From an uncultured bacterium (GTDB lineage: Bacteria > Zixibacteria > MSB-5A5 > CAIYYT01), in NCBI GenBank assembly GCA_963726455.1, contig CAVSCK010000004.1, positions 928,001 to 992,000 on the forward strand: 64,000 nucleotides of DNA, in the 5' to 3' direction. Below the pieces are notes generated by a model, which did no database searches, had not been told where the DNA came from, and saw only the letters and a program-made list of their open reading frames with translations. Made by a program: the position numbers and the translations under genes. This document shows positions 1-64,000 of this stretch, one piece after another. Position 1 is the stretch's first letter. Each line of letters opens with the position of its first letter.

Positions 1-61
1 ACTCGAACCCGCGACCAACAGCTTGGAAGGCTGTGACTCTAGCCACCTGAGTTACTCCCGC
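1..61 (-). tRNA. tRNA-Gly(TCC), 3' end cut by window edge
   Basis: Reverse complement GCGGGAG-TA-ACTCAGGTGGCTAGAGT-C-ACAGC-CTTCCAA-GCTGT-TGGTC-GCGGGTTCGAGT; anticodon TCC, T-loop GTTCGA. Confidence 0.95.
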
Positions 62-269
62 GTCATTTGGCAGCTAAATTGTTTACAATATTTTTGACCG
101 CAAATCAAGTCCTTTCTTTCCTGGGAGCGACCGTTTTCCCCAATTTACGCTTCCCCACTTAGACATTTGACCAAAATCGCTGACTGCCAACGACATTTCC
201 CTTGACTACGTTGCCGACCAACTCCCTTATTATCTATGAATTGCAGACGGATTGTATCAGAATACCAGA

Positions 270-830
270 ATGACGGACGAAATCGTTCTCACAGAACAGG
301 ATGGCCTTCAGCTTCTGGCCATCGCCCGGGATACCGTGCGCCACAAACTGCTGGGCGGCCCGGCGCCGACGGCCGACCCCGACAACGACCGTTTGAATTG
401 CCGTCGAGGCGCTTTTGTGACGATCACGTGCCACGGTGAACTCCGTGGTTGTATCGGCTACATCGAGGGCTTCAAACCCCTGATCGACATCGTCCGCGAC
501 TGTGCCATGCAGGCCAGCTTCCACGACTACCGATTTGAGCCGCTGACCGCAGAGGAATTCCCCTTTGTCGCATTTGAAATCTCCGTTCTGACTCCCTTGG
601 AGCCGGTGGCCGATGTCTCCGAAATCGTTGTGGGCAAACATGGTCTATTGATTTGCGCACGTGGTCGTAGTGGACTCCTGCTGCCGCAAGTCGCGACAGA
701 CCAGGGCTGGGACCGCGATACGTTTCTTGCCCACACTTGCCTTAAGGCCGGCCTGCCACCCGACGAGTGGCGCAAACCGCGAGTCGACATCCTCCGTTTC
801 GAGGCCCAGATCTTCAGCGAAGCCGACTAG
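270..830 (+). CDS. amrA: AmmeMemoRadiSam system protein A (AMMECR1 domain)
   Basis: GAFVT...LRGCIG, D.RF.P, EISVLTP, SGLLLPQVA, C.KAGL motifs; ATG at 270 preferred. Confidence 0.9.
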   Translation: MTDEIVLTEQDGLQLLAIARDTVRHKLLGGPAPTADPDNDRLNCRRGAFVTITCHGELRGCIGYIEGFKPLIDIVRDCAMQASFHDYRFEPLTAEEFPFVAFEISVLTPLEPVADVSEIVVGKHGLLICARGRSGLLLPQVATDQGWDRDTFLAHTCLKAGLPPDEWRKPRVDILRFEAQIFSEAD

Positions 831-845
831 ATAGCAACCATTCAG

Positions 846-1487
846 CTACCTCTTCTGGTTAACCCCTCTCTTAGGACAAACGTCCGCCATAAAGCACTGG
901 TCGCAAAGCGGCTTCCGCGCAAAGCACACTATTCGACCATGTTGAATCAACATGTGCGAAATCAGGACCCGGTCACTCTGGCCAATCCACTTCATTAGAT
1001 CCTGTTCGATCTTTTTCGGATCTTCGCTTCGTGTAAGTCCAAGCCGGTAAGACAATCGCGCCACGTGAGTATCAACCGCGATGCCGTCTCCCCGTCCGAT
1101 CAACACACCCTGAATCACATTGGCGGTCTTGCGTCCGACTCCGGGAAGTGTCTGAAGTTCATCCAACGCTGTCGGTATCTTCCCCTTGTGATCTTTCTCG
1201 ATCACCTTCGCGAAAGCGATAATGTTTTTCGCTTTGTTGCGATATAGCCCGACCGGCTTGATGGCCGCTTCCAATTCACTCTGCTTCGCGCGCGCAAAGT
1301 CGCCAACCGATTTGTATTTCTTGAATAGCGCAGGTGTTGTCAGATTGACGCGCTCGTCCGTCGACTGCGCCGACAAAATTGTTGCGATTGCTAACTGCAA
1401 TGGTGTTTTGAAGTCAAGCGAGCACTTGGCGTCGGGGTACGCGCGTTTGAGGAGGTCGACGATCTTCTTGGATGATACTTTGTTCAT
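846..1487 (-). CDS. nth: Endonuclease III
   Basis: ILSAQSTD, HhH LPGVGRKTANV, AVDTHV, Fe-S motif CFARKPLCDQCFMADVC. Confidence 0.97.
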   Translation of the reverse strand: MNKVSSKKIVDLLKRAYPDAKCSLDFKTPLQLAIATILSAQSTDERVNLTTPALFKKYKSVGDFARAKQSELEAAIKPVGLYRNKAKNIIAFAKVIEKDHKGKIPTALDELQTLPGVGRKTANVIQGVLIGRGDGIAVDTHVARLSYRLGLTRSEDPKKIEQDLMKWIGQSDRVLISHMLIQHGRIVCFARKPLCDQCFMADVCPKRGVNQKR

Positions 1488-1491
1488 TCAC

Positions 1492-1524
1492 AAAAAGGAA
1501 TGGGCAACCTTAAGTGGTTGCCCA
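1492..1524 (-). terminator. Intrinsic terminator after Gld-like operon
   Basis: TGGGCAACC/GGTTGCCCA stem followed on the minus strand by TTCCTTTTT. Confidence 0.7.
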
Positions 1525-1543
1525 ATCAATCGGTGCTATTGTT

Positions 1544-2470
1544 CTATTTCAACTCTTCCGGCTTCTTCGCCAGATTGTTGACGACGTAGTCATATACTAT
1601 GAAAGTCTCATCACCGGCAGGCGATTGGATATAGTAAGTCTTGTTGTCCGTACCCTGTCCGGCAAAACGTAATGACTTCGCGCTGCCGTCCATCATGCTC
1701 ACATCAACCTCAACCGTCGGTTGCGCAAAATTCGGCCGCACTGTATCACCTTCTGCAACCGAGTTGTTCCACCGGACCACCGCCAACTGCCGCAGCATGT
1801 TTGACATCTTTCCGGGATTTGGTTTGAACGGATCACCCTTGGCTGGAATGATGCTCCACAGCGAATCCTGTCTGCCGATGCGATAGTCGAAATCCTTGCT
1901 CTTGAAAGCAATGGTCGCGATCTGGGCAGTGTCAATAGTCAGCAGCGTCTTGTCGCGGTAACCTGATGCCGGTCGATTGAGCAACCGCGCAAAACTACCC
2001 AGCGCTTCGTACACGTCCGGCGAATCCGGTTTGCGAACATAGGTCTTCTGGTAGTCGGCGCCCATCTTGCCGATGATCACCGACGCCAGCGGAGTTTGGT
2101 CGCGATAATACGTCACAGTGTTCCCCGAAATCGTGTCAACCTGAAACAGCATTTGCTTATCAGGATTCGAGCTGATCACCTCACCGACCGACATCGTGTG
2201 CGCCAGACTTGCCAGTTGTTGTACCGTGCCCGGCTCCGTCGAGAATGACTTTCCGCGATCCAGAACGTTCCACGCCTCGCCAACTTTCTCGAATTCCACC
2301 GAACTGCCCATCCGGTGCACCGAAATCTTGTTCACCATTCCCGAATCGACACCGAGAAAATTATTCTGTGCATTTTCCGAGAGCGCTTTCTTCTGGCTTT
2401 GTGACATCAACAGGTATAGCAGAACCAGCACCGCCAGAATGATAAGCGGGATCAATCGTGATCGATTCAT
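1544..2470 (-). CDS. DUF4340-like periplasmic protein of the Gld-like ABC operon
   Basis: N-terminal anchor, IGK...YVR...VY repeats; typical position after a GldG homologue. Confidence 0.75.
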   Translation of the reverse strand: MNRSRLIPLIILAVLVLLYLLMSQSQKKALSENAQNNFLGVDSGMVNKISVHRMGSSVEFEKVGEAWNVLDRGKSFSTEPGTVQQLASLAHTMSVGEVISSNPDKQMLFQVDTISGNTVTYYRDQTPLASVIIGKMGADYQKTYVRKPDSPDVYEALGSFARLLNRPASGYRDKTLLTIDTAQIATIAFKSKDFDYRIGRQDSLWSIIPAKGDPFKPNPGKMSNMLRQLAVVRWNNSVAEGDTVRPNFAQPTVEVDVSMMDGSAKSLRFAGQGTDNKTYYIQSPAGDETFIVYDYVVNNLAKKPEELK

Positions 2471-4053
2471 ATCAACTGTCTCCTGCGATTTTGCTTGCGA
2501 ATCTGCCAGCGTGCGACACCGAACAATACCACCAGGAGGGGCATCAGGATGATGTTCATGAACTTCACGACGCCTCGCGTCGAGTCTTCGACAACTTTCA
2601 GCGGGCGGACACTGACGTCCTTCGATCTGATGGAAATCAGTCCCTCATCCTCAGAGAGCCAGTCGGTCATGTTCTGGAACATGATCAGATTCGATTGATC
2701 GCGCAGTACCTGATCCGAGACGAAATCTGCGTCACCCCAAACCACCACTCTCCCCTTGTCGCCCTGGTCCAGACGCGTGTCGAGTCCGGCGGTTCCCTGC
2801 GTAATGACCGTGTCCGGTTGCGGTTTCGGCTTGCCAGCAAAGAAGCTCTTGAAATTGCCGGTAATCGCGACTCCGAGCGGCAATCCCTGCTGATTGAAAT
2901 CGATCTTCGTCCATTGCCGGAACGGATCGATATTATAAGGAGGCACTTGGATTCCCGACTGCTTCGACGTACGCGCCAGAACTTCATAGTTCAGGCCGCT
3001 CGAACCGAAATGCGTCGTATCAATCGATGACGCATAAATCATATTCATCGACTGCAGGTCCTTGACGATCAGATTCTTCTTCGAGAAATCGGTGATCTTC
3101 GGGAAGAACGGATACTCGCGCAAACTCTGGAATCGGAATTGCCCCTGCTGCTGCTGGATTGCGATCTGCGAATTCTGAACATCGATCAGCATATTGTTGT
3201 TAACACCGACGCCGAGATTCGCAAGAAACGGATCCATTTGCGGATCGGCCGGAATCGCAGTGCCCTGCTGCACCTGCGCGTTGACCTTGTCGATCAGCAG
3301 CCCCAGTTTGCCGCCGCGCATCAGGAATTGGTCGAGCAGGTACAATTCATATTCGGAGAGCTTGGTCTTCGGACCGACGAGATACACCGTCTGGATGTCC
3401 GTCGGAATCTCATATAGCGTCCGCAGTTCCAGCGGCTCAACCTGGTACTCTTGCGACAAGACCTTGTTGATGTAGGTCAGATCCTTGTCGAGCGTCAACT
3501 CCCCGTCGCCGGTAACAAAACCGACCTTGGGAATCGAATGATGAACCAGCTTCTTGATGGCGCGCGTAATTTCGTATTCGAGGGTGGCGGTGTTTTGAAC
3601 AACGGGGATAACTTCCTTCTTATCCGCGAATAACACCGCCAGGCCCATATACACGTTCTTGATTTCCATCTTGTCGTGTGCCAGAGTCTGAATCGGCACC
3701 GCCGGTATACCATACCCGCGCGCCTCCTGCTCCTTGTTCTCTTTGACTGGATCGATGAACACGAAGTTCAGGTTCTTGCCGCCGTACGCCTCGTATTCAC
3801 CCAACTGATCCTTGAGGTAGCGCGCATTGGCGTTGTACGGCTGCGGTATGTCATCCGAGAAATAACACTTGATCGTTACGCGGTCATCCAGACTGCGCAT
3901 CAAATCCTTGGAGGATTGACTGAGCGAATAAATCTTTCCGGAGGTCATGTCGAGGCGACCGAACACATTTACGGAAAGCAGATTGAGAACCAGCAGGATC
4001 ACCAGGATGACAACTATCGAACTGATTCCGCCGATCGTGAGTTTCTTCTTCAT
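2467..4053 (-). CDS. GldG-family ABC auxiliary component
   Basis: RLDMT...YSLS..SK, LEYEITRAIKK, DQFLMRGGK, GDADF, LISIRSK; GGAGG RBS before ATG at 4053. Confidence 0.85.
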   Translation of the reverse strand: MKKKLTIGGISSIVVILVILLVLNLLSVNVFGRLDMTSGKIYSLSQSSKDLMRSLDDRVTIKCYFSDDIPQPYNANARYLKDQLGEYEAYGGKNLNFVFIDPVKENKEQEARGYGIPAVPIQTLAHDKMEIKNVYMGLAVLFADKKEVIPVVQNTATLEYEITRAIKKLVHHSIPKVGFVTGDGELTLDKDLTYINKVLSQEYQVEPLELRTLYEIPTDIQTVYLVGPKTKLSEYELYLLDQFLMRGGKLGLLIDKVNAQVQQGTAIPADPQMDPFLANLGVGVNNNMLIDVQNSQIAIQQQQGQFRFQSLREYPFFPKITDFSKKNLIVKDLQSMNMIYASSIDTTHFGSSGLNYEVLARTSKQSGIQVPPYNIDPFRQWTKIDFNQQGLPLGVAITGNFKSFFAGKPKPQPDTVITQGTAGLDTRLDQGDKGRVVVWGDADFVSDQVLRDQSNLIMFQNMTDWLSEDEGLISIRSKDVSVRPLKVVEDSTRGVVKFMNIILMPLLVVLFGVARWQIRKQNRRRQLI

Positions 4054-4058
4054 CTCGC

Positions 4059-4769
4059 TTACCTCCACTTCCGTGATTCGGTCATCTTGATGGCCAGGTA
4101 CAAAAAGAAAAAGATCATCGAGAAGTAGTAGATCAGATCACGCGAATCAATCACCCCGCGCGAGATGTTGCTATAATGATAATCGATCGACAGATACTCG
4201 AAGAACGAAGCCAGCGTATCGGGCAGGAACGGCAGTATCTTATCGAGCATGAAGAATGCGAATATGATCACGAACCCCACGATGAATGCGATGATCTGAT
4301 TCGCCGACAAGCTCGACGTAAATAATCCGATCGACACATAAACGGCGCCCATCAATATCAAACCGAGGTAGCCGCCAAACGCCGCGCCGAAATCGGCGTT
4401 GCCCAGCGATGCAATCGTGAGATAGGCGACGAATGTCAGAATCACCGATATCGCCGTCAGCGCAAAGCCCGCGAGGAATTTTCCCACCACAATTTCACTG
4501 TCTTTCACTGGCAGTGTCACCAGTATCTCGATCGTACCGGCGCGTCTCTCTTCTGCCAGCAGGCGCATCGTGATTGCCGGAGCAAAAAGCATTAAAATAA
4601 AGGAAGAGATTCCGAACAAGCTCCGCAGATCAGCCGTGTTATTCACGAACAAAGTGCTGGCGAAGAAATAACCCGACACCAGCAGGAATAGTGTGATTAC
4701 GATATAGGCAACCGGCGAGTTGAAATAGGAGCGAATTTCGCGACGGAAGATCGTTAGCACGTTATTCAT
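4059..4769 (-). CDS. GldF-like ABC-2 permease
   Basis: REIRSYFNSPVAY, PAITMRLLAEERRAGTIE, GKFLA, RGVID. Confidence 0.9.
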   Translation of the reverse strand: MNNVLTIFRREIRSYFNSPVAYIVITLFLLVSGYFFASTLFVNNTADLRSLFGISSFILMLFAPAITMRLLAEERRAGTIEILVTLPVKDSEIVVGKFLAGFALTAISVILTFVAYLTIASLGNADFGAAFGGYLGLILMGAVYVSIGLFTSSLSANQIIAFIVGFVIIFAFFMLDKILPFLPDTLASFFEYLSIDYHYSNISRGVIDSRDLIYYFSMIFFFLYLAIKMTESRKWR

Positions 4770-5700
4770 CGTGTCCTCCCTTGGTCAATTCGCGGAAGAC
4801 ATCTTCGAGACTCGACACTTCCTGTTTCATCTCCAGGAGCACCCAGCGATTTTCCACCACCTTATGGAAGATCGCCTCGCGCGGATCAACACCCTGGCGA
4901 CAGATCAACTCACATTTCGTGGTACCATGGTTCGGGTAGGCCTTGAGTTCCTCAACGCCGTCAATCGACATCAGCGCCCCGCGAATTGTGTCGGGATTCT
5001 GGTTGATCTCGATATTGACCACTGTCTTGCCGGTCAACGAATGCTGCAATGTTTCGGGAGTGCCGTTGGCCACGATCTTGCCGCGGTCAATAATCATCAC
5101 CTGATCGCAGGTGGCCTCAACTTCCGGCAGTATATGCGTGCAGAGGATAACCGTCTTCTGCCGCCCAAGCGTCTTGATCAAGTTTCTGATCTCGACTATC
5201 TGGTTTGGATCAAGGCCGACTGTCGGTTCATCCAGCACCAGAATTTCCGGGTTGTGAATCATCGCCTGCGCCAGGCCGACGCGTTGCCGGTAACCTTTGG
5301 ACAGTTCGCCGATACTTCTTGCGATGACATCTTCCAAACCGCACATTTCCACGACCTGTTTGATGCGCCGCCGGCGTTCCGATTTCAGGCCCCCGCGCAA
5401 CGACAGGATGTATTCGAGGTACTCGATCACGTCCATGTCGGGATAGAGAGGCGCCGACTCGGGCAGATAACCGATTTTCTTGCGCACTTCCATCGACTGC
5501 TCGACGACATCCAAACCGTCGATTGTCACCGCGCCCGAGGTCGGCGGCATGTAACAAGTGATGATGCGCACGCTAGTCGTCTTGCCCGCGCCATTCGGTC
5601 CCAGAAATCCCAATACCTGGCCGGTGGGAACTGAGAACGAGATGTCGTCGACAGCGACCGTTTCGCCGTACTTCTTGGTGAGATTTGTGACTTCAATCAC
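4762..5700 (-). CDS. GldA-like ABC ATP-binding protein
   Basis: GPNGAGKTT, LSKGYRQR, LDEPTVGLDP, SLEDVFRELT. Confidence 0.92.
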   Translation of the reverse strand: MIEVTNLTKKYGETVAVDDISFSVPTGQVLGFLGPNGAGKTTSVRIITCYMPPTSGAVTIDGLDVVEQSMEVRKKIGYLPESAPLYPDMDVIEYLEYILSLRGGLKSERRRRIKQVVEMCGLEDVIARSIGELSKGYRQRVGLAQAMIHNPEILVLDEPTVGLDPNQIVEIRNLIKTLGRQKTVILCTHILPEVEATCDQVMIIDRGKIVANGTPETLQHSLTGKTVVNIEINQNPDTIRGALMSIDGVEELKAYPNHGTTKCELICRQGVDPREAIFHKVVENRWVLLEMKQEVSSLEDVFRELTKGGHDE

Positions 5701-5910
5701 CTTTGACCCGTCTCCACTTTCTGATTCATATTTTGATCGTGAGTATTACTATATTCGTTTGAGAAAATCAAATCGTTTGTCTAGTCCACTATCAATCCTA
5801 ATAATACAGACAAGTTCATTCCGGGTTCCCTGCAAGTTACGGCTGCATCGGCTGTTGTCCCGTTTTTCGGCCTTCCCCGGTCGGTATTAAATCCTATGTA
5901 GCATTAAAGG

Positions 5911-7671
5911 TCAGAGTCGCAACTGTTTTTCCGCCAACTCGCGATAGAGGCACGACTTTTCCATGAGTTCCTGATGGCTCCCCTGGTCGATAATCGCCCC
6001 ATCCTTCAGAGTTAAAATTCGGTTGGCGCGTTGGACTGTTGCCAGGCGGTGCGCAATAATAATCGCCGTCTTGTCCACCAGTATCTTGTCCAGCGATTCC
6101 TGAATCAGTTGCTCGGATATCGAGTCGAGCGCGCTGGTCGCCTCGTCCAGAATCAAAATCGGAGGGTCTTTCAGCAGCGCCCGCGCCAGGCAAATACGCT
6201 GTTTTTCGCCGCCCGACAGAGTCACGCCCCGTTCGCCCACCGTACTTTCGTACCCATCCGGCAGTCCAGCGATAAAGTCGTGAATATTGGCGTTCCGGGC
6301 CGCGCGAATGACTTCCTCACGCGCCGCGTCTGGATTCGAGTAAGCGATATTCTCGGCGATCGTCGCCCTGAACAGCAGCGGATCCTGGTCTACCAGCGCA
6401 ATGTTGTCGCGCAGCGACTGCAGTGCAAGCTTGCGCAGGTCGACGTTGTCAATGCTGACGGTGCCCTGCTCGGGATCATAAAAACGCATGATCAGATTGA
6501 TTAACGTCGTCTTGCCGGAACCCGACGGCCCGACGATAGCGATTGTCTCGCCGGCATCAATATGCAAATTGAAGTGGTCGAACTTGAAGGCGCTGTCTGG
6601 GTACGTGAAGGTCACGTCCCGCATGTCGATTTCACCGTGCACCTTCGGAATTACAACCGGCTGCGGATCTTCTTCCACCGACGGCGGCATATCCAGGTAT
6701 TCGAAGACACGATCGACCGAGGCCATGGCCGCAGATATTTCCACTTTCGCAGACCCCAGAGATTGAACCGGACCGTATAGAAATGCCAGGTACATATAGA
6801 AAGCAAACAATTGACCGAGAAGCATTGATTTTCCGGCGACGAGATAGGAACCGAAACAGAGCACGATGATCGGCCCCAGATTCGTGACAATCATTACACC
6901 GTTGTATGCGATGGATCGAATCACACTGTACTTGACATAATATCCGGTCAATCCCGTCATAATCTGGTCGACTTTCTTGCGCTCTTCCTCTTCCTTGCCA
7001 AAGGCCTTGATAACCTTAAGCCCCACCAGCGACTCCTGAATACGCGCTGAAAGTTTCGCCACCGTTTCCTGCAGGCCACGTGCGGTGCGGTGAATCTTTC
7101 CGCCGAACAAGCTTGTCACCAATAGCGTAAGCGGCACGGGAATGATGGCAAACAGCGTCATCTGCCAGTTCAGGTACAGTATGTAGGCGAGCACTCCCAC
7201 CAGGAGGAGGATATTATTGATGATCGACAGCAACGTCGCCGCCAGCAAATCCTGAATGCGGGTCACGTCAGCCATGAACCGAGACATGACCTCACCGGTT
7301 TGCCGCTTCTGGTAAAAGCGCAATGACACGGTCTCCAGGTGCTTGAACAATTTCGAGCGAACGCCCGCGATAATGTTGGCGCCGATGTACCCGGCCAGAT
7401 AATCCCGCAGCCAGGAAAACAGGAATTGCGTCACGTAGATGCTGATCAGTATCAACGCAAAGCCGAGGATCGGCATGATATCAGGCTTCTGCCCTGCAGG
7501 AACTCGCCCGATAGCGGGAATGAGATCGTCGATTAGATATTCAAACGCGCGCGGGATCGCCAACACCAGAATATTGATGACAATCATCACGGCCAGCGTG
7601 ATCAATTCCAATGTCCAGTATGGTTTGAGGAACGGCCAGAGGCGTTTAGCTTTGCCGATATCGAGGATCAT
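5911..7671 (-). CDS. ABC exporter, fused TMD+NBD (no C39 peptidase domain); RiPP cluster
   Basis: About six TM helices then GPSGSGKTT, LSGGEKQR, LDEATSALD, IAHRL; start 7671 or 7704. Confidence 0.9.
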   Translation of the reverse strand: MILDIGKAKRLWPFLKPYWTLELITLAVMIVINILVLAIPRAFEYLIDDLIPAIGRVPAGQKPDIMPILGFALILISIYVTQFLFSWLRDYLAGYIGANIIAGVRSKLFKHLETVSLRFYQKRQTGEVMSRFMADVTRIQDLLAATLLSIINNILLLVGVLAYILYLNWQMTLFAIIPVPLTLLVTSLFGGKIHRTARGLQETVAKLSARIQESLVGLKVIKAFGKEEEERKKVDQIMTGLTGYYVKYSVIRSIAYNGVMIVTNLGPIIVLCFGSYLVAGKSMLLGQLFAFYMYLAFLYGPVQSLGSAKVEISAAMASVDRVFEYLDMPPSVEEDPQPVVIPKVHGEIDMRDVTFTYPDSAFKFDHFNLHIDAGETIAIVGPSGSGKTTLINLIMRFYDPEQGTVSIDNVDLRKLALQSLRDNIALVDQDPLLFRATIAENIAYSNPDAAREEVIRAARNANIHDFIAGLPDGYESTVGERGVTLSGGEKQRICLARALLKDPPILILDEATSALDSISEQLIQESLDKILVDKTAIIIAHRLATVQRANRILTLKDGAIIDQGSHQELMEKSCLYRELAEKQLRL

Positions 7672-9076
7672 TCTGCCAGTCCGGAAAATACTTATTGGCG
7701 GCAAATCGGAGCGCGCCTGGGGATAGCGTGTTTCTCATCGCTTGATCCCGCTGGGTCAACATCTCAAACCAAAGATCGGGATCGTTGGCAAGATCGTGCG
7801 ACGGAATATTGCGCCGGCAGTTTGTGTATTGATCTTCCTCCAGTTTCCACCAGTCGGGGCAGAGAATCTTGCTGCCGAATTGTTGCTCGAACCAGGCACT
7901 GTTGTAGTCCATCTCGCAGCCGGGGTAGTGCATATAGCCGAGACCGGCCCACATGAAAGTCGTTTCTTTGCGCTGCAATTCGGCGTCCATGAAGGCAAAT
8001 GTCTCATCAAGCGTTCGATGTGTCTCGCCGGGGTAATTAAAGATCATGTTTGCGCGGTGCAACACTCCGGCATCGGACAGCCGATGGCTGACCGTCTTGA
8101 CAATTTCGAGGTACTTTTCCGGCTGCTTAGTCTTCTTCATATAGCGTAGAATGTCGGGAGATCCGCTTTCAACACCCAATTCGATTTCCACCTTGAGTTT
8201 TGAGAACAGTGCAATATCCTCGGGATCAATATACTCCGGGCGAGTCTCGACAACAATCCAAAACTCCGGCTGCAGGTCGACGAGTCGGCGCAGGAATTCC
8301 TTGCGCCAGGCCGGACGCATCCCGAAACAGGCGTCACTTATTGCCACCGAGTAGAAATTGAATCGTTTGTAGGCGTCCAGAATATGCTTAATGGAATCCT
8401 CGGGACTATAGGCGCGCCATCGCCGATCTTTCAATCCCTCCATGCAGAATGCACAGTTAAACGGGCAGCCGCGCGACAGATACATATAGAAACTCTGCAC
8501 ACCTTCGGGTTTGTGTTCTGCCAGATGCTGTTCGAGCAGGTCGAGATTGAGCGGTACGAAGTGTTCGACGCCAAACATCGGCGCGTGCACAATCTTCGTT
8601 TCACTAGGACGGCCGTCGCGTTTGAGGTTGCCGGCAATTTCGCGGAGAATCAATTCGCCTTCGCCGCAAATCACGTAATCGAACAGCCGTTCTTCAGTCA
8701 GGAATTCATTGGGACGTGCCGAGGGATGATAGCCGCCGACTACAATCAGCTTATTGGGATACATTTCCCGGAAGATACGGGCGGTCTTCATGGTCGCCAG
8801 ATAAGATAAGCTGGTCCAGCAGGAAATGGCGAGAATGTCGCAGTCTTGTTTGGCGAAGAAGTCGCGGACTTTGCGTTCGTAGCGCTTGATCAAAGTCGGA
8901 CTGTTGGGCCGGCCGATCGAGTGCTCGAAATCGGCATAAGTAACAGGAAAGTATTGAGCCAGGTATGACGACAGCGTCAACTGTGACGCGCGAACATCGG
9001 GCTTGGCGATCCAATCAGGGTAATAGAAGCAGGATGGGTAAAGCACCAAAACCGACGGTGAAGTTGCAGCGGCCAA
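7646..9076 (-). CDS. Cobalamin-binding radical SAM protein (class B methyltransferase-like)
   Basis: N-terminal B12-binding fold (AISCWTS, VVGGYHPS, GEGE), SRGCPFNCAFC, LGVESGS, PGET. Confidence 0.88.
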   Translation of the reverse strand: MAAATSPSVLVLYPSCFYYPDWIAKPDVRASQLTLSSYLAQYFPVTYADFEHSIGRPNSPTLIKRYERKVRDFFAKQDCDILAISCWTSLSYLATMKTARIFREMYPNKLIVVGGYHPSARPNEFLTEERLFDYVICGEGELILREIAGNLKRDGRPSETKIVHAPMFGVEHFVPLNLDLLEQHLAEHKPEGVQSFYMYLSRGCPFNCAFCMEGLKDRRWRAYSPEDSIKHILDAYKRFNFYSVAISDACFGMRPAWRKEFLRRLVDLQPEFWIVVETRPEYIDPEDIALFSKLKVEIELGVESGSPDILRYMKKTKQPEKYLEIVKTVSHRLSDAGVLHRANMIFNYPGETHRTLDETFAFMDAELQRKETTFMWAGLGYMHYPGCEMDYNSAWFEQQFGSKILCPDWWKLEEDQYTNCRRNIPSHDLANDPDLWFEMLTQRDQAMRNTLSPGALRFAANKYFPDWQNDPRYRQS

Positions 9077-9081
9077 TCTAA

Positions 9082-10194
9082 CTAATGGCCTTCCGTTTGT
9101 GGCGGTTGGAACCTGGCCAGAAGTTGCGTGACAATCTCACTGTCCGGTGGCGCCGCGATGCCTTGTGCCTGCTCAATGCGGTACGTACAATACGGATTGT
9201 CCGCGCGGCAACCCGAGGCAGACACCGATGTTGTCGTGCAACCACCCCGGCACAGCGGCAGGTACTTGCAGTCGTGGCATGCGCCCGATGCAGTCTCGCG
9301 CGTAAACTTGCGGTTATATGCAAAGGCGTCCGGGTTATTCCAGATCTCCTTCAATGATTTCTCGCGAATGTTGCCTTCGACGAACTCCTCCTGCATGGAC
9401 AAGCATCCCTTGACGTTGCCGTTGGACTCAATCCCCACAACTCGCGTGCCGGCATAGCAACCCATATACACACCACCCTCCCAGAGTTTGGTCCCGAGTT
9501 GTCCGAAGTAGCCGATGTTTTCGCCGACGTCGAGATGCAGGCCGTTCTTACGTTCCTTGATTTCGATCAGCTTACTGATCATTTTCGGATAATCGGCAAG
9601 ACGCAGCACGAGTTCGTTGCTGTCTTTCATACGTCCGGTTGACGTGCAAAGCTGCACCCGCCATTCGGGACAACCGATGTCCACCAGAATATTATAGATG
9701 TCGTCAAGTTCTCCAAGGTTGATGTTAGACACTTGCGTCACGGCACAGAAATTGTGCCCCTTGCGCTTCGACAATTGCTTCAATGCACTCACGGCGCCCT
9801 TGAAACTGTCCTCGCGCTGTCGAATGTAATTGTGCGTCTTCTCGGTACCGTCGAAGCTGACTCCCACATTGGTCATCGGGACACTTGCCATATCGTTGGC
9901 TACCGCTTCTGTCAACAACAACCCGTTCGTTACCAATAGCGGCTTCATCTTACGCTCTTTGATCCGCTTGGCGAAAACCAGCCAATCCTCTCGCATCAGT
10001 GGTTCACCACCGGAGAGAGCGATATTGTCGGTGCCCATCTCTGCGAGTTCATCGATCAATTTTAGCCCCTCGTCGGTGGTCAGTTCGTCCGCTCTTCTCT
10101 TGCCGGCAGCCGTGCCGCAGTGAAGGCAGCGCATGTTGCAGGCGAAAGTTATTTCCCAGACGACTGCGTGGGGATAGAATTTGAACTCGGTCAT
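9082..10194 (-). CDS. Radical SAM/SPASM peptide maturase, PlpX-like splicease family
   Basis: VWEITFACNMRCLHCGTAAGKRRADEL, NIGYFG, GCYAG..VVGIESNGNVKGCLSM, CHDC...CRGGCT...NPYC.YR. Confidence 0.8.
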   Translation of the reverse strand: MTEFKFYPHAVVWEITFACNMRCLHCGTAAGKRRADELTTDEGLKLIDELAEMGTDNIALSGGEPLMREDWLVFAKRIKERKMKPLLVTNGLLLTEAVANDMASVPMTNVGVSFDGTEKTHNYIRQREDSFKGAVSALKQLSKRKGHNFCAVTQVSNINLGELDDIYNILVDIGCPEWRVQLCTSTGRMKDSNELVLRLADYPKMISKLIEIKERKNGLHLDVGENIGYFGQLGTKLWEGGVYMGCYAGTRVVGIESNGNVKGCLSMQEEFVEGNIREKSLKEIWNNPDAFAYNRKFTRETASGACHDCKYLPLCRGGCTTTSVSASGCRADNPYCTYRIEQAQGIAAPPDSEIVTQLLARFQPPQTEGH

Positions 10195-11541
10195 GTCTTC
10201 TCCTTGGCTTTAGAAGTGGCTTGCTGCTGACGAGATCGCGCAATGATGTCAAGCATGGGTGTGAGATTATGCTTCCAACTCTGGCAGATTTCAGTGCCCT
10301 GCAATCCCCGGTCGACGCGCTGAGCCGGACAGCCACCCATGCAGAGCGGCAAGATGTCGCAACTCCTGCACTCGCTCGTCCTCGAACGGATCGAAACTGA
10401 ATAATCTGGTGAAATTGGGATGCTGAAAATCAATGTAGTTACGAATATTGCCCATCGATCTTTCCGGATCTCCGACATAATTCCAACAGCGGCAGATATT
10501 CCCCTCCGGATCGACGATAAAGCCGTTAATATGCTGGGCCATGCAATATATCGCGCTCGGACTCGGCAATTTCTGGACCGCAAATCCTTCGTCCAGCAAC
10601 TGGCGATAGAAACCGATTTCCACCTCGGAGAATTGCACGGTATCAAAGCATGTGTCAGCTATCGCGGCGCACGTCATTGATGACGGTTCAAGCTGGCCGA
10701 AGTAGACCGCTATTCGCTGCTGCAGTCCGGCCGCCTTAAGTTGCCCCAGCAATTCGGACATGGCCGCGAGGTCAACCGTCTTGTCAACGTTGACGCGGAC
10801 CGATATCATCATCTTGCTCGAAGCATATTTGACATTATCCAAAATCGTCTGGAACGAATCTTTGCCGTTCTTCAACGGCCGCCGCTGATTGTGCAGGCGC
10901 TCGGGACCATCGAGCGTGACCTGGCAAATCGAGACGTGCAGTTCCGCCAGTTTGTCCACCACATCCTTGGTCATTAGATATCCGTTGGTGACAATCGAAG
11001 ACGTGTAGGCGAACTGCTTCTCGCGCCCGAGATCGATCAGACTCTCCGCCAGATCCTCTATGATGTCCATCGCCAGTAGCGGTTCACCACCGTACCAATC
11101 CACATCAACCTTGTCGAGTGACTTTGCCTGCTTGTCGACGAAGCCGATGATGCCTTCCACGATCTCCGGGCTCATCTTGCCCTTCTTGTTGCCTTCGAAG
11201 CAATACGGGCAGGCCATATTGCAGGCCATTGTCGGGGCAATCACCAGTCCCAGCGTCCGTCGGTCGTAGCGCGTGCTTTGATGCAGAAATTTCAGCCATT
11301 GGACTTCATTCTCCGAATCAGGAAGCATGAACTTCCCAAATTCAAGCTGCTTCTGCAGTTCGGTCTCCGCGGCATTGAGTGTCGAAGTATCACCACCATT
11401 AGTGCTGCTGCTCGCCAGCCGCAGATACGTCTGGTAGTTTGCCTCTGTCATGAGAGCTAACGCGCCCGTGCGCGCATTAAACGCGATGTAGTACCCCTGT
11501 TGCCAGGGTCGAAAGAGGTTATAGAGGGAGACTTTACTCAT
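10191..11541 (-). CDS. Radical SAM/SPASM peptide maturase with N-terminal RRE-like domain; +1 frameshift near 10375
   Basis: CNMACPYC, WYGGEPLL, QVTLDG; the SPASM tail CRSCDILPLCMGGCP...C lies in the neighbouring frame, which ends at 10191 overlapping the next ATG. Confidence 0.85.
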
Positions 11542-11835
11542 ACGGCGACACGCTTCTTCATTACATGTGATGCGTTACGAATCGTGACCGACTAATCAGT
11601 AGAACCTCATGCTAGTTCGAAGCGCCGAATTCTGATCGATTGCCTGATAGCCCAGTGAAAGCATCAAATAAATACTCGTTAGAGCGACTTTTGTCAAGTC
11701 GTATTTGAGCTCTGAGCGATGACCGAGTTTCGTTTTGCTCGGATGCATAATACTTTGAACAACAATCTTTGTGCGGCAACCGGCAGGCGTCAGAAGAGGC
11801 GTGTCCACGAGTGAAAGTGATCGTCTTGGCGGGTA

Positions 11836-11864
11836 AGAAAGAGGGAGGGGACTAAGCCCCTCCC
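11836..11864 (-). terminator. Stem-loop between precursor and maturase genes
   Basis: GGGAGGGG/CCCCTCCC stem just after the precursor stop, followed by TCTTTCTT on the minus strand. Confidence 0.7.
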
Positions 11865-11867
11865 GAT

Positions 11868-11987
11868 TCATGTCCGACTCAGATAGGACTCGGGCTTAAT
11901 TCCGTAGCACGGATATACGACACCCTTGCACTTGAAGAACGTGCAAGCGTCGATGCCCGGGTTTTGTGGATCAATCAAATAGATCAT
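11868..11987 (-). CDS. RiPP precursor peptide MIYLIDPQNPGIDACTFFKCKGVVYPCYGIKPESYLSRT (39 aa)
   Basis: Translated by hand; AGGAGG RBS 5 nt before ATG; 3 Cys and a CYG motif; co-oriented upstream of three rSAM genes; hairpin after stop. Confidence 0.85.
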   Translation of the reverse strand: MIYLIDPQNPGIDACTFFKCKGVVYPCYGIKPESYLSRT

Positions 11988-12903
11988 TAAAACCTCCTGG
12001 GGTTAAGTGAAGGGTCACTGAAGGGCCGAAGCCCTTCCGTATCAATGAAACTACCTTTTGATACGTCTATAACACTTACGCTCTGCCCGTTTCACGGGCA
12101 GGTACAGGATAGTTCCTCCGAGTGGCAGGCGGGTCAAACACCTGCTTTGGTTCACTAAACGTCTGGGAAGCGCGTCGATTTCATGCCGAAGACGACTCAG
12201 TACCGCTTACAAAGTATGATAAATTAAGGACTTCAACAATTGCTCGCCGCTATGATAGCATCTTTTGAATGTCAAAGTCAAGAGTTTTTGGAATGAAACA
12301 TTACCAAAAGTAACCGGATAATCGTTAAGACACACCAAACTTGCAGTCTGAACATTTGTCCGGCTTGATGGGAACGGCGAACAAGCAGTCGCGGCGCGGA
12401 GAACGTATCCTTCGCGCCGCGCAGAACACTTTGGAAATCTAGGCCGGGTCCACTCCGTACATCGGATAGAACCTGGGACTGCACAGTTTCTTGAGCGTGC
12501 AACCGCTGATCGATGTGTCCTGGGGATCGATCAAATAAATCATCGGGATTCCTCCTATGATGAATTTGGAGTTTTGCTGACGTGGGCCTGCGGCCCACCC
12601 CGTATCATGAACCTCTGATACGTTTCTTGCTTATGCGACCTCGTTCGTTTGCCACCTGTCGAAAACTAGGACATCCAGTCTTTCGATGCAATAGCCAATT
12701 CTCGACAATCCATCCTGGCTAGTGAGACGGCCTACTACACCTGCTGAAACAAGCAATGTCCGCTCCGGTGCGAAACTATAGAGGTAACAATTCGATCAGT
12801 TGAAAGAATATTACGATTTGCCCGCCCATTTGTCAATGAAAATGAATCTTGGTAAGACGATGAACTGAACGTCGACCGCTAGCGTGTCGGGCATGTTGCG
12901 CAG

Positions 12904-15549
12904 CTAAAGCACTGGATGCTCTTGATCTGCCCGTTGGCCCGCATTCCTGAGCAACTCAGTATTGATTGCCTCCGCTAATTCGCGGCGGGAATATGGCTTT
13001 CTGACAAACGCCGTGACTCCCAGAGTCTGCAATTTACTGACTCTGTCGGTCGTCGCATATCCACTGACGAGAATTGCCCTTTGCTGTGGATGTATCTTGA
13101 GGATTGCCTCGTAAGTGTCTAGTCCGTCAAAATCCTTTTCCAGAATCATGTCCAGTAAGACAAGGTCCACCGACCGGCCAGAGAGATAAACAACGGCCTC
13201 GTGGCCGTTAGTAACCAGTTCCACCTCGTAACCAAGACTTCCGAGGATTTGTCTTGCTATCTCCCTCTGTTCCGAGTCATCCTCCACCACCAGAATCTTC
13301 ACCGGTGTTGGCCCCGGCTCATAGTTCTTCTGTTCAGCAGGGCACGATGTCATAATCGGTGCCGATGTCGCCGGGAAGAACAGTAAGAACTCTGCGCCCC
13401 TACCCGGCTCCGAAAGGACGTCATAGTACCCTTTGTGATCCTTCACTATGCCATGAACAACTGCCAGACCCAGTCCGCTGCCGCTGGCGCCCATCGGCTT
13501 GCTTGAATAATAGGGATGAAAGATCTTATACACGTCCTCTGGATTTATCCCGACGCCCGAATCCTTCACGCTCACGACTACATATTCACCCGGTTCGATT
13601 CCGTTGAATCCACTGGGAAGTTGGGTATACTGGCCGGAGTACGTTCTTATCGTCAATTCGCCCCGGTCGCCGATAGCTTCGAATGCATTCACCACCAGAT
13701 TCATGATGGCTTTCATCAGATGCGATGCCGAACCACTGATATTCGGCAAGGTGTCCGGTAGCGCAACATTCACGGAAATGTTAGGGTGATTTTCCCTCAG
13801 CGAGAGGAAATTCGGTGACTCCAGATATTGTCTAAGCACTTCGTTGACATCAGTCGGCTTGGTTTCGTATCGACCCCGTCGCGCCAGCGCCAGCAGATCC
13901 TGAATAACATCAGCGGCGTCTCTCGCCGCCTTCGACATGATTTCCAGTTGGCGCCGATGCGGACTATCCGACGGCAGTTTCATCATTATCAACTCAGGGT
14001 AAGCCACCAGTGGCCCCAGAATATTGTTCAGGTCGTGCGCTACCCCGCCGGCCAGCAACGCCAATGATTCTGCACGCTCCGCTTTCTCCAACCGGCGCTG
14101 CAAGATTTCCTGCTGCTCGGCTTCGTGCAGCCGCAATGTGATATCGCGCGCGACACCGACGATGCCGGCAACCTTCCCGCGCTCGTAGTACGGCTGTTCG
14201 TTGACTTCCAGTACCAGCCGATGCTTCTGCTTGTGGTATATCTCCACCTGATACGGCGGGAATGTGATTCCCTCTTCCATCGCCCGTTCCGTAAAGTCGA
14301 TCACCTTGGCATTGGCAGGACTGTCGGTCAGGTAGCTGGTATAGTGCCGCATCCACTCCTGCGGCGTATATCCGGTCACGGCCTCCACCGAATGCGAGAC
14401 GTAGTGGAAGATTCCCTGAGTATCGTGGCGATATATGAAGTCGCTCGTATTCTCCAGCAGCACCCGTTGCTCGGCAGCCAGTTCTGACACCTTTGTCGCC
14501 GCATCTTTCAATGCTTCTTCCGTGTGCTTGCGCTCGACTATCTCATCTACCAGACTGCTGTTCTGATGGAAGAATTGGTCAATGAGATAGGCAATCAGCC
14601 CGAACTCTCCCCCCTCCATTTTTAGATTCTGAATATACTTTGCGTCGTCTTCCGACAGTGCGCGCGATATAGAAGCAAGCGGCCGCGATACCCAGAATCG
14701 CAGCGTATACCAGCCCACCAGGATCAGCAAACTGCAAAAGACGATAATCACCGCCGTGCGGGTATTAACTGCGCGATTGTATTCAGCCAGGAATCCCGAT
14801 CGACTTTCACTTCTGACGACCGTCACGGGAAAACTATTCCAACCGTACAGCGTATCCGCCGTGCGCACTTGTGCTTCATGCAGGTCAGACATCCATTGCG
14901 TAAGAGGCGAGTTCCCGATCTCCACCAGCGTGATGTTGGCCTCCGACAGCCGTTCCAATTCCCTCACATAATCTGATGACCACAAGCGCCCAACCAGCAA
15001 ATAGCCCACTGGCGGGGTGCTCCGTCCCTCATCCGCACTCGGTTGAATCGGTGCGCCACACATTTCCATGGGTCCGAGCGGCGTCGACACGAAGAAATGA
15101 GGAAACATGCCGTTGGCGAACAGGTGTTCACTGTTAGCGGTGAGAAATGGCTCCATTGCCACAACTTCGCCCGCGACCTTGCACACTGCGTAGACCTGCG
15201 CCATATCGGTTCGGAATACCCAGGCAGCAGTGGCATCATACGTTTCAATGCCCACATCTATGTTTTCGTGCGCCCAGCCGCTATCCGACGTCTTCACGAA
15301 AGTAACCATGTCGTCCCAGAAACTATAGTCGTAGGCAAGTGTCACAAGCGATGTGCCGTTTAGTTCGATGATCTTGTGTAGTAGCTTCTGTTCGCTGGTT
15401 TCCTGGTCAACCAGAATTGATTTTGCGCGGTCTGTTTCAGAATGATGCAGTACGATCATACCGCAAAGCAGTATCCCGACCAGTACGATCAGCAGGAATA
15501 ACAGACGTGTCTGCACTGTGGCCACGATAGTCCCCTGTTGCCTTCGCAT
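12904..15549 (-). CDS. Hybrid sensor histidine kinase (CHASE4-like sensor, PAS, HisKA, HATPase, receiver)
   Basis: DYSFWDDM sensor motif, GGVAHDLNN, NLVVNA, D.G.GI, GSGLGL, receiver ILVVEDD...LLDMIL...KP. Confidence 0.92.
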   Translation of the reverse strand: MRRQQGTIVATVQTRLLFLLIVLVGILLCGMIVLHHSETDRAKSILVDQETSEQKLLHKIIELNGTSLVTLAYDYSFWDDMVTFVKTSDSGWAHENIDVGIETYDATAAWVFRTDMAQVYAVCKVAGEVVAMEPFLTANSEHLFANGMFPHFFVSTPLGPMEMCGAPIQPSADEGRSTPPVGYLLVGRLWSSDYVRELERLSEANITLVEIGNSPLTQWMSDLHEAQVRTADTLYGWNSFPVTVVRSESRSGFLAEYNRAVNTRTAVIIVFCSLLILVGWYTLRFWVSRPLASISRALSEDDAKYIQNLKMEGGEFGLIAYLIDQFFHQNSSLVDEIVERKHTEEALKDAATKVSELAAEQRVLLENTSDFIYRHDTQGIFHYVSHSVEAVTGYTPQEWMRHYTSYLTDSPANAKVIDFTERAMEEGITFPPYQVEIYHKQKHRLVLEVNEQPYYERGKVAGIVGVARDITLRLHEAEQQEILQRRLEKAERAESLALLAGGVAHDLNNILGPLVAYPELIMMKLPSDSPHRRQLEIMSKAARDAADVIQDLLALARRGRYETKPTDVNEVLRQYLESPNFLSLRENHPNISVNVALPDTLPNISGSASHLMKAIMNLVVNAFEAIGDRGELTIRTYSGQYTQLPSGFNGIEPGEYVVVSVKDSGVGINPEDVYKIFHPYYSSKPMGASGSGLGLAVVHGIVKDHKGYYDVLSEPGRGAEFLLFFPATSAPIMTSCPAEQKNYEPGPTPVKILVVEDDSEQREIARQILGSLGYEVELVTNGHEAVVYLSGRSVDLVLLDMILEKDFDGLDTYEAILKIHPQQRAILVSGYATTDRVSKLQTLGVTAFVRKPYSRRELAEAINTELLRNAGQRADQEHPVL

Positions 15550-15874
15550 CTTTCTGCCTCCCCTGTGGATCCGGCATTACCGTTTAGCGGGGAGAATACT
15601 CTGATTTTATCGTCAGAGGCGTGCTTCTCCTGAAGACACCACCGGGCAGCCAAAAACTCGAAAATCTCAGCCATAACACTGCAAATCCTCTCGCTTGCAC
15701 CTGCTTAGGCGACAAAAAAGTATTTGACAATTCCACACAAATTGGGTAATTTGGGGTGGCTTTTTGTAATCACTGCTAGTGGTTACAATCGCCTCAAGAA
15801 GTCTCGCAGGATATTCGCCTTGAATACTTGCGGCCTGCCTGAACTTCATAGCGTTTAGGAGCCGGAGCCGACTA

Positions 15875-16717
15875 ATGTCCGACAAAGCCATCAAGGGTTA
15901 CCTGATGCAACTGGGCCTGACTGATTACGAGTCCAAGGTCTACCTCTCTCTGCTCAAAAAGAACGCGTTTTCGGCCACCGCGCTCTCGCAGGCCTCCGAA
16001 GTGCCTCGCACTCGCATCTATGAAGTGCTCGAAAACCTCAGTCAGAAAGGTCTCTGCACGGAAATCCTCGGCAGCGTGAAAGAATACCGGGCTGTGAGTC
16101 CCGATCGCGCGATTGAACGGCTGCTGGAAAAACAGAAATCGGATCTGCGGCAGAAAGAGGATTTGGCCGATTCGGTCGCTTCATCGCTCTTGAAATTGCA
16201 TGCTCAGGGTCTTGTCAATCGTGATCCCGCAGACTACGTGGAACTCTACCGCGAGCCCCGGCAGGTTGGTGAGAAATTCGTCCAGCTCCTGTGTGAAGCC
16301 AACCGCGAAATTCTCGTTTGCGTCAAGCCGCCTTTCGTCAACGCAGACCAGGTCTTGCGCCGGCAGAATCAGGAAGAACTCAAATCGATGAAACGCGGGG
16401 TCACATATCAGGCGTTGTACGAAGCCCGCACACTGCAAAACGATGGCACTTGGCAGCCGGCCCATATGAAAAAGACAACGGACGCAGGCGGCAGCGTTCG
16501 CATCATCGAGGAGTTGCCTCTCAAGATGGCGATCTTCGACGAAAGCGAGGTCATCTTCGCCATGGAGGACTTCAATCCTTTCACGAAGACTCAGACTTCG
16601 CTGGTCATCAAGCATCATGCTCTGGCGACAACTCTGAAACTGCTGTTCAACTGCTTGTGGGCCACCGGCGCGGATTATCGCAAGTGGTGGGATCACCAGC
16701 GATCGAATGGGAAATAG
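15875..16717 (+). CDS. TrmB-family transcriptional regulator
   Basis: LGLTDYESKVYLSLL...SEVPRTRIYEVLENL..KGL HTH; PLD-like effector domain (LKMAIFD). Confidence 0.9.
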   Translation: MSDKAIKGYLMQLGLTDYESKVYLSLLKKNAFSATALSQASEVPRTRIYEVLENLSQKGLCTEILGSVKEYRAVSPDRAIERLLEKQKSDLRQKEDLADSVASSLLKLHAQGLVNRDPADYVELYREPRQVGEKFVQLLCEANREILVCVKPPFVNADQVLRRQNQEELKSMKRGVTYQALYEARTLQNDGTWQPAHMKKTTDAGGSVRIIEELPLKMAIFDESEVIFAMEDFNPFTKTQTSLVIKHHALATTLKLLFNCLWATGADYRKWWDHQRSNGK

Positions 16718-17074
16718 TAGTAGTGGGCAATCTGCCTCCGGAAACTTGCCTTTGATACGATGGAATATGTCCCGACGGTGGTAACACCCCGGAAGGATTT
16801 TCAATAGTCACAATCGAAACCACGACCGTGTCGCATTGTCGCAGTGCGCCGCCGCCGGAATCGAGAGTATGCAGATATTCCTAAACGCCATTAGGGTCAC
16901 CTACCGGAGAATTAGATGCTATTCACATAGCGATAGTCAGACTTTATCAATCCCAACATCTAGACCGCTGATCGCGGAGGAGTTGCCTATGTCCCATCGT
17001 CCGTATTAGTCCTCTCTGCGGATATTAACCATCATCGGTCGCATCTCGAAGGATGCGACAAGGAAAGTTTAACT

Positions 17075-20000
17075 ATGAACCAATGTAGAATTCAGCGTTG
17101 CCTCGTGATTCTGATTCTCGCCGTGCTCGCGATCTTTGTGTCGTTTGCGTACGCGGAGAAGAAGATTCCCAGCCCGATTGTAACTAACGGATCGGCTCCC
17201 GCCAATCCCAATTGGGACCTGAAAGCCCAGCAACAAGGCGATCAGTCGCATGATCCTGCCATCCAGAAAGACGAATGGGACGTTCCCAATCCGAACGATG
17301 CCGCAATTGCCCAGTCACCGGAAGGCGGTCTCGCTGTCGGCGATGATTGCTCCAATCCCATTTCGATTTCACTGCCGGCCCAACTGCCATACAGCGATCT
17401 GAGCCAGACAACTTGTGGCCGGCTGAACAACTATGACGCCACCTGTCTCGGAAACTATGACGGCGGCGAGGACATCATTTACAAAGTCGATGTCACTACC
17501 TCCACTATGATCAACATTACGCTCAACCCCAAGGGAACTACCTATACCGGTTTCCTGGTGGATGATGCCTGTCCGCCTGATCCTTCGACGTGTATCGCCA
17601 AGAGCACCAACTCCTCTTCGACGGCACACACCATAAAGAATCTCACGCTGGCCCCAGGCACCTATTACATCATGGTCGACACCTGGCCATCACCCGCCTG
17701 TATCCCCAGCTTCGATCTTTCAATAATTGCGTCTCCGCCACCGCCGGTTAATGACAACTGCGCCAGTGCCACGCCGATCGGCGACGTTTCCGGCCTGGCA
17801 TTTTCTACGCTGTACGCCAGTATCGATGGCCCCGGCGGCTTCATCTATTCGCCTAACATCTGGTATTGCTACACCGCTTCTTTGACCGGCGTGGCCACCG
17901 CCACCCTTTGCGGCTCGATGTTTGATACCAAGATTCGCGTGTGGAACGGTTGCACTTGCCCGCCCACTTCCCTACTGGCTCAAAACGACGACGGCTGTTC
18001 CGGTTATCCCACCGGCAACACTTATGCCTCAAAGTTGTCGTTCGACGTAATTGCCGGCCAAACATACCTCATCGAGGTAGGCGGCTACAGTCCCTCGCAA
18101 ATGGGCGACGGCACGATGACCATTACTTCCATCGTCCCCCCAATCGGTGATGCCTGCGCCGTGCCAATCGTTGTTGGTATGTCGCCATCCGCTTTGCCGT
18201 TTACCATCGCTAACCAGTACACTTGCGGCAGAAGCGACAACTACAACTCTACCTGTCTGGGCAGCTACGACGGCGGTGAGGATATCATCTACCGCATAGA
18301 CGTCACTCAGCCCACCTATGTCGATGTCACACTGAATCCGAAAGGAACAAGCTATACCGGATTTCTTATCGATGACGCCTGTCCGCCTGATCCAACGACC
18401 TGCTTATATGTCAAGACCAACAGCGGCAGTGCCGCCTATGGCCTGACGAATGTCTTTCTCGCCGTCGGATCGTACTACCTTATGGTCGATACCTATCCGA
18501 GCCCGGCTTGCGTTCCGGACTTCGACCTCACTTTCTCAGTACCGGTTGGCGCTCCGATGAACGATAACTGCGCTACCGCTACCGCAATCGGTAATGTCAC
18601 GGACCTGGCCTTCTCGACCGCGTCCGCCACATTCGACGGCCCCGGCGGCTATATCGTATCGCCGAACGTCTGGTACTTGTACACAGCTCCCTGCACCGGC
18701 TCGGTCGACATAAGTCTCTGTAATTCCAATTTCGATACCAAAATGCGTGTGTGGAATGGAAGTACTTGCCCGCCCACGACGGTCGCGGCTCAGGACGATG
18801 ACGGCTGCAATACTCCCAACGGCCTTGCATCGATGGTGAGTTTCGCCACGGTTGCAGGCAGCCAGTACCTGATCGAAATCGGCGGTTACGGCCAAGCCAC
18901 CGGCAATGGCTTCCTGACTACCAATTGCACGCCGGCGCCGCCAAACGATAATTGCCAGGACGTCGTTCCGGTTGACCTGTTTGCGGGTTCGCCGCTTACC
19001 TTCACCGGCGACAATCGTGGCTCCACGAATGACTGTTCGTTGCTTCTGCGCGCACAGGCCTGGCATGCCTTTACGATTACCGAGTGCATGAACGTCACCA
19101 TTGACTTCTGTTCGACAACTCCTGCCTTCGGTAGCGTGTACGTCGTCGTTATGCAGGGTTGCCCGTGCGGCAGCTACACATACGGTTCCTACGACTGGGC
19201 TGCCTGCGGCGATGGCAACGTCACCATGACGTATAGCGCCCTGATGCCGGGAACTTATTACATTCCTGTCCTGCTCGATCCGGCTTTAAACGCCGCAGGG
19301 CCGTACACGATTCACGTCAATGCTTCATCCGTGGCGTCCATGTGTTCTGCCGGCGCCACCACTTGCGATGAATACATCAGCAACGTCCAGGTCGGCACAA
19401 TCGACAACAGTTCATCCTGCGGCACGGGCGGATACACCGATTACACTTCCATCTCTACCGAGATGATCAAGGGTGTCGGCTATCCGATAACCGTAACCAA
19501 CGGCCTGCCGTACTCTCAGGATGCTTGTGGCATCTGGGTCGATTGGAATGGTGATTTCTGCATCGACGCCGGTGAGCAAGTAGCGGTCTCCGGCAACCCG
19601 GGTGGCGGCCCCTATACAGCAGTGATCAATCCTCCCTGCAATATTGCGACCGGCCCGAAATTGCTGCGCATTCGTATTCTCTACTACTCTGTACCGACCC
19701 CTTGCGGCCTGAGCGAGTATGGAGAAGTCGAAGACTACACTATTAATCTTGTTGATCCGCCAGCCGTTCCTCCGACTGCGGTCGCCATCCCTGATCCGCA
19801 GTTTGTGTATTACGAATATGCGGTCGATCCGGTCACGGACTCCTTCTACATCGGTAATTTTGCCGGTGGACACACTTTCGCGGATATCAATCTCGAGAGC
19901 GTTAAAGTCAACGGCCTGACTCCGGCCAACGTAACCGTACTTCCGAGTTATCCCGGATTCTACTGCCCCGTTGTTTGCGCCACGATGCCCTGTGCTGCCT

Positions 20001-20371
20001 TCCTGGCGCCGCTGGGCGTCCTGTACGATACGACGTCTCACACCTACCACGTATCCTGGGCATACAACGATGCAACTCGGGATTCAATTGCCGGAACTGT
20101 GACCCTGATTGGCCATACTTCCGCCTCGCCAGGTCAGTTTATTGCGCCTGCCGGAATCGTAGTCGTCCCTGGTGACTTCGATTTGTCGGGCCAGATTGAT
20201 ATCAGTGACCCAGTCGCGATGATCGGATACATTTTCAACAGCCAACCGGGACCGCAGAATCTCAGCATTGGTGATGTCAACTGCTCAGGTGGTTTCGACA
20301 TTTCCGACGTTGTCTACATGATTCAGTATATTTTCTCGGGTGGTTCCACCCTTTGTAACGCCGGGAAGTAG
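17075..20371 (+). CDS. Large secreted Cys-rich protein with repeated beta-sandwich domains, GEVED domain and dockerin-like tail
   Basis: Signal peptide; duplicated (TCGR..NY..TCLG.YDGGEDIIY)+(NDNCA.AT.IG...FDTK.RVW) modules; YGEVEDY; GDFDLSGQIDISD...GDVNCSGGFDISDVVYMIQYIF. Confidence 0.85.
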   Translation: MNQCRIQRCLVILILAVLAIFVSFAYAEKKIPSPIVTNGSAPANPNWDLKAQQQGDQSHDPAIQKDEWDVPNPNDAAIAQSPEGGLAVGDDCSNPISISLPAQLPYSDLSQTTCGRLNNYDATCLGNYDGGEDIIYKVDVTTSTMINITLNPKGTTYTGFLVDDACPPDPSTCIAKSTNSSSTAHTIKNLTLAPGTYYIMVDTWPSPACIPSFDLSIIASPPPPVNDNCASATPIGDVSGLAFSTLYASIDGPGGFIYSPNIWYCYTASLTGVATATLCGSMFDTKIRVWNGCTCPPTSLLAQNDDGCSGYPTGNTYASKLSFDVIAGQTYLIEVGGYSPSQMGDGTMTITSIVPPIGDACAVPIVVGMSPSALPFTIANQYTCGRSDNYNSTCLGSYDGGEDIIYRIDVTQPTYVDVTLNPKGTSYTGFLIDDACPPDPTTCLYVKTNSGSAAYGLTNVFLAVGSYYLMVDTYPSPACVPDFDLTFSVPVGAPMNDNCATATAIGNVTDLAFSTASATFDGPGGYIVSPNVWYLYTAPCTGSVDISLCNSNFDTKMRVWNGSTCPPTTVAAQDDDGCNTPNGLASMVSFATVAGSQYLIEIGGYGQATGNGFLTTNCTPAPPNDNCQDVVPVDLFAGSPLTFTGDNRGSTNDCSLLLRAQAWHAFTITECMNVTIDFCSTTPAFGSVYVVVMQGCPCGSYTYGSYDWAACGDGNVTMTYSALMPGTYYIPVLLDPALNAAGPYTIHVNASSVASMCSAGATTCDEYISNVQVGTIDNSSSCGTGGYTDYTSISTEMIKGVGYPITVTNGLPYSQDACGIWVDWNGDFCIDAGEQVAVSGNPGGGPYTAVINPPCNIATGPKLLRIRILYYSVPTPCGLSEYGEVEDYTINLVDPPAVPPTAVAIPDPQFVYYEYAVDPVTDSFYIGNFAGGHTFADINLESVKVNGLTPANVTVLPSYPGFYCPVVCATMPCAAFLAPLGVLYDTTSHTYHVSWAYNDATRDSIAGTVTLIGHTSASPGQFIAPAGIVVVPGDFDLSGQIDISDPVAMIGYIFNSQPGPQNLSIGDVNCSGGFDISDVVYMIQYIFSGGSTLCNAGK

Positions 20372-20419
20372 ATGCAGTAAGCTCTCACGGTAAGATCTAT
20401 GACCTTAGCGTCATTCTAC

Positions 20420-20462
20420 AAGGCGAGTGTCCGGCAACGACCGGACTCTCGCTTTATTTTTT
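20420..20462 (+). terminator. Intrinsic terminator
   Basis: GCGAGTGTCCGG...CCGGACTCTCGC stem followed by TTTATTTTTT. Confidence 0.75.
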
Positions 20463-20507
20463 GATCCACTGGAACGTCACTGCGTGTCCACCGAAGTGAT
20501 AGACTCA

Positions 20508-20566
20508 CGTCATTACGAGGAGTGCGTTTTGAAATGGAATAGTGTAGGGAGCGACGAAGCGATCTA
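20508..20566 (+). repeat. CGTCATT(G/A)CGAG...CGACGAAGC(A/G)ATCT repeat element, intergenic copy
   Basis: Same ends as copies at 48308-48367 and 55062-55121. Confidence 0.7.
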
Positions 20567-20571
20567 TCTGA

Positions 20572-21831
20572 CTACGAATTCTTCTTCTCGACGGCGCGGA
20601 TTTTGACGTACAACAGCAACGCCAGAAGCGCGATTATCAAGAGCGAAATCACGAGCCCCTCACGCCGGAAATAATATTCCTTCACAAGTCCCGTCGATTT
20701 GCTGCTCACCGCCTTCGCCTGGACGACTCCATCCGCAGCCAACGTCCGTACCGAATCCAGCGTGAACGCATGCACCAGCGAGCGCGACTTGACCCCTATC
20801 TGCTCGACTTCATGCAGCGCAAATTCCTCATCCGTCGTCATCATCTCGCGCTCTTTGGCCTGATTCAATTCCTGCCGCGCCGAATCGGTCGCCATTCGCA
20901 GGTTTCCCAAGAGCAACGACAGACTGTCGATCTCATACGACGCAGCATTCTTGTCGCTTTCGCTGTGGCAATTTCCGCAAATCTGGTCGGAGCCAAAGCC
21001 AATGAACGCATCCGATGGCTTCTTAATGCCGTGATTGCTATGACAGGTCTCGCACATTGGCAAACCCTGCTCGGCGAATGCCGCCTTATGCGGAGACGAC
21101 TCGTATAATCGCCCCTCAATGGCATGGCAAGTTCCGCACACCGCCGACAGGGAAGCTACTTCAGGTGGCGCCGCGCCATGGTTGCCATGGCAATCATTAC
21201 ACGCTGGCGCGCTTTGATCCTGTTTTTCGATCAGCGCTACGCCGTGAACTGACGTCCGATACAGCTCTTCCTGGTCGGTTGGAATGCCATACTCCTTCAT
21301 GTATTCTTTATCGCTGTGGCAGGTGCCGCAGGTTTTTGGCACGTTCATCGCGTACGTCGAAGCATAGGGCGACTTTGCATCGCCGATCGAGTGCGCCCGA
21401 TGGCATGACACGCACGTGGCAACCTTTCTGTCCTTGTCCGCGAACAGGCGTTTCCCATGAATTGAAGTCTTGTACTTCTCCAACTGGTCGACAGGCAGAC
21501 TCGGATTATGCTGATGCATGTACACTGGATCGGAATGACACCGCGCACAGAAGTTCGGGATATCGAGCCGGTCAGGAACACCGCGATAACCTTTGCTGGC
21601 TTTAACCGCATCCATATCCTCAAGCGTCGGATCGCCGCCGTGACAATCCGCGCACATCAGTCCGTTCTGCGAGTGAACGTCGCGTGCAAACTGATGCGCC
21701 GGCCCGTCGGCATCTTCTGTCTCCATATGACAACTCACGCATTGATTGGCCGGTGCTGCCTGTCCGGCCAAATACGCCGGTGTCAGAGTCAGGAACGCCA
21801 AAAGTGCGAAAGCAGTAGCCGCGTATCTCAT
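20572..21831 (-). CDS. Nine-heme cytochrome c with C-terminal membrane anchor
   Basis: 9 CxxCH motifs counted; signal peptide from ATG 21831 (ATGA overlap with cytochrome b stop). Confidence 0.92.
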   Translation of the reverse strand: MRYAATAFALLAFLTLTPAYLAGQAAPANQCVSCHMETEDADGPAHQFARDVHSQNGLMCADCHGGDPTLEDMDAVKASKGYRGVPDRLDIPNFCARCHSDPVYMHQHNPSLPVDQLEKYKTSIHGKRLFADKDRKVATCVSCHRAHSIGDAKSPYASTYAMNVPKTCGTCHSDKEYMKEYGIPTDQEELYRTSVHGVALIEKQDQSAPACNDCHGNHGAAPPEVASLSAVCGTCHAIEGRLYESSPHKAAFAEQGLPMCETCHSNHGIKKPSDAFIGFGSDQICGNCHSESDKNAASYEIDSLSLLLGNLRMATDSARQELNQAKEREMMTTDEEFALHEVEQIGVKSRSLVHAFTLDSVRTLAADGVVQAKAVSSKSTGLVKEYYFRREGLVISLLIIALLALLLYVKIRAVEKKNS

Positions 21832-22955
21832 TTGATTATGTACCCCAAAATCGTCATCACAATTATGAACAGAACTACCAGAACGCCAAACCCGGTCCAC
21901 CGTTTCGAACGCTGATTGCGCACGGACTTCTTATCCAGGAACGGAACCAGTGCCCAGAGAATTCCGCCGATCGCGAAAAAGAGCATTCCGAACTGCTCAC
22001 CCTCAATGAACAAGATCTTGGCCGGCAGAAGTTTTAGCGATTGAAACGCGAACATGAAATACCATTCCGGCCTGATCACATTCGGCGGCGGCGCCGTTGG
22101 GTCGGCCTTGTCTCCGAGCGGCCAGTGCACCATCCCGATACCGTCTGGGAATATCACCGCCAGCACCATCAGCACTTCCAGCGCAACCAGCCAAACCAGC
22201 AAATCGCGATACAGAAAATTCGGGAAGAACTTCTGATATTTCTTCTTATTGGCGTCCAGATGCTGCCATTCCAGCGGCTCACTCATTCCCTGCCGCTGCA
22301 CGAATATCAGATGCAGCGTCAAAACAATCGAAAACAGCGCCGGCAATATCGCTACATGCAATCCAAAAAATCGGCCGATTGTTGCGCCGGTGACATCCTC
22401 ACCGCCTCGCACAATGACCAACAAGTAATGTCCGATTACCGGCATCGATCCGATCATTCCCGTTCCAACGCGCGTGGCAAAGAACGAAAGCTGATTCCAT
22501 GGCAGCAGATATCCTGAGAACCCGAATGTCAACGCCAATCCAAGTAGCGCAATTCCCGTCAGCCAGGTCAACTCTCTCGGCTTGCGATACGCCTGCGTGA
22601 AGAAGGTCGTAAACATGTGCAGAAACGCGCTCAGGATCATCAGATTCGCCGACCATGAGTGCACCGATCTCATCAGCCAGCCGAACGTCACATCTGACAG
22701 AATAAACCTTACCGACTCGTACGCCGAATCGGATCCCGGTCGATAGTACATGAGTAGCAGAATTCCCGTGGCAATTTGCACGAGAAAGAAAAACAGCGTG
22801 ATGCCACCTAGATAGTACAGCGCCGAATGCCCGTGCTGCGGCACGACCTTGTGCGCCATGTACGTGCGCAGATCGTCGATCTTGAGGCGGCTATCCAGCC
22901 AATGATAAATCCGCGTTCCCCATTTGGTCTTGTCAACCGAAGCCGATGAGTTCAT
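21828..22955 (-). CDS. petB: Cytochrome b of a Rieske/cytb complex (unsplit)
   Basis: YYLGG, RSVHSWSAN, FLHM, GYLLPW, RFFGLHV, PEWY. Confidence 0.92.
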   Translation of the reverse strand: MNSSASVDKTKWGTRIYHWLDSRLKIDDLRTYMAHKVVPQHGHSALYYLGGITLFFFLVQIATGILLLMYYRPGSDSAYESVRFILSDVTFGWLMRSVHSWSANLMILSAFLHMFTTFFTQAYRKPRELTWLTGIALLGLALTFGFSGYLLPWNQLSFFATRVGTGMIGSMPVIGHYLLVIVRGGEDVTGATIGRFFGLHVAILPALFSIVLTLHLIFVQRQGMSEPLEWQHLDANKKKYQKFFPNFLYRDLLVWLVALEVLMVLAVIFPDGIGMVHWPLGDKADPTAPPPNVIRPEWYFMFAFQSLKLLPAKILFIEGEQFGMLFFAIGGILWALVPFLDKKSVRNQRSKRWTGFGVLVVLFIIVMTILGYIIK

Positions 22956-23407
22956 GCGGCGGAACCCTTCGAAACAAAGATCGTAGTGCCTTGTTCGGTT
23001 ACCACGAAATTTTCCAGTGGACGTGGCGGCGGTCCGGAGATGTTCTTTCCATTGAGATCGTATTTGCCGTTATGGCAGGCGCACCACAGCAATCCCATAT
23101 CCGTTCGATACTGCACGGTGCATTCCAGATGCGTACATGTGGCTGACAGTGCGTGGAGCTTGCCCTGAGGATCAATGAGCACGATTCCCAACAACCTGCC
23201 AAACCGGAAGGTCTTGAACTTCTGGGGCTCGGCCTGAATCTCTGCCCGCCCGAACGGAAGTTTTACCTGGGATACATTGGCCTCGCCCGATTTGGGCGGC
23301 ACGAGGAATTTGACTACGGGATAGATCGCGGAGGCCACGAATGCGACTCCCGCTACGCCGATAAGCTTATTGAGAAATCCCCGCCGGGAAACGTTGTCGT
23401 CGTTCAT
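22952..23407 (-). CDS. Rieske 2Fe-2S subunit
   Basis: Tat motif SRRGFL; CTHLEC and CACHNG boxes; GPPPRPL. Confidence 0.93.
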   Translation of the reverse strand: MNDDNVSRRGFLNKLIGVAGVAFVASAIYPVVKFLVPPKSGEANVSQVKLPFGRAEIQAEPQKFKTFRFGRLLGIVLIDPQGKLHALSATCTHLECTVQYRTDMGLLWCACHNGKYDLNGKNISGPPPRPLENFVVTEQGTTIFVSKGSAA

Positions 23408-23518
23408 CGTCAGCAAATAACTAGTGTCAAAATCACAGATGCAAATAAAAAATGCTTAACGGGAGCCAGGTTTCCCAGTTTCACCGGCAGGGTTTAGAAA
23501 TACTCCGCCAGCGATTGA

Positions 23519-23650
23519 TTATCGATTATCGTTATTTCCCAGCTTGTCTGACCCTGCCTTGGAAAACAGTCCTCGGCCAACCACAAAACAAACAATGATG
23601 CCGAATACGGCAATCGCGATTGGAAACAGACCTGATAAGATCGAATCCAT
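23519..23650 (-). CDS. Small single-TM membrane protein (43 aa)
   Basis: GGAGG RBS; MDSILSGLFPIAIAVFGIIVCFVVGRGLFSK... Confidence 0.6.
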   Translation of the reverse strand: MDSILSGLFPIAIAVFGIIVCFVVGRGLFSKAGSDKLGNNDNR

Positions 23651-24089
23651 GGCATCCTCCTGTGGAACGACTGTGCAATTATCTTTCGCTGTACTCGCGC
23701 AACTCACGCGAATCAGCGCCGACTTTCGACAATTTCAGGACCGATTCTGAGTACTCAGATCCCAGGTCTGTTGAATCACTTTCCGACTGTGAAAATGTTG
23801 GTTCTTCACAACTCGGTCGATCGACTGACTCAGGCGAGCACTTCTATTCGATAATCAAAACTTGTCTCACTTCAAACACACAGTTGTCGAGGTCAGGACA
23901 TCATGACCCAATCGAGCGCAGATCTCGCTCGCACTTCCATCTATCTTCTCTTGTCTGACCCACAGAAAGTTTATTAACCGACCCATATTACCAATCAATA
24001 CAAGATTTGTCAAGATTTTTCTTCGAACGTGCCTCACCCCCATCGTATTTCCCCGCTCACTTGCTTGTCTCTACCGTTTAAGTTAATTC

Positions 24090-24175
24090 TGCCGGAGGGG
24101 GGAATCGAACCCCCACGGGGTGTAAGCCCCGCCGGATTTTGAGTCCGGTGCGTCTACCAATTTCACCACTCCGGC
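24090..24175 (-). tRNA. tRNA-Leu(CAA)
   Basis: GCCGGAG...CCGGA-CTCAAAA-TCCGG, long variable arm, GGTTCGATTCC. Confidence 0.97.
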
Positions 24176-24186
24176 ATGCGGTCAGT

Positions 24187-24215
24187 TTTATAATCGTTTC
24201 TCGCCACGATGTCAA
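24187..24215 (-). promoter_or_regulatory. Sigma70-type promoter of tRNA-Leu
   Basis: TTGACA-17 nt-TATAAA on the minus strand just upstream of the tRNA. Confidence 0.75.
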
Positions 24216-24329
24216 GAATTTATAGCGTGGCAATGAGGTGCGAGATCACTCCGCTTCAAAAAACTGGTTGCCTCGCTGCCTCCAATTTCATTTAATGACT
24301 GCCGCTCTTATTTGCCGGAGATTACCCTT

Positions 24330-24830
24330 ATGCCGACCAAAAAACGAACCGATTACCTGAACTGGGACGACTACTTCATGGCTGTGGCTTTGCTTTCGGC
24401 CCAGCGCAGCAAAGACCCCAGCACCCAGGTTGGCGCGTGCATCGTCAGCGCCCAAAACAAAATCGTCGGCATCGGCTATAACGGTTTTCCTATCGGCTGC
24501 TCGGATGATGAACTCCCCTGGGACCGCGAGGGTGAACCGCTGCAAACCAAATACCCTTATGTCTGCCACGCCGAGATGAACGCCATCGTCAACAGCACCA
24601 TGGCTGACCTCTCCGGCTGCCGCATGTATGTCAGTCTGTTCCCCTGCAACGAATGCGCGAAGTTGATAATTCAGATCGGTATTAAGAAAGTCGTTTACCT
24701 CAGCGACAAGTACGCCGACAACCATCTCTTCGCTGCGGCCCGCAAGATGTTCAACATGGCCGGCATTGCCACCGAGAAACTCACTCCCAAATGCGACAGC
24801 ATTCTCCTCGACTTCAAGTCGTTTCTCTAG
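24330..24830 (+). CDS. dCMP deaminase
   Basis: WDDYFM, RSKDP.TQVGA, GYNG, HAEMNAI, PCNECAK. Confidence 0.95.
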
Positions 24831-24833
24831 ATC

Positions 24834-25040
24834 TCTGTGCGACAAGTGTTCCTTCCCTCTCCCTTTGGGAGAGGGACAGAGGGTGAGGGCGCACATCTCA
24901 TCACTAGCGAAAATCGTTCTGGTTTTGCGGTGACTATATATCTGTGCGATAAGTGTTCCTTCCCTCTCCCTTTGGGAGAGGGACAGATGGTGAGGGCATG
25001 TGCGTCTACTGATTCTGATCTGATTTTGCGGTGATTATAT
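24834..25040 (+). repeat. About 107-bp tandem duplication, each unit containing a CCCTCTCCC-TTT-GGGAGAGGG element
   Basis: 24834-24890 and 24941-24997 near identical; tails TTTTGCGGTGA(C/T)TATAT also duplicated. Confidence 0.85.
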
Positions 25041-25042
25041 AA

Positions 25043-25124
25043 TGGAGGGGGGAGGATTCGAACCTCCGAAGGCATCGCCGACAGATTTACAGTCTGTTCC
25101 CTTTGACCGCTCGGGAACCCCTCC
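25043..25124 (-). tRNA. tRNA-Tyr(GTA)
   Basis: GGAGGGG...ACAGA-CTGTAAA-TCTGT...GGTTCGAATCC. Confidence 0.97.
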
Positions 25125-25323
25125 AAATCGACGGGCAGTGAATATAAGCGTTCTGCCACTCGGCGCAACAGTTTTTTCGCCTTCACAATCGATTCATGCA
25201 CTGCCATCGCGGATTGCGTGACCTGAAACATTAACTTGAAGATTGCGGTCTTAGATAAGACAACTGTTATTTCGCCATGCATCGAAAATGACAATATCAT
25301 TTCACAAATATCCCGGAGGAATC

Positions 25324-27438
25324 ATGAAACTCTCGCGAATGTTCACGCCTATTGCAGCACTCTTGCTTATGTTTGCCGCGACCGCGCCGGCGCAGACTGC
25401 CGACATTTCCGGCATCTGGGATGGCACAATTGAACTGCCCGGAATGCCGTTGACGATCAGTATCGAATTCACGAAGAACGCCGACGGCTCGTACGCAGGA
25501 CAGATCGACATCCCCCAACAGGGCGCTAAAGGACTTTCGCTGACTAATGTCAAAGTCGCCGGTTCCGATGTCACCTGCGATCTTGCTGGCGTTCCCGGTG
25601 AGCCCAAGTTCGCCGGCAAGTTATCCGACAGCCAGATCATCTCAGGTGATTTCACACAGGGCGGACAGAAGTTCCCGTTCACGGTCAAACGTCAGGACGC
25701 CGCCAAGGCCGCATCTGCCGCTCAGAAGGACAAGGCCGCTTTAGACAAAATCAGCGCCCTTACGGATTCCTTGCGCAAGGTCTGGAAAGTTCCGGGCATC
25801 GGTCTCGGAATCGTCAAAGACGACAAAGTGATTTTCGCCGAGGGGTTCGGTCAGCGTAGCGTCAAAGATAATCTTCCCGTAACAGCGCAGACGATCTTCG
25901 CGATCGGTTCTTGCACCAAGGCCTTTACCACGGCGGCGATGGGTCTCCTCGTCGATGATGGCAAACTCGAATGGGACAAGCCGGTCAAACAATACATGCC
26001 GACCTTCAAGATGTTCGACGATTTTGCCACCGAGCGCATGACCGCCACCGATCTGATCACCCATCGTTCCGGCCTGCCGCGTCACGATTTCATGTGGTAC
26101 AATTCGTCTTTCACGCGCAAGGATATCTTCGACCGCCTGCAGTATCTCGAACCGAACAAAGATTTCCGCACCGAATGGCAGTACCAGAACATCATGTTTA
26201 TGACCGCCGGCTACCTGTTGGAACAAATCAGCGCCACCACCTGGGAGAACTTCGTACGCACGCGCATCTTCGAACCGGTCGGGATGAAATCGAGCAACTT
26301 CTCAGTCGATGAGTCGCAGAAAGCGGCTGACTTTGCGTTCCCGTATCGCGAGAAAAAAGACACCGTCAAAGTCATTCCCTTCCGCAATATCACGACGGCC
26401 GGACCGGCCGGCTCCGTCAATTCCAATATTACCGACATGCTCGGATGGGTGCGGCTGCAACTAAATGATGGCAAGGTCGGCGACAAGCAAATCATCAAGC
26501 CGTCAACCATGGAAAACATTCACGCGCCTCACATGGCAATGCCGCAATCCCCCTTGAACAAAGAAATCCTGAACGCCGCTTACGCTCTCGGCTGGATGAC
26601 GGAGGCCTACCGCGGCCATCAATTAATCGAGCACGGCGGTAACATCGACGGTTTCTCGGCCGAGGTTGCCATGCTGCCTGATGACCACATCGGCATCGTC
26701 GTCCTCACGAATCTCGATGCTACACCATGTCCGGGAATTATCAGCCGTTCCGTCGCCGATGCCATGTTGGGTCTCGACCCCATCGACTGGAGTGGTCGCA
26801 TCAAAACACAGATGGATGCTGCCAAAGCAAATCTGGAGAAAGCGCCGAAGAACGACACCGGCCGCAAACCCAACACCAAACCGTCACATCCGCTCGCAGA
26901 TTACGTCGGCGAATTTGAAAATCCCGGTTACGGCATCGTCACCGTGAAACTCAACGGCAAGACTCTTGAAGCAACTTACAACCAGATCACGGCGCAGCTC
27001 GAACATTGGCACTACGATGTCTTTCGCGCCAACAACGAGGAATTCGCCGACCTGAAACTCTTCGTCAATTTCGAGGGCAACACGACAGGTGACATCGACC
27101 GTCTCACCATGCCGCTGGAAATGACCGTGAAGGAAATCGTCTTCACACGAACGGCATCGTCAGCCCTGCGCGACCCGAAATACCTGAAGCAATTCATCGG
27201 TGACTACATGATGGAGGAAGCCAAAGTGACCTGCACCTTCGCGATGAAGGGTGACTCAACGCTGACTCTCTATGTTCCCGGCCAGCCCGTTTATGATCTG
27301 ATTCCTTACAAGCAAGCTCAGTTCACTATCAAAGACCTGACCGGCTTCAGCGTCTCATTCAACTTCGACAAATCCGGCGCCGTCACCGAAACCGTCTTCC
27401 ACCAACCGAACGGAGTCTTCACCGCCAAGAAGAAGTAG
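25324..27438 (+). CDS. Secreted serine hydrolase, beta-lactamase/CubicO family with DUF3471-like C-terminal domains
   Basis: SxxK (GSCTK), YxN (YQN), HGG; LITHRSGLPRHD; RBS GGAGG. Confidence 0.92.
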   Translation: MKLSRMFTPIAALLLMFAATAPAQTADISGIWDGTIELPGMPLTISIEFTKNADGSYAGQIDIPQQGAKGLSLTNVKVAGSDVTCDLAGVPGEPKFAGKLSDSQIISGDFTQGGQKFPFTVKRQDAAKAASAAQKDKAALDKISALTDSLRKVWKVPGIGLGIVKDDKVIFAEGFGQRSVKDNLPVTAQTIFAIGSCTKAFTTAAMGLLVDDGKLEWDKPVKQYMPTFKMFDDFATERMTATDLITHRSGLPRHDFMWYNSSFTRKDIFDRLQYLEPNKDFRTEWQYQNIMFMTAGYLLEQISATTWENFVRTRIFEPVGMKSSNFSVDESQKAADFAFPYREKKDTVKVIPFRNITTAGPAGSVNSNITDMLGWVRLQLNDGKVGDKQIIKPSTMENIHAPHMAMPQSPLNKEILNAAYALGWMTEAYRGHQLIEHGGNIDGFSAEVAMLPDDHIGIVVLTNLDATPCPGIISRSVADAMLGLDPIDWSGRIKTQMDAAKANLEKAPKNDTGRKPNTKPSHPLADYVGEFENPGYGIVTVKLNGKTLEATYNQITAQLEHWHYDVFRANNEEFADLKLFVNFEGNTTGDIDRLTMPLEMTVKEIVFTRTASSALRDPKYLKQFIGDYMMEEAKVTCTFAMKGDSTLTLYVPGQPVYDLIPYKQAQFTIKDLTGFSVSFNFDKSGAVTETVFHQPNGVFTAKKK

Positions 27439-27867
27439 TCTGGCATAAGCAATCTTGGCCCCGTGGGTCAATCCCACGGGGTCTGGGTTTCGCGCGCGGG
27501 CACGAACCCTTTCCTGCCCGCTCTTGCACCATCTTGACAACTCTCTCCCCGAATACACTGCTGTCGCTGTCGCAAAACCTTAGGGGAGTACACCGCATAC
27601 CAACGAAAACGCTACAGTCGAAGCGCTTTGACCTGCGGGACTGAGAAGGTTTGTTCACAGTTTTATTCCCAAATCTTCATCAAGTGATTGACAAACGTGA
27701 TCATTATCCCATATTGAAACTAGACGACTCACGGATTCCGTGACAAAGTGGGGGCTAGGTGGCGCTTGGTTGGGGAATCGTTGCATCCCGCAATTGTCGA
27801 TTGACGGTAACCGTCGGGATCGGCGCCCTCAGTGAACAGGGAATACTCAAGGGCATAGGAGATTAAC

Positions 27868-30800
27868 ATGAATCGGTCGATAACGTTCTTGATCTTATTC
27901 ATTTTCGTCTTTCGAATTGGCTATGCAATTGCCACACCACCTGATTTTGCTGTGCCACAGTCACAGGACATGCCCGACAAGGGTGGATTGGTAGATCGCT
28001 TAGTTTACGCCGCGGCACAGACCTACGGGCAGCACGCCTTGGGCAAGATCGACTCTTGGGTTCAGAAGAGAACTGTGATGATCGGAGATTCGTTGGAGAT
28101 CAGAGTTCTTTTGAAGGCCACAGCCGATCAATATGCTGCCAACCTGCTTGAAGAATCTGGTGGCAGAATCGAAGGAATGTACGCCAATTCTGTCTACATG
28201 CTTGTCCCTGTAAACAAGATTGGATGGTTCGAGGGCAGAGATGAAATCGCTGCCGTGTACCTGCCGAGTTACGCGATCCCCCAGGAATTTATTTCTGAGG
28301 GTTTAGATACGATGGGAGTATCGGCTTTTCACCGGAGGGGTTACACTGGCCGCGGAGTGAAGGTCGCTGTACTTGACGGAGGTTTCCAAGACTACATGTT
28401 CTTTCTTGGAACTGAATTACCGAGCAACACGCAACTCCGATATTACGGAAACAATCCGTTCACGAGCACGCACGGAACTGAATGTGCACAGATCATACAT
28501 GACGTCGCTCCAGATGCTGAACTCTGGTTGATTCAAGTGAGCACTGGGTTAGACTTCCTTACCGCGTGCGACTGGATCAAGAACAATGGCTTCGATGTCG
28601 TCTCTGTAAGTCTCGCTTACCTTAATGTCGGTTGGCTCGATGGCTCCAGCGACCTTTCTAAAAAAGTTGATGAACTACGCAATCAAGGAATTCTATGGGT
28701 CAACTCGGCTGCAAATTACGGTAAAGATCACTGGTCGGGTTATTTTGCAGACACGGATGGCGATGGGGCTCACAACTTCACTTCGACGGACGAAGGTAAC
28801 TCCATTCTTCTTGTCGAGGGACAGTCTGTGTCAATACTCTTGTCTTGGAATGACTGGCCTTACGCCACCGATGACTACGATTTGAGGCTCTACGACTTGG
28901 CAACTTCCGCGCTGGTCGCTTCTTCTTTGAGACCGCAGACAGGAACTCAAGAGCCAACGGAAGAGTTTACCTACACAGCGACCGCGACGGGGATTTATGA
29001 GATTGTGATTTCTAAGTACTCCGCTACCGGAAATGCCAAGTTGCAGCTCTTGGTTCCAGGTATCGGTTCATTGCAATATAGCAACGCATCGTACTCGGTT
29101 CAGATTCCCGGTGATGCGCGGGGCGCGCTAACTGTGGGTGCTGTTCCGTGGCAGAACCCGAGCAAGATTGAGGGTTTTAGCTCCTGCGGCCCGACAGAAG
29201 ACTCTCGCATCAAGCCTGAGATGGTCGCACCTGACAGTGTGACTGTAGCTGATTATTGGACAACATCTACCGTGGCAGTCGGAACCTCATTCTCCTGCCC
29301 TCACGTCGCTGGAGCAGCGGCAGTCTATCTGTCTGCCAAACCGACAGTCTATCCCCCAGCGGTAATAGACAGCTTCAAGACGTTGTGCATTGACTTAGGC
29401 GTTACCGGGACGGACAATACTTACGGGTGGGGACTTCTTCACATGCGCATTCTTAATCGAACTCCTTCGGCATTTTCTCTGCAGTACCCCGCAAATGGAG
29501 CGACATTGAGTGCCGATACTACCAGCCTTATCTGGAATCCTGCATCAGACCCAGACGTGGGTGATGTTATACGATATAATCTGTATTACTCGAAGTCTGA
29601 ATTCTCCCCGTTGGCCAACGCAATGCGGCCGACCGGATTGGGCGGACGCTACGCTCCGTTCGAGTCGTCGTCTCGTGACCAGCCAAAGGGCTTGCCCAAT
29701 ATATCGATCACAAATTCTCGGGACATAGTGGGCGATACCGTATTCTTCAATTTTGACACTTCGTTAGAAGGGTGGACTTTCGATATTCCAGCAGATAGCG
29801 TTTATGTCTCCTACATTTGCCCTGGCACTCCATGTGACCTTTGTCTGAGAACCCAGGCAACCGGGACGCCATTTGTGCTTTCATGGAGCAACTCCAGTCT
29901 TGGCAAGACTGTGAAGTGTGTTTGCCATCACCACGGATTCCGTTACTCAGACTGCGACGTTGAATTCTGGAAGAAAGTGATTTGGAAAATGCTGCCACCT
30001 GAGTGGGACGGGATTAAGAGGGTCGAAGCACGAGTCTACAACGAATCAACATCGCAGGTCTGGGCGCGCTTCGCTTATTGGAATGCCCAAGACTTTGTGT
30101 GGAAGTATGTCGGCGATGGTGCGGGTTGGGTCAGTCTTGCAGCCAGTGCATGGACTATTGTTGCTTTAGATGAGCCAGCTCAAGGGGAGTTTAGCGATCT
30201 AATGGGAATCCTGATCAACATTGGCGCGTATCAAAACGACGGTAACGTTTATATCGACTGGGTCCGGGGATATCACAGTGGCACCTCTGCTTCATGGGAT
30301 GACAGTGTCATGAACATTTCTGATCCGGAATACGAACTCACTTCACTTCAGAGAGGGGCATCCTATCGCTGGTCGGTAGTCGCAGAAGACTTGGAGGGAG
30401 CGACCTCACAATGCACGATTCCGTTTTCTTTCCACGTAACGGTTGCTAATAGACCTCCAACTTTGACGAATCCGGGGGACAAGACAGTCTCGGAGAATAG
30501 CATGTTGGCTTTCGCTTTATCCGCCACCGATCTCGATGGAGACGCACTTACCTATTCTGCAAATCCTCTACCAGCCGGGGCAGTCTTCAGTAACGCCAGC
30601 GGCAATTTCGTCTGGACACCGACGTACGATCAATCGGGAGTTTACGGCGTGACGTTTTCTGTCTCCGATGGTCAGGCAAGCGACCAACAATCGATTCAGA
30701 TCGTAGTGAATAATACCAATCGCCCTCCGTCCGTATTTGCCCTACTCAGTCCCGCCGATGACGACACGGTCAAATCCGTAGGCGCGCTACTGCGTTGGAG

Positions 30801-32004
30801 CCGTTCAATTGATCCTGACATCGGAAATACCGTGACTTACAATCTCTTCTACTCTGCGGGTGACACCGCATCATGGCAGCATTCTGTTCCGTCAATTGCT
30901 GATTCGCAGTATACAATTGCGTCTCTTGAGGAGATGAAGAGGTACTATTGGAAAATAGCAGCGCAGGATAATGAAGGCGCGACTGCACAATGCAGTAGAG
31001 CGTTCTCGTTTGTTGCGGGAGATGCCACCCCTCCTTCCTTCACTATTGACGTTCTTGCGAATCCGATTCTACCCTTTGAACTCGATCTATTCTTCTACCC
31101 GTCCGAGTCGTTGAGTGGGTTGCCAGAAGTCACAGTTGCTGGCCCGTCGGGAAGTGGTGGGCAGACTGTTACGCAACTAAGTAATCGCGATGCAGCCTGC
31201 TATCTGACAGATTATCGGATAGACCAATCAGGGTCTTACACAATTACCGTGTGTGGAACCGATCTCTCGACCAACCGAGGTTGTAAAGATGCATCTGTCT
31301 CAGCCTCTCGATTGTTCGTCAATTTTGGAGCCGAGGTGACAAGCCCGTTGGGAACATTTCGGCTCAGAGTTGCCGCCGGTTCATCTCGTAGCGATGGTCT
31401 TGTTCTCTGCGGGGAGCGCCCCGCCGATATCTCTGATCTGGTCAATACGAACATCCCCTCAGGAATCACTCCGGTTCTGATTGTTGATCTGAAATCGACG
31501 GTCGCAGTCGCGAACAAATCTGCATTGCTAACCATAGACCCGGATGTCGCGGGTGTCTCAATGAATGCAGACCAAGCAATAGTACTCGTCCCTCTTTCGA
31601 GCACTAATCAGCAACCAATTCCTGCACGACTCAACATAACTACCGGGCACTACACGGCGGAGATCACCGAGCTTTGCTCCTATCTAATAGGCGCAACTGA
31701 ACAGTGGAGATTGGAAGAGTTGCCAGTAGTGTATGAGCTTGATCAGAATACTCCTAATCCCTTCAACGGGACGACAGTGATTCCGTTCAGCACAAGCGAA
31801 CAGGTTCACGTGTCGCTGGAAGTGTTCAATGTACTCGGACAGCGAGTGGCTACTCTCCTTGATCGGGACATAATGCCGGGAAATTATGCTTCGTCATGGG
31901 ACGGGAAATCCGAGAACGGTAGCGAATGCAGTTCGGGAACATATTTTTATCGGCTGACCGCCGGTTCCAACATGGAAACCAAGAAGATGCTGTATCTAAA
32001 GTGA
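27868..32004 (+). CDS. S8 subtilase with PPC, FN3/Ig-like domains and FlgD/T9SS-like C-terminal domain
   Basis: Triad VAVLDGG / HGTECA / GTSFSCPHVAG; C-terminal QNTPNPFN...FNVLGQ...WDG...SGTYFYRL...KKM. Confidence 0.9.
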   Translation: MNRSITFLILFIFVFRIGYAIATPPDFAVPQSQDMPDKGGLVDRLVYAAAQTYGQHALGKIDSWVQKRTVMIGDSLEIRVLLKATADQYAANLLEESGGRIEGMYANSVYMLVPVNKIGWFEGRDEIAAVYLPSYAIPQEFISEGLDTMGVSAFHRRGYTGRGVKVAVLDGGFQDYMFFLGTELPSNTQLRYYGNNPFTSTHGTECAQIIHDVAPDAELWLIQVSTGLDFLTACDWIKNNGFDVVSVSLAYLNVGWLDGSSDLSKKVDELRNQGILWVNSAANYGKDHWSGYFADTDGDGAHNFTSTDEGNSILLVEGQSVSILLSWNDWPYATDDYDLRLYDLATSALVASSLRPQTGTQEPTEEFTYTATATGIYEIVISKYSATGNAKLQLLVPGIGSLQYSNASYSVQIPGDARGALTVGAVPWQNPSKIEGFSSCGPTEDSRIKPEMVAPDSVTVADYWTTSTVAVGTSFSCPHVAGAAAVYLSAKPTVYPPAVIDSFKTLCIDLGVTGTDNTYGWGLLHMRILNRTPSAFSLQYPANGATLSADTTSLIWNPASDPDVGDVIRYNLYYSKSEFSPLANAMRPTGLGGRYAPFESSSRDQPKGLPNISITNSRDIVGDTVFFNFDTSLEGWTFDIPADSVYVSYICPGTPCDLCLRTQATGTPFVLSWSNSSLGKTVKCVCHHHGFRYSDCDVEFWKKVIWKMLPPEWDGIKRVEARVYNESTSQVWARFAYWNAQDFVWKYVGDGAGWVSLAASAWTIVALDEPAQGEFSDLMGILINIGAYQNDGNVYIDWVRGYHSGTSASWDDSVMNISDPEYELTSLQRGASYRWSVVAEDLEGATSQCTIPFSFHVTVANRPPTLTNPGDKTVSENSMLAFALSATDLDGDALTYSANPLPAGAVFSNASGNFVWTPTYDQSGVYGVTFSVSDGQASDQQSIQIVVNNTNRPPSVFALLSPADDDTVKSVGALLRWSRSIDPDIGNTVTYNLFYSAGDTASWQHSVPSIADSQYTIASLEEMKRYYWKIAAQDNEGATAQCSRAFSFVAGDATPPSFTIDVLANPILPFELDLFFYPSESLSGLPEVTVAGPSGSGGQTVTQLSNRDAACYLTDYRIDQSGSYTITVCGTDLSTNRGCKDASVSASRLFVNFGAEVTSPLGTFRLRVAAGSSRSDGLVLCGERPADISDLVNTNIPSGITPVLIVDLKSTVAVANKSALLTIDPDVAGVSMNADQAIVLVPLSSTNQQPIPARLNITTGHYTAEITELCSYLIGATEQWRLEELPVVYELDQNTPNPFNGTTVIPFSTSEQVHVSLEVFNVLGQRVATLLDRDIMPGNYASSWDGKSENGSECSSGTYFYRLTAGSNMETKKMLYLK

Positions 32005-32017
32005 GATTCAGAGGTTT

Positions 32018-32662
32018 ATGATGAAGAGACGATTTAGTTTTGAGCTTTGGATGGTTGCAACGATGATTGCTCTATCCGTTGTGTTTTGTGGCTGCTCCTC
32101 CAACAAAGGGAGTTCGCCTTCCTACGATGTCAATGCGAAGCTAAGTGAAGCTTGGTCTTCCTTCGGAACAGGCAACTACGACGCTGCCATTACAACTTTT
32201 TCGGACGTGCTAACTCATTCAACGAATAATGCAGAAGCTCTCACCGGTAGGGGCTGGTGCTACGCCTTCAAAAAAGAATACTCTACTGCAATCGCTGACT
32301 TCAATTCTTCCATTCAACAAAACTCTAGTTCCGATGCCAAGATGGGTCTCTCGGCTATCTACCGCGATCTGCCCGACTTACAGGCCGCAATTACCAATGC
32401 ATCAGCGGTCATCGCGGCTGATTCTCATTACGTCTTTGCCAAGAAGACGTCAATCGATTACAGGGACGCACACCTGATCAAGGGTCAGTGCTACTTCAGG
32501 TTGGGTAAGAGTTCGTTTCCCTCGGCGCACATCGAGGTCAACTATCTTTGCGTTCTCGAAGGACTGGCCGGATTACCTGACCCAACTGCTCTTTCACCCG
32601 CCGAATATGAAGAACAACTAGGTCAGAGACTAGACGATCTATCCGCGAGAATCGGGGACTAG
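32018..32662 (+). CDS. TPR-repeat lipoprotein
   Basis: Lipobox-like FCGC; TPR GNYDAAI..F...AEALTGRGWCY. Confidence 0.75.
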   Translation: MMKRRFSFELWMVATMIALSVVFCGCSSNKGSSPSYDVNAKLSEAWSSFGTGNYDAAITTFSDVLTHSTNNAEALTGRGWCYAFKKEYSTAIADFNSSIQQNSSSDAKMGLSAIYRDLPDLQAAITNASAVIAADSHYVFAKKTSIDYRDAHLIKGQCYFRLGKSSFPSAHIEVNYLCVLEGLAGLPDPTALSPAEYEEQLGQRLDDLSARIGD

Positions 32663-32808
32663 TAGCAGCTCGCGTTCCGAACCCAGTCTTCCTCGGATAA
32701 TGTCTTGCGGATTTCAATCTCCGTGCCTTCAAGTCCGCCCGTGACATGATCGCCGAGTGAGAAACCCGACAACCTCGGACGGCGATGCAGTCTGTCCAGC
32801 ATTTCCGC

Positions 32809-32934
32809 TGTCGGATTCCCGAACAACGGCCCGAATCAACCGGACTCCGCAAATCATTATGCAACCACGACTTGCAGAAATGCAATCTAAATTAGTCCTT
32901 TTTGGCTCCCCAGAAACTGTCGAGATCACGCACA
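32809..32934. promoter_or_regulatory. Two TGT-N11-ACA enhancer-like sites
   Basis: TGTCGGATTCCCGAACA (32809-32825) and TGTCGAGATCACGCACA (32918-32934) upstream of a sigma54 promoter. Confidence 0.55.
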
Positions 32935-33000
32935 AGTAAGACCATGATTGGCATGGACTTCCGAGGCCCAAGTAACTGAAAGCCAACGCGATACCGTTTC

Positions 33001-33016
33001 TGGCACAGGATGTGCT
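33001..33016 (+). promoter_or_regulatory. Sigma54 (-24/-12) promoter
   Basis: TGGCAC-AGGAT-GTGCT, GG-N10-GC spacing, 55 nt before the PEP-CTERM ATG. Confidence 0.75.
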
Positions 33017-33071
33017 CGCTATAAGAAAAACCGAGTAGAATTACATCTTACATAATCGGAGGAGGAACTAT

Positions 33072-33743
33072 ATGAAATTGAAGGCGACGTTACTAGTCCT
33101 GGCCGCCATCTTGCTGACCAGCTCTGTGGGCTACGCTCTGCCGACATATTATCTGGCCAGTGGAGTCTTGCCGGCGGATTTGGGAGTCCTTCAAGCAGAG
33201 CGCGCCGTGTGGCAGGGTGCGGCGGGTTCGACGCTTTATACAGAGGGCTTTGAGTCATACTTTGCAGGTAACCCAATTGATTTCGGGCCGTTCACGGCCA
33301 CGTTATTTGGCGGTACCGGTTTCAGTCAGGCTTCGGGCAATAATTTGGTCACCACTGAAGGCAACTCCACTATGGCCTTCGAATATGGTTACACAGCCGT
33401 CGAATTCTCGTTCGAATCGGCCATTAATTCCTTTGGCATCGATATTACGTCAATCGATTTTGCGCCGCCGACGACGGTGTCGTTCCTTGACGAACACGGC
33501 AATTTCCTGAACGATTTTGCCATCCACGATGCATGGGCGGGCGCCACATTCTTCGGTCTCGTTAATGACCAGTCCTTCAGTACCGTGCGATTCAACTTTA
33601 CGGGTAGCGAGATATTGAACTTCGATTATCTCCAATTCGGCAGCGGTACCACCGTTCCCGAGCCCGGCACACTCAGTCTGCTCGGTGTGGGCCTGATTGG
33701 TGTAGCGGGCGTCCTTCGCCGCCGGTTCTCGAAGAAGGCGTAA
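33072..33743 (+). CDS. PEP-CTERM sorting-domain protein
   Basis: Signal peptide; C-terminal VPEPGTLSLLGVGLIGVAGVLRRR. Confidence 0.95.
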   Translation: MKLKATLLVLAAILLTSSVGYALPTYYLASGVLPADLGVLQAERAVWQGAAGSTLYTEGFESYFAGNPIDFGPFTATLFGGTGFSQASGNNLVTTEGNSTMAFEYGYTAVEFSFESAINSFGIDITSIDFAPPTTVSFLDEHGNFLNDFAIHDAWAGATFFGLVNDQSFSTVRFNFTGSEILNFDYLQFGSGTTVPEPGTLSLLGVGLIGVAGVLRRRFSKKA

Positions 33744-33776
33744 TCATAAGTCGGGCATAGTCAATTACGATTTCAG

Positions 33777-33806
33777 AGCCGGACTCCCGTGAGTCCGGCT
33801 TTTTTT
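33777..33806 (+). terminator. Intrinsic terminator
   Basis: AGCCGGACTC-CCGT-GAGTCCGGCT followed by T-tract. Confidence 0.9.
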
Positions 33807-33971
33807 GGCTACTAAATTCCCCTTCAATCGCTCCATTGACATCTTGTACTTCCCTCACTATGTTAGAGATTCGACATAACCAGTGTACTCTACCTGCAAG
33901 GGTGGGTACTCCCGATCACTTCATCTGCCCTCAATCTAGCATTTTCAGTTTCTGATAATAGTCCCGTTCCC

Positions 33972-35000
33972 CTACTTCCTCTTCTCAATCTCCGTGTCCG
34001 CATATATCAGCGTCTTCATTTGCGGTTGCGCCACAAACTCATGCGGGAATCCCAACTCGATCGCGCTGATCTCGTTCAGCCGCGCCAAATGCTCTGCGCT
34101 CAACTCGAAATCGAGGCACCCAAGATTCTCTTCCAACTGTGCTCCCGACCGAGCGCCTATAATCGGTATCATCTGCTGATCGCGTTGCCGCACCCAATTC
34201 AGCGCTACCTGCGAGCTCCTTCTGCCAATCTCATTGGCTATCTTCTCCACTTCCTCGGCAATCGCCAGATTCCGTTCCGACAACCGCTTGCCTCCCGGTG
34301 CAATTCGCTTGGCCGCCTCTGCACTGAAGTTGTTCTTGTTGTACTTGCCGCTCAACACTCCGCCTCCGATCGGCGCCCACGGCGTAACCGTCAATCCCAG
34401 TTCCTTCGCCATCGGCAGTAACTCACGTTCGACCGTGCGTTCGATCAGACTGTATTCAACCTGCAAACCCACAAACGGCGTCCAGCCGCGCAATTCCGCC
34501 AGCATGTTGGCCCGCGACACAATCCAGGCCGGCGTGTCCGAGATGCCGACATACAATACCTTGCCGGCGCGCACCGCATCATCAAGCCCACGCATCACTT
34601 CTTCCACGGGCGTCAGAAAGTCCCACGCGTGCACCCACAAGAGATCGATATAGTCCATATTGAGCCGCTTCAGACTGGCATTCAGCGACTGCACCAGATT
34701 CTTGCGATGATTCCCCGCCGAATTCGGATCCCCCTTTCGCTGGAAAACCGTGTATTTCGTCGCCACCACAAATTCCTCGCGCCGCGCGCCCACGAATTCT
34801 CCGACGAATCTCTCGGCCGTTCCCTCGGTATAGCGATTCGCCGTGTCGATGAAATTCCCGCCTCGTTCCACGAACAAATCGAACTGTTTGCGGCTCTCTT
34901 CCTTCGATGCGCCCCATCCCCAATCTTCCCCAAACGTCATCGTACCCAGCGCAATCTCCGACACCCGAAGTCCGCTCTTGCCCAACAAGAAGTATTTCAC
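33972..35000 (-). CDS. Aldo/keto reductase
   Basis: GLRVSEIALGTMTFG, FIDTANRY, ATK, YIDLLWVH, PIIGAR; GTG start with AGGAG RBS. Confidence 0.95.
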   Translation of the reverse strand: MKYFLLGKSGLRVSEIALGTMTFGEDWGWGASKEESRKQFDLFVERGGNFIDTANRYTEGTAERFVGEFVGARREEFVVATKYTVFQRKGDPNSAGNHRKNLVQSLNASLKRLNMDYIDLLWVHAWDFLTPVEEVMRGLDDAVRAGKVLYVGISDTPAWIVSRANMLAELRGWTPFVGLQVEYSLIERTVERELLPMAKELGLTVTPWAPIGGGVLSGKYNKNNFSAEAAKRIAPGGKRLSERNLAIAEEVEKIANEIGRRSSQVALNWVRQRDQQMIPIIGARSGAQLEENLGCLDFELSAEHLARLNEISAIELGFPHEFVAQPQMKTLIYADTEIEKRK

Positions 35001-35148
35001 TGCAACTCCTTTTCTATGTTCAGTATTCGCATTTGACCATGAAACGTACTACCGTGCGCCGCCGTTGGCAACCGTTGTATTCAGCCGCACATCTCTCTTG
35101 CCATCCGCTTTTTTTTGCGTATCATCTCACCAACTTGAGGAGCATGAA

Positions 35149-36780
35149 ATGTCTCGAATCCTAACCGTCATTATATCCATTCTCTTCGCGCTGCCATCCG
35201 CGTTCGCCCAGAGCAGCCAGCTCAAACCCAAACTTGTCGTCGTTATCGTCGTCGATCAAATGCGCCTCGAATACTTGTCACCTTCTAATGATTTCTCTTC
35301 TGCCGGCTTCAATCGGCTGTTGCGGGACGGCTTTCAATTCACCGAAACCTTTCATGAACATGCCGTCACCGAAACCGGCGTCGGCCATGCCACCATCTCC
35401 ACCGGCTGTTATCCCTCACATCACGGCATCATCGCCAACGACTGGTGGGATCGCGCCAAATCCAGGTGGCTCTATTGCGCCGAGGACTCGGGCGTCAACG
35501 TCGCCGGCCATCCGGAACTGCCCGGACGATCACCTTCCAACCTCATGAAACAGACTCTCGGCGACTGGATTCGAAGCGCCTCTCCTCAAAGCAAAGTCTT
35601 CACTGTTGCCGGTAAAGACCGCGCCGCGATTCTGATGGCCGGCCTGCGTGCTAACGGCGCCTACTGGTACAACAGGGGCGATGGCCGATTCGTCACATCG
35701 ATCTACTATACGCCCATCTATCCCGCCTGGGTCGATACCTTCAACAATGGACGCCCCGCCGATGACTACTTCGTTGGCATCTGGGATCGCCTGCTCCCGC
35801 GCAACAAATACGCAGGCCCTGACACTGTCGCAGCCGAATACGACAGCATTCATTCCGCGTTCCCGCATGATTTCTCGCCGGCGCCGAATCAAGCGCCCTC
35901 CGTATATTATGGCGAACTACTCTACACGCCTTTCGTCGATCAACTCACACTGCGTTTCGCGCGCGACCTGACTGTCAACGAATCACTCGGCGTCGATACC
36001 ATCCCTGACTTACTGATGGTCAGTTGCTCGGCCGGAGACTACATCGGCCACCGCTACGGCCCGTCCAGCCACGAAATTCAGGATCAATATTTCCGGCTCG
36101 ACAGCTACCTCAATTCGTTCTTCGCCTTTCTCGACAGTACCGTTGGCGCAAACAACTACGTTCTCGCACTAACCAGCGACCACGGGGTGCTGCCGCTTCC
36201 CGAGGAACTCAGACAGCGTAACGTCGACGCCGGCCGCATCAACAGCGATACCCTTGCCGCCGACATCATGCGGGTGGGCGCTGCTATTGCCCGCGAATTG
36301 CAGTTCAAGAACAACGTCGTCCTTGAGGCGAGTGATGCTGTCATTCTCAATCATTCCGAGGCCGACACCAAAGGTCTCGGTGGCGCTTGGCTGCGCAAGA
36401 CCGTCGCTGCCAACATCAAGAGGATTCCTTACATCGTCGACGTCTTCACTGACGAGGAGCTTTCCGCCGGCGAGCTGGGAGGCCGCTCCTACTTTTCGCT
36501 GTATCATAACAACTACAACCCCGACCGTTCACCCGACATCATGCTCCGATTCAAGGAATTCTGGATTATCAGCGATGAGCCGCACTGCACCACTCACGGC
36601 ACCCCCTATTCATATGATCGCCATGTTCCATTGATCTTCTATGGCGCCGGTATTCAGAAGGGCAGTAGCGGCGACCAATGTGCCACTGTTGACATCGCCC
36701 CTACGCTATCAGATATGATCGGAATCACTCCGCCCGCCAACATCGACGGCCAGAGTCTGCTGCCCAAACTCCGACATTGA
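35149..36780 (+). CDS. Alkaline phosphatase superfamily protein (PafA-like)
   Basis: PKLVVVIVVDQMR, TETGVGHATISTG, KDRAAIL, DYIGHRYGP, TSDHG, THGTPYSYDRHVP. Confidence 0.92.
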   Translation: MSRILTVIISILFALPSAFAQSSQLKPKLVVVIVVDQMRLEYLSPSNDFSSAGFNRLLRDGFQFTETFHEHAVTETGVGHATISTGCYPSHHGIIANDWWDRAKSRWLYCAEDSGVNVAGHPELPGRSPSNLMKQTLGDWIRSASPQSKVFTVAGKDRAAILMAGLRANGAYWYNRGDGRFVTSIYYTPIYPAWVDTFNNGRPADDYFVGIWDRLLPRNKYAGPDTVAAEYDSIHSAFPHDFSPAPNQAPSVYYGELLYTPFVDQLTLRFARDLTVNESLGVDTIPDLLMVSCSAGDYIGHRYGPSSHEIQDQYFRLDSYLNSFFAFLDSTVGANNYVLALTSDHGVLPLPEELRQRNVDAGRINSDTLAADIMRVGAAIARELQFKNNVVLEASDAVILNHSEADTKGLGGAWLRKTVAANIKRIPYIVDVFTDEELSAGELGGRSYFSLYHNNYNPDRSPDIMLRFKEFWIISDEPHCTTHGTPYSYDRHVPLIFYGAGIQKGSSGDQCATVDIAPTLSDMIGITPPANIDGQSLLPKLRH

Positions 36781-36885
36781 TCGGAGAACCAGACAATCAG
36801 TGATCCGCGAACTTGACAATCATTGATCGCCGAACTTGACAATCCCCTGACAATCCCCCGCTCCTACTGACTTTCAACGTTCCTT

Positions 36886-37422
36886 CCCTCTCCCTTTGGG
36901 AGAGGGACCGAGGGTGAGGGAGTTCGCGCCACCTCCAACATGTCTGTTTCGTCAGGTCTTGCCTAGCGTCTCTAAGAATATCCCACAGCAAGCTTCGGGC
37001 TTCACTTTGTTCGCTCCTCGTAGTGATGTAACCTCGGTTGGTTGAACATTCCTGTTTGACCCTGGCGTGGAAGGCATTCGCCAGCATCTCAACAGCACAA
37101 ACAAGAATATTTATCCTACTTCCTTTTCCCCTCTTGAGAGGGGACCAAGGGGTGTGTTCCGTGTCGCATCCCAACCTCTGCGTCCTCACGTGCGCAACCT
37201 ACCTCCGAGACCTCTGAAACGTTCCTTCCCTCTCCCTTTGGGAGAGGGACCGAGGGTGAGGGACTTTGCGCGATGACCGAGGGTGAGCGACTTCGCTCGA
37301 TGGAACGAGGCTGGGTCACCTTGCGCAACAGACCGAGGATGGGTGCCCCATCCGCTTGCGGTGGGTTTGTCCCGCTCACTTCGTTTACCACACCCAGTAG
37401 GTTAAACATTCCTGTTTGACCC
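36886..37422 (+). repeat. Intergenic mosaic of REP-like elements
   Basis: G-rich hairpin copies at 36886-36920 and 37228-37262; GTAG-type REPs near 37037, 37095-37119 (inverted) and 37397. Confidence 0.75.
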
Positions 37423-37586
37423 TTCGTGTTTCACTGGCACCAACCCCAGCATTTTACTAGTTGACAGTCTGGCCGCGATTCGGCAAATTAGGTCAATTTG
37501 ACATGCGACATTGTCGCAGATATCTGAAGGATACAGCTCGCCGCGCAAGACATGCGGCGTACCGACACTCTGGAGGTCTCTAAGTG

Positions 37587-38723
37587 ATGAAGACTCGTAC
37601 CATCTGGTTTCTCGTAATCGGATTCCTGACACTCGGCTGTCTGATCGCCGTCATCGCAGGTTGCGCGTCGCAAGGCGCTCCTGTCGTCAAGGTTGCCCTC
37701 GTGGCGCCGCTCACCGGCGACATCGCTGCTCATGGTCAGGGCATGAAACGCGGCGCTGAGTTGGCCGTCGAGGAAGCCGTCCAGTCCGGTCGGTTCAAGA
37801 ATGTCAGACTCGAACTGGCTGCCTTTGACGATCGCGGCGATCCCAAGGAAGCCGTCACCGTCGCCAATCAGATCATCTCCGATCCCACGATTCTCGGCGT
37901 CGTCGGTCATCTCAATAGCGGCTGCTCGATTCCAGCCAGCCAGATATACAACCGCCGCAATGTCTTGATGATTACTCCGGCCTCGACCAATCCTAAGTTG
38001 ACGCAGCAGGGACTCAAGAACGTCTTCCGTCTTTGCACCACCGACGACGTTCAAGGCAAATTCGCCGCCGACTTCGCCATCGACGGTCTCAAAATCGAAC
38101 GCGCGGTTGTCATCCATGACAAAACCGCATACGGACAGGGCCTGGCCGACGAGTTTCGCAAGGAATTCGAAGCCCGCAAGGGTCCGGTTCTGAGTTACGA
38201 CGGTATTGACGTTGGCGAGAAAGACTACAAAGCCCTGCTCACTCGTATCAAAACCTCCAGCCCGCAACTCATATATTTCGGCGGCATGCATCCCGAGTGC
38301 GGTTTGATTTCCAAACAGGCCAAAGAACTCGGTTTGGCCATTCCAGTCTTTGCCGGCGACGGTGTGGTGACGCCTGAATATGCCAAAATCGGCGGCCCGG
38401 CTACCGAGGGCGATTATGCCTCCATGACCGGCTTGCCACCCGAAAAATTACCAGCCGCCCAACAGTTTCTCGAAAACTATCGCAAGCGTTTCCCCAAGGA
38501 CGACATGCAGCCCTACGACCCATACACTTATGAGGCCGTTAATCTCGTCCTCGAAGCCATCGAGAAGACCGGCGGCGATCGCGCCAAGATGATCGACTAT
38601 ATCGCCAACGTCAAATTCAACGGCATTCTCGGGGAATCAAGCTTCGACGAGAAGGGCGATACGCGCAACAAGATGATCACCATCTATCAGGTGAAGAACG
38701 GCAAGTTCGTCAGTGTCGACTAA
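37587..38723 (+). CDS. livK: Branched-chain amino acid ABC transporter substrate-binding protein
   Basis: APLTG, DDRGDP, VVGHLNSG, TPASTNPKLT, HDKTAYGQGLA. Confidence 0.9.
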   Translation: MKTRTIWFLVIGFLTLGCLIAVIAGCASQGAPVVKVALVAPLTGDIAAHGQGMKRGAELAVEEAVQSGRFKNVRLELAAFDDRGDPKEAVTVANQIISDPTILGVVGHLNSGCSIPASQIYNRRNVLMITPASTNPKLTQQGLKNVFRLCTTDDVQGKFAADFAIDGLKIERAVVIHDKTAYGQGLADEFRKEFEARKGPVLSYDGIDVGEKDYKALLTRIKTSSPQLIYFGGMHPECGLISKQAKELGLAIPVFAGDGVVTPEYAKIGGPATEGDYASMTGLPPEKLPAAQQFLENYRKRFPKDDMQPYDPYTYEAVNLVLEAIEKTGGDRAKMIDYIANVKFNGILGESSFDEKGDTRNKMITIYQVKNGKFVSVD

Positions 38724-38744
38724 CCGGACGCGATCGGCCTGCTA

Positions 38745-39641
38745 ATGTTCTTTCAGCAACTCGTCAACGGCATCACGCTCGGCAGCATTTACGCTCTGTT
38801 TGCCCTCGGCTACACGATGGTCTACGGCATCCTGCTGATGATCAACTTCGCCCACAGCGAAATCTTCATGGTCGGCGCCTACCTCGGCCTCTGGGCCTTA
38901 TCACTGACGCCCGCCTTCATTCAGGGTTGGGCGCCCGGCTACTTTATTGTCGTTTTCGCCACCGCCATGATGGGCGCCGGACTCCTTGCAGTTATAGTCG
39001 AGCGGAGCGCCTATCGCCCACTGCGTCGCGCCTCACGATTGGCGCCTTTGATCAGCGCCATCGGCGTGTCGATCTTTTTGCAGAACTTGGTTCAGGTCGC
39101 CGTCAGTGCGCAGTCGGAACCCTACCCGAACACTTTTCAAATCAGCCAGTACCAATTCTTCGGTGTGCAGGTTAACTCGCTGCAGATTTTCATATTTGCG
39201 CTCGCGATCTCAGCAATGTTGCTGCTGCAAATATTCATCACCAAGACCCGCCATGGCAAGGCGATGCGCGCCGTAGCTCAGAATCATGCCGTTTCTGAAT
39301 TGATGGGAATCAACGTCAACTTCATCATCACGATAACTTTCCTCATCGGTGGTGCTCTCGGCGGACTCGCCGGTGTGCTCAACGGCATGTATTACGGCAG
39401 CGTCAAATTCAATATGGGCTTCTTCCCCGGCCTCAAGGCCTTCACGGCCGCAGTCGTCGGTGGTATCGGTAACATCAAAGGCGCTATGGTCGGCGGCTTT
39501 CTGCTGGGAATTATCGAGGCACTGACGATCGGCTATATTTCGTCCGCCTATAAAGATGTCATTTTGTTTATGGTTCTTATTCTCGTGCTGATCTTCCGGC
39601 CCACCGGAATTTTCGGCGAGGCGGTCACCGAGAAAATATGA
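38745..39641 (+). CDS. livH: Branched-chain amino acid ABC permease
   Basis: QQLVNGITLGSIYAL..LGYTMVYG..INFAH; KAFTAAVVGGIG. Confidence 0.95.
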   Translation: MFFQQLVNGITLGSIYALFALGYTMVYGILLMINFAHSEIFMVGAYLGLWALSLTPAFIQGWAPGYFIVVFATAMMGAGLLAVIVERSAYRPLRRASRLAPLISAIGVSIFLQNLVQVAVSAQSEPYPNTFQISQYQFFGVQVNSLQIFIFALAISAMLLLQIFITKTRHGKAMRAVAQNHAVSELMGINVNFIITITFLIGGALGGLAGVLNGMYYGSVKFNMGFFPGLKAFTAAVVGGIGNIKGAMVGGFLLGIIEALTIGYISSAYKDVILFMVLILVLIFRPTGIFGEAVTEKI

Positions 39642-40636
39642 AACTACCGCGCTTGTGGCCCCTCTGGGCGGCCGGCCTTTTGGTCGTACTGATTCTCCCG
39701 GTTGTCCTGAACATGCTCGGCAACTATTACGCCGTCCGCGTAATAGCGCTGGTCGGCATCTACGGCATCCTCGGCATCGGCCTCAACATCACCATCGGCT
39801 ACACCGGACTATTCGACCTCGGTTACATCGCCTTCTATGCCATCGGTGCCTACACGGCTGCCTTACTCAATATCGCGGGCATTTCGTTCTGGTACGGGCT
39901 GCCCATCGTGATCCTTGTCGCCGGGCTGATCCGCCTCGGACTCGGCGCGCCGGTGCTGCGCCTGCGTGGTGACTATCTCGCCATCGTCACTCTCGGTTTC
40001 GGCGAAATCGTCCGGCTGGTGCTCACCAATCTCGAAACTATTACCAATGGCCCCAAGGGACTCCCGCGCGTTAACGAAAAGATCAGCGAGGTCAAATTCC
40101 TCTGGTTCACTCTTACCGACAACGTTCACTTCTACTACCTGATTCTCTTCTTCCTGGCGCTCGTTGTCTTCATTAGTTATCGCCTCGAACACTCCCGGCT
40201 CGGTCGCGCGCTGGTCGCCATTCGCGAGGATGAACTTGCCGCCACTCTCTCCGGTGTTAACGTGGCCCGCACCAAGGCCGTCGCTTTCGTCATCAGCGGC
40301 ATGGTTGGCGCCGTTGCCGGCGACATTTATGTCCACTGGAATCAGTTTATCTCTCCCGAATCGTTCACCTTCTGGGAATCCGTGCTTCTCGTTTCCATGC
40401 TTGTCATCGGCGGCATGGGCAATGTCTGGGGCGTGTTACTCGGCGTCGTTCTATTGGTCGCCGTTCCGGAAGTCCTCCGCTCAACGCTCGGCACCGCCTT
40501 TGTCGACTACCGCATGTTGGCGTTCGGCTTGATGATGGTCGTCGTCATCATTTTCCGCCCCCAGGGTTTGCTGCCGTCAAAACGAACCGCGCTCGAACTC
40601 AAAGCAACAGGCGAGGAGACAGTACATGCTGCTTGA
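39638..40636 (+). CDS. livM: Branched-chain amino acid ABC permease
   Basis: LRLRGDYLAIVTLGFGEI, AIREDELAA, GGMG, RPQGL. Confidence 0.95.
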   Translation: MKLPRLWPLWAAGLLVVLILPVVLNMLGNYYAVRVIALVGIYGILGIGLNITIGYTGLFDLGYIAFYAIGAYTAALLNIAGISFWYGLPIVILVAGLIRLGLGAPVLRLRGDYLAIVTLGFGEIVRLVLTNLETITNGPKGLPRVNEKISEVKFLWFTLTDNVHFYYLILFFLALVVFISYRLEHSRLGRALVAIREDELAATLSGVNVARTKAVAFVISGMVGAVAGDIYVHWNQFISPESFTFWESVLLVSMLVIGGMGNVWGVLLGVVLLVAVPEVLRSTLGTAFVDYRMLAFGLMMVVVIIFRPQGLLPSKRTALELKATGEETVHAA

Positions 40637-41378
40637 CGTCAGTAACGTCACCAAGAATTTCGGCGGACTGAAAGCCGTTGCCGATCTCTGCATGAAAGCC
40701 GACACCCATGAAATCGTCGGACTGATCGGCCCTAACGGCGCCGGAAAGTCGACTCTGTTCAATGTCGTCACCGGCGTTTATCCTCCCGACGAAGGCGAAG
40801 TGCTCTTCAAGGGAATCCGGCTTAATAACCTCGCCTCACACAACGTCGTCAAATCAGGTATCGCCCGTACCTTTCAGAATATCCGGCTCTTTCCCGAAAT
40901 GACCGCCACCGAGAACGTCATGGTCGGACGCCATTGCCGTACCAAGGCCGATCTCTTTCAGGCATTGCTCCACACTCGGTCGTTCACTCGTGAGGAGGCC
41001 GAGATCGAACAGAGCGCCAAGGAGATGCTCGACTTCGTCGGCCTGCTCAAATTCGGCAACGATATCGTTAAGAATCTTCCCTACGGCAGCCAGCGCCGCA
41101 TCGAAATCGCGCGCGCACTCGCCACCGAACCATCATTGCTCTTGCTGGACGAACCCACTGCCGGCATGAATCCGCGCGAATGTAATGATCTCGTCGAGCT
41201 GGTCGAAAAGATCAGGAAGCGCGGTGTCGCCGTCGTCATCATCGAACATCGCATGAATGTCGTCATGTCGCTGTCCGATCGTGTGGTTGTGCTCGACTAT
41301 GGCGTCAAGATCGCCGAGGGCAAACCCGAGGAAGTCCAGCGCGACCCCAAAGTTATCGAGGCCTACCTGGGTTCCTAA
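40626..41378 (+). CDS. livG: Branched-chain amino acid ABC ATP-binding protein
   Basis: GPNGAGKST, ARTFQNIRLF, LPYG.QRR.EIARAL, VIEAYLG. Confidence 0.95.
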   Translation: MLLDVSNVTKNFGGLKAVADLCMKADTHEIVGLIGPNGAGKSTLFNVVTGVYPPDEGEVLFKGIRLNNLASHNVVKSGIARTFQNIRLFPEMTATENVMVGRHCRTKADLFQALLHTRSFTREEAEIEQSAKEMLDFVGLLKFGNDIVKNLPYGSQRRIEIARALATEPSLLLLDEPTAGMNPRECNDLVELVEKIRKRGVAVVIIEHRMNVVMSLSDRVVVLDYGVKIAEGKPEEVQRDPKVIEAYLGS

Positions 41379-41396
41379 AGCCCGAGGGATGAATTC

Positions 41397-42104
41397 ATGT
41401 TGTTGGAAGTCGATCAGATTCAAGTCTACTACGATCAAATCGCGGCTCTCAAAGGCGTCTCGCTCAATCTGAATCGCGGCGAAATTCTGGCCATCATCGG
41501 CGCCAACGGCGCCGGCAAGACCACCTTGATCAACACGATTTCCGGCGTGCTCCATCCGCGCACCGGCTCGATCAAATTCAATGACGAACCGATTCACACC
41601 CTTCCCGCCTGGCGCATTGCCCGCAAAGGTATCGTCCAGATTCCCGAAGGTCGCAAAGTTTTCGCCAAACAAAGCGTGCTGGAAAATCTCGAATTGGGAG
41701 CGTATGCCACCAATGACAAAGCTGTCGTGAAAAACAAAGTTGCGCAGATGTACGAATGGTTCCCGGTCTTGAGCGAGCGCCGCAATCAACTTTCCGGCAC
41801 CCTCTCCGGTGGCGAACAACAGATGCTCGCCATTGCGCGCGGTCTTATGGCCAGCCCCGAACTCCTGATGTTCGACGAACCATCTATGGGACTTTCGCCC
41901 GTCATGGTTGAGAAAGTTTTTCAGATCATTCAAAACATCAACCAGCAGGGTCACACCATTCTCCTCGTCGAACAGAATGCGAAAAAGTCCTTGCAGATTG
42001 CCGATCGCGCCTATGTGCTCGAAACCGGAAAGATCGTATTGAGCGACACCGCCGCCAAACTCCTCGAAAACGAACAAGTCAAACAGGCCTATTTGGGCGG
42101 CTGA
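41397..42104 (+). CDS. livF: Branched-chain amino acid ABC ATP-binding protein
   Basis: GANGAGKTT, PEGR, LSGGEQQMLAIAR, LVEQNA, AYLGG. Confidence 0.95.
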   Translation: MLLEVDQIQVYYDQIAALKGVSLNLNRGEILAIIGANGAGKTTLINTISGVLHPRTGSIKFNDEPIHTLPAWRIARKGIVQIPEGRKVFAKQSVLENLELGAYATNDKAVVKNKVAQMYEWFPVLSERRNQLSGTLSGGEQQMLAIARGLMASPELLMFDEPSMGLSPVMVEKVFQIIQNINQQGHTILLVEQNAKKSLQIADRAYVLETGKIVLSDTAAKLLENEQVKQAYLGG

Positions 42105-42112
42105 GAATACTT

Positions 42113-43048
42113 ATGCAAATCGTCACTTATAACGACCTCGAAGACAAAACCGATCTCTTCAATATCTGGGGAAAATCCTTCAATTGGTTTTGCACTCCGC
42201 GCCAGATGGATTCTTGGATCAAGACCGATTTCCGTCTGCGTGGCACGCCCGTCGGTTATTGCGGTTTGATCGACGGCAACATTGCCGGTTTCGTCGGTGT
42301 CATGGAAATTCCGACTCGCAACAAGAACGGTGAGACCGAGATTATCGGTGGCATCTGGGCTGTCAGTACGCGTCCGATGTACGCCCGTCAGGGTGTCGGC
42401 GGCAAACTCCTGGAGGCCGCTGAGAACTACTTTCGTGAGCGCGGCTTCCGGCTCTCCATGCTGACGACTTCACAATATCTGATTGCGCATCGCGGTTATG
42501 TTTCCTTTGGATATCGGGAGATCGAAGCCGTCAACAACTTGCCGCACTTTTACAAAGTCCCGCGTCGCCTTGCAAAATCCGATCCGTTTGCCGTAGCCAA
42601 AAAGGGGAAGGCCGCCAAATCATTCCTGCACGACATCGGCGTTCTGTTCGACAAATACACGCACAACCGTTGTGGCTTCACTATTCGCGACGCCGGTCTG
42701 ATGAAACAGCGCGAACAACTCGGCTATTTCGAACCGGACATCTCTCCCTTACTCGACAATGGCTACCTTCTCGCCTATCGACAACTCGGTTCGATCATCA
42801 TTCTTGAAGTCATCAGCTTCGACAAAAAGACTGCGCGCGAGCTTTTGCGTCTGGCGAGCGGCTGGTCCACTGCCGGAATCGGCGCGCGCTACGTATTCGA
42901 TCCCAACGTCGCCGAACTGTTATCAAAATCCGGCTTCCGCCAGGACCCCGGCTCTTACGGTGTCCTCATGGTCAAATCCCTCGACGGCACCTCTTTCACC
43001 GACGTCTACGACAGCTCCTTCCTTTACAGCAGCATGGACGCTTTCTAA
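42113..43048 (+). CDS. GNAT-family acetyltransferase
   Basis: Motif A VSTRP.YARQGVGGKLL; Y..FGY. Confidence 0.8.
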   Translation: MQIVTYNDLEDKTDLFNIWGKSFNWFCTPRQMDSWIKTDFRLRGTPVGYCGLIDGNIAGFVGVMEIPTRNKNGETEIIGGIWAVSTRPMYARQGVGGKLLEAAENYFRERGFRLSMLTTSQYLIAHRGYVSFGYREIEAVNNLPHFYKVPRRLAKSDPFAVAKKGKAAKSFLHDIGVLFDKYTHNRCGFTIRDAGLMKQREQLGYFEPDISPLLDNGYLLAYRQLGSIIILEVISFDKKTARELLRLASGWSTAGIGARYVFDPNVAELLSKSGFRQDPGSYGVLMVKSLDGTSFTDVYDSSFLYSSMDAF

Positions 43049-43072
43049 CTCTCGTATCATCACTCTCTTCCA

Positions 43073-43669
43073 ATAGGACGAACATTCTCCGTTTGGGCAG
43101 TTCCAATTTCTCTTCCCCTCGCCCTTCGGGAGAGGGGCCAGGGGTGAGGGTCTTCATTAGCTCCGCCGGTCGGCGTTCCGAGTCCCATGCCTGCACCAAC
43201 AACTACCTCTCCCACAACCTGCCGTGATTCCTATCAAACTCGTCTCCATCACCACGGGACGAGAAACCCGACATCCATTTCGCTCACGAGTCCGGCAAAC
43301 CCTGCGCTTGCTCAGTAGGACGAACATTCCTGTTTGTCTCTTCCACGTCTGCCCTTTGTTCCGCCCCACAACCAGACAAGCAGGAATGCTTATCCTACTC
43401 TTCTTCCCCTCGCCCTTTGGGAGAGGGCCAGGGGGTGAGGGTCTTCATTAGCTCCGTAGGTCGGCGTTCCGAGTCCCATGCTTCCGTACATCATTCGAAT
43501 GTTGCCAACACCCGCGCCGATATTTTGACACGCCCCCATAACACCACGGGACGAGAAACCCGACATTCATTTCGCTCACGAGTCCGGCAAACCCTTCGCT
43601 TGCCCAGTAGGTTGAACATTCCCGTTTGACCTTCCCCTCGCCCTTTGGGAGAGGGGCCAGGGGTGAGGG
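43073..43669 (+). repeat. Mosaic REP cluster with about 290-bp tandem duplication
   Basis: G-rich hairpins at 43115, 43406, 43634; GTAG REPs at 43315 (inverted partner 43373-43398) and 43607; ACCACGGGACGAGAAACCCGACAT...CCGGCAAACCCT block duplicated. Confidence 0.85.
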
Positions 43670-43682
43670 TTTTCGCTCCAAC

Positions 43683-43716
43683 AAAAAAGCCCCTCTCCGT
43701 CTCCGGAAAGGGGCTT
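43683..43716 (-). terminator. Intrinsic terminator
   Basis: AAGCCCCT...AGGGGCTT stem with T6 on the minus strand. Confidence 0.75.
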
Positions 43717-43732
43717 AACTCAATTCGTCTAT

Positions 43733-45688
43733 CTATCGCTTCTCAAGCAATATCATCGTGTTCTTCGGTTTGTCAAAATCGTCGAACACTTTCTTGAACT
43801 GCGGATATTCATCCGTCGTGATATCCTTGTCGGTAAGGGTCACCGACGACGAAAACTTCACTGACGTGCTATCCGGACTCAGCGTGTACGCGGCCTCCCA
43901 AATTCCAAACTGGTTCTGCACCTTTTGTGGCTCGGGAACATACACGGCTTTGAATCCGCTCGGCAGACTGATCACCCCTTCATTCTTAACCAACATCCCT
44001 GAGTTGAAAACGAAGTCGTAAGTTCTCACCGACTCACCCGGATTCACCGGCATTTTCGCAAATCCAAACGGCGGCTCCGGAACCGTCATGATCATCATGT
44101 CGCCCTGCACCACTCCCATTTCCGGAGTGGCAAACGTCTGTGCAATCTTGACTGCCTGAGTCAGGTCTTTCAAATCGGTCTTCTCGTTGTTGACGCTGCG
44201 GCTTCCTTCTCCGACGGCATTGGCCGATCTCTGGAAGAACTGCTCCGCTTCCTGCTTCGTGGCATCTTTCAACCGCGCGCGCGCGTTGATATCGAACAAC
44301 CCGCTCAGCTCGCAACCGACCTTGCCGTCGACATCACCATTCGGCTTAACCGTTAACTCAAACCGCGTCGCCGACAGGTTCGCGTCAGGCGTCGTCTCCG
44401 GTATCTGTTTCAGTTCGTAGCCATCCGGCTTCACCAACAGCCCCGTGCATCCCTGTGCGTCGGACAGGTAACCGAAATAGCTGTCATCGGCGAACGTATT
44501 CACCCAGAGCGGCTTTCCCTGATAACTCGGCACATACACGAACAGCGCATTGAACTGCCCTAAGCTCGGAAACTCCTGTGCCAACGGTGGCGCGTCCAGA
44601 TGTACGAATTCCGGATAACACTCGACGCCGGCAGTTCTCAACATCGACACCAGCAATACGGTTTTGTCGCGCCAGTCGCCATACTTGTTCGCCAGTACCA
44701 CATCGGCATCGTGCGGTTCGTAACCCGCCATTCCTAACGGCAGCGAGTACTCGGCCACACCGCGAATGTCCTTGATCACATACAGCGACATCTTGCGAAT
44801 CTTCTCATCGGCGGTTGTCGCACCCTTGGTCAATTCGGTGACCTTATCCGCGATCGCGCCATCCGTCTTGACATGCGGGCCGAATTTTCCCTCGTACCAC
44901 TTCGCCAATTGTCCCCAATCCGTCTGATTGGTGTAAATCAATCGCGGCGCCATCTTGATCACCTTGGGCATATAGGGCTCCTCGATGATCTGTGCCGAAT
45001 TATCGATCTGCCACGTGTGCTCGATCATGCCGTTATCGGTCGCTGTGCTGTAATCCAATCCCTCGTTTTGGTAGGTGTACTTGACATCGATCCCTTGCGG
45101 CACGATCACCGTCATTTCTTTGTGCTTGATCGGGTCCATCGCTTGGAACAGGTCACCACCCCACACAAAGAAATCTTCCGGCTTCTCCGGCGCCTTCGAA
45201 TAAACGCGCAGCTTCAGTTCCAAACTCACTCCCGGCGCCATGCCTGGGAAATTGATCACCTTCTGCATGATGTTCGAGTAGATCGATGCATTCGCCAGAT
45301 CGGCCGGCGTCAAGTCGTTGATCGCCTTGGCTTCCACCGGCATTACCGTGCCGTCTTTCAGGTACGTCACCGCTTTGATCACGACGATGCTGTCAGTATC
45401 CTTATTATACCGCCGCTTGACGTCCCCGTACTCGTCGCGAGCGCGATCTTTGAGAATCTTGACTACCAGATGTTCGTCCACCGTCGCGCTATGATCCGGA
45501 TTAACCGTACTGATCCTCTGCAGTAACAAAACCACCGCGCCTGCTTGCGGGAACTGCTGCTCACCCGGAGCATTCTTGATCATCTCGGCCACATCGGCAT
45601 CGGTATACAGCTTGACCGCCGAAACGTTCGTTGACAACAATGCGAAGGCCGCAATCGCTATAATGAAAATCATCTTCTTCATATGCAT
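43733..45688 (-). CDS. DUF3857/transglutaminase-like secreted protein, probably catalytically inactive
   Basis: YGDWRDKT (Trp where the Cys is expected) and FNA (His absent). Confidence 0.85.
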   Translation of the reverse strand: MHMKKMIFIIAIAAFALLSTNVSAVKLYTDADVAEMIKNAPGEQQFPQAGAVVLLLQRISTVNPDHSATVDEHLVVKILKDRARDEYGDVKRRYNKDTDSIVVIKAVTYLKDGTVMPVEAKAINDLTPADLANASIYSNIMQKVINFPGMAPGVSLELKLRVYSKAPEKPEDFFVWGGDLFQAMDPIKHKEMTVIVPQGIDVKYTYQNEGLDYSTATDNGMIEHTWQIDNSAQIIEEPYMPKVIKMAPRLIYTNQTDWGQLAKWYEGKFGPHVKTDGAIADKVTELTKGATTADEKIRKMSLYVIKDIRGVAEYSLPLGMAGYEPHDADVVLANKYGDWRDKTVLLVSMLRTAGVECYPEFVHLDAPPLAQEFPSLGQFNALFVYVPSYQGKPLWVNTFADDSYFGYLSDAQGCTGLLVKPDGYELKQIPETTPDANLSATRFELTVKPNGDVDGKVGCELSGLFDINARARLKDATKQEAEQFFQRSANAVGEGSRSVNNEKTDLKDLTQAVKIAQTFATPEMGVVQGDMMIMTVPEPPFGFAKMPVNPGESVRTYDFVFNSGMLVKNEGVISLPSGFKAVYVPEPQKVQNQFGIWEAAYTLSPDSTSVKFSSSVTLTDKDITTDEYPQFKKVFDDFDKPKNTMILLEKR

Positions 45689-45712
45689 TTATTCCTGATT
45701 GGCTTCCCCTGC

Positions 45713-47699
45713 CTAATTTTCCTTTTCCTTGACCATGATAATCTCACCGCGCTGCGCTTTGGATGACGCCAGCAGCACTTGCTTCAACTGCGCATATTCC
45801 GCCGGCGACATCTGCTTTGCATCGATCAACAACCGCTTCTGATAGGTCACCTGCGTGCCGCCGCTCGGCACGTCCTTCGTGACCGCGGAATTGTAGGTCA
45901 TCTTGTACGTAATCTTGCCGACGTTCTTGGAGATTGGATCCGGCACCGACTTGATCGCCAGTCCCGGCGGCAGATTGATCGTCTCTTCCTCATCCGCGCC
46001 AAACGAGAATCCCAGGTTCCACGGATATTTCCGCTCCGGCAACGATGTCGAAGTCAGCACGAACTTGGAAATAATCTCGAAAAATCCCAGCGACACCGGG
46101 CTTTTCATCAGCACGAACTTGCCCGCTTCCATCGGGTAATTGTCGATCTGGTAGCTCAGCTTCACCTCGAACGGCTTGTTCAGGTCGCTCGCATCTGAGA
46201 AGCTAAAGGCCGTCAACCGCGTTCCCGGATAGATTGATTGCAGCAGATAGTTCCAAATTAGCTTCGCTTGTGCTTCGGGCATCGACTTTGCCCACGACCG
46301 CAACGCCAGGTCATAAATCCCTTTGGTCGCTATCGTCACATCCGAAGTAAACAATCCCGCCTCCGTCAAATTCGACGTCGCCTTGATCGTCCCCATATTG
46401 TTCTCCGCCGGAGAATGCGGCGTATCCGTCAGCGTGTTGCCCTGCTTGGTGCACAACAACACCTGTTGTTCCATCTCCGCCGATGACAACAGATCCACCG
46501 AATTCTGCATGGTCGGATCGGCGAAATAGTAACCGCCCTTGTCGTCCTTGATCGCGACTATCGCATGATTGAACGACATCACCGGCATCGCCTTCGGCAC
46601 TTGGTAGCCGACACCCGTCAGTACGATCTCCGACTCAATTCCCGCCTGACGGCACATCGCCACCATCAGCGCCGCCACGTCGCGGCAGACACCATATTTT
46701 GTGCGGAACGTTTCGACTACTGGCTTCGGCTCCAGGCCTTTCTTCTTGCCGGTGCCGAGCCCCATGTATCTCACATTCTGCGTTATGTAGCGATAGATTG
46801 CCGTCACCTTCTCATCCTTGGTCTGCTTGTCCGCAACCAACGACGCCACCTCCGCCTTCAACGAATCGTTCATGGCATATTTGGATTCCGCAATTCCGTT
46901 CCACCAGCGGCTCATATCCTCCCACGATTGCAGCGTGGTGTAAGTCACCGTCGGCACTACATCCTGCAGCGCCGGCATCGCCGGTTCGGCAACAATCTGC
47001 GGCACGTCTTCGGCCCACCAACTGTAGGTGACCTTGTCCCCCTTCTCATTCTTCGAAAACTTCGGGTCACCGTTGCGGGCCAGATGCCGTAGCGGCTTGT
47101 TCTTCGGCCCGGTGATATTGTATTCGGCTCTCATTATATAATCAAACGCCTGAAATCCCGCGATTCCGTCGAACTCGTTTTCCATCGGCGCGTGAAATAT
47201 GCTGTCCACCGTTTGGTATTCCACGCAATCGCCGATCTCCAGATTCTTGAATGTAATGATCTTCGTCTTGCCGTCCGGCTCGTAAATGTTCATCTCTTCG
47301 CTGGAGGTCGAATTGATATCCTTGATCATATCCTCCGGCACATCCACCACTGAACCGTCCGCCTTGATCACCCGCGCCAATTCAACTCGCACGGTATCGT
47401 AGGCGCGGTAGTAGTTGACCTGCGCCTCACCATGGTCTTCGAGACCCGCTTGCGTCAGAACCTTCACCAGCGAGTAGTTTCGTGAAACCGCGCGGCCGTC
47501 GGCCTGATACTCGGCGTCTGTCTTGTCTAGAATAATGATCGCGTTCGCATCACTGCTCTTCGCCTTGGCATCCGCCTTGGAAATCAGATTCCAGCGTTTC
47601 CTTGCTGACCTGTGATGCTTTCATCGGCTGCGGCACTGCAATGAGCGCCACCAATCCGACCACGAGCAACAACATTGCCGCTCTCGAAATGCATTTCAT
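45713..47699 (-). CDS. DUF3857/transglutaminase-like secreted protein; +1 frameshift near 47590
   Basis: YGVCRD / FNHAI / DPT triad; signal peptide MKCISRAAMLLLVVGLVALIA is in another frame, and the main frame stays open upstream of 47467 (LISKADAKAKSSDANAIIILD). Confidence 0.85.
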
Positions 47700-48307
47700 T
47701 GGCTGTTCCTTTCTCATTCTATTTTGAAGATCGTACAAATTTCTTGATCTCGAAAGTCTGGCTGGCATTTGTGCGATTCCTTGCTGATTCGATCAGTCTC
47801 CGGCACTCTTCACAGCAACTGCCCGAAATCGAGTAATTCCACACTCTGCCGGCTATAGCTCGTTTTGTACACACGCACATCGGTGCTTCACATCCCACCA
47901 GGCGTTCCGATCCTATGCCTTCAAGACTAACCGCGCGGCAACGTCTATCATAATCGCCGATTCGAGCATAGCCGCTCCGTAACCCGGCTTGACGTCTCCT
48001 TCGCAGCGCCTCTGGTACGACATGCAAATATCGGCCTAACATCGGTACGTCCATCGTTGTGCGCCTGAACGCCAATCGCGTCTGTCAACTCGGTGCGCGG
48101 CAGTCGTCCTCGCCTGCCGGATCCTGTCTGCTTCTCTTCTTTCATTCCCGCGGTCGACCGAAATAATTTCCTGCCCCAACGTCAGTGGTCCCCATCTTCT
48201 TAACCACCTCTGTCGGTCCGCCGGGGCCTTTATAATATATAATGACATACGGCAAAAGCGCTACGAGGTTCTGCAAAATAACGGAAACACTGGCGACCGC
48301 TTTTTCC

Positions 48308-48367
48308 CGGCATTGTGAGTCGTCAGGCGTGGTGGGAGGATGTGTGGGGGTGACGACGAAGCAATCT
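48308..48367 (+). repeat. CATTG(C/T)GAG...CGACGAAGCAATCT repeat element, intergenic copy
   Basis: Ends match copies at 20508 and 55062. Confidence 0.6.
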
Positions 48368-48379
48368 ACCTGCCGCGCC

Positions 48380-50821
48380 TTACTTGCACGGCGCCACTCC
48401 GGAGCCAAATATGTACAGTATGAGGAATACGACGTCGGCTATGTCAACCGTACCGTCGCAATTGGCATCGCCCGCCGCCACTGTCGGAACCGGAGCGGGA
48501 CCATAGTTGAAGATATACTGTATTATGTACGTGGCATCGGCAATATTGATATCGCCGCTACCATTGGGATCGCCATGGTGCGCCATGGCGCTGCAATCAT
48601 ATTTCAACATCCAGTAGCTGTCAGCAACTTTGTCGTTGGCATCCAAAGCACGAGCCCGGATCAGGTAGGTCAGGTCTTCCTGAAAATACGAGACCGGCAA
48701 TGTCGCCTTCCAGCCGTTGATCGGGTCAAAATCCGTCCCAAAGCTGATATAGGTTATAGTCTCTTGCTTGGGATGCATCGCAATTCCGAGATCAATCGGG
48801 TATTTCGTGTTGTTCGGCAAGTATCCCAAAAACATCGAATCTCCCCTGATCAACAAATACGAGTCGCGCAGAAGGCCGCCAATCGGATCATAGTAGGTCA
48901 CCGGAATACTATCTGTAGTGCCCGACTGGTAATTAACCTTCTGCACTCCCAGCCAGTGTCCCCACGGATTCCGAATCGCCAGTGCTACTGTGGCCTGCCT
49001 GCCAAGGTAGTTGGATTTGAACCACTCCCAATTCGGCTTGCGCTTCACATCGGCGACAAACCGATTAGCATGTGTCTTCAAATGCGTCTGCAAACCCGCC
49101 ACTAAATCATCATCCTCGGTGCCTTTGTTGATCCGCGTGTTGAACGTCTGCCCCAGCTTCTCCGCCATTTGCGGTATGGTCAGGAATGTGCTACCGTCCG
49201 CCATCAGTTCGATGTATCCTTTATCATTCCAGTACTTGAAAAAGGATGTGAACAGCGTCGGCGCGCTGTAATATTCGCCGAATTCACCATTATATTCATG
49301 ATTCCCGTCACTCGGATTCCCGTTGGCATCACCGTAATCGTTTCGTTTCAACAATTGCAGATTCCGGTCCTCATAACTCGGCAGATACCGGTAACCGAAA
49401 GTCACGGCAATCGGATTCTCATCCTGAATCGATACCGACACAGTCTCTGCCCCGCAGGTCAACATCTTGTCAGTGCGGCCGGTGAATTTCGGTTCCAATG
49501 GTTTGAGATCGTAATAAGCGGTGATCGTGTCACTGACGAAGGTCGAATCGAAATCCGATATCGACACCCGGAGCAAATAACTCCCCTCCGTCAAATTGTA
49601 TGGCTGCCACACCGTTGACCAGCCCTCTCCTGCCGTCGCCGCCGATACACCGTTCCGCAGAGTTATTTGTCCGTCAAAATCCGATCCGAATTTGTACCAC
49701 TGTCCTGCCTTGAAATACTCGAAATCGGCGCTGGCATAAGCAATCGTGTCGCGCAATTCGCCGACCCAGATAATGTTCCCCGGTAATATTGTCCCCGAAT
49801 CTGCCGGCATGACGAAGCGCGGAATCGGCTGCCGCCCGACTGTTGAATACCCCAGGCTGAATAAGTGGATCGACCCCGGAAAATTGTAATAGTCATTCTG
49901 TGCCAAATCCGTCAGTCCTTGTCCCCAATCATTGTAGTTGATACACAAATATGGTGTCGTATCGAGTGCAATGCCGGGATACATGTTCGACATATCCGTA
50001 CCGTAATAGATGCAAGCAAAATATGGCCCATACACCGGTACCGGCTGCTCTAGCACAATGGCAAACGAATACACGTCCGCAAACGGAATCGTAATACTGT
50101 ACGGATCCGAGATATAAATCAGGTCGTAAGGCACCGGACACGCCGGCGACGAATAGATCGGATCAAGGTTCACCAAAAACACTTGCACCGAAAACGTGCC
50201 GGTATCCTGGAAGGCCAGTGTTTGCCCGATATGGGTCACTACAAATGGATAGGTCGTGTCGCAATTGAAATTGGGAAAGCGCAAATCCTGATAGGCATAG
50301 TAGATCTCGTCGCCCACCAGCCAGTCGTATAACGCCTGCACCGGCTCATTAACATACACCGTGCAATTTGAGGCATAGTTGAACGCCTTGTGCATCGGCG
50401 CTGCCGTTCCCGTCCGGCTGACATCAATTGACTTGATCGTGGGATGCCTTGTCTGCGCTGCCGTTCCCCCCCAGATGCTATCAATTGACATGACCGCAGG
50501 ATGCCCTATCAACGCTGCCGTTCCCGTCCGGCTGACATCAATTGACTTGATCGTGGGATGCCTTGTCTGCGCTGCCGTTCCCCCCCAGATGCTATCAAGT
50601 GACATGACCGCAGGACGCCCTGTCGGCGCCGTCGTTCCCGCCCGACTGGTATCAATTGACTTGATCGTTGGATGCCGCCGCGTCTCCGAATTCTGCTTTC
50701 TCCATTGCGCCTTGCCGGCAACGGGTTTTGTCCCTTTGTCCGATGCCGACAGCCCGCCGTTCAGAACGAATATTCCCAGCGCCAACAGCACCGGCACGAC
50801 AATTCTCGCAATTCGGCTCAT
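48380..50821 (-). CDS. Secreted multidomain protein with N-terminal 19-aa repeats, Ig-like domains, degenerate C39-like domain and dockerin-like tail
   Basis: Signal peptide; HPTIKSID/HPAVMSID repeats; GDPNGSGDINIADATYII...GDANCDGTVDIADVVFLI. Confidence 0.85.
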   Translation of the reverse strand: MSRIARIVVPVLLALGIFVLNGGLSASDKGTKPVAGKAQWRKQNSETRRHPTIKSIDTSRAGTTAPTGRPAVMSLDSIWGGTAAQTRHPTIKSIDVSRTGTAALIGHPAVMSIDSIWGGTAAQTRHPTIKSIDVSRTGTAAPMHKAFNYASNCTVYVNEPVQALYDWLVGDEIYYAYQDLRFPNFNCDTTYPFVVTHIGQTLAFQDTGTFSVQVFLVNLDPIYSSPACPVPYDLIYISDPYSITIPFADVYSFAIVLEQPVPVYGPYFACIYYGTDMSNMYPGIALDTTPYLCINYNDWGQGLTDLAQNDYYNFPGSIHLFSLGYSTVGRQPIPRFVMPADSGTILPGNIIWVGELRDTIAYASADFEYFKAGQWYKFGSDFDGQITLRNGVSAATAGEGWSTVWQPYNLTEGSYLLRVSISDFDSTFVSDTITAYYDLKPLEPKFTGRTDKMLTCGAETVSVSIQDENPIAVTFGYRYLPSYEDRNLQLLKRNDYGDANGNPSDGNHEYNGEFGEYYSAPTLFTSFFKYWNDKGYIELMADGSTFLTIPQMAEKLGQTFNTRINKGTEDDDLVAGLQTHLKTHANRFVADVKRKPNWEWFKSNYLGRQATVALAIRNPWGHWLGVQKVNYQSGTTDSIPVTYYDPIGGLLRDSYLLIRGDSMFLGYLPNNTKYPIDLGIAMHPKQETITYISFGTDFDPINGWKATLPVSYFQEDLTYLIRARALDANDKVADSYWMLKYDCSAMAHHGDPNGSGDINIADATYIIQYIFNYGPAPVPTVAAGDANCDGTVDIADVVFLILYIFGSGVAPCK
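50390..50674 (-). repeat. Coding tandem repeat, 5 x 57 bp in A-B-A-B-A order
   Basis: HPTIKSIDVSRTGTAALIG alternates with HPAVMSIDSIWGGTAAQTR; near identical at DNA level with 114-bp period. Confidence 0.9.
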
Positions 50822-50890
50822 CGCCTATTCTATCGGCTATGACCCTCTCTCCATTCACTCTCGCAATTGCATTGTCAAAATCCCCCCATT

Positions 50891-51450
50891 TCCGTGCGCG
50901 GCAGTCGTCCTCGCCTGCCGCATGCCAACGATGGAGGCGCTTTCTCCCCTCGCCCTTTGGGAGAGGGGCCAGGGGTGAGGGAGCCCGCCTGATTGCATTC
51001 CGTTCCGTGCGCGGCAGTCGTCCTCGCCTGCCCCGTCCCAACGACGGAGTCGCTTTCTCCCCTCGCCCTTTGGGAGAGGGGCCGGGGGTGAGGGAGCACG
51101 CCTGCATGCATTCCGTTCCGTGCGCGGCAGTCGTCCTCGCCTGCCGCGTCCCAACGGAGGAGTCGCTTTCCCCCCTCTCCCTTTGGGAGAGGGGCCGGGG
51201 GTGAGGGAGCACGCCTGCATGCATTCCGTTCCGTGCGCGGCAGTCGTCCTCGCCTGCCGCGTCCCAACGGAGGAGTCGCTTTCTCCCCTCGCCCTTTGGG
51301 AGAGGGGCCAGGGGTGAGGGAGCCCGCCTGAATGCATTCCGTTCCGTGCGCGGCAGTCGTCCTCGCCTGCCGCGTCCCAACGATGAAGTCGCTTTCTTCC
51401 CTCTCCCTTTGGGAGAGGGGCCAGGGGTGAGGGAGCACGCCTGCATGCAT
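50891..51450 (+). repeat. 5 x 113-bp tandem array of two alternating hairpin elements
   Basis: Units start at 50891, 51004, 51117, 51230, 51343; each has GCGGCAG-TCGTCCTCGC-CTGCC(G/C)C and CCCTC(G/T)CCC-TTT-GGGAGAGGGG...GGGGTGAGGG. Confidence 0.95.
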
Positions 51451-51626
51451 GTGGCGGTGAGAGAACACCGCCATCCATCTTATGTTTAAAACCTTCTCCT
51501 TTTCCCCACTTCCCACGTACGACATAAGAAGATAATATTCATCCATTGGAGGAGATTGCACTTGACATTGGTATCGTACACATCATTATTAGGGAAATTT
51601 TCCGGTACATTCAGGAGGAATAAACT

Positions 51627-53057
51627 ATGAAAAAAGTGGCAAAGTTTCTGGGCATATCGGCAATTCTATGCATCTTCCTTTTCGCGGCAACTGCGTCCGC
51701 CGTGGAGATATCAGCCAAGCAGGCGGAATTGCTGAAGAACAGTCTGCACTCCAAACAGATTCTGGCTACTTCGACCAGTCTCCCCAACGACCAATTGACG
51801 CTTTTGGCCGTCTCGACGGCCATGGCCGAGTCAGGCCCCATCGATGCGTCGGTCAACCTGGCCGAAGTCTTCAAGCAGGTTGGCGCCTATGTGACTTACG
51901 TGGTCATCTCGGATACCTTCTACAACTGGCAGACCGACCACTGGGAAGGAAATCATCGTTCGACGTACACCTATTCAGGTATCAAGGAAACCAGCTCCAC
52001 CGAACAAACTTGGTCTGGTGCGACCTGGGCCAACGACAGGCAGGTCCTCTCGACCTATAATGGCGATGGCACCCTTAATATCATAACCAATCAGGATTGG
52101 TCTACTGACCATTGGCAGGATACTTCACGAGCGGTTTTCAGCTATGTCGGCGGAGTGAATAGCCAGATGGTCTTTCAGGAATGGTCGGGCTCGGCTTGGG
52201 TGAACTCAAGCAGACAGACGCTGTTTTATACCGGTGGAGCGCTCGATTCCACTGTGCTTGATTCCTGGCAATCAAGCGCTTGGGAGAGGTCAATGCTCAC
52301 TTCTTACGCTTATACCAGCGGGCACCTTTATCAGATAGTAACACAATTCTGGACTGCCGGCGAATACGTGAATTTCTCGCGAATCACCGATACTTACAAC
52401 GGCAGTTGGGAAGTGACCCAGTCCTTGTACGAATCGTGGCCTTTCGGCGGCTCCGCCTGGGCCAATTCCAGCAAGAGCGACTTCACCTACGATGTCTCCG
52501 GCCACGAAATCCTCGATGTGTTTTCCATGTGGAATGTCTCCACATGGCAAGTCAATCAGATCGATACCTCGAAGTGGACCGGCGGTGAACTGACCGAAGT
52601 CGTCCACAATTATGTCATTTCCGCTGCTCTGTCGAGAGATGACTACACTTACGATGGTAACGGCGACAGGATACTGGAAATTGGTCAGGAATATTCCGTA
52701 GGCGCCTGGGTCAACACCGATCGCGCCGTCTTTGTTTTCGGCGTAGCCGCCGTTCAGGTCGACGATGGCAGAATCCCGACTGATTTTTCACTGGCTCAGA
52801 ATTATCCTAATCCCTTTAATCCTCAGACCGTCATCCGATATTCACTCGACAAACGGGCACTGGTAAACATCACGGTCTTTAACGTCTTGGGCCAGGAAGT
52901 CACCAAGATCGAGGACGGAATACAGATGCCCGGCACCTACGAGACTACCTGGAACGGCACTGATCAGTCCGGTCGCTCCGTTGCCAGTGGCATCTACTTC
53001 TACAAAATCACGGCGGGCGACTTTACCGAAACTCGCAAGATGATGCTCCTCAAGTAG
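51627..53057 (+). CDS. Secreted protein with Trp-rich beta repeats (DUF3836-like) and FlgD/T9SS-like C-terminal domain
   Basis: Repeats Q.W.G..W.N..R...Y; LAQNYPNPFNP...FNVLGQ...SGIYFY...RKMMLLK. Confidence 0.85.
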   Translation: MKKVAKFLGISAILCIFLFAATASAVEISAKQAELLKNSLHSKQILATSTSLPNDQLTLLAVSTAMAESGPIDASVNLAEVFKQVGAYVTYVVISDTFYNWQTDHWEGNHRSTYTYSGIKETSSTEQTWSGATWANDRQVLSTYNGDGTLNIITNQDWSTDHWQDTSRAVFSYVGGVNSQMVFQEWSGSAWVNSSRQTLFYTGGALDSTVLDSWQSSAWERSMLTSYAYTSGHLYQIVTQFWTAGEYVNFSRITDTYNGSWEVTQSLYESWPFGGSAWANSSKSDFTYDVSGHEILDVFSMWNVSTWQVNQIDTSKWTGGELTEVVHNYVISAALSRDDYTYDGNGDRILEIGQEYSVGAWVNTDRAVFVFGVAAVQVDDGRIPTDFSLAQNYPNPFNPQTVIRYSLDKRALVNITVFNVLGQEVTKIEDGIQMPGTYETTWNGTDQSGRSVASGIYFYKITAGDFTETRKMMLLK

Positions 53058-53100
53058 GACACTATCACACACCGGCGATCAGCCGGTCAACGAAATATCT

Positions 53101-53131
53101 AGCGGCGGTCCGACCGGACCGCCGCTTTCTT
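53101..53131 (+). terminator. Intrinsic terminator
   Basis: AGCGGCGGTCC-GACC-GGACCGCCGCT then TTCTT. Confidence 0.85.
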
Positions 53132-53347
53132 ATCTAGACATCCGTAGGGGCTAGCCGGTGGCTCGCTCTGAACCGTGCCCGGACCTTCCCGCGCCTTTGG
53201 GAACCCGAATCAGTCCCACAAATGGCATTCACGTTGTTGCGTCGGTTCCTGATTTCGCGCTTTCCTTTCGCAAACCACTGATACTATTCACCCACCTGCG
53301 CGAAATTGTGAACCGACACCTTCCCAAAACTAAATCAATAGAACTGC

Positions 53348-53361
53348 TGCACATATGTACA
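53348..53361. promoter_or_regulatory. Putative LexA box, second copy (TGCAC-ATAT-GTACA)
   Basis: One mismatch from the palindrome at 53508-53521. Confidence 0.5.
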
Positions 53362-53499
53362 CACCCAGCTCCAGAGTCACTCCACGCTTCTTCGCCACCG
53401 CCGTCGCACCTAACACAATTCGTATCTTATTGTCATCCAACACACTATGCGCTAACACCTCAATCACTGAAAAATCCTCGCTAAAGTTCAACAAAACCC

Positions 53500-53528
53500 T
53501 TGACGACTGCACAAATGTGCAGTATACT
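53500..53528 (+). promoter_or_regulatory. Sigma70 promoter with palindromic operator (putative LexA box) in the spacer
   Basis: TTGACG-17 nt-TATACT; spacer holds ACTGCACA-AA-TGTGCAGT, i.e. TGCAC-N4-GTGCA. Confidence 0.8.
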
Positions 53529-53570
53529 GGTTCCGTACAACAAATGACGTCAGTAAGGAGATAATGCCAA

Positions 53571-53753
53571 ATGATTATCGAACAAATCGTGGAAACGCAG
53601 TGCCCTTGCGGAGGCACGCTGATTGAAGGCCGGAACGTTTACCGCTGCAGCGATTGCGGCCGCAAGTTCTGCATCGACTGTGGCTGTGAGGTATTCGCGC
53701 AGGCAGGGTGCGACTTTTGTCCAATCTGCGCAGTCTCAACCTGCGGAGTGTGA
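53571..53753 (+). CDS. Small Cys-rich Zn-ribbon protein (60 aa)
   Basis: AAGGAG RBS; CPC, CSDC, CIDC, C..CPIC....C. Confidence 0.75.
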   Translation: MIIEQIVETQCPCGGTLIEGRNVYRCSDCGRKFCIDCGCEVFAQAGCDFCPICAVSTCGV

Positions 53754-53843
53754 ATATGTGCGGCGGCTACCGCGATCTGTGGTAAGTCGCGCCGCCCAGA
53801 AAGTAGCTATCGCAGATAGGTGACTGAATAGGAGGGGTTCCGA

Positions 53844-56538
53844 ATGAGTATGCAAGTTTCGCATCTGACCGATTATGGAGTGCCGCCCATGGTTGTCGAA
53901 TCATGGCGCGCCAAACTGGGCGAGGAATTATTGCCGGTACAACAGCGTGCCGTCGTCGACTGTCAGGTACTTTCCGGCGGCAGTCTTCTGATTGCCGCGC
54001 CGACTTCATCCGGCAAAACCTTTTGTGGCGAACTGGCTGCCGTCGCCGCCGTGTTCAAACGCAAGAAGGCGTTGATTGTCGCGCCGCTAAAATCCATCGC
54101 CGAGGAACGCTACACCGAATTCAACTCGCGCTATTCTGCCCTCGGTATCCGCGTCACAATTTCCACCGCCGATCGTAAAGACTTCGATTCCGACCTCGAA
54201 CGCGGCCGCTTCGACCTTGGCATTCTCGTCATCGAAAAATTCAACCAACTCCTCGTCAAGAATATCGACCTCCTCTCTTCCGTCGACCTCGTCCTGATCG
54301 ATGAAGTTCAAATGATCGCCGACCCTGAACGTGGCTGGTGTCTGGAGCTGGCGCTTCTGAAAGTGCTCAACTCCGGCTATCACCCACAGATCATCGCGCT
54401 TTCCGCGGTGCTCCGGGACGCCGGCAAACTTGCGAGCTGGCTCGGCTGTCGCTTGATCGAGGACAACTTTCGCCCCGTGGAATTGCGTCAGGGCGTTCTT
54501 TGGAAAGGCAATTTCCGCTTCCGCGAATTCAACTCCCATAATGAAGGACACGATACCTTCGCCGAAACGGATGCGGATGACGTCGAGGATATCCTTCAAA
54601 CCAACGTCACGCGTTTCGTGAATTCCGGCGAACAAGTGCTCGTGTTTCTCAAAACCCGGCGCGCCTGCGAACAGTTGGCGCAATCACTCGCCGAAAAGAA
54701 TTTCTGGCCGCCTGCCGAGACTTCAATCGCTCAGCTTCAGTCGGAAAACACTTCTCGCTTGAATCTCGCGCTGATCCAAACCCTGCATTCCGGAGTCGCC
54801 TTTCATCACGCCGATCTTTCCTACCGCCAGCGCCGCATCCTCGAAAACGGCTTCCGCGCAGGCGGGATCAGAGTCATGGTTTCAACAACCACTTTGGCGA
54901 TGGGTGTCAACTTGCCCGCCCAAACCGTCTTCGTCGATTGCTACCGCTACCAAACCGGCAGTCGCTCCGGCAAAGCCATCATCGTGCCGCTCGCCTGGAA
55001 CGAATACGAAGCCATGTCGGGCCGAGCCGGCCGCTACGGAGTACCACCCAACCCTGACCCTCGTCATTGCGAGGAGCAAGGGGCGAGGGGAAGTGTTGCG
55101 GGGAGCGACGAAGCAGATCTCCACTCCCTGCGGCAAATCCATCCTCATCGCCGGGTCCCGCGCCGAGGCCGAGACCATGTGGCAAACCTACATCGAGGGC
55201 AAACCGGGACGCGTCGAATCCCGCCTGGCGGCAAAATCACTCTACGATCTTGCGCTCGACCTGGTCGCCTCCCGTTTGGCGCAGAAAGTTGCCGACATCG
55301 GTGCTCTGCTGCAAAAAAGCTTCCACTGCCATCAGGGCGGCACCTTCAACAACGAGGTTGTCTCCGCTGTAATCACCAAACTCGCCGACCTGAAACTTGT
55401 CTTCATCGCTGACGACACAATCGCCACTTCACCCATCGGCATCCTTATCAGCAGGCGCGGCGTAAGTGTCGCGTCCGGCATGATGGTCGTCTCCTTCTGC
55501 CGCAAGTATCACTTCCCCGACCGGCTGAGTTGGTTGTACTTCGCACTCTCGCTCCCCGATGCCAACCAACTCCCGGTCTATCTCAACCGCGACGAACTTG
55601 AAAACGGCCGCTATCGCCGCCTGCTGCGCGAGTATGTCGCGACGAATGCGGCGGTCTCAGACGAACTCCAAAAGATGGCCGGCTGCGAGTATGTGCTTGC
55701 CGACGAACAGAACCTCCGTCTCAAAGCCGCCTTTCTCTTGCTTGGCTGGGTCACCGACCAATCGACTGCCGACATCGAACTCGATTTCGGAGTCAATGTC
55801 GGTTCGATCCTTCAGCTTGCCGAAACCGTCTCCTGGCTTCTCGATACGTCCGCAAGTGTTGCGGCATTGCTCGACCGGCCCGCCGATCTGGTCGACCAAC
55901 TGCGGCAAACAGCGCAATCCATCTCCGCCGGCTTTGATCTGCCCGACACGGCCCTTGCCGATGCCGGCTTCGACGCCGAACAGCGCGACCTGGTTTGGCA
56001 ACTATTCAATGCCGGCATCGTATCGCTAGAACATTTCTGCGCCGCTAACCGCGATCGAATTACGGAAATCGCCGGTGAGGAAATCGCCGGCAAACTGATC
56101 GACAAATTCACGGCTAAAGATACCAACGCAAATCAATCATCCGAGGAGGTTGATATGTCACAGCTACGTCTGCGGGGGCTGATGCGGGGCGACCGAGTCT
56201 ATTTCAACTTCAGTAACCGCGAAATAGACATCACCCCCAAAAGCTACAACTACCTTTTCAAGTTAACCGTCGCCCGTCTCTTGAATCCCGAGGGCTGGCT
56301 CTCCAAAGACGAGATCGAGCCCGGCTTCAATCAGGCGAAAAACATCTATCGCGTGAAACAGGAACTCAAGCGCTTCGCCACCGGCCTCGAATCGCGCATC
56401 GAAAACAACGGTTCCGGTTTCTACCGAATCAACCTGTCGCCGGAACAGATCAAGATCGATTTCGACTCCATGAAGGCGTTCTGCGATCTGGAGTTGGCCG
56501 AGCTGACCAAACGCCTGGAGGTTCAAGCAGTGAGTTAA
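53844..56538 (+). CDS. Ski2/Hel308-like SF2 helicase with C-terminal winged-helix domain; repeat insertion and +1 frameshift near 55115
   Basis: APTSSGKT, DEVQ, ALSA, RPVEL, AFHHADL, TTTLAMGVNLPA, MSGRAGR; Hel308-like domains 3-4 continue in the next frame. Confidence 0.88.
55062..55121 (+). repeat. Repeat element inserted within the helicase CDS
   Basis: CGTCATTGCGAGGAG...GGGAGCGACGAAGCAGATCT, homologous to the intergenic copy at 20508. Confidence 0.8.
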
Positions 56539-56895
56539 GCGGTCAGCCCATCTGACTGTCGTACAATTGATTGCGAATTCACGCCCACGGGTTTTCTAGC
56601 AAACCGGTATTCTTGTTGGTGATGGTCGAGGGCAGTCCCCAAAACGGCTGCCCCCGAACAACCGGAAGGCATTGGGGGAATATGGGATTTGTCCGATAAG
56701 ATATATATCGGGTGGGGCAATGTGCCGGGAACGTGGGAAACTTCCCATTGTTCGGTAGGATAGGAGCAGCCGGTTGCCGCCTTCATTTGAGACGTAAACC
56801 GGAAACGCGCGGCGCATTGCTCAGGTAATGCAACGGGTGAGGAAGCATAGTAGCGGGAGTATAGGACAGCAAAGGGAAAGACGGAGACAGCAACA

Positions 56896-59358
56896 ATGGC
56901 ACAGGAAAAATCGGGTCTGGTAAAACAACTTCCGATCATACCGCTTCGGACTACCATCGTTTTCCCCGGCTGCGTCGAGACCCTGCAAATCAGCCAGCCG
57001 CATAATCTCAACTTGCTTCAAGACCTTGAAGACAGTCAGCACGAGATCGCGCTGGTCCCGCTTCGCGAAAGTCGCGAGGGCGCCGTCACCGAGGAAGACT
57101 TCTCTCCCATCGGTGTTCTGGCGCGTGCCGTCGCTGTCCAACCTTCCAAGGACAGCACTTACAGCGTCACCTTCGAGGCCGGGCAGCGCATTCAGTTTGA
57201 ACGGCTGGTCAAGACCGATCCTTACTGCGTCGGCGAATTTTCCTCGATTCTCCGTCGCAATGAAAACGGCTCGCTCGCCAAGACCATCGAGAAAATCTAT
57301 TCCTATGCCATGCGCATTCTCGAATCCGATCCCCACTATTCCACCGAGACGCAGGAAATTCTCAAAGCCAACCGTGATGATGTTGGCATGTTCATCGATA
57401 CCGTATCGCACCACCTCCACTTTTCCTTCGAGGAGAAACGCGACCTCCTCACCGGCCTGACCGTCAAGGAACAAGCGTTTTACCTGCTTGACCTCCTCAG
57501 CGAGGAATGCCAGCGGATGGAATTGGAGCAGGAATTGAAAGTCAAAGTCGAGGATGCCGTCAATCGCTCGCAGCGCGAATTCTTCCTGCGCGCCAAACTA
57601 AAAGAAATCCGGCGCGAACTCGGCGAGGATTTTGAAGACGACAACATGGCGAAATCCTATCGCCGTCGCATCAATATGATGACCGACCTGCCGCTCGAAG
57701 TCAAAGAGCAACTCTTCCTCGAAACCGAACGGCTGCGGCTGCTCTCAACCGCGTCCGCCGAGTACGGCTCCATCAAACGTTATCTCGACTGGCTGCTGGC
57801 AATACCCTGGGCCAAAAGCGCCGCGCAGGAACAGAACCTGGCGCGCGTTGAAAAAGTCATCGACAGCAATTTCTATGGCGCGACCGAAATCAAGGATCGC
57901 ATTACCGAATACCTGGCCAGCCGCCAACTGACCAAGAGCGTTTCCGCGCCGGTGTTGTGTCTTTCCGGACCCGCCGGTACCGGCAAAGCCAGTCTTGGCG
58001 CTGCCATTGCCGAAGCGCTCAATCGCCAGATGGTTCGCTTTAGCGTCGCCGGATTCAGTTCGCCCGAGGAATTGCGCGGTGAGCCGCACACACTCGAAGG
58101 CGCCATGCCCGGTAAAGTCGTCCGTTCGCTGATCGAGGCCAACTGCAACAACCCGCTCTTCCTCATCGAAGACCTCGACAAGCTCGCTCTGGATGAACCG
58201 CGCGTAGCCATTGCGCTCGCCTTTATCGAAGTCATCGACCAGCGCCAGAATCGCAAGTACATCGACGAGTACGTCGCGCTTCCCATCGACCTCTCGCAGG
58301 TCATATTCATCTTCAGTGTCCGCAGCACCGAGATGATCCCCGAACCGCTCCTGGAGCGCATGGATGTGATCGAGTTCACCGGTTATGTCGACCGCGAAAA
58401 AGTGACCATTGCCGAGAAATATCTGATTCCCGCCGTTCTCAAGAACACCGGCATCCAGAAAAGCGAACTTACCTTCTCTACGGGCGCGCTAAAAAATCTG
58501 ATTCAGAACTACACCATGGAAGCCGGACTCGGACAGGTTAAAGCCCGCATCGAGTCGGTCTGCCGCAAATTCTCCAAAGCCAAGGCGACGTCCAAAAGCA
58601 AAGTTTCCTGGTCGATCACCGAGGACAATCTCGAACACTACCTCGGCACACCGATCTACATTCCCGAAATGGCGGAAACCAAACCGGAAATCGGCGTCGC
58701 GGCCGGTGTGGCCTGGACTGGCGCCGGTGGCGACATCATGATGATCGAAGGCCTGAAAATGCGCGGCTCCGGCAACGTCACCTGTACCGGATCGCTCGGC
58801 GATGTCATGCGTGAGTCCGTGCAAGCGGCGCATAGTTTCGTGCGCTCGCGTGCCGATTACCTGTCGATCCCCTATGAAGATTTCAGCAATTACGACGTCC
58901 ACATCCACTTCCCGCAGGGCGCCATTCCCAAGGACGGCCCCTCTGCCGGTGTGACCATCTCGCTGGTAATTGCCTCCGTTATGAGCGACCGTCCCATTCG
59001 CAACGATATCGCCATGACCGGCGAGGTTTCGTTGCGCGGTAAAGTGCTGCCGGTATCGGGAACCAAAGAAAAGATCGCGGCCGCCTATCGCGCCGGTATC
59101 TACAAATTCGTTCTTCCGACTCAGAACAAGAAAGACCTCAAGGAGATCACCAAGGAACTGCGCGATCAAATGGAATTCATCTTCATCGACCGCACCGACC
59201 AGTTGTTCGACATCGCCCTGATGGATCAAGTCCCGTCGGCCGAGTTGCTCGAAAACCTCCTGCGCCTGGAGAGCAAACGCAAACTCAATTCGCGCAAAGC
59301 CGTCAAGAAAAGCGCATCCAAGAAACGCGCCGCCAAATCCCGACGCAAATCGCAATAG
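56896..59358 (+). CDS. lon: Lon protease homologue with degenerate AAA+ motifs
   Basis: LON N-domain, QREFFLR..LKEI..ELGE, YLDWL..IPW, protease [30 protein letters not shown]. Confidence 0.92.
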
Positions 59359-59427
59359 GCGCTAGTCCAAAAACTCTCGACTCAAATTTCTCTGGCTAAC
59401 TGCACTTCATCTCATTAGCGTTGTCCT

Positions 59428-59712
59428 ATGCCTGACGATTCCGACCAACCCGTTGAATACCCCATCGACGGCATTCTCGACTTGCATCACTTCGCGCCAA
59501 AGGACATCAAGGTTCTCGTGCCCGAATACATTGAGGCCTGCTTGGAAAAAGGAATCACCGAAATCAGAATCATTCACGGCAAGGGCATCGGCAATCTGCG
59601 CCGCACTGTTCACGCCCTGCTCGACCGCAACGCACACGTCCTTTCCTACCGCCTCGACAGCCAGTCCGCATCATCCTGGGGCGCAACTTTGGTAACGTTG
59701 AAGAAGCTCTAG
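59428..59712 (+). CDS. Stand-alone Smr-domain protein
   Basis: LDLH, IRIIHGKGIG.LR, WGATLV. Confidence 0.92.
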   Translation: MPDDSDQPVEYPIDGILDLHHFAPKDIKVLVPEYIEACLEKGITEIRIIHGKGIGNLRRTVHALLDRNAHVLSYRLDSQSASSWGATLVTLKKL

Positions 59713-59743
59713 ATTTCTCGGAAGTCAGTCGCCGGCCGTCGGC

Positions 59744-62386
59744 CTATGGGCATGCGGCGCATGGCGCTGCTCCATAATTGAAGATGTAGTTCACAAGGTA
59801 GACCACATCGGTAATCAACACTACACCGTCGCAATCAGCGTCGCCTCTCTCCCATGGCGCAGGCGGATTGCCATCATTGAAAATGTATTGCACCAAATAT
59901 ACGGCATCGGCGATACTAACTTCATTGCTGCTGTCGGCATCACCGCACATATAAGAAACTAACCTGAAACCCTGTATCACGGTTTGACACCTGCTAACTA
60001 GGAGCACGCTTACTAAATCGTTACTCCAGCCGCCTGGAGCAATGCCCTCTATTGTGTCGCCATGTGCTTGACACCACTGCGGATATTCGAACCACAGATA
60101 ATTCCTGAGGGAATCCACTATCACATTCGATCTAAGTGTATATCGGAAATATTGCCCTGAGCGCAACGCAGTGTCTTCAGGGGGGATCAGCCTGGGCATC
60201 AACGCTTCTCCGACCTTCACTGATACCACCTCAGTATCTGCCAGCACGTCATCGGTTACGATTGCTCCAAAAGAGAAATCTGTCGCCGTGCAGCCCACGA
60301 TGCCCGATGCTGTCGTCGAGTCAACGTGGAAACCTGACGGAAGATTCTCAAAGCTATAGCTCAATCCTCTTCCGTCACAATCAGGATCATTTGCCTCAAG
60401 CATGTATGTGAACCTCATACCCCTCCGCGTCGAATCGCTCGTCGACGACAGGATCACAGGAGGATGATTTCCTTGCCCGATATCGCAGTTATAATTGTCA
60501 ACGGCCATTAACTCCAGCGAGAGCGGCAGCGCAACTGCGAACGCCGTATCCGACGGCCAGGCGCCGCACATGCCACCGTCGAATATCGGGGTAATCGGAA
60601 ACGGATTCGAGGGATCACTGATGTCAGCAAACCGCCAATAATCGCTGGGCGAGCCGTAACAAGCGTACCTTCCATTTACCGACATGCAGTATGCAGGAAC
60701 GTCCTCGATCTGCGACACGAGCCAGGGATTGGTTATGTTCGAGACGTTTACAATGCATACCGTACCACCGTAACCGCTGACGTCTGGGCATCCCACGTAG
60801 ACATAGTCCCCCTGTATCCGTAATTCGCTTGCTTCGTCTGGCAGGTCCAGGCGCGACACGAAGACCGGCTGCAAGGGGTTGGCGATGTTCAGGATCGTCA
60901 ATCCATCTAAGCCGGAGGACAGATATGCGATCGTATCACGCGCTACGACTCCGTAACACTCTGTCGAGTCGTTAAAGTACCCTGCTAACTTGGGGCTAAG
61001 TGGATCGCTCACGTCGAAGACTGCCAGGTATCGTGTCATAGGCATATAAGCGAAGTCACCTTCGACCGTGACATCACACGCTCCTCCCAAATCCGGAAAT
61101 CCGCTCACCACCTCCGGCTTCTCCGGGTTGCTCACATCCACTACTACAAGTCCTGCAGTGTACGAGGCCACGTAACAGAATCCGTCCTTCACGCAGGCGC
61201 GCACGCACCTGTCAGGCATATCGACATATCCGATTTCCTCGGGCTTCTCCTGGTTTCTGATGTTCACGATGTGCAAGCCGCCATCATAGTCGTCCACTTC
61301 ATACGCCAGTGTGTCTCTGGCGTAAACGCCGCCGCGGAATCCCGGCGAGCCCATTCGTAATGTCAAATGCGGCTTGGTAGGATCTGCAAGCGGAACTAAC
61401 CATACGCCTCTAGCCGACATCGCCATTGCCAACCGCGGAAAGACTTTCACATCGCTGAGATCCCATTGTGTATTGACTACGCCGATAACGGCCGGAGGTG
61501 AGCCGTTGAGATCCCACACCTGAATTCGCCGATCATTCAGAGCGACTACCATGAGACTGTCACAGACACCAAATCCAGCTATGTCAATCGATGTTGGGAT
61601 GCTTTGGATAACAGAGGGATTCGCAGGATTACTCAAGTCAATCGCGTCGACACCTTGATGGAGAGGGCCGACGTAAGCCATAGAACCGCCGACAACGACA
61701 TGATCTGCACCATATTGCACTAGCGTCGGACAAAGCAACTGAGGCAATTCAGAAATCGTCGCCCTAAGAATCATTAAGCCATCGTCTGTGGACGCAATCA
61801 GAACTGAGTCGCAGACTTCAAGATCATGAACACGCGCGGTTTGCCACGATGAACGTAACGTGAGTCCACCTGCGCTATCAACGCTAAAAACGGATATGCC
61901 TTGATAGTTGCCCGAAAAAATCAGAGAGTCATGCATACACAATGCGTCACAATACGTATTGTAGCGCCCCGTCTGTACCGGATTCCTAATAGTTGACAGG
62001 TCAAACACATGAATCCCGTAGAACGCCCCGACGGCGGCAAAATGCCCGTAGATTACAATGTCCTGCACTCCTCCATTTGTTTCCATCTGCGCGATCGGCG
62101 CCGTCTCCATTTTCTGCGGCGGGCGGACAATTGTTATGCCCCGCTGGGTTCCGTGCAAATAGTGGTCGCCGAATATGGCGGCTGCATCTGCCGGTGACCA
62201 CAAGGTGCTTCCTAGGTCTTTCAATTGGTAGTCCAGCACGTATGCATCCCGCGGTGACTGCGACGACCTTTCACGAACCCCGCCGGCAAGAGATGCTGGA
62301 CGATCTTGTGGAATCACTGCCTGTAAAGTAGATGACCAAGAGCTAAGAGAACATATCGTCAGCAAAGCTGCTGCCAGATTCCGCAT
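59744..62386 (-). CDS. Secreted LVIVD-repeat protein with Ig-like domains and dockerin-like tail
   Basis: Repeats YVA....GLVVVDVSNP..P; CGDADSSNEVSIADAVYLV...GDADCDG; GGGAGG RBS before ATG 62386. Confidence 0.88.
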   Translation of the reverse strand: MRNLAAALLTICSLSSWSSTLQAVIPQDRPASLAGGVRERSSQSPRDAYVLDYQLKDLGSTLWSPADAAAIFGDHYLHGTQRGITIVRPPQKMETAPIAQMETNGGVQDIVIYGHFAAVGAFYGIHVFDLSTIRNPVQTGRYNTYCDALCMHDSLIFSGNYQGISVFSVDSAGGLTLRSSWQTARVHDLEVCDSVLIASTDDGLMILRATISELPQLLCPTLVQYGADHVVVGGSMAYVGPLHQGVDAIDLSNPANPSVIQSIPTSIDIAGFGVCDSLMVVALNDRRIQVWDLNGSPPAVIGVVNTQWDLSDVKVFPRLAMAMSARGVWLVPLADPTKPHLTLRMGSPGFRGGVYARDTLAYEVDDYDGGLHIVNIRNQEKPEEIGYVDMPDRCVRACVKDGFCYVASYTAGLVVVDVSNPEKPEVVSGFPDLGGACDVTVEGDFAYMPMTRYLAVFDVSDPLSPKLAGYFNDSTECYGVVARDTIAYLSSGLDGLTILNIANPLQPVFVSRLDLPDEASELRIQGDYVYVGCPDVSGYGGTVCIVNVSNITNPWLVSQIEDVPAYCMSVNGRYACYGSPSDYWRFADISDPSNPFPITPIFDGGMCGAWPSDTAFAVALPLSLELMAVDNYNCDIGQGNHPPVILSSTSDSTRRGMRFTYMLEANDPDCDGRGLSYSFENLPSGFHVDSTTASGIVGCTATDFSFGAIVTDDVLADTEVVSVKVGEALMPRLIPPEDTALRSGQYFRYTLRSNVIVDSLRNYLWFEYPQWCQAHGDTIEGIAPGGWSNDLVSVLLVSRCQTVIQGFRLVSYMCGDADSSNEVSIADAVYLVQYIFNDGNPPAPWERGDADCDGVVLITDVVYLVNYIFNYGAAPCAACP

Positions 62387-62620
62387 ATTTGCCTCCCAGA
62401 AACAAAGTAAACCAACACGAACTTTTTGCCCCCGCCGCAAAGTTGCTATCATATTAGCTAATAGTCCCGTACTTGTCAAATTCTCAGTGCCGGATTTAGT
62501 TTTCTCTGAGTTTGTTTAACGGCGGAAATGAGCTAATTCCCCTTTGCGAGACATGGAACGCACCTTTTTCCAAACATTACTTGCCCGGCGCGTTGAGATA
62601 TCGGATATTCGCGCCCGACT

Positions 62621-63151
62621 ATGAGAGTCCAGGCACGCGAATTCCTACTTTTCCCCAATATCCTTAGTCTTGGCCGACTCGTATGCTTTCCAATACCGGT
62701 GATTCTTGTCGCCCGTGGCCACGACACTGCCGCTTTGATTCTAATTTTCGTGGGAATTGCCACCGACATTCTGGATGGCTACCTGGCGCGTAAATTCAAT
62801 CAGGTTTCCGAGCTGGGCAAGATCATTGATCCCCTCGGCGACAAACTCGGCACCGCCGCTCTGGTGATCGCGCTCGCCGTCTACCGCGACTTCCCGATCT
62901 GGGCGGCCATCTTTATCATCGCCCGCGATGTCGCCATCCTTTTCGGCGCTGCCTTCTTTATCGCCGCCGGCCAGCCGACACCCATGTCCAACATGATCGG
63001 CCGTCTAACCGCACTGGCCTGGGGCGCTTGCGTCCTAAGCTACCTTACCCCCTGGCATGTATTGCATGTGATATTCCTATATCTTGCGGTCGGCATGGTC
63101 CCCCTGTCGGTAGTCTTGTATCTCGTGCGCACTCGTCGCCGACGATCCTGA
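62621..63151 (+). CDS. CDP-alcohol phosphatidyltransferase (PgsA-like)
   Basis: PN.LS..R; TDILDGYLARK...SELGKIIDPLGDK. Confidence 0.93.
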   Translation: MRVQAREFLLFPNILSLGRLVCFPIPVILVARGHDTAALILIFVGIATDILDGYLARKFNQVSELGKIIDPLGDKLGTAALVIALAVYRDFPIWAAIFIIARDVAILFGAAFFIAAGQPTPMSNMIGRLTALAWGACVLSYLTPWHVLHVIFLYLAVGMVPLSVVLYLVRTRRRRS

Positions 63152-63268
63152 CTCGCATATAACGATACCGCGAAGATGTCTAGGAGTTCAGACGAAGGCT
63201 CGTCGGTCTGAATCTATTCGCATGCGTTTTGTGAAGTCCGATTGCGAACTGCGACTACAACTGCACAG

Positions 63269-64000
63269 CTATCTGCATCCCGGTCCCTGGCACGGTGCCG
63301 GGCCGTCGGCAAAGATGTAGCGAATGATATACACGGCGTCCGAAATGTCAATACCTCCGCTGCAATCGACATCGCCGACTTCCATCGGATTCGGCGCCGG
63401 TCCGTCCGCAAAGATATATCTGATCAGATAGACTACGTCCGAAATATTGATATCGCTCGAAAGGTCGCAGTCACCGCAGAGATATTTCTGCCAACCCCCG
63501 ACATATCCCGACACTTTCTCGCCCGCAATTGTAAACATCCCGCCCGCCATCAGCTTTCCCTTGAACGTCGTCAGTGCATTAACCCCGAAATTCATTCCTG
63601 AGCCAAGCGGACTCCAGGTCGTGTCATTCCAGACCGCGATGAAATTGGTCGCCGTTGTTCCGGCAGAGGTAAACCAGCCGCCCGCTATCAGATTTCCGTT
63701 GTACACCGTCAGTGCCAGCACGTCAGGTGTATAGACTCCCTGCAAACCTGTTCCAAGCGCGCTCCAATTGCTGCCGTCCCAGGCCGCCACACCGCTGGCG
63801 TTGACCTCTCGTACTGATGTAAACGATCCCCCGACCATCAGCTTGCCGCCGAACACCGTGAGTGAATAGACCCACCCGTCGACACCCTGACTCAGTGACG
63901 ACCAGGTGTTGCCGTCCCACGCTCCGATTCCGAGCGCCGGTACCGTTCCAATCGATGTGAACGCACCGCCTGCATAGAGCTTGCCGTTATAAACCGCGAG
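63269..64000 (-). CDS. Secreted beta-propeller repeat protein with dockerin-like tail (5' part outside window)
   Basis: L.AGG.FT...A.WDG..WS.LG repeats; CGDCDLSSDINISDVVYLI...GDVDCSGGIDISDAVYII. Confidence 0.85.
   Translation of the reverse strand, partial: LAVYNGKLYAGGAFTSIGTVPALGIGAWDGNTWSSLSQGVDGWVYSLTVFGGKLMVGGSFTSVREVNASGVAAWDGSNWSALGTGLQGVYTPDVLALTVYNGNLIAGGWFTSAGTTATNFIAVWNDTTWSPLGSGMNFGVNALTTFKGKLMAGGMFTIAGEKVSGYVGGWQKYLCGDCDLSSDINISDVVYLIRYIFADGPAPNPMEVGDVDCSGGIDISDAVYIIRYIFADGPAPCQGPGCR

Follow-up and report, generated by a model that had tools for sequence, protein, structure and literature searches.

Two peptide modifications, backbone splicing that yields ketoamides and stapling by radical-formed thioethers, have each been described, and the ketoamide is a known protease-inhibiting warhead. 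Spliceotide pathways employ tyramine spliceases, rSAM-SPASM enzymes of type I (PlpX/PcpX), which work with a Y partner, or of type II (RhaX/RasX/RcsX), which lack one. According to excerpts of three reports, the XYG motif is the target of known spliceases, with MYG and LYG as the native forms, and the type II enzymes need no Y protein, the leader of their substrate being predicted to occupy the binding place of the Y protein (PMC11414181, PMC11626197, PMC9811515). The precursors RasA and RcsA have short Cys-containing cores, whose cysteines form disulfides, as stated in an extract of one of these reports (PMC11626197). In sacti- and ranthipeptide systems, regularly spaced substrate cysteines are found together with an ABC exporter, and the maturases (CteB for SCIFF, PapB, CrpC and the Clo7bot maturase TIGR04334) share an RRE-rSAM-SPASM build; CrpC, of TIGR04463, installs thioethers according to part of its report (PMC13692751).

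We analyzed a minus-strand gene cluster in a 64,000-nucleotide stretch of DNA (the window) from an uncultured member of the Zixibacteria, and rate it as combining the spliceotide and the sacti/ranthipeptide-type pathways, which are known separately. No prior description of this cluster type was found in the literature searched, a body that did not extend to the principal survey by Scott et al. (Chem 2022). As in spliceotides, the precursors contain an x-Y-G site, with X mostly Leu or Met here, and, as in RasA and RcsA, a short Cys-containing core; the second radical SAM enzyme (rSAM2) falls in the same broad rSAM-SPASM clade. In contrast to the Nif11/NHLP or long helical leaders of spliceotides, only about seven conserved residues (MIYLIDP) form the leader, and a single splice site is preceded by a nearly invariant Pro. 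The enzyme is always accompanied here by a CteB-like RRE-rSAM enzyme and two to five cysteines, and often by a B12-dependent one, and the host belongs to a different, uncultured phylum. The first enzyme (rSAM1) shares the build of the sacti/ranthipeptide maturases, and the regular Cys spacing and the ABC exporter are likewise present; unlike in those systems, the precursors have a splice site in addition to their cysteines, and there are second and third radical SAM enzymes. From sequence and structure models, we consider it rather probable that this is a RiPP cluster that would convert Cys-rich peptides into cross-linked products with a protease-blocking ketoamide.

The original prediction described a single 39-aa precursor followed by four tightly coupled genes. 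This ORF (A2, MIYLIDPQNPGIDACTFFKCKGVVYPCYGIKPESYLSRT; 11868..11987, minus strand) runs from an ATG at 11987 to a TGA at 11868, with a translation identical to that first given. The strong ribosome-binding site claimed for it corresponds to an AGGAGG located 5 nt 5′ of the ATG, and the reported hairpin, GC-rich with a T-rich tail, lies directly 3′ of the stop at 11864-11843. There are, however, two precursors rather than one: a translated paralogue from the same genome, A1 (34 aa, MIYLIDPQDTSISGCTLKKLCSPRFYPMYGVDPA; 12439..12543, minus strand), is situated outside the span first considered, with GGAGG 7 nt 5′ of its ATG. The first eight codons of A1 and A2 differ by four synonymous third-position changes and no amino-acid change, and a family profile (E ≤ 0.001) found matching peptides in 86 of the 285 genomes available for the phylum, a single genome having as many as eight precursor copies. 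Because the differences are synonymous only and the profile matches recur in the phylum, the A2 ORF is more than a chance reading frame, and we accept it on this sequence evidence as a genuine gene. The named relatives with matching peptides were mostly titled Zixibacteria, and the conserved small ORF that was expected beside homologous rSAM genes is indeed found, since the precursor family adjoins the same enzymes in relatives.

The order of the four downstream genes and their tight coupling were also as predicted, but the rSAM1 ORF is not intact owing to a 1-nt frameshift. The stop codon of rSAM1 and the start codon of rSAM2 share an ATGA, and the genes for rSAM2, rSAM3 and the ABC protein adjoin or overlap one another. 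A2 is separated from rSAM1 by 326 nt, which include the terminator-like hairpin; a 91-aa ORF in this gap showed no conservation when looked for in relatives. The cluster encodes no leader peptidase, and no further conserved small gene that could be a Y partner was found in the cluster. The order precursor(s)-rSAM1-rSAM2-ABC, with a B12-binding enzyme before the ABC gene in 10/18, was found in 18 of 19 relatives' loci, and a pattern scan of the whole collection placed the enzymes within 6 kb in 29 of 34 loci. The gene cluster is genuine and widely conserved in one uncultured bacterial phylum, and is not a one-off.

In a 23-sequence alignment that included A1, the residues M1, I2, L4, D6, P7, C15, C20, P26, Y28 and G29 were invariant. 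The family is characterized by the MIYLIDP start, two to five cysteines mostly in i/i+4 spacing and one P-x-Y-G near the C-terminus, so that the x-Y-G motif of spliceotide precursors and the Cys-rich core of sacti/ranthipeptide-type precursors occur in the same peptide. Exactly one YG was present in 80 of 82 unique leader-bearing small ORFs from all loci collected, a statistic that, like the other YG counts for this peptide family, is partly circular because 34 loci were fetched with a pattern requiring P-x-Y-G and the others mostly via peptide similarity; the selection leaves unaffected only those 15 cluster loci that were reached via rSAM2 homology. Among the 80 peptides, Pro occupied position –2 relative to YG in 79, the residue after YG was Val or Ile in 76, and X was Leu (60 peptides), Met (11) or Cys (9). 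Two to five cysteines were found in 79/80 peptides (2-3 in this window, up to 5 in others), and the Cys-Cys spacing was four in 113 of 166 gaps. A2 of this window is among the peptides with Cys as X, a point against splicing: Cys did not appear as the natural X of a characterized splicease in the excerpted literature searched.

We then consider rSAM1 (10191..11541, minus strand), which had been proposed to be an RRE-rSAM-SPASM enzyme. This architecture holds for the intact orthologues, but the window copy is frameshifted. In the model of an intact same-genus orthologue, residue 95 is preceded by an N-terminal domain of strands and helices, which was not detected by Pfam PqqD, and the best fold match of the model was CteB (5wgg) over the full length (473 aligned columns). 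With their conserved Cys motifs, the intact orthologues combine an RRE, a CX3CX2C radical SAM core and a C-terminal SPASM domain for two auxiliary clusters. In the window, the first frame (10291-11541, 416 aa) stops prematurely; the conserved SPASM end continues in another frame to 10191, where the tail also matches NCBIfam models. DNA alignment with three relatives indicated one extra base near 10374, which puts the last five SPASM cysteines out of frame.

Because the frameshift removes these five cysteines, the thioether step would be disabled in this genome if the assembly is right. It is a substantial possibility, though somewhat short of probable, that the frameshift is real and that the cluster here was recently inactivated or is partly inactive, yielding no product or only a spliced peptide without cross-links. 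Besides the extra base itself, rSAM1 was intact in all 17 relatives examined (single ORFs of 448-454 aa), and the site is not a homopolymer; moreover, the other four genes each align in one piece with the same-genus locus, so that the region is not riddled with errors. Against this, no stop interrupts the downstream frame, which shares 70% identity with the orthologue from the same genus and still ends in the ATGA overlap; the change must therefore have arisen very recently or be an error of the assembly. A relative's record (L066) likewise has a split B12 gene, so that single-base errors do occur in such assemblies.

For rSAM2 (9082..10194, minus strand), an rSAM-SPASM enzyme (Pfam Radical_SAM and SPASM) without an N-terminal RRE, sequence and modeling suggest tyramine splicing at P-x-Y-G as the most likely activity. 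Its nearest NCBIfam models were TIGR03913 (248 bits, cut-off 592) and TIGR04103 (242.3 bits, cut-off 725), the latter of which we take to be the InterPro entry IPR026482 of PlpX. PlpX is named as a member of IPR026482 in part of a published report (PMC11002830). With scores far below both cut-offs, rSAM2 belongs to neither curated family, and, among its 150 best representatives, none passed the TIGR04103 cut-off (top score 550.6) and one passed that of TIGR03913.

The predicted PlpX-type activity at XYG gained some support, in that the PlpX-type family is among the nearest to rSAM2 and some of the homologues adjoin xYG peptides. We collected 65 metagenome loci with distant rSAM2 homologues (32-48% identity) and without rSAM1. 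Clear xYG precursor-like ORFs were adjacent in 5/65; the sites were repeated in L107, L129, L136 and L137 and single in L105, and none of these five precursors contained a Cys after the GG leader-cleavage site. No xYG precursors were seen in most of the high-GC loci among the 65. Small ORFs with at least two YG amounted to 7 of 235 adjacent to the distant homologues, compared with 3 of 2083 elsewhere. An association of enzyme homologues with YG-rich neighboring peptides was also the criterion of a published survey, as described in an excerpt (PMC10849128). The association seen in these loci and in the cluster is split: YG peptides occur with rSAM2-type enzymes alone, and Cys-plus-YG peptides occur with both enzymes. 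In a FastTree phylogeny whose deep branches are weakly supported, YG-associated enzymes were placed on both sides of the Zixibacteria-type rSAM2 clade.

We also considered that rSAM2 might not be a splicease and that the Tyr of P-x-Y-G is instead oxidized or joined to a neighboring residue by a C-C or C-S bond, as in a cyclophane or a Cys-Tyr link, which would give a doubly cross-linked product without a ketoamide. The cyclophane motif comprises three residues, and the Val or Ile that follows YG in 76/80 peptides would suit it; rSAM2 is also below the PlpX model cut-off and equally close to TIGR03913, and its scores were substantial against the model of MftC, which acts on a Tyr (162 bits), and against those of other SPASM families. 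We regard this explanation as unlikely, because cyclophane-forming families were absent among the 25 best NCBIfam matches of rSAM2, distant homologues adjoin tandem xYG repeats that resemble splicease substrates, and the invariant Y and G with an X of mostly Leu or Met are exactly the natural splice site described in excerpts of two reports (PMC10533398, PMC11626197).

A structure model of rSAM2 with the precursor is consistent with splicing. The complex scored 0.67, compared with 0.01 for the best of three controls; among reference cases, 116 of 157 solved complexes but only 2 of 215 mismatched pairs attained this mark. The score is the model's own confidence and falls outside the calibration of the tool because custom alignments and ligands were included. 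Across the runs, contact agreement was at least 76% and the pLDDT of the partner at least 54. In the model, leader residues 1-7 lie on the SPASM/C-terminal region of rSAM2 and residues 23-34, with the PxYG stretch, lie in the barrel. With no Y gene and the leader modeled directly on the enzyme, rSAM2 fits type II spliceases only.

For rSAM1, family comparisons and fold modeling indicate that it is probably a thioether-forming maturase, in agreement with the original prediction. The window copy scored 299.2 bits against TIGR04334 and 261.3 bits against TIGR04463, followed by 116.1 and 79.4 bits, and the intact same-genus orthologue scored 337.8, 293.4 and 147.0 bits. Neither passed a curated NCBIfam cut-off (TIGR04334, 600; TIGR04463, 525; PapB, 340; SCIFF, 425), the best value being 338 against 600, and in this respect rSAM1, with its frameshifted window copy, differs from the known maturases. 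The nearest families (Clo7bot, TIGR04463, CefB, PapB and SCIFF) are nevertheless all paired with Cys-rich peptides, and CteB is the best fold match. The alternative that the cysteines form disulfides or bind metal, with rSAM1 making another leader-dependent change (epimerization or C-C cross-linking), would accord with the scores below every cut-off and with the disulfide between two Cys in characterized Rheinheimera spliceotides (an excerpt of PMC11626197), but is quite improbable in view of these Cys-rich pairings, of one such family and the best fold match being proven thioether synthases (part of PMC13692751), and of the occurrence of Cys in the modified part, among the loci with xYG precursors found, where an rSAM1-type enzyme is also encoded. 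Natural single-chain fusions of rSAM2-like and Clo7bot-like halves were also found (P0074, and P0145 by Pfam domains only).

The claim that rSAM3 (7646..9076, minus strand) is a B12-binding radical SAM enzyme was confirmed by Pfam, which detected PF02310 at residues 69-147 and PF04055 at 199-362. Like the class B methyltransferases (TokK, TIGR03975), rSAM3 joins an N-terminal B12-binding domain to a radical SAM core and is located in a RiPP cluster. Its matches to them are weak, however: TokK is the nearest solved structure at 58 bits, and the 61.3 bits against TIGR03975 (cut-off 281.85) do not make it a member. The best NCBIfam match was TIGR04013 (85.6 bits, cut-off 251), and no methyltransferase family in NCBIfam scored above its cut-off. 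A B12-dependent enzyme was present in 10 of 18 relatives' loci and absent from the other 8, whose precursors are nearly the same; rSAM3 is a dispensable, optional accessory enzyme. Possibly it performs C-methylation, a guess by family. The last gene (5911..7704, minus strand) encodes the expected ABC exporter, with ABC_membrane at 38-313 fused to ABC_tran at 376-524; it is MsbA-like, with an NCBIfam MsbA-related match below the cut-off, and Pfam detected no C39 peptidase domain. This gene is also the last of the cluster in relatives.

From the gene content, conservation, domain architecture and split association shown above, we infer the following chemistry. Two precursor genes, both preceded by a promoter-like site, would supply peptides with the MIYLIDP leader, a Cys-rich middle and a single P-x-Y-G a few residues before the C-terminus. 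The CteB-like rSAM1 would bind the leader and connect the cysteines as thioethers to backbone or side-chain carbons, and rSAM2, of the PlpX-related clade and with neither RRE nor Y partner, would hold this leader, too, without a mediator on its C-terminal domain and splice at P-x-Y-G to produce a ketoamide. In about half of the clusters, rSAM3 may modify the peptide further, with C-methylation as the simplest case, and the ABC transporter would export the product. More specifically, and with the balance just short of even, we propose an undescribed, phylum-wide RiPP subclass of uncultured Zixibacteria in which MIYLIDP is read both by the rSAM1 RRE and by a splicease that works without a Y protein and takes up the leader in a groove at its SPASM end; such a pathway would yield an exported, thioether-stapled protease inhibitor with a C-terminal alpha-keto-beta-amino acid warhead and an optional B12 step, its beta-residue being derived from Cys in some members. 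If true, this natural family would combine splicing and stapling on peptides only about 35 residues long whose leader comprises 7 residues. It would then be a compact scaffold in the search for protease inhibitors, a source of a minimal splice tag for engineered proteins and a test case for two radical SAM enzymes sharing one leader. We know of no cultured member of the Zixibacteria, and the pathway, if true, would be among the few natural-product pathways assigned to them.

Several elements around the precursor genes, all on the minus strand, resemble regulatory signals. A consensus scan identified promoter-like sites upstream of A1 (TTGACA-17-TAATAT, 12808..12836) and of A2 (TTGACT-18-TATCAT with TG, 12252..12281), each at 10/12 and each a pattern match only. 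The terminator-like hairpin after A2 (11843..11864), which is followed by TCTTTCTT, probably attenuates read-through into the translationally coupled enzyme genes, and a hairpin occupies the same position after the precursor in three relatives (L033, L040 and L022). In addition, a 5′-UTR two-hairpin element was found upstream of A1 (12581..12623), where a GTATC..GATAC inverted repeat precedes a GC hairpin, and upstream of A2 (12019..12066), the latter giving no Rfam match. The two copies align with each other, and the element is also located upstream of precursors in relatives.

The 39-aa ORF at the centre of the original prediction was located as claimed, on the minus strand from the ATG at 11987 to the TGA at 11868 (precursor A2). 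Its ATG is preceded by AGGAGG at a distance of 5 nt, and the hairpin said to follow the stop codon was also found, as a GC-rich element with a T-rich tail at 11864–11843. Only one precursor had been proposed; however, a second copy of the peptide in the same genome (precursor A1, 34 aa, 12439–12543, minus strand), with its own GGAGG, lies 450 nt upstream. Both peptides carry MIYLIDPQ and Y-P-x-Y-G, and over the first eight codons the two genes show no differences other than four synonymous ones at third positions. The four genes expected to follow on the same strand are all present in the proposed order, namely rSAM1 (a radical SAM/SPASM gene; ORF 10291–11541), rSAM2 (a second radical SAM/SPASM gene, 9082–10194), rSAM3 (a B12-binding radical SAM gene, 7646–9076) and an ABC exporter with fused permease and ATPase (5911–7704), but rSAM1 is not intact. 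Precursor A2 and rSAM1 are separated by a non-coding spacer of 326 nt. A 91-aa ORF at 11596–11871, whose ATG overlaps the precursor TGA, was rejected as a gene: it has no family match and the spacer is non-coding in three relatives, in which the hairpin, unlike this ORF, is conserved.

The expectation that a conserved small ORF would accompany homologues of the radical SAM trio was borne out by a family profile and by synteny across relatives. Using tblastn with the peptide, we obtained matches in 17 out of the 20 genomes belonging to the same family-level group; across the phylum, 86 of 285 genomes matched the family profile (E ≤ 0.001), and a single genome can hold up to eight copies. Ten positions (M1, I2, L4, D6, P7, C15, C20, P26, Y28 and G29) are invariant in an alignment of 23 sequences. 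We also ran a degenerate DNA motif pattern on one genome per prokaryote species, which returned 34 loci; those with titles are nearly all Zixibacteria/Zixiibacteriota, and some carry other labels, including one (L041) that is alphaproteobacterial by record label alone. Across all loci on hand, we collected 82 unique small ORFs bearing the leader, and 80 of them contain exactly one YG. Among these 80, Pro occupies position –2 of YG in 79, a count that tests P-x-Y-G only for loci other than the 34 from the pattern scan, since that pattern required it. The residue directly before YG is Leu (60), Met (11) or Cys (9), the residue after it is Val or Ile in 76, and 79 contain two to five Cys, with a Cys–Cys spacing of four residues in 113 of 166 gaps. 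None of the precursors matched NCBIfam or Pfam at E ≤ 0.01; when the threshold was relaxed to E ≤ 10, 5 of 23 members matched the huazacin sactipeptide family weakly (best E = 0.033, not significant). The leader motif MIYLIDP was not mentioned in the literature searched.

The gene order is shared by the relatives: in 18 out of 19 loci, one to three precursors are followed by rSAM1, rSAM2 and then the ABC exporter, and the nineteenth is an orphan precursor. A B12 enzyme lies between rSAM2 and the exporter in 10 of the 18, and is missing from two genomes of the same genus as the window, which itself carries the gene. Precursors of clusters with and without this enzyme are nearly identical when compared by eye, and the B12 enzyme is dispensable for the cluster family. 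Among the 34 pattern-scan loci, many of which come from the same genomes as the 19 loci of relatives, the enzymes were found within 6 kb in 29, and five are orphan precursors. Orphan precursors with no maturase within ∼6 kb occur (L038, L041, L052, L060, L062 and L067), so additional substrates are encoded outside the cluster in some genomes. Two metagenome contigs (L106 and L108) represent a divergent branch with a precursor of the MEYLIDP type, in which rSAM1 is 39–44%, rSAM2 54–58% and the B12 enzyme 42% identical; L106 has an extra ORF of 354 aa between precursor and rSAM1.

rSAM2 has CX3CX2C at residues 19–26 and a SPASM domain, and lacks an N-terminal extension. Its best NCBIfam models were TIGR03913 (248 bits, cut-off 592) and TIGR04103 (242 bits, cut-off 725; presumably the equivalent of IPR026482), and since both scores fall under the cut-offs, rSAM2 belongs to neither family. 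Likewise, among its 150 best representatives in a library of 1.8 billion proteins, none passed TIGR04103 and one passed TIGR03913. PlpX, the founding tyramine splicease, is reported to belong to IPR026482 (PMC11002830), and spliceases have been recognized as PlpX-like enzymes adjacent to YG-rich peptides (PMC10849128). Because rSAM2 is in neither family, we applied this neighbour logic to its homologues, scanning metagenomes with an alignment of those from outside the Zixibacteria-type cluster. The scan returned 80 loci, of which 15 are the Zixibacteria-type cluster; the other 65 contain single or tandem rSAM2-like genes (32–48% identity) and no rSAM1. An adjacent precursor-like ORF with xYG on the same strand was found in five of the 65 (L105, L107, L129, L136 and L137), all of low G+C. 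Four of these have a GG-type leader end, no Cys follows the GG leader-cleavage site in any of them, and the core of L107 consists of three PLYG units, matching the P-L-Y-G-[IV] unit of the window's precursor family. Small ORFs with at least two YG made up 7 of 235 ORFs adjoining rSAM2-like genes, whereas the remaining parts of these loci gave 3 of 2083 (odds ratio 21; not all loci are independent). Most high-GC rSAM2-like loci contained no small ORF with two or more YG. Beside one high-GC rSAM2-like gene lies a Cys-rich 75-aa ORF with two YG (L121, 35–262), and adjacent ORFs in L123 and L138 end in AYGTGGGGGG-type tails; these three may represent different substrate types. In a FastTree phylogeny of 176 sequences, the Zixibacteria-type rSAM2 enzymes formed one clade (support 99), with YG-associated enzymes on both sides and the TIGR04103/TIGR03913-like sequences as a neighbouring clade, deep branches being weak.

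We modelled rSAM2 in complex with the 39-aa precursor, SAM and three clusters, and obtained a score of 0.67, compared with 0.01 for the best of three controls. Of 157 solved complexes, 116 reach this mark, as do 2 of 215 mismatched pairs, although the custom alignments and ligands used here place the model outside the calibration of the tool. Contact agreement between runs was at least 76%, and partner pLDDT at least 54. In the model, leader residues 1–7 contact rSAM2 residues 244–254, 295–299, 312–316 and 354–362, while precursor residues 23–34, including P26-C27-Y28-G29, lie on barrel strands beside the GGE motif. This leader placement resembles that described for the Y-independent type II spliceases, in which the leader is predicted to bind at the site of the Y protein (PMC11414181).

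The best families of rSAM1, all below cut-off, were the Clo7bot maturase, TIGR04463, CefB, FlmE/OhkG, geopeptide and PapB families, which go with Cys-rich peptides; for CrpC, a member of TIGR04463, thioether installation has recently been reported (PMC13692751). When the intact same-genus orthologue was modelled with AlphaFold (mean pLDDT 78), an N-terminal strand-and-helix domain was seen before residue 95, and the best fold match was the thioether synthase CteB (473 aligned columns); anSME, TigE and SuiB came next. No PqqD/RRE Pfam match was found among residues 1–100 of rSAM1 and of two orthologues; it is the fold that suggests an RRE in this N-terminal domain. In xYG precursors, Cys residues are found in the modified part when the locus also has an rSAM1-type gene; the five rSAM2-only loci have none there. 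Elsewhere, an rSAM2-like half is fused to a second radical SAM half in single chains, namely P0074 (938 aa), whose second half is Clo7bot-like by NCBIfam, and P0145 (833 aa), in which two radical SAM stretches were identified by Pfam domains only. As judged from their sequences, these fusions tie the predicted activities of rSAM1- and rSAM2-type enzymes together. Two more intact rSAM1-like genes occur in the window's own genome outside the window (contig C1, 35471–36790, and contig C3, 649146–650402); they are 33% and 30% identical to the rSAM1 orthologue and probably belong to other peptide-modification clusters.

rSAM3 combines a B12-binding domain with a radical SAM core (Pfam), reaches no NCBIfam family cut-off, and has TokK as its nearest solved relative; methylation would be the default guess for this enzyme class. 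In one relative (L066, ∼1820–3233), the match to the B12 enzyme is broken into two overlapping pieces, suggestive of another single-base frameshift in an assembly. No peptidase domain was detected in the ABC protein by Pfam, and no protease is conserved in the cluster. The system falls in no curated family tested. From sequences and models, it can be likened to two pathways combined, one of the type II spliceotide kind and one of the sacti/ranthipeptide kind, to which a class B radical SAM step is optionally added. No link between Zixibacteria and RiPPs was found among the literature matches listed, and those listed for family names contained no mention of Clo7bot, TIGR04334, TIGR03913 or TIGR04103; such clusters might be catalogued in Scott et al. 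(Chem 2022), which lies outside the literature searched.

The NCBIfam match of rSAM1 is split, with profile positions 1–377 in one frame and 389–432 in another, whereas the gene is a single ORF of 448–454 aa in 17 of 17 relatives (L027 left out). DNA alignment with three relatives placed one extra base near 10374, immediately ahead of the SPASM domain's CX2CX5CX3C motif, so that five conserved cysteines would be missing from the 416-aa product. The shifted frame has remained open, shares 70% identity with the orthologue from the same genus and retains the ATGA overlap with rSAM2, which suggests either a very recent change or an assembly error. A look-up of public sequencing runs over 5911–12600 listed none, RNA included. 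For the RiPP field the system is of interest, and in this genome its predicted thioether enzyme may be broken.

A sigma-70-like site was found by pattern matching ∼260 nt upstream of each precursor. Just before each ribosome-binding site lies a conserved two-hairpin element, consisting of a GTATC..GATAC inverted repeat and then a GC hairpin (12019–12066 for A2 and 12581–12623 for A1, minus strand), which recurs across several genera (L033, L040, L022, L024 and L025). An Rfam scan of 11400–13000 gave no match at E ≤ 1; the conserved pair could be either an RNA element or the operator of a dimeric regulator. A hybrid sensor kinase (CHASE4-PAS-HisKA-HATPase-REC, 12904–15549), a possible regulator, is encoded immediately upstream of the cluster on the minus strand; it adjoins the cluster only within the genus, in two same-genus loci, and its counterparts in two other families are weak. 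The downstream flank is an ABC-2 type transporter set, and both flanks are outside the cluster. On the plus strand, 17075–20371 encodes a secreted-looking protein of 1098 aa, unrelated to the cluster; it has PPC and GEVED domains, its halves are internally repeated, and its C-terminal end is dockerin-like.
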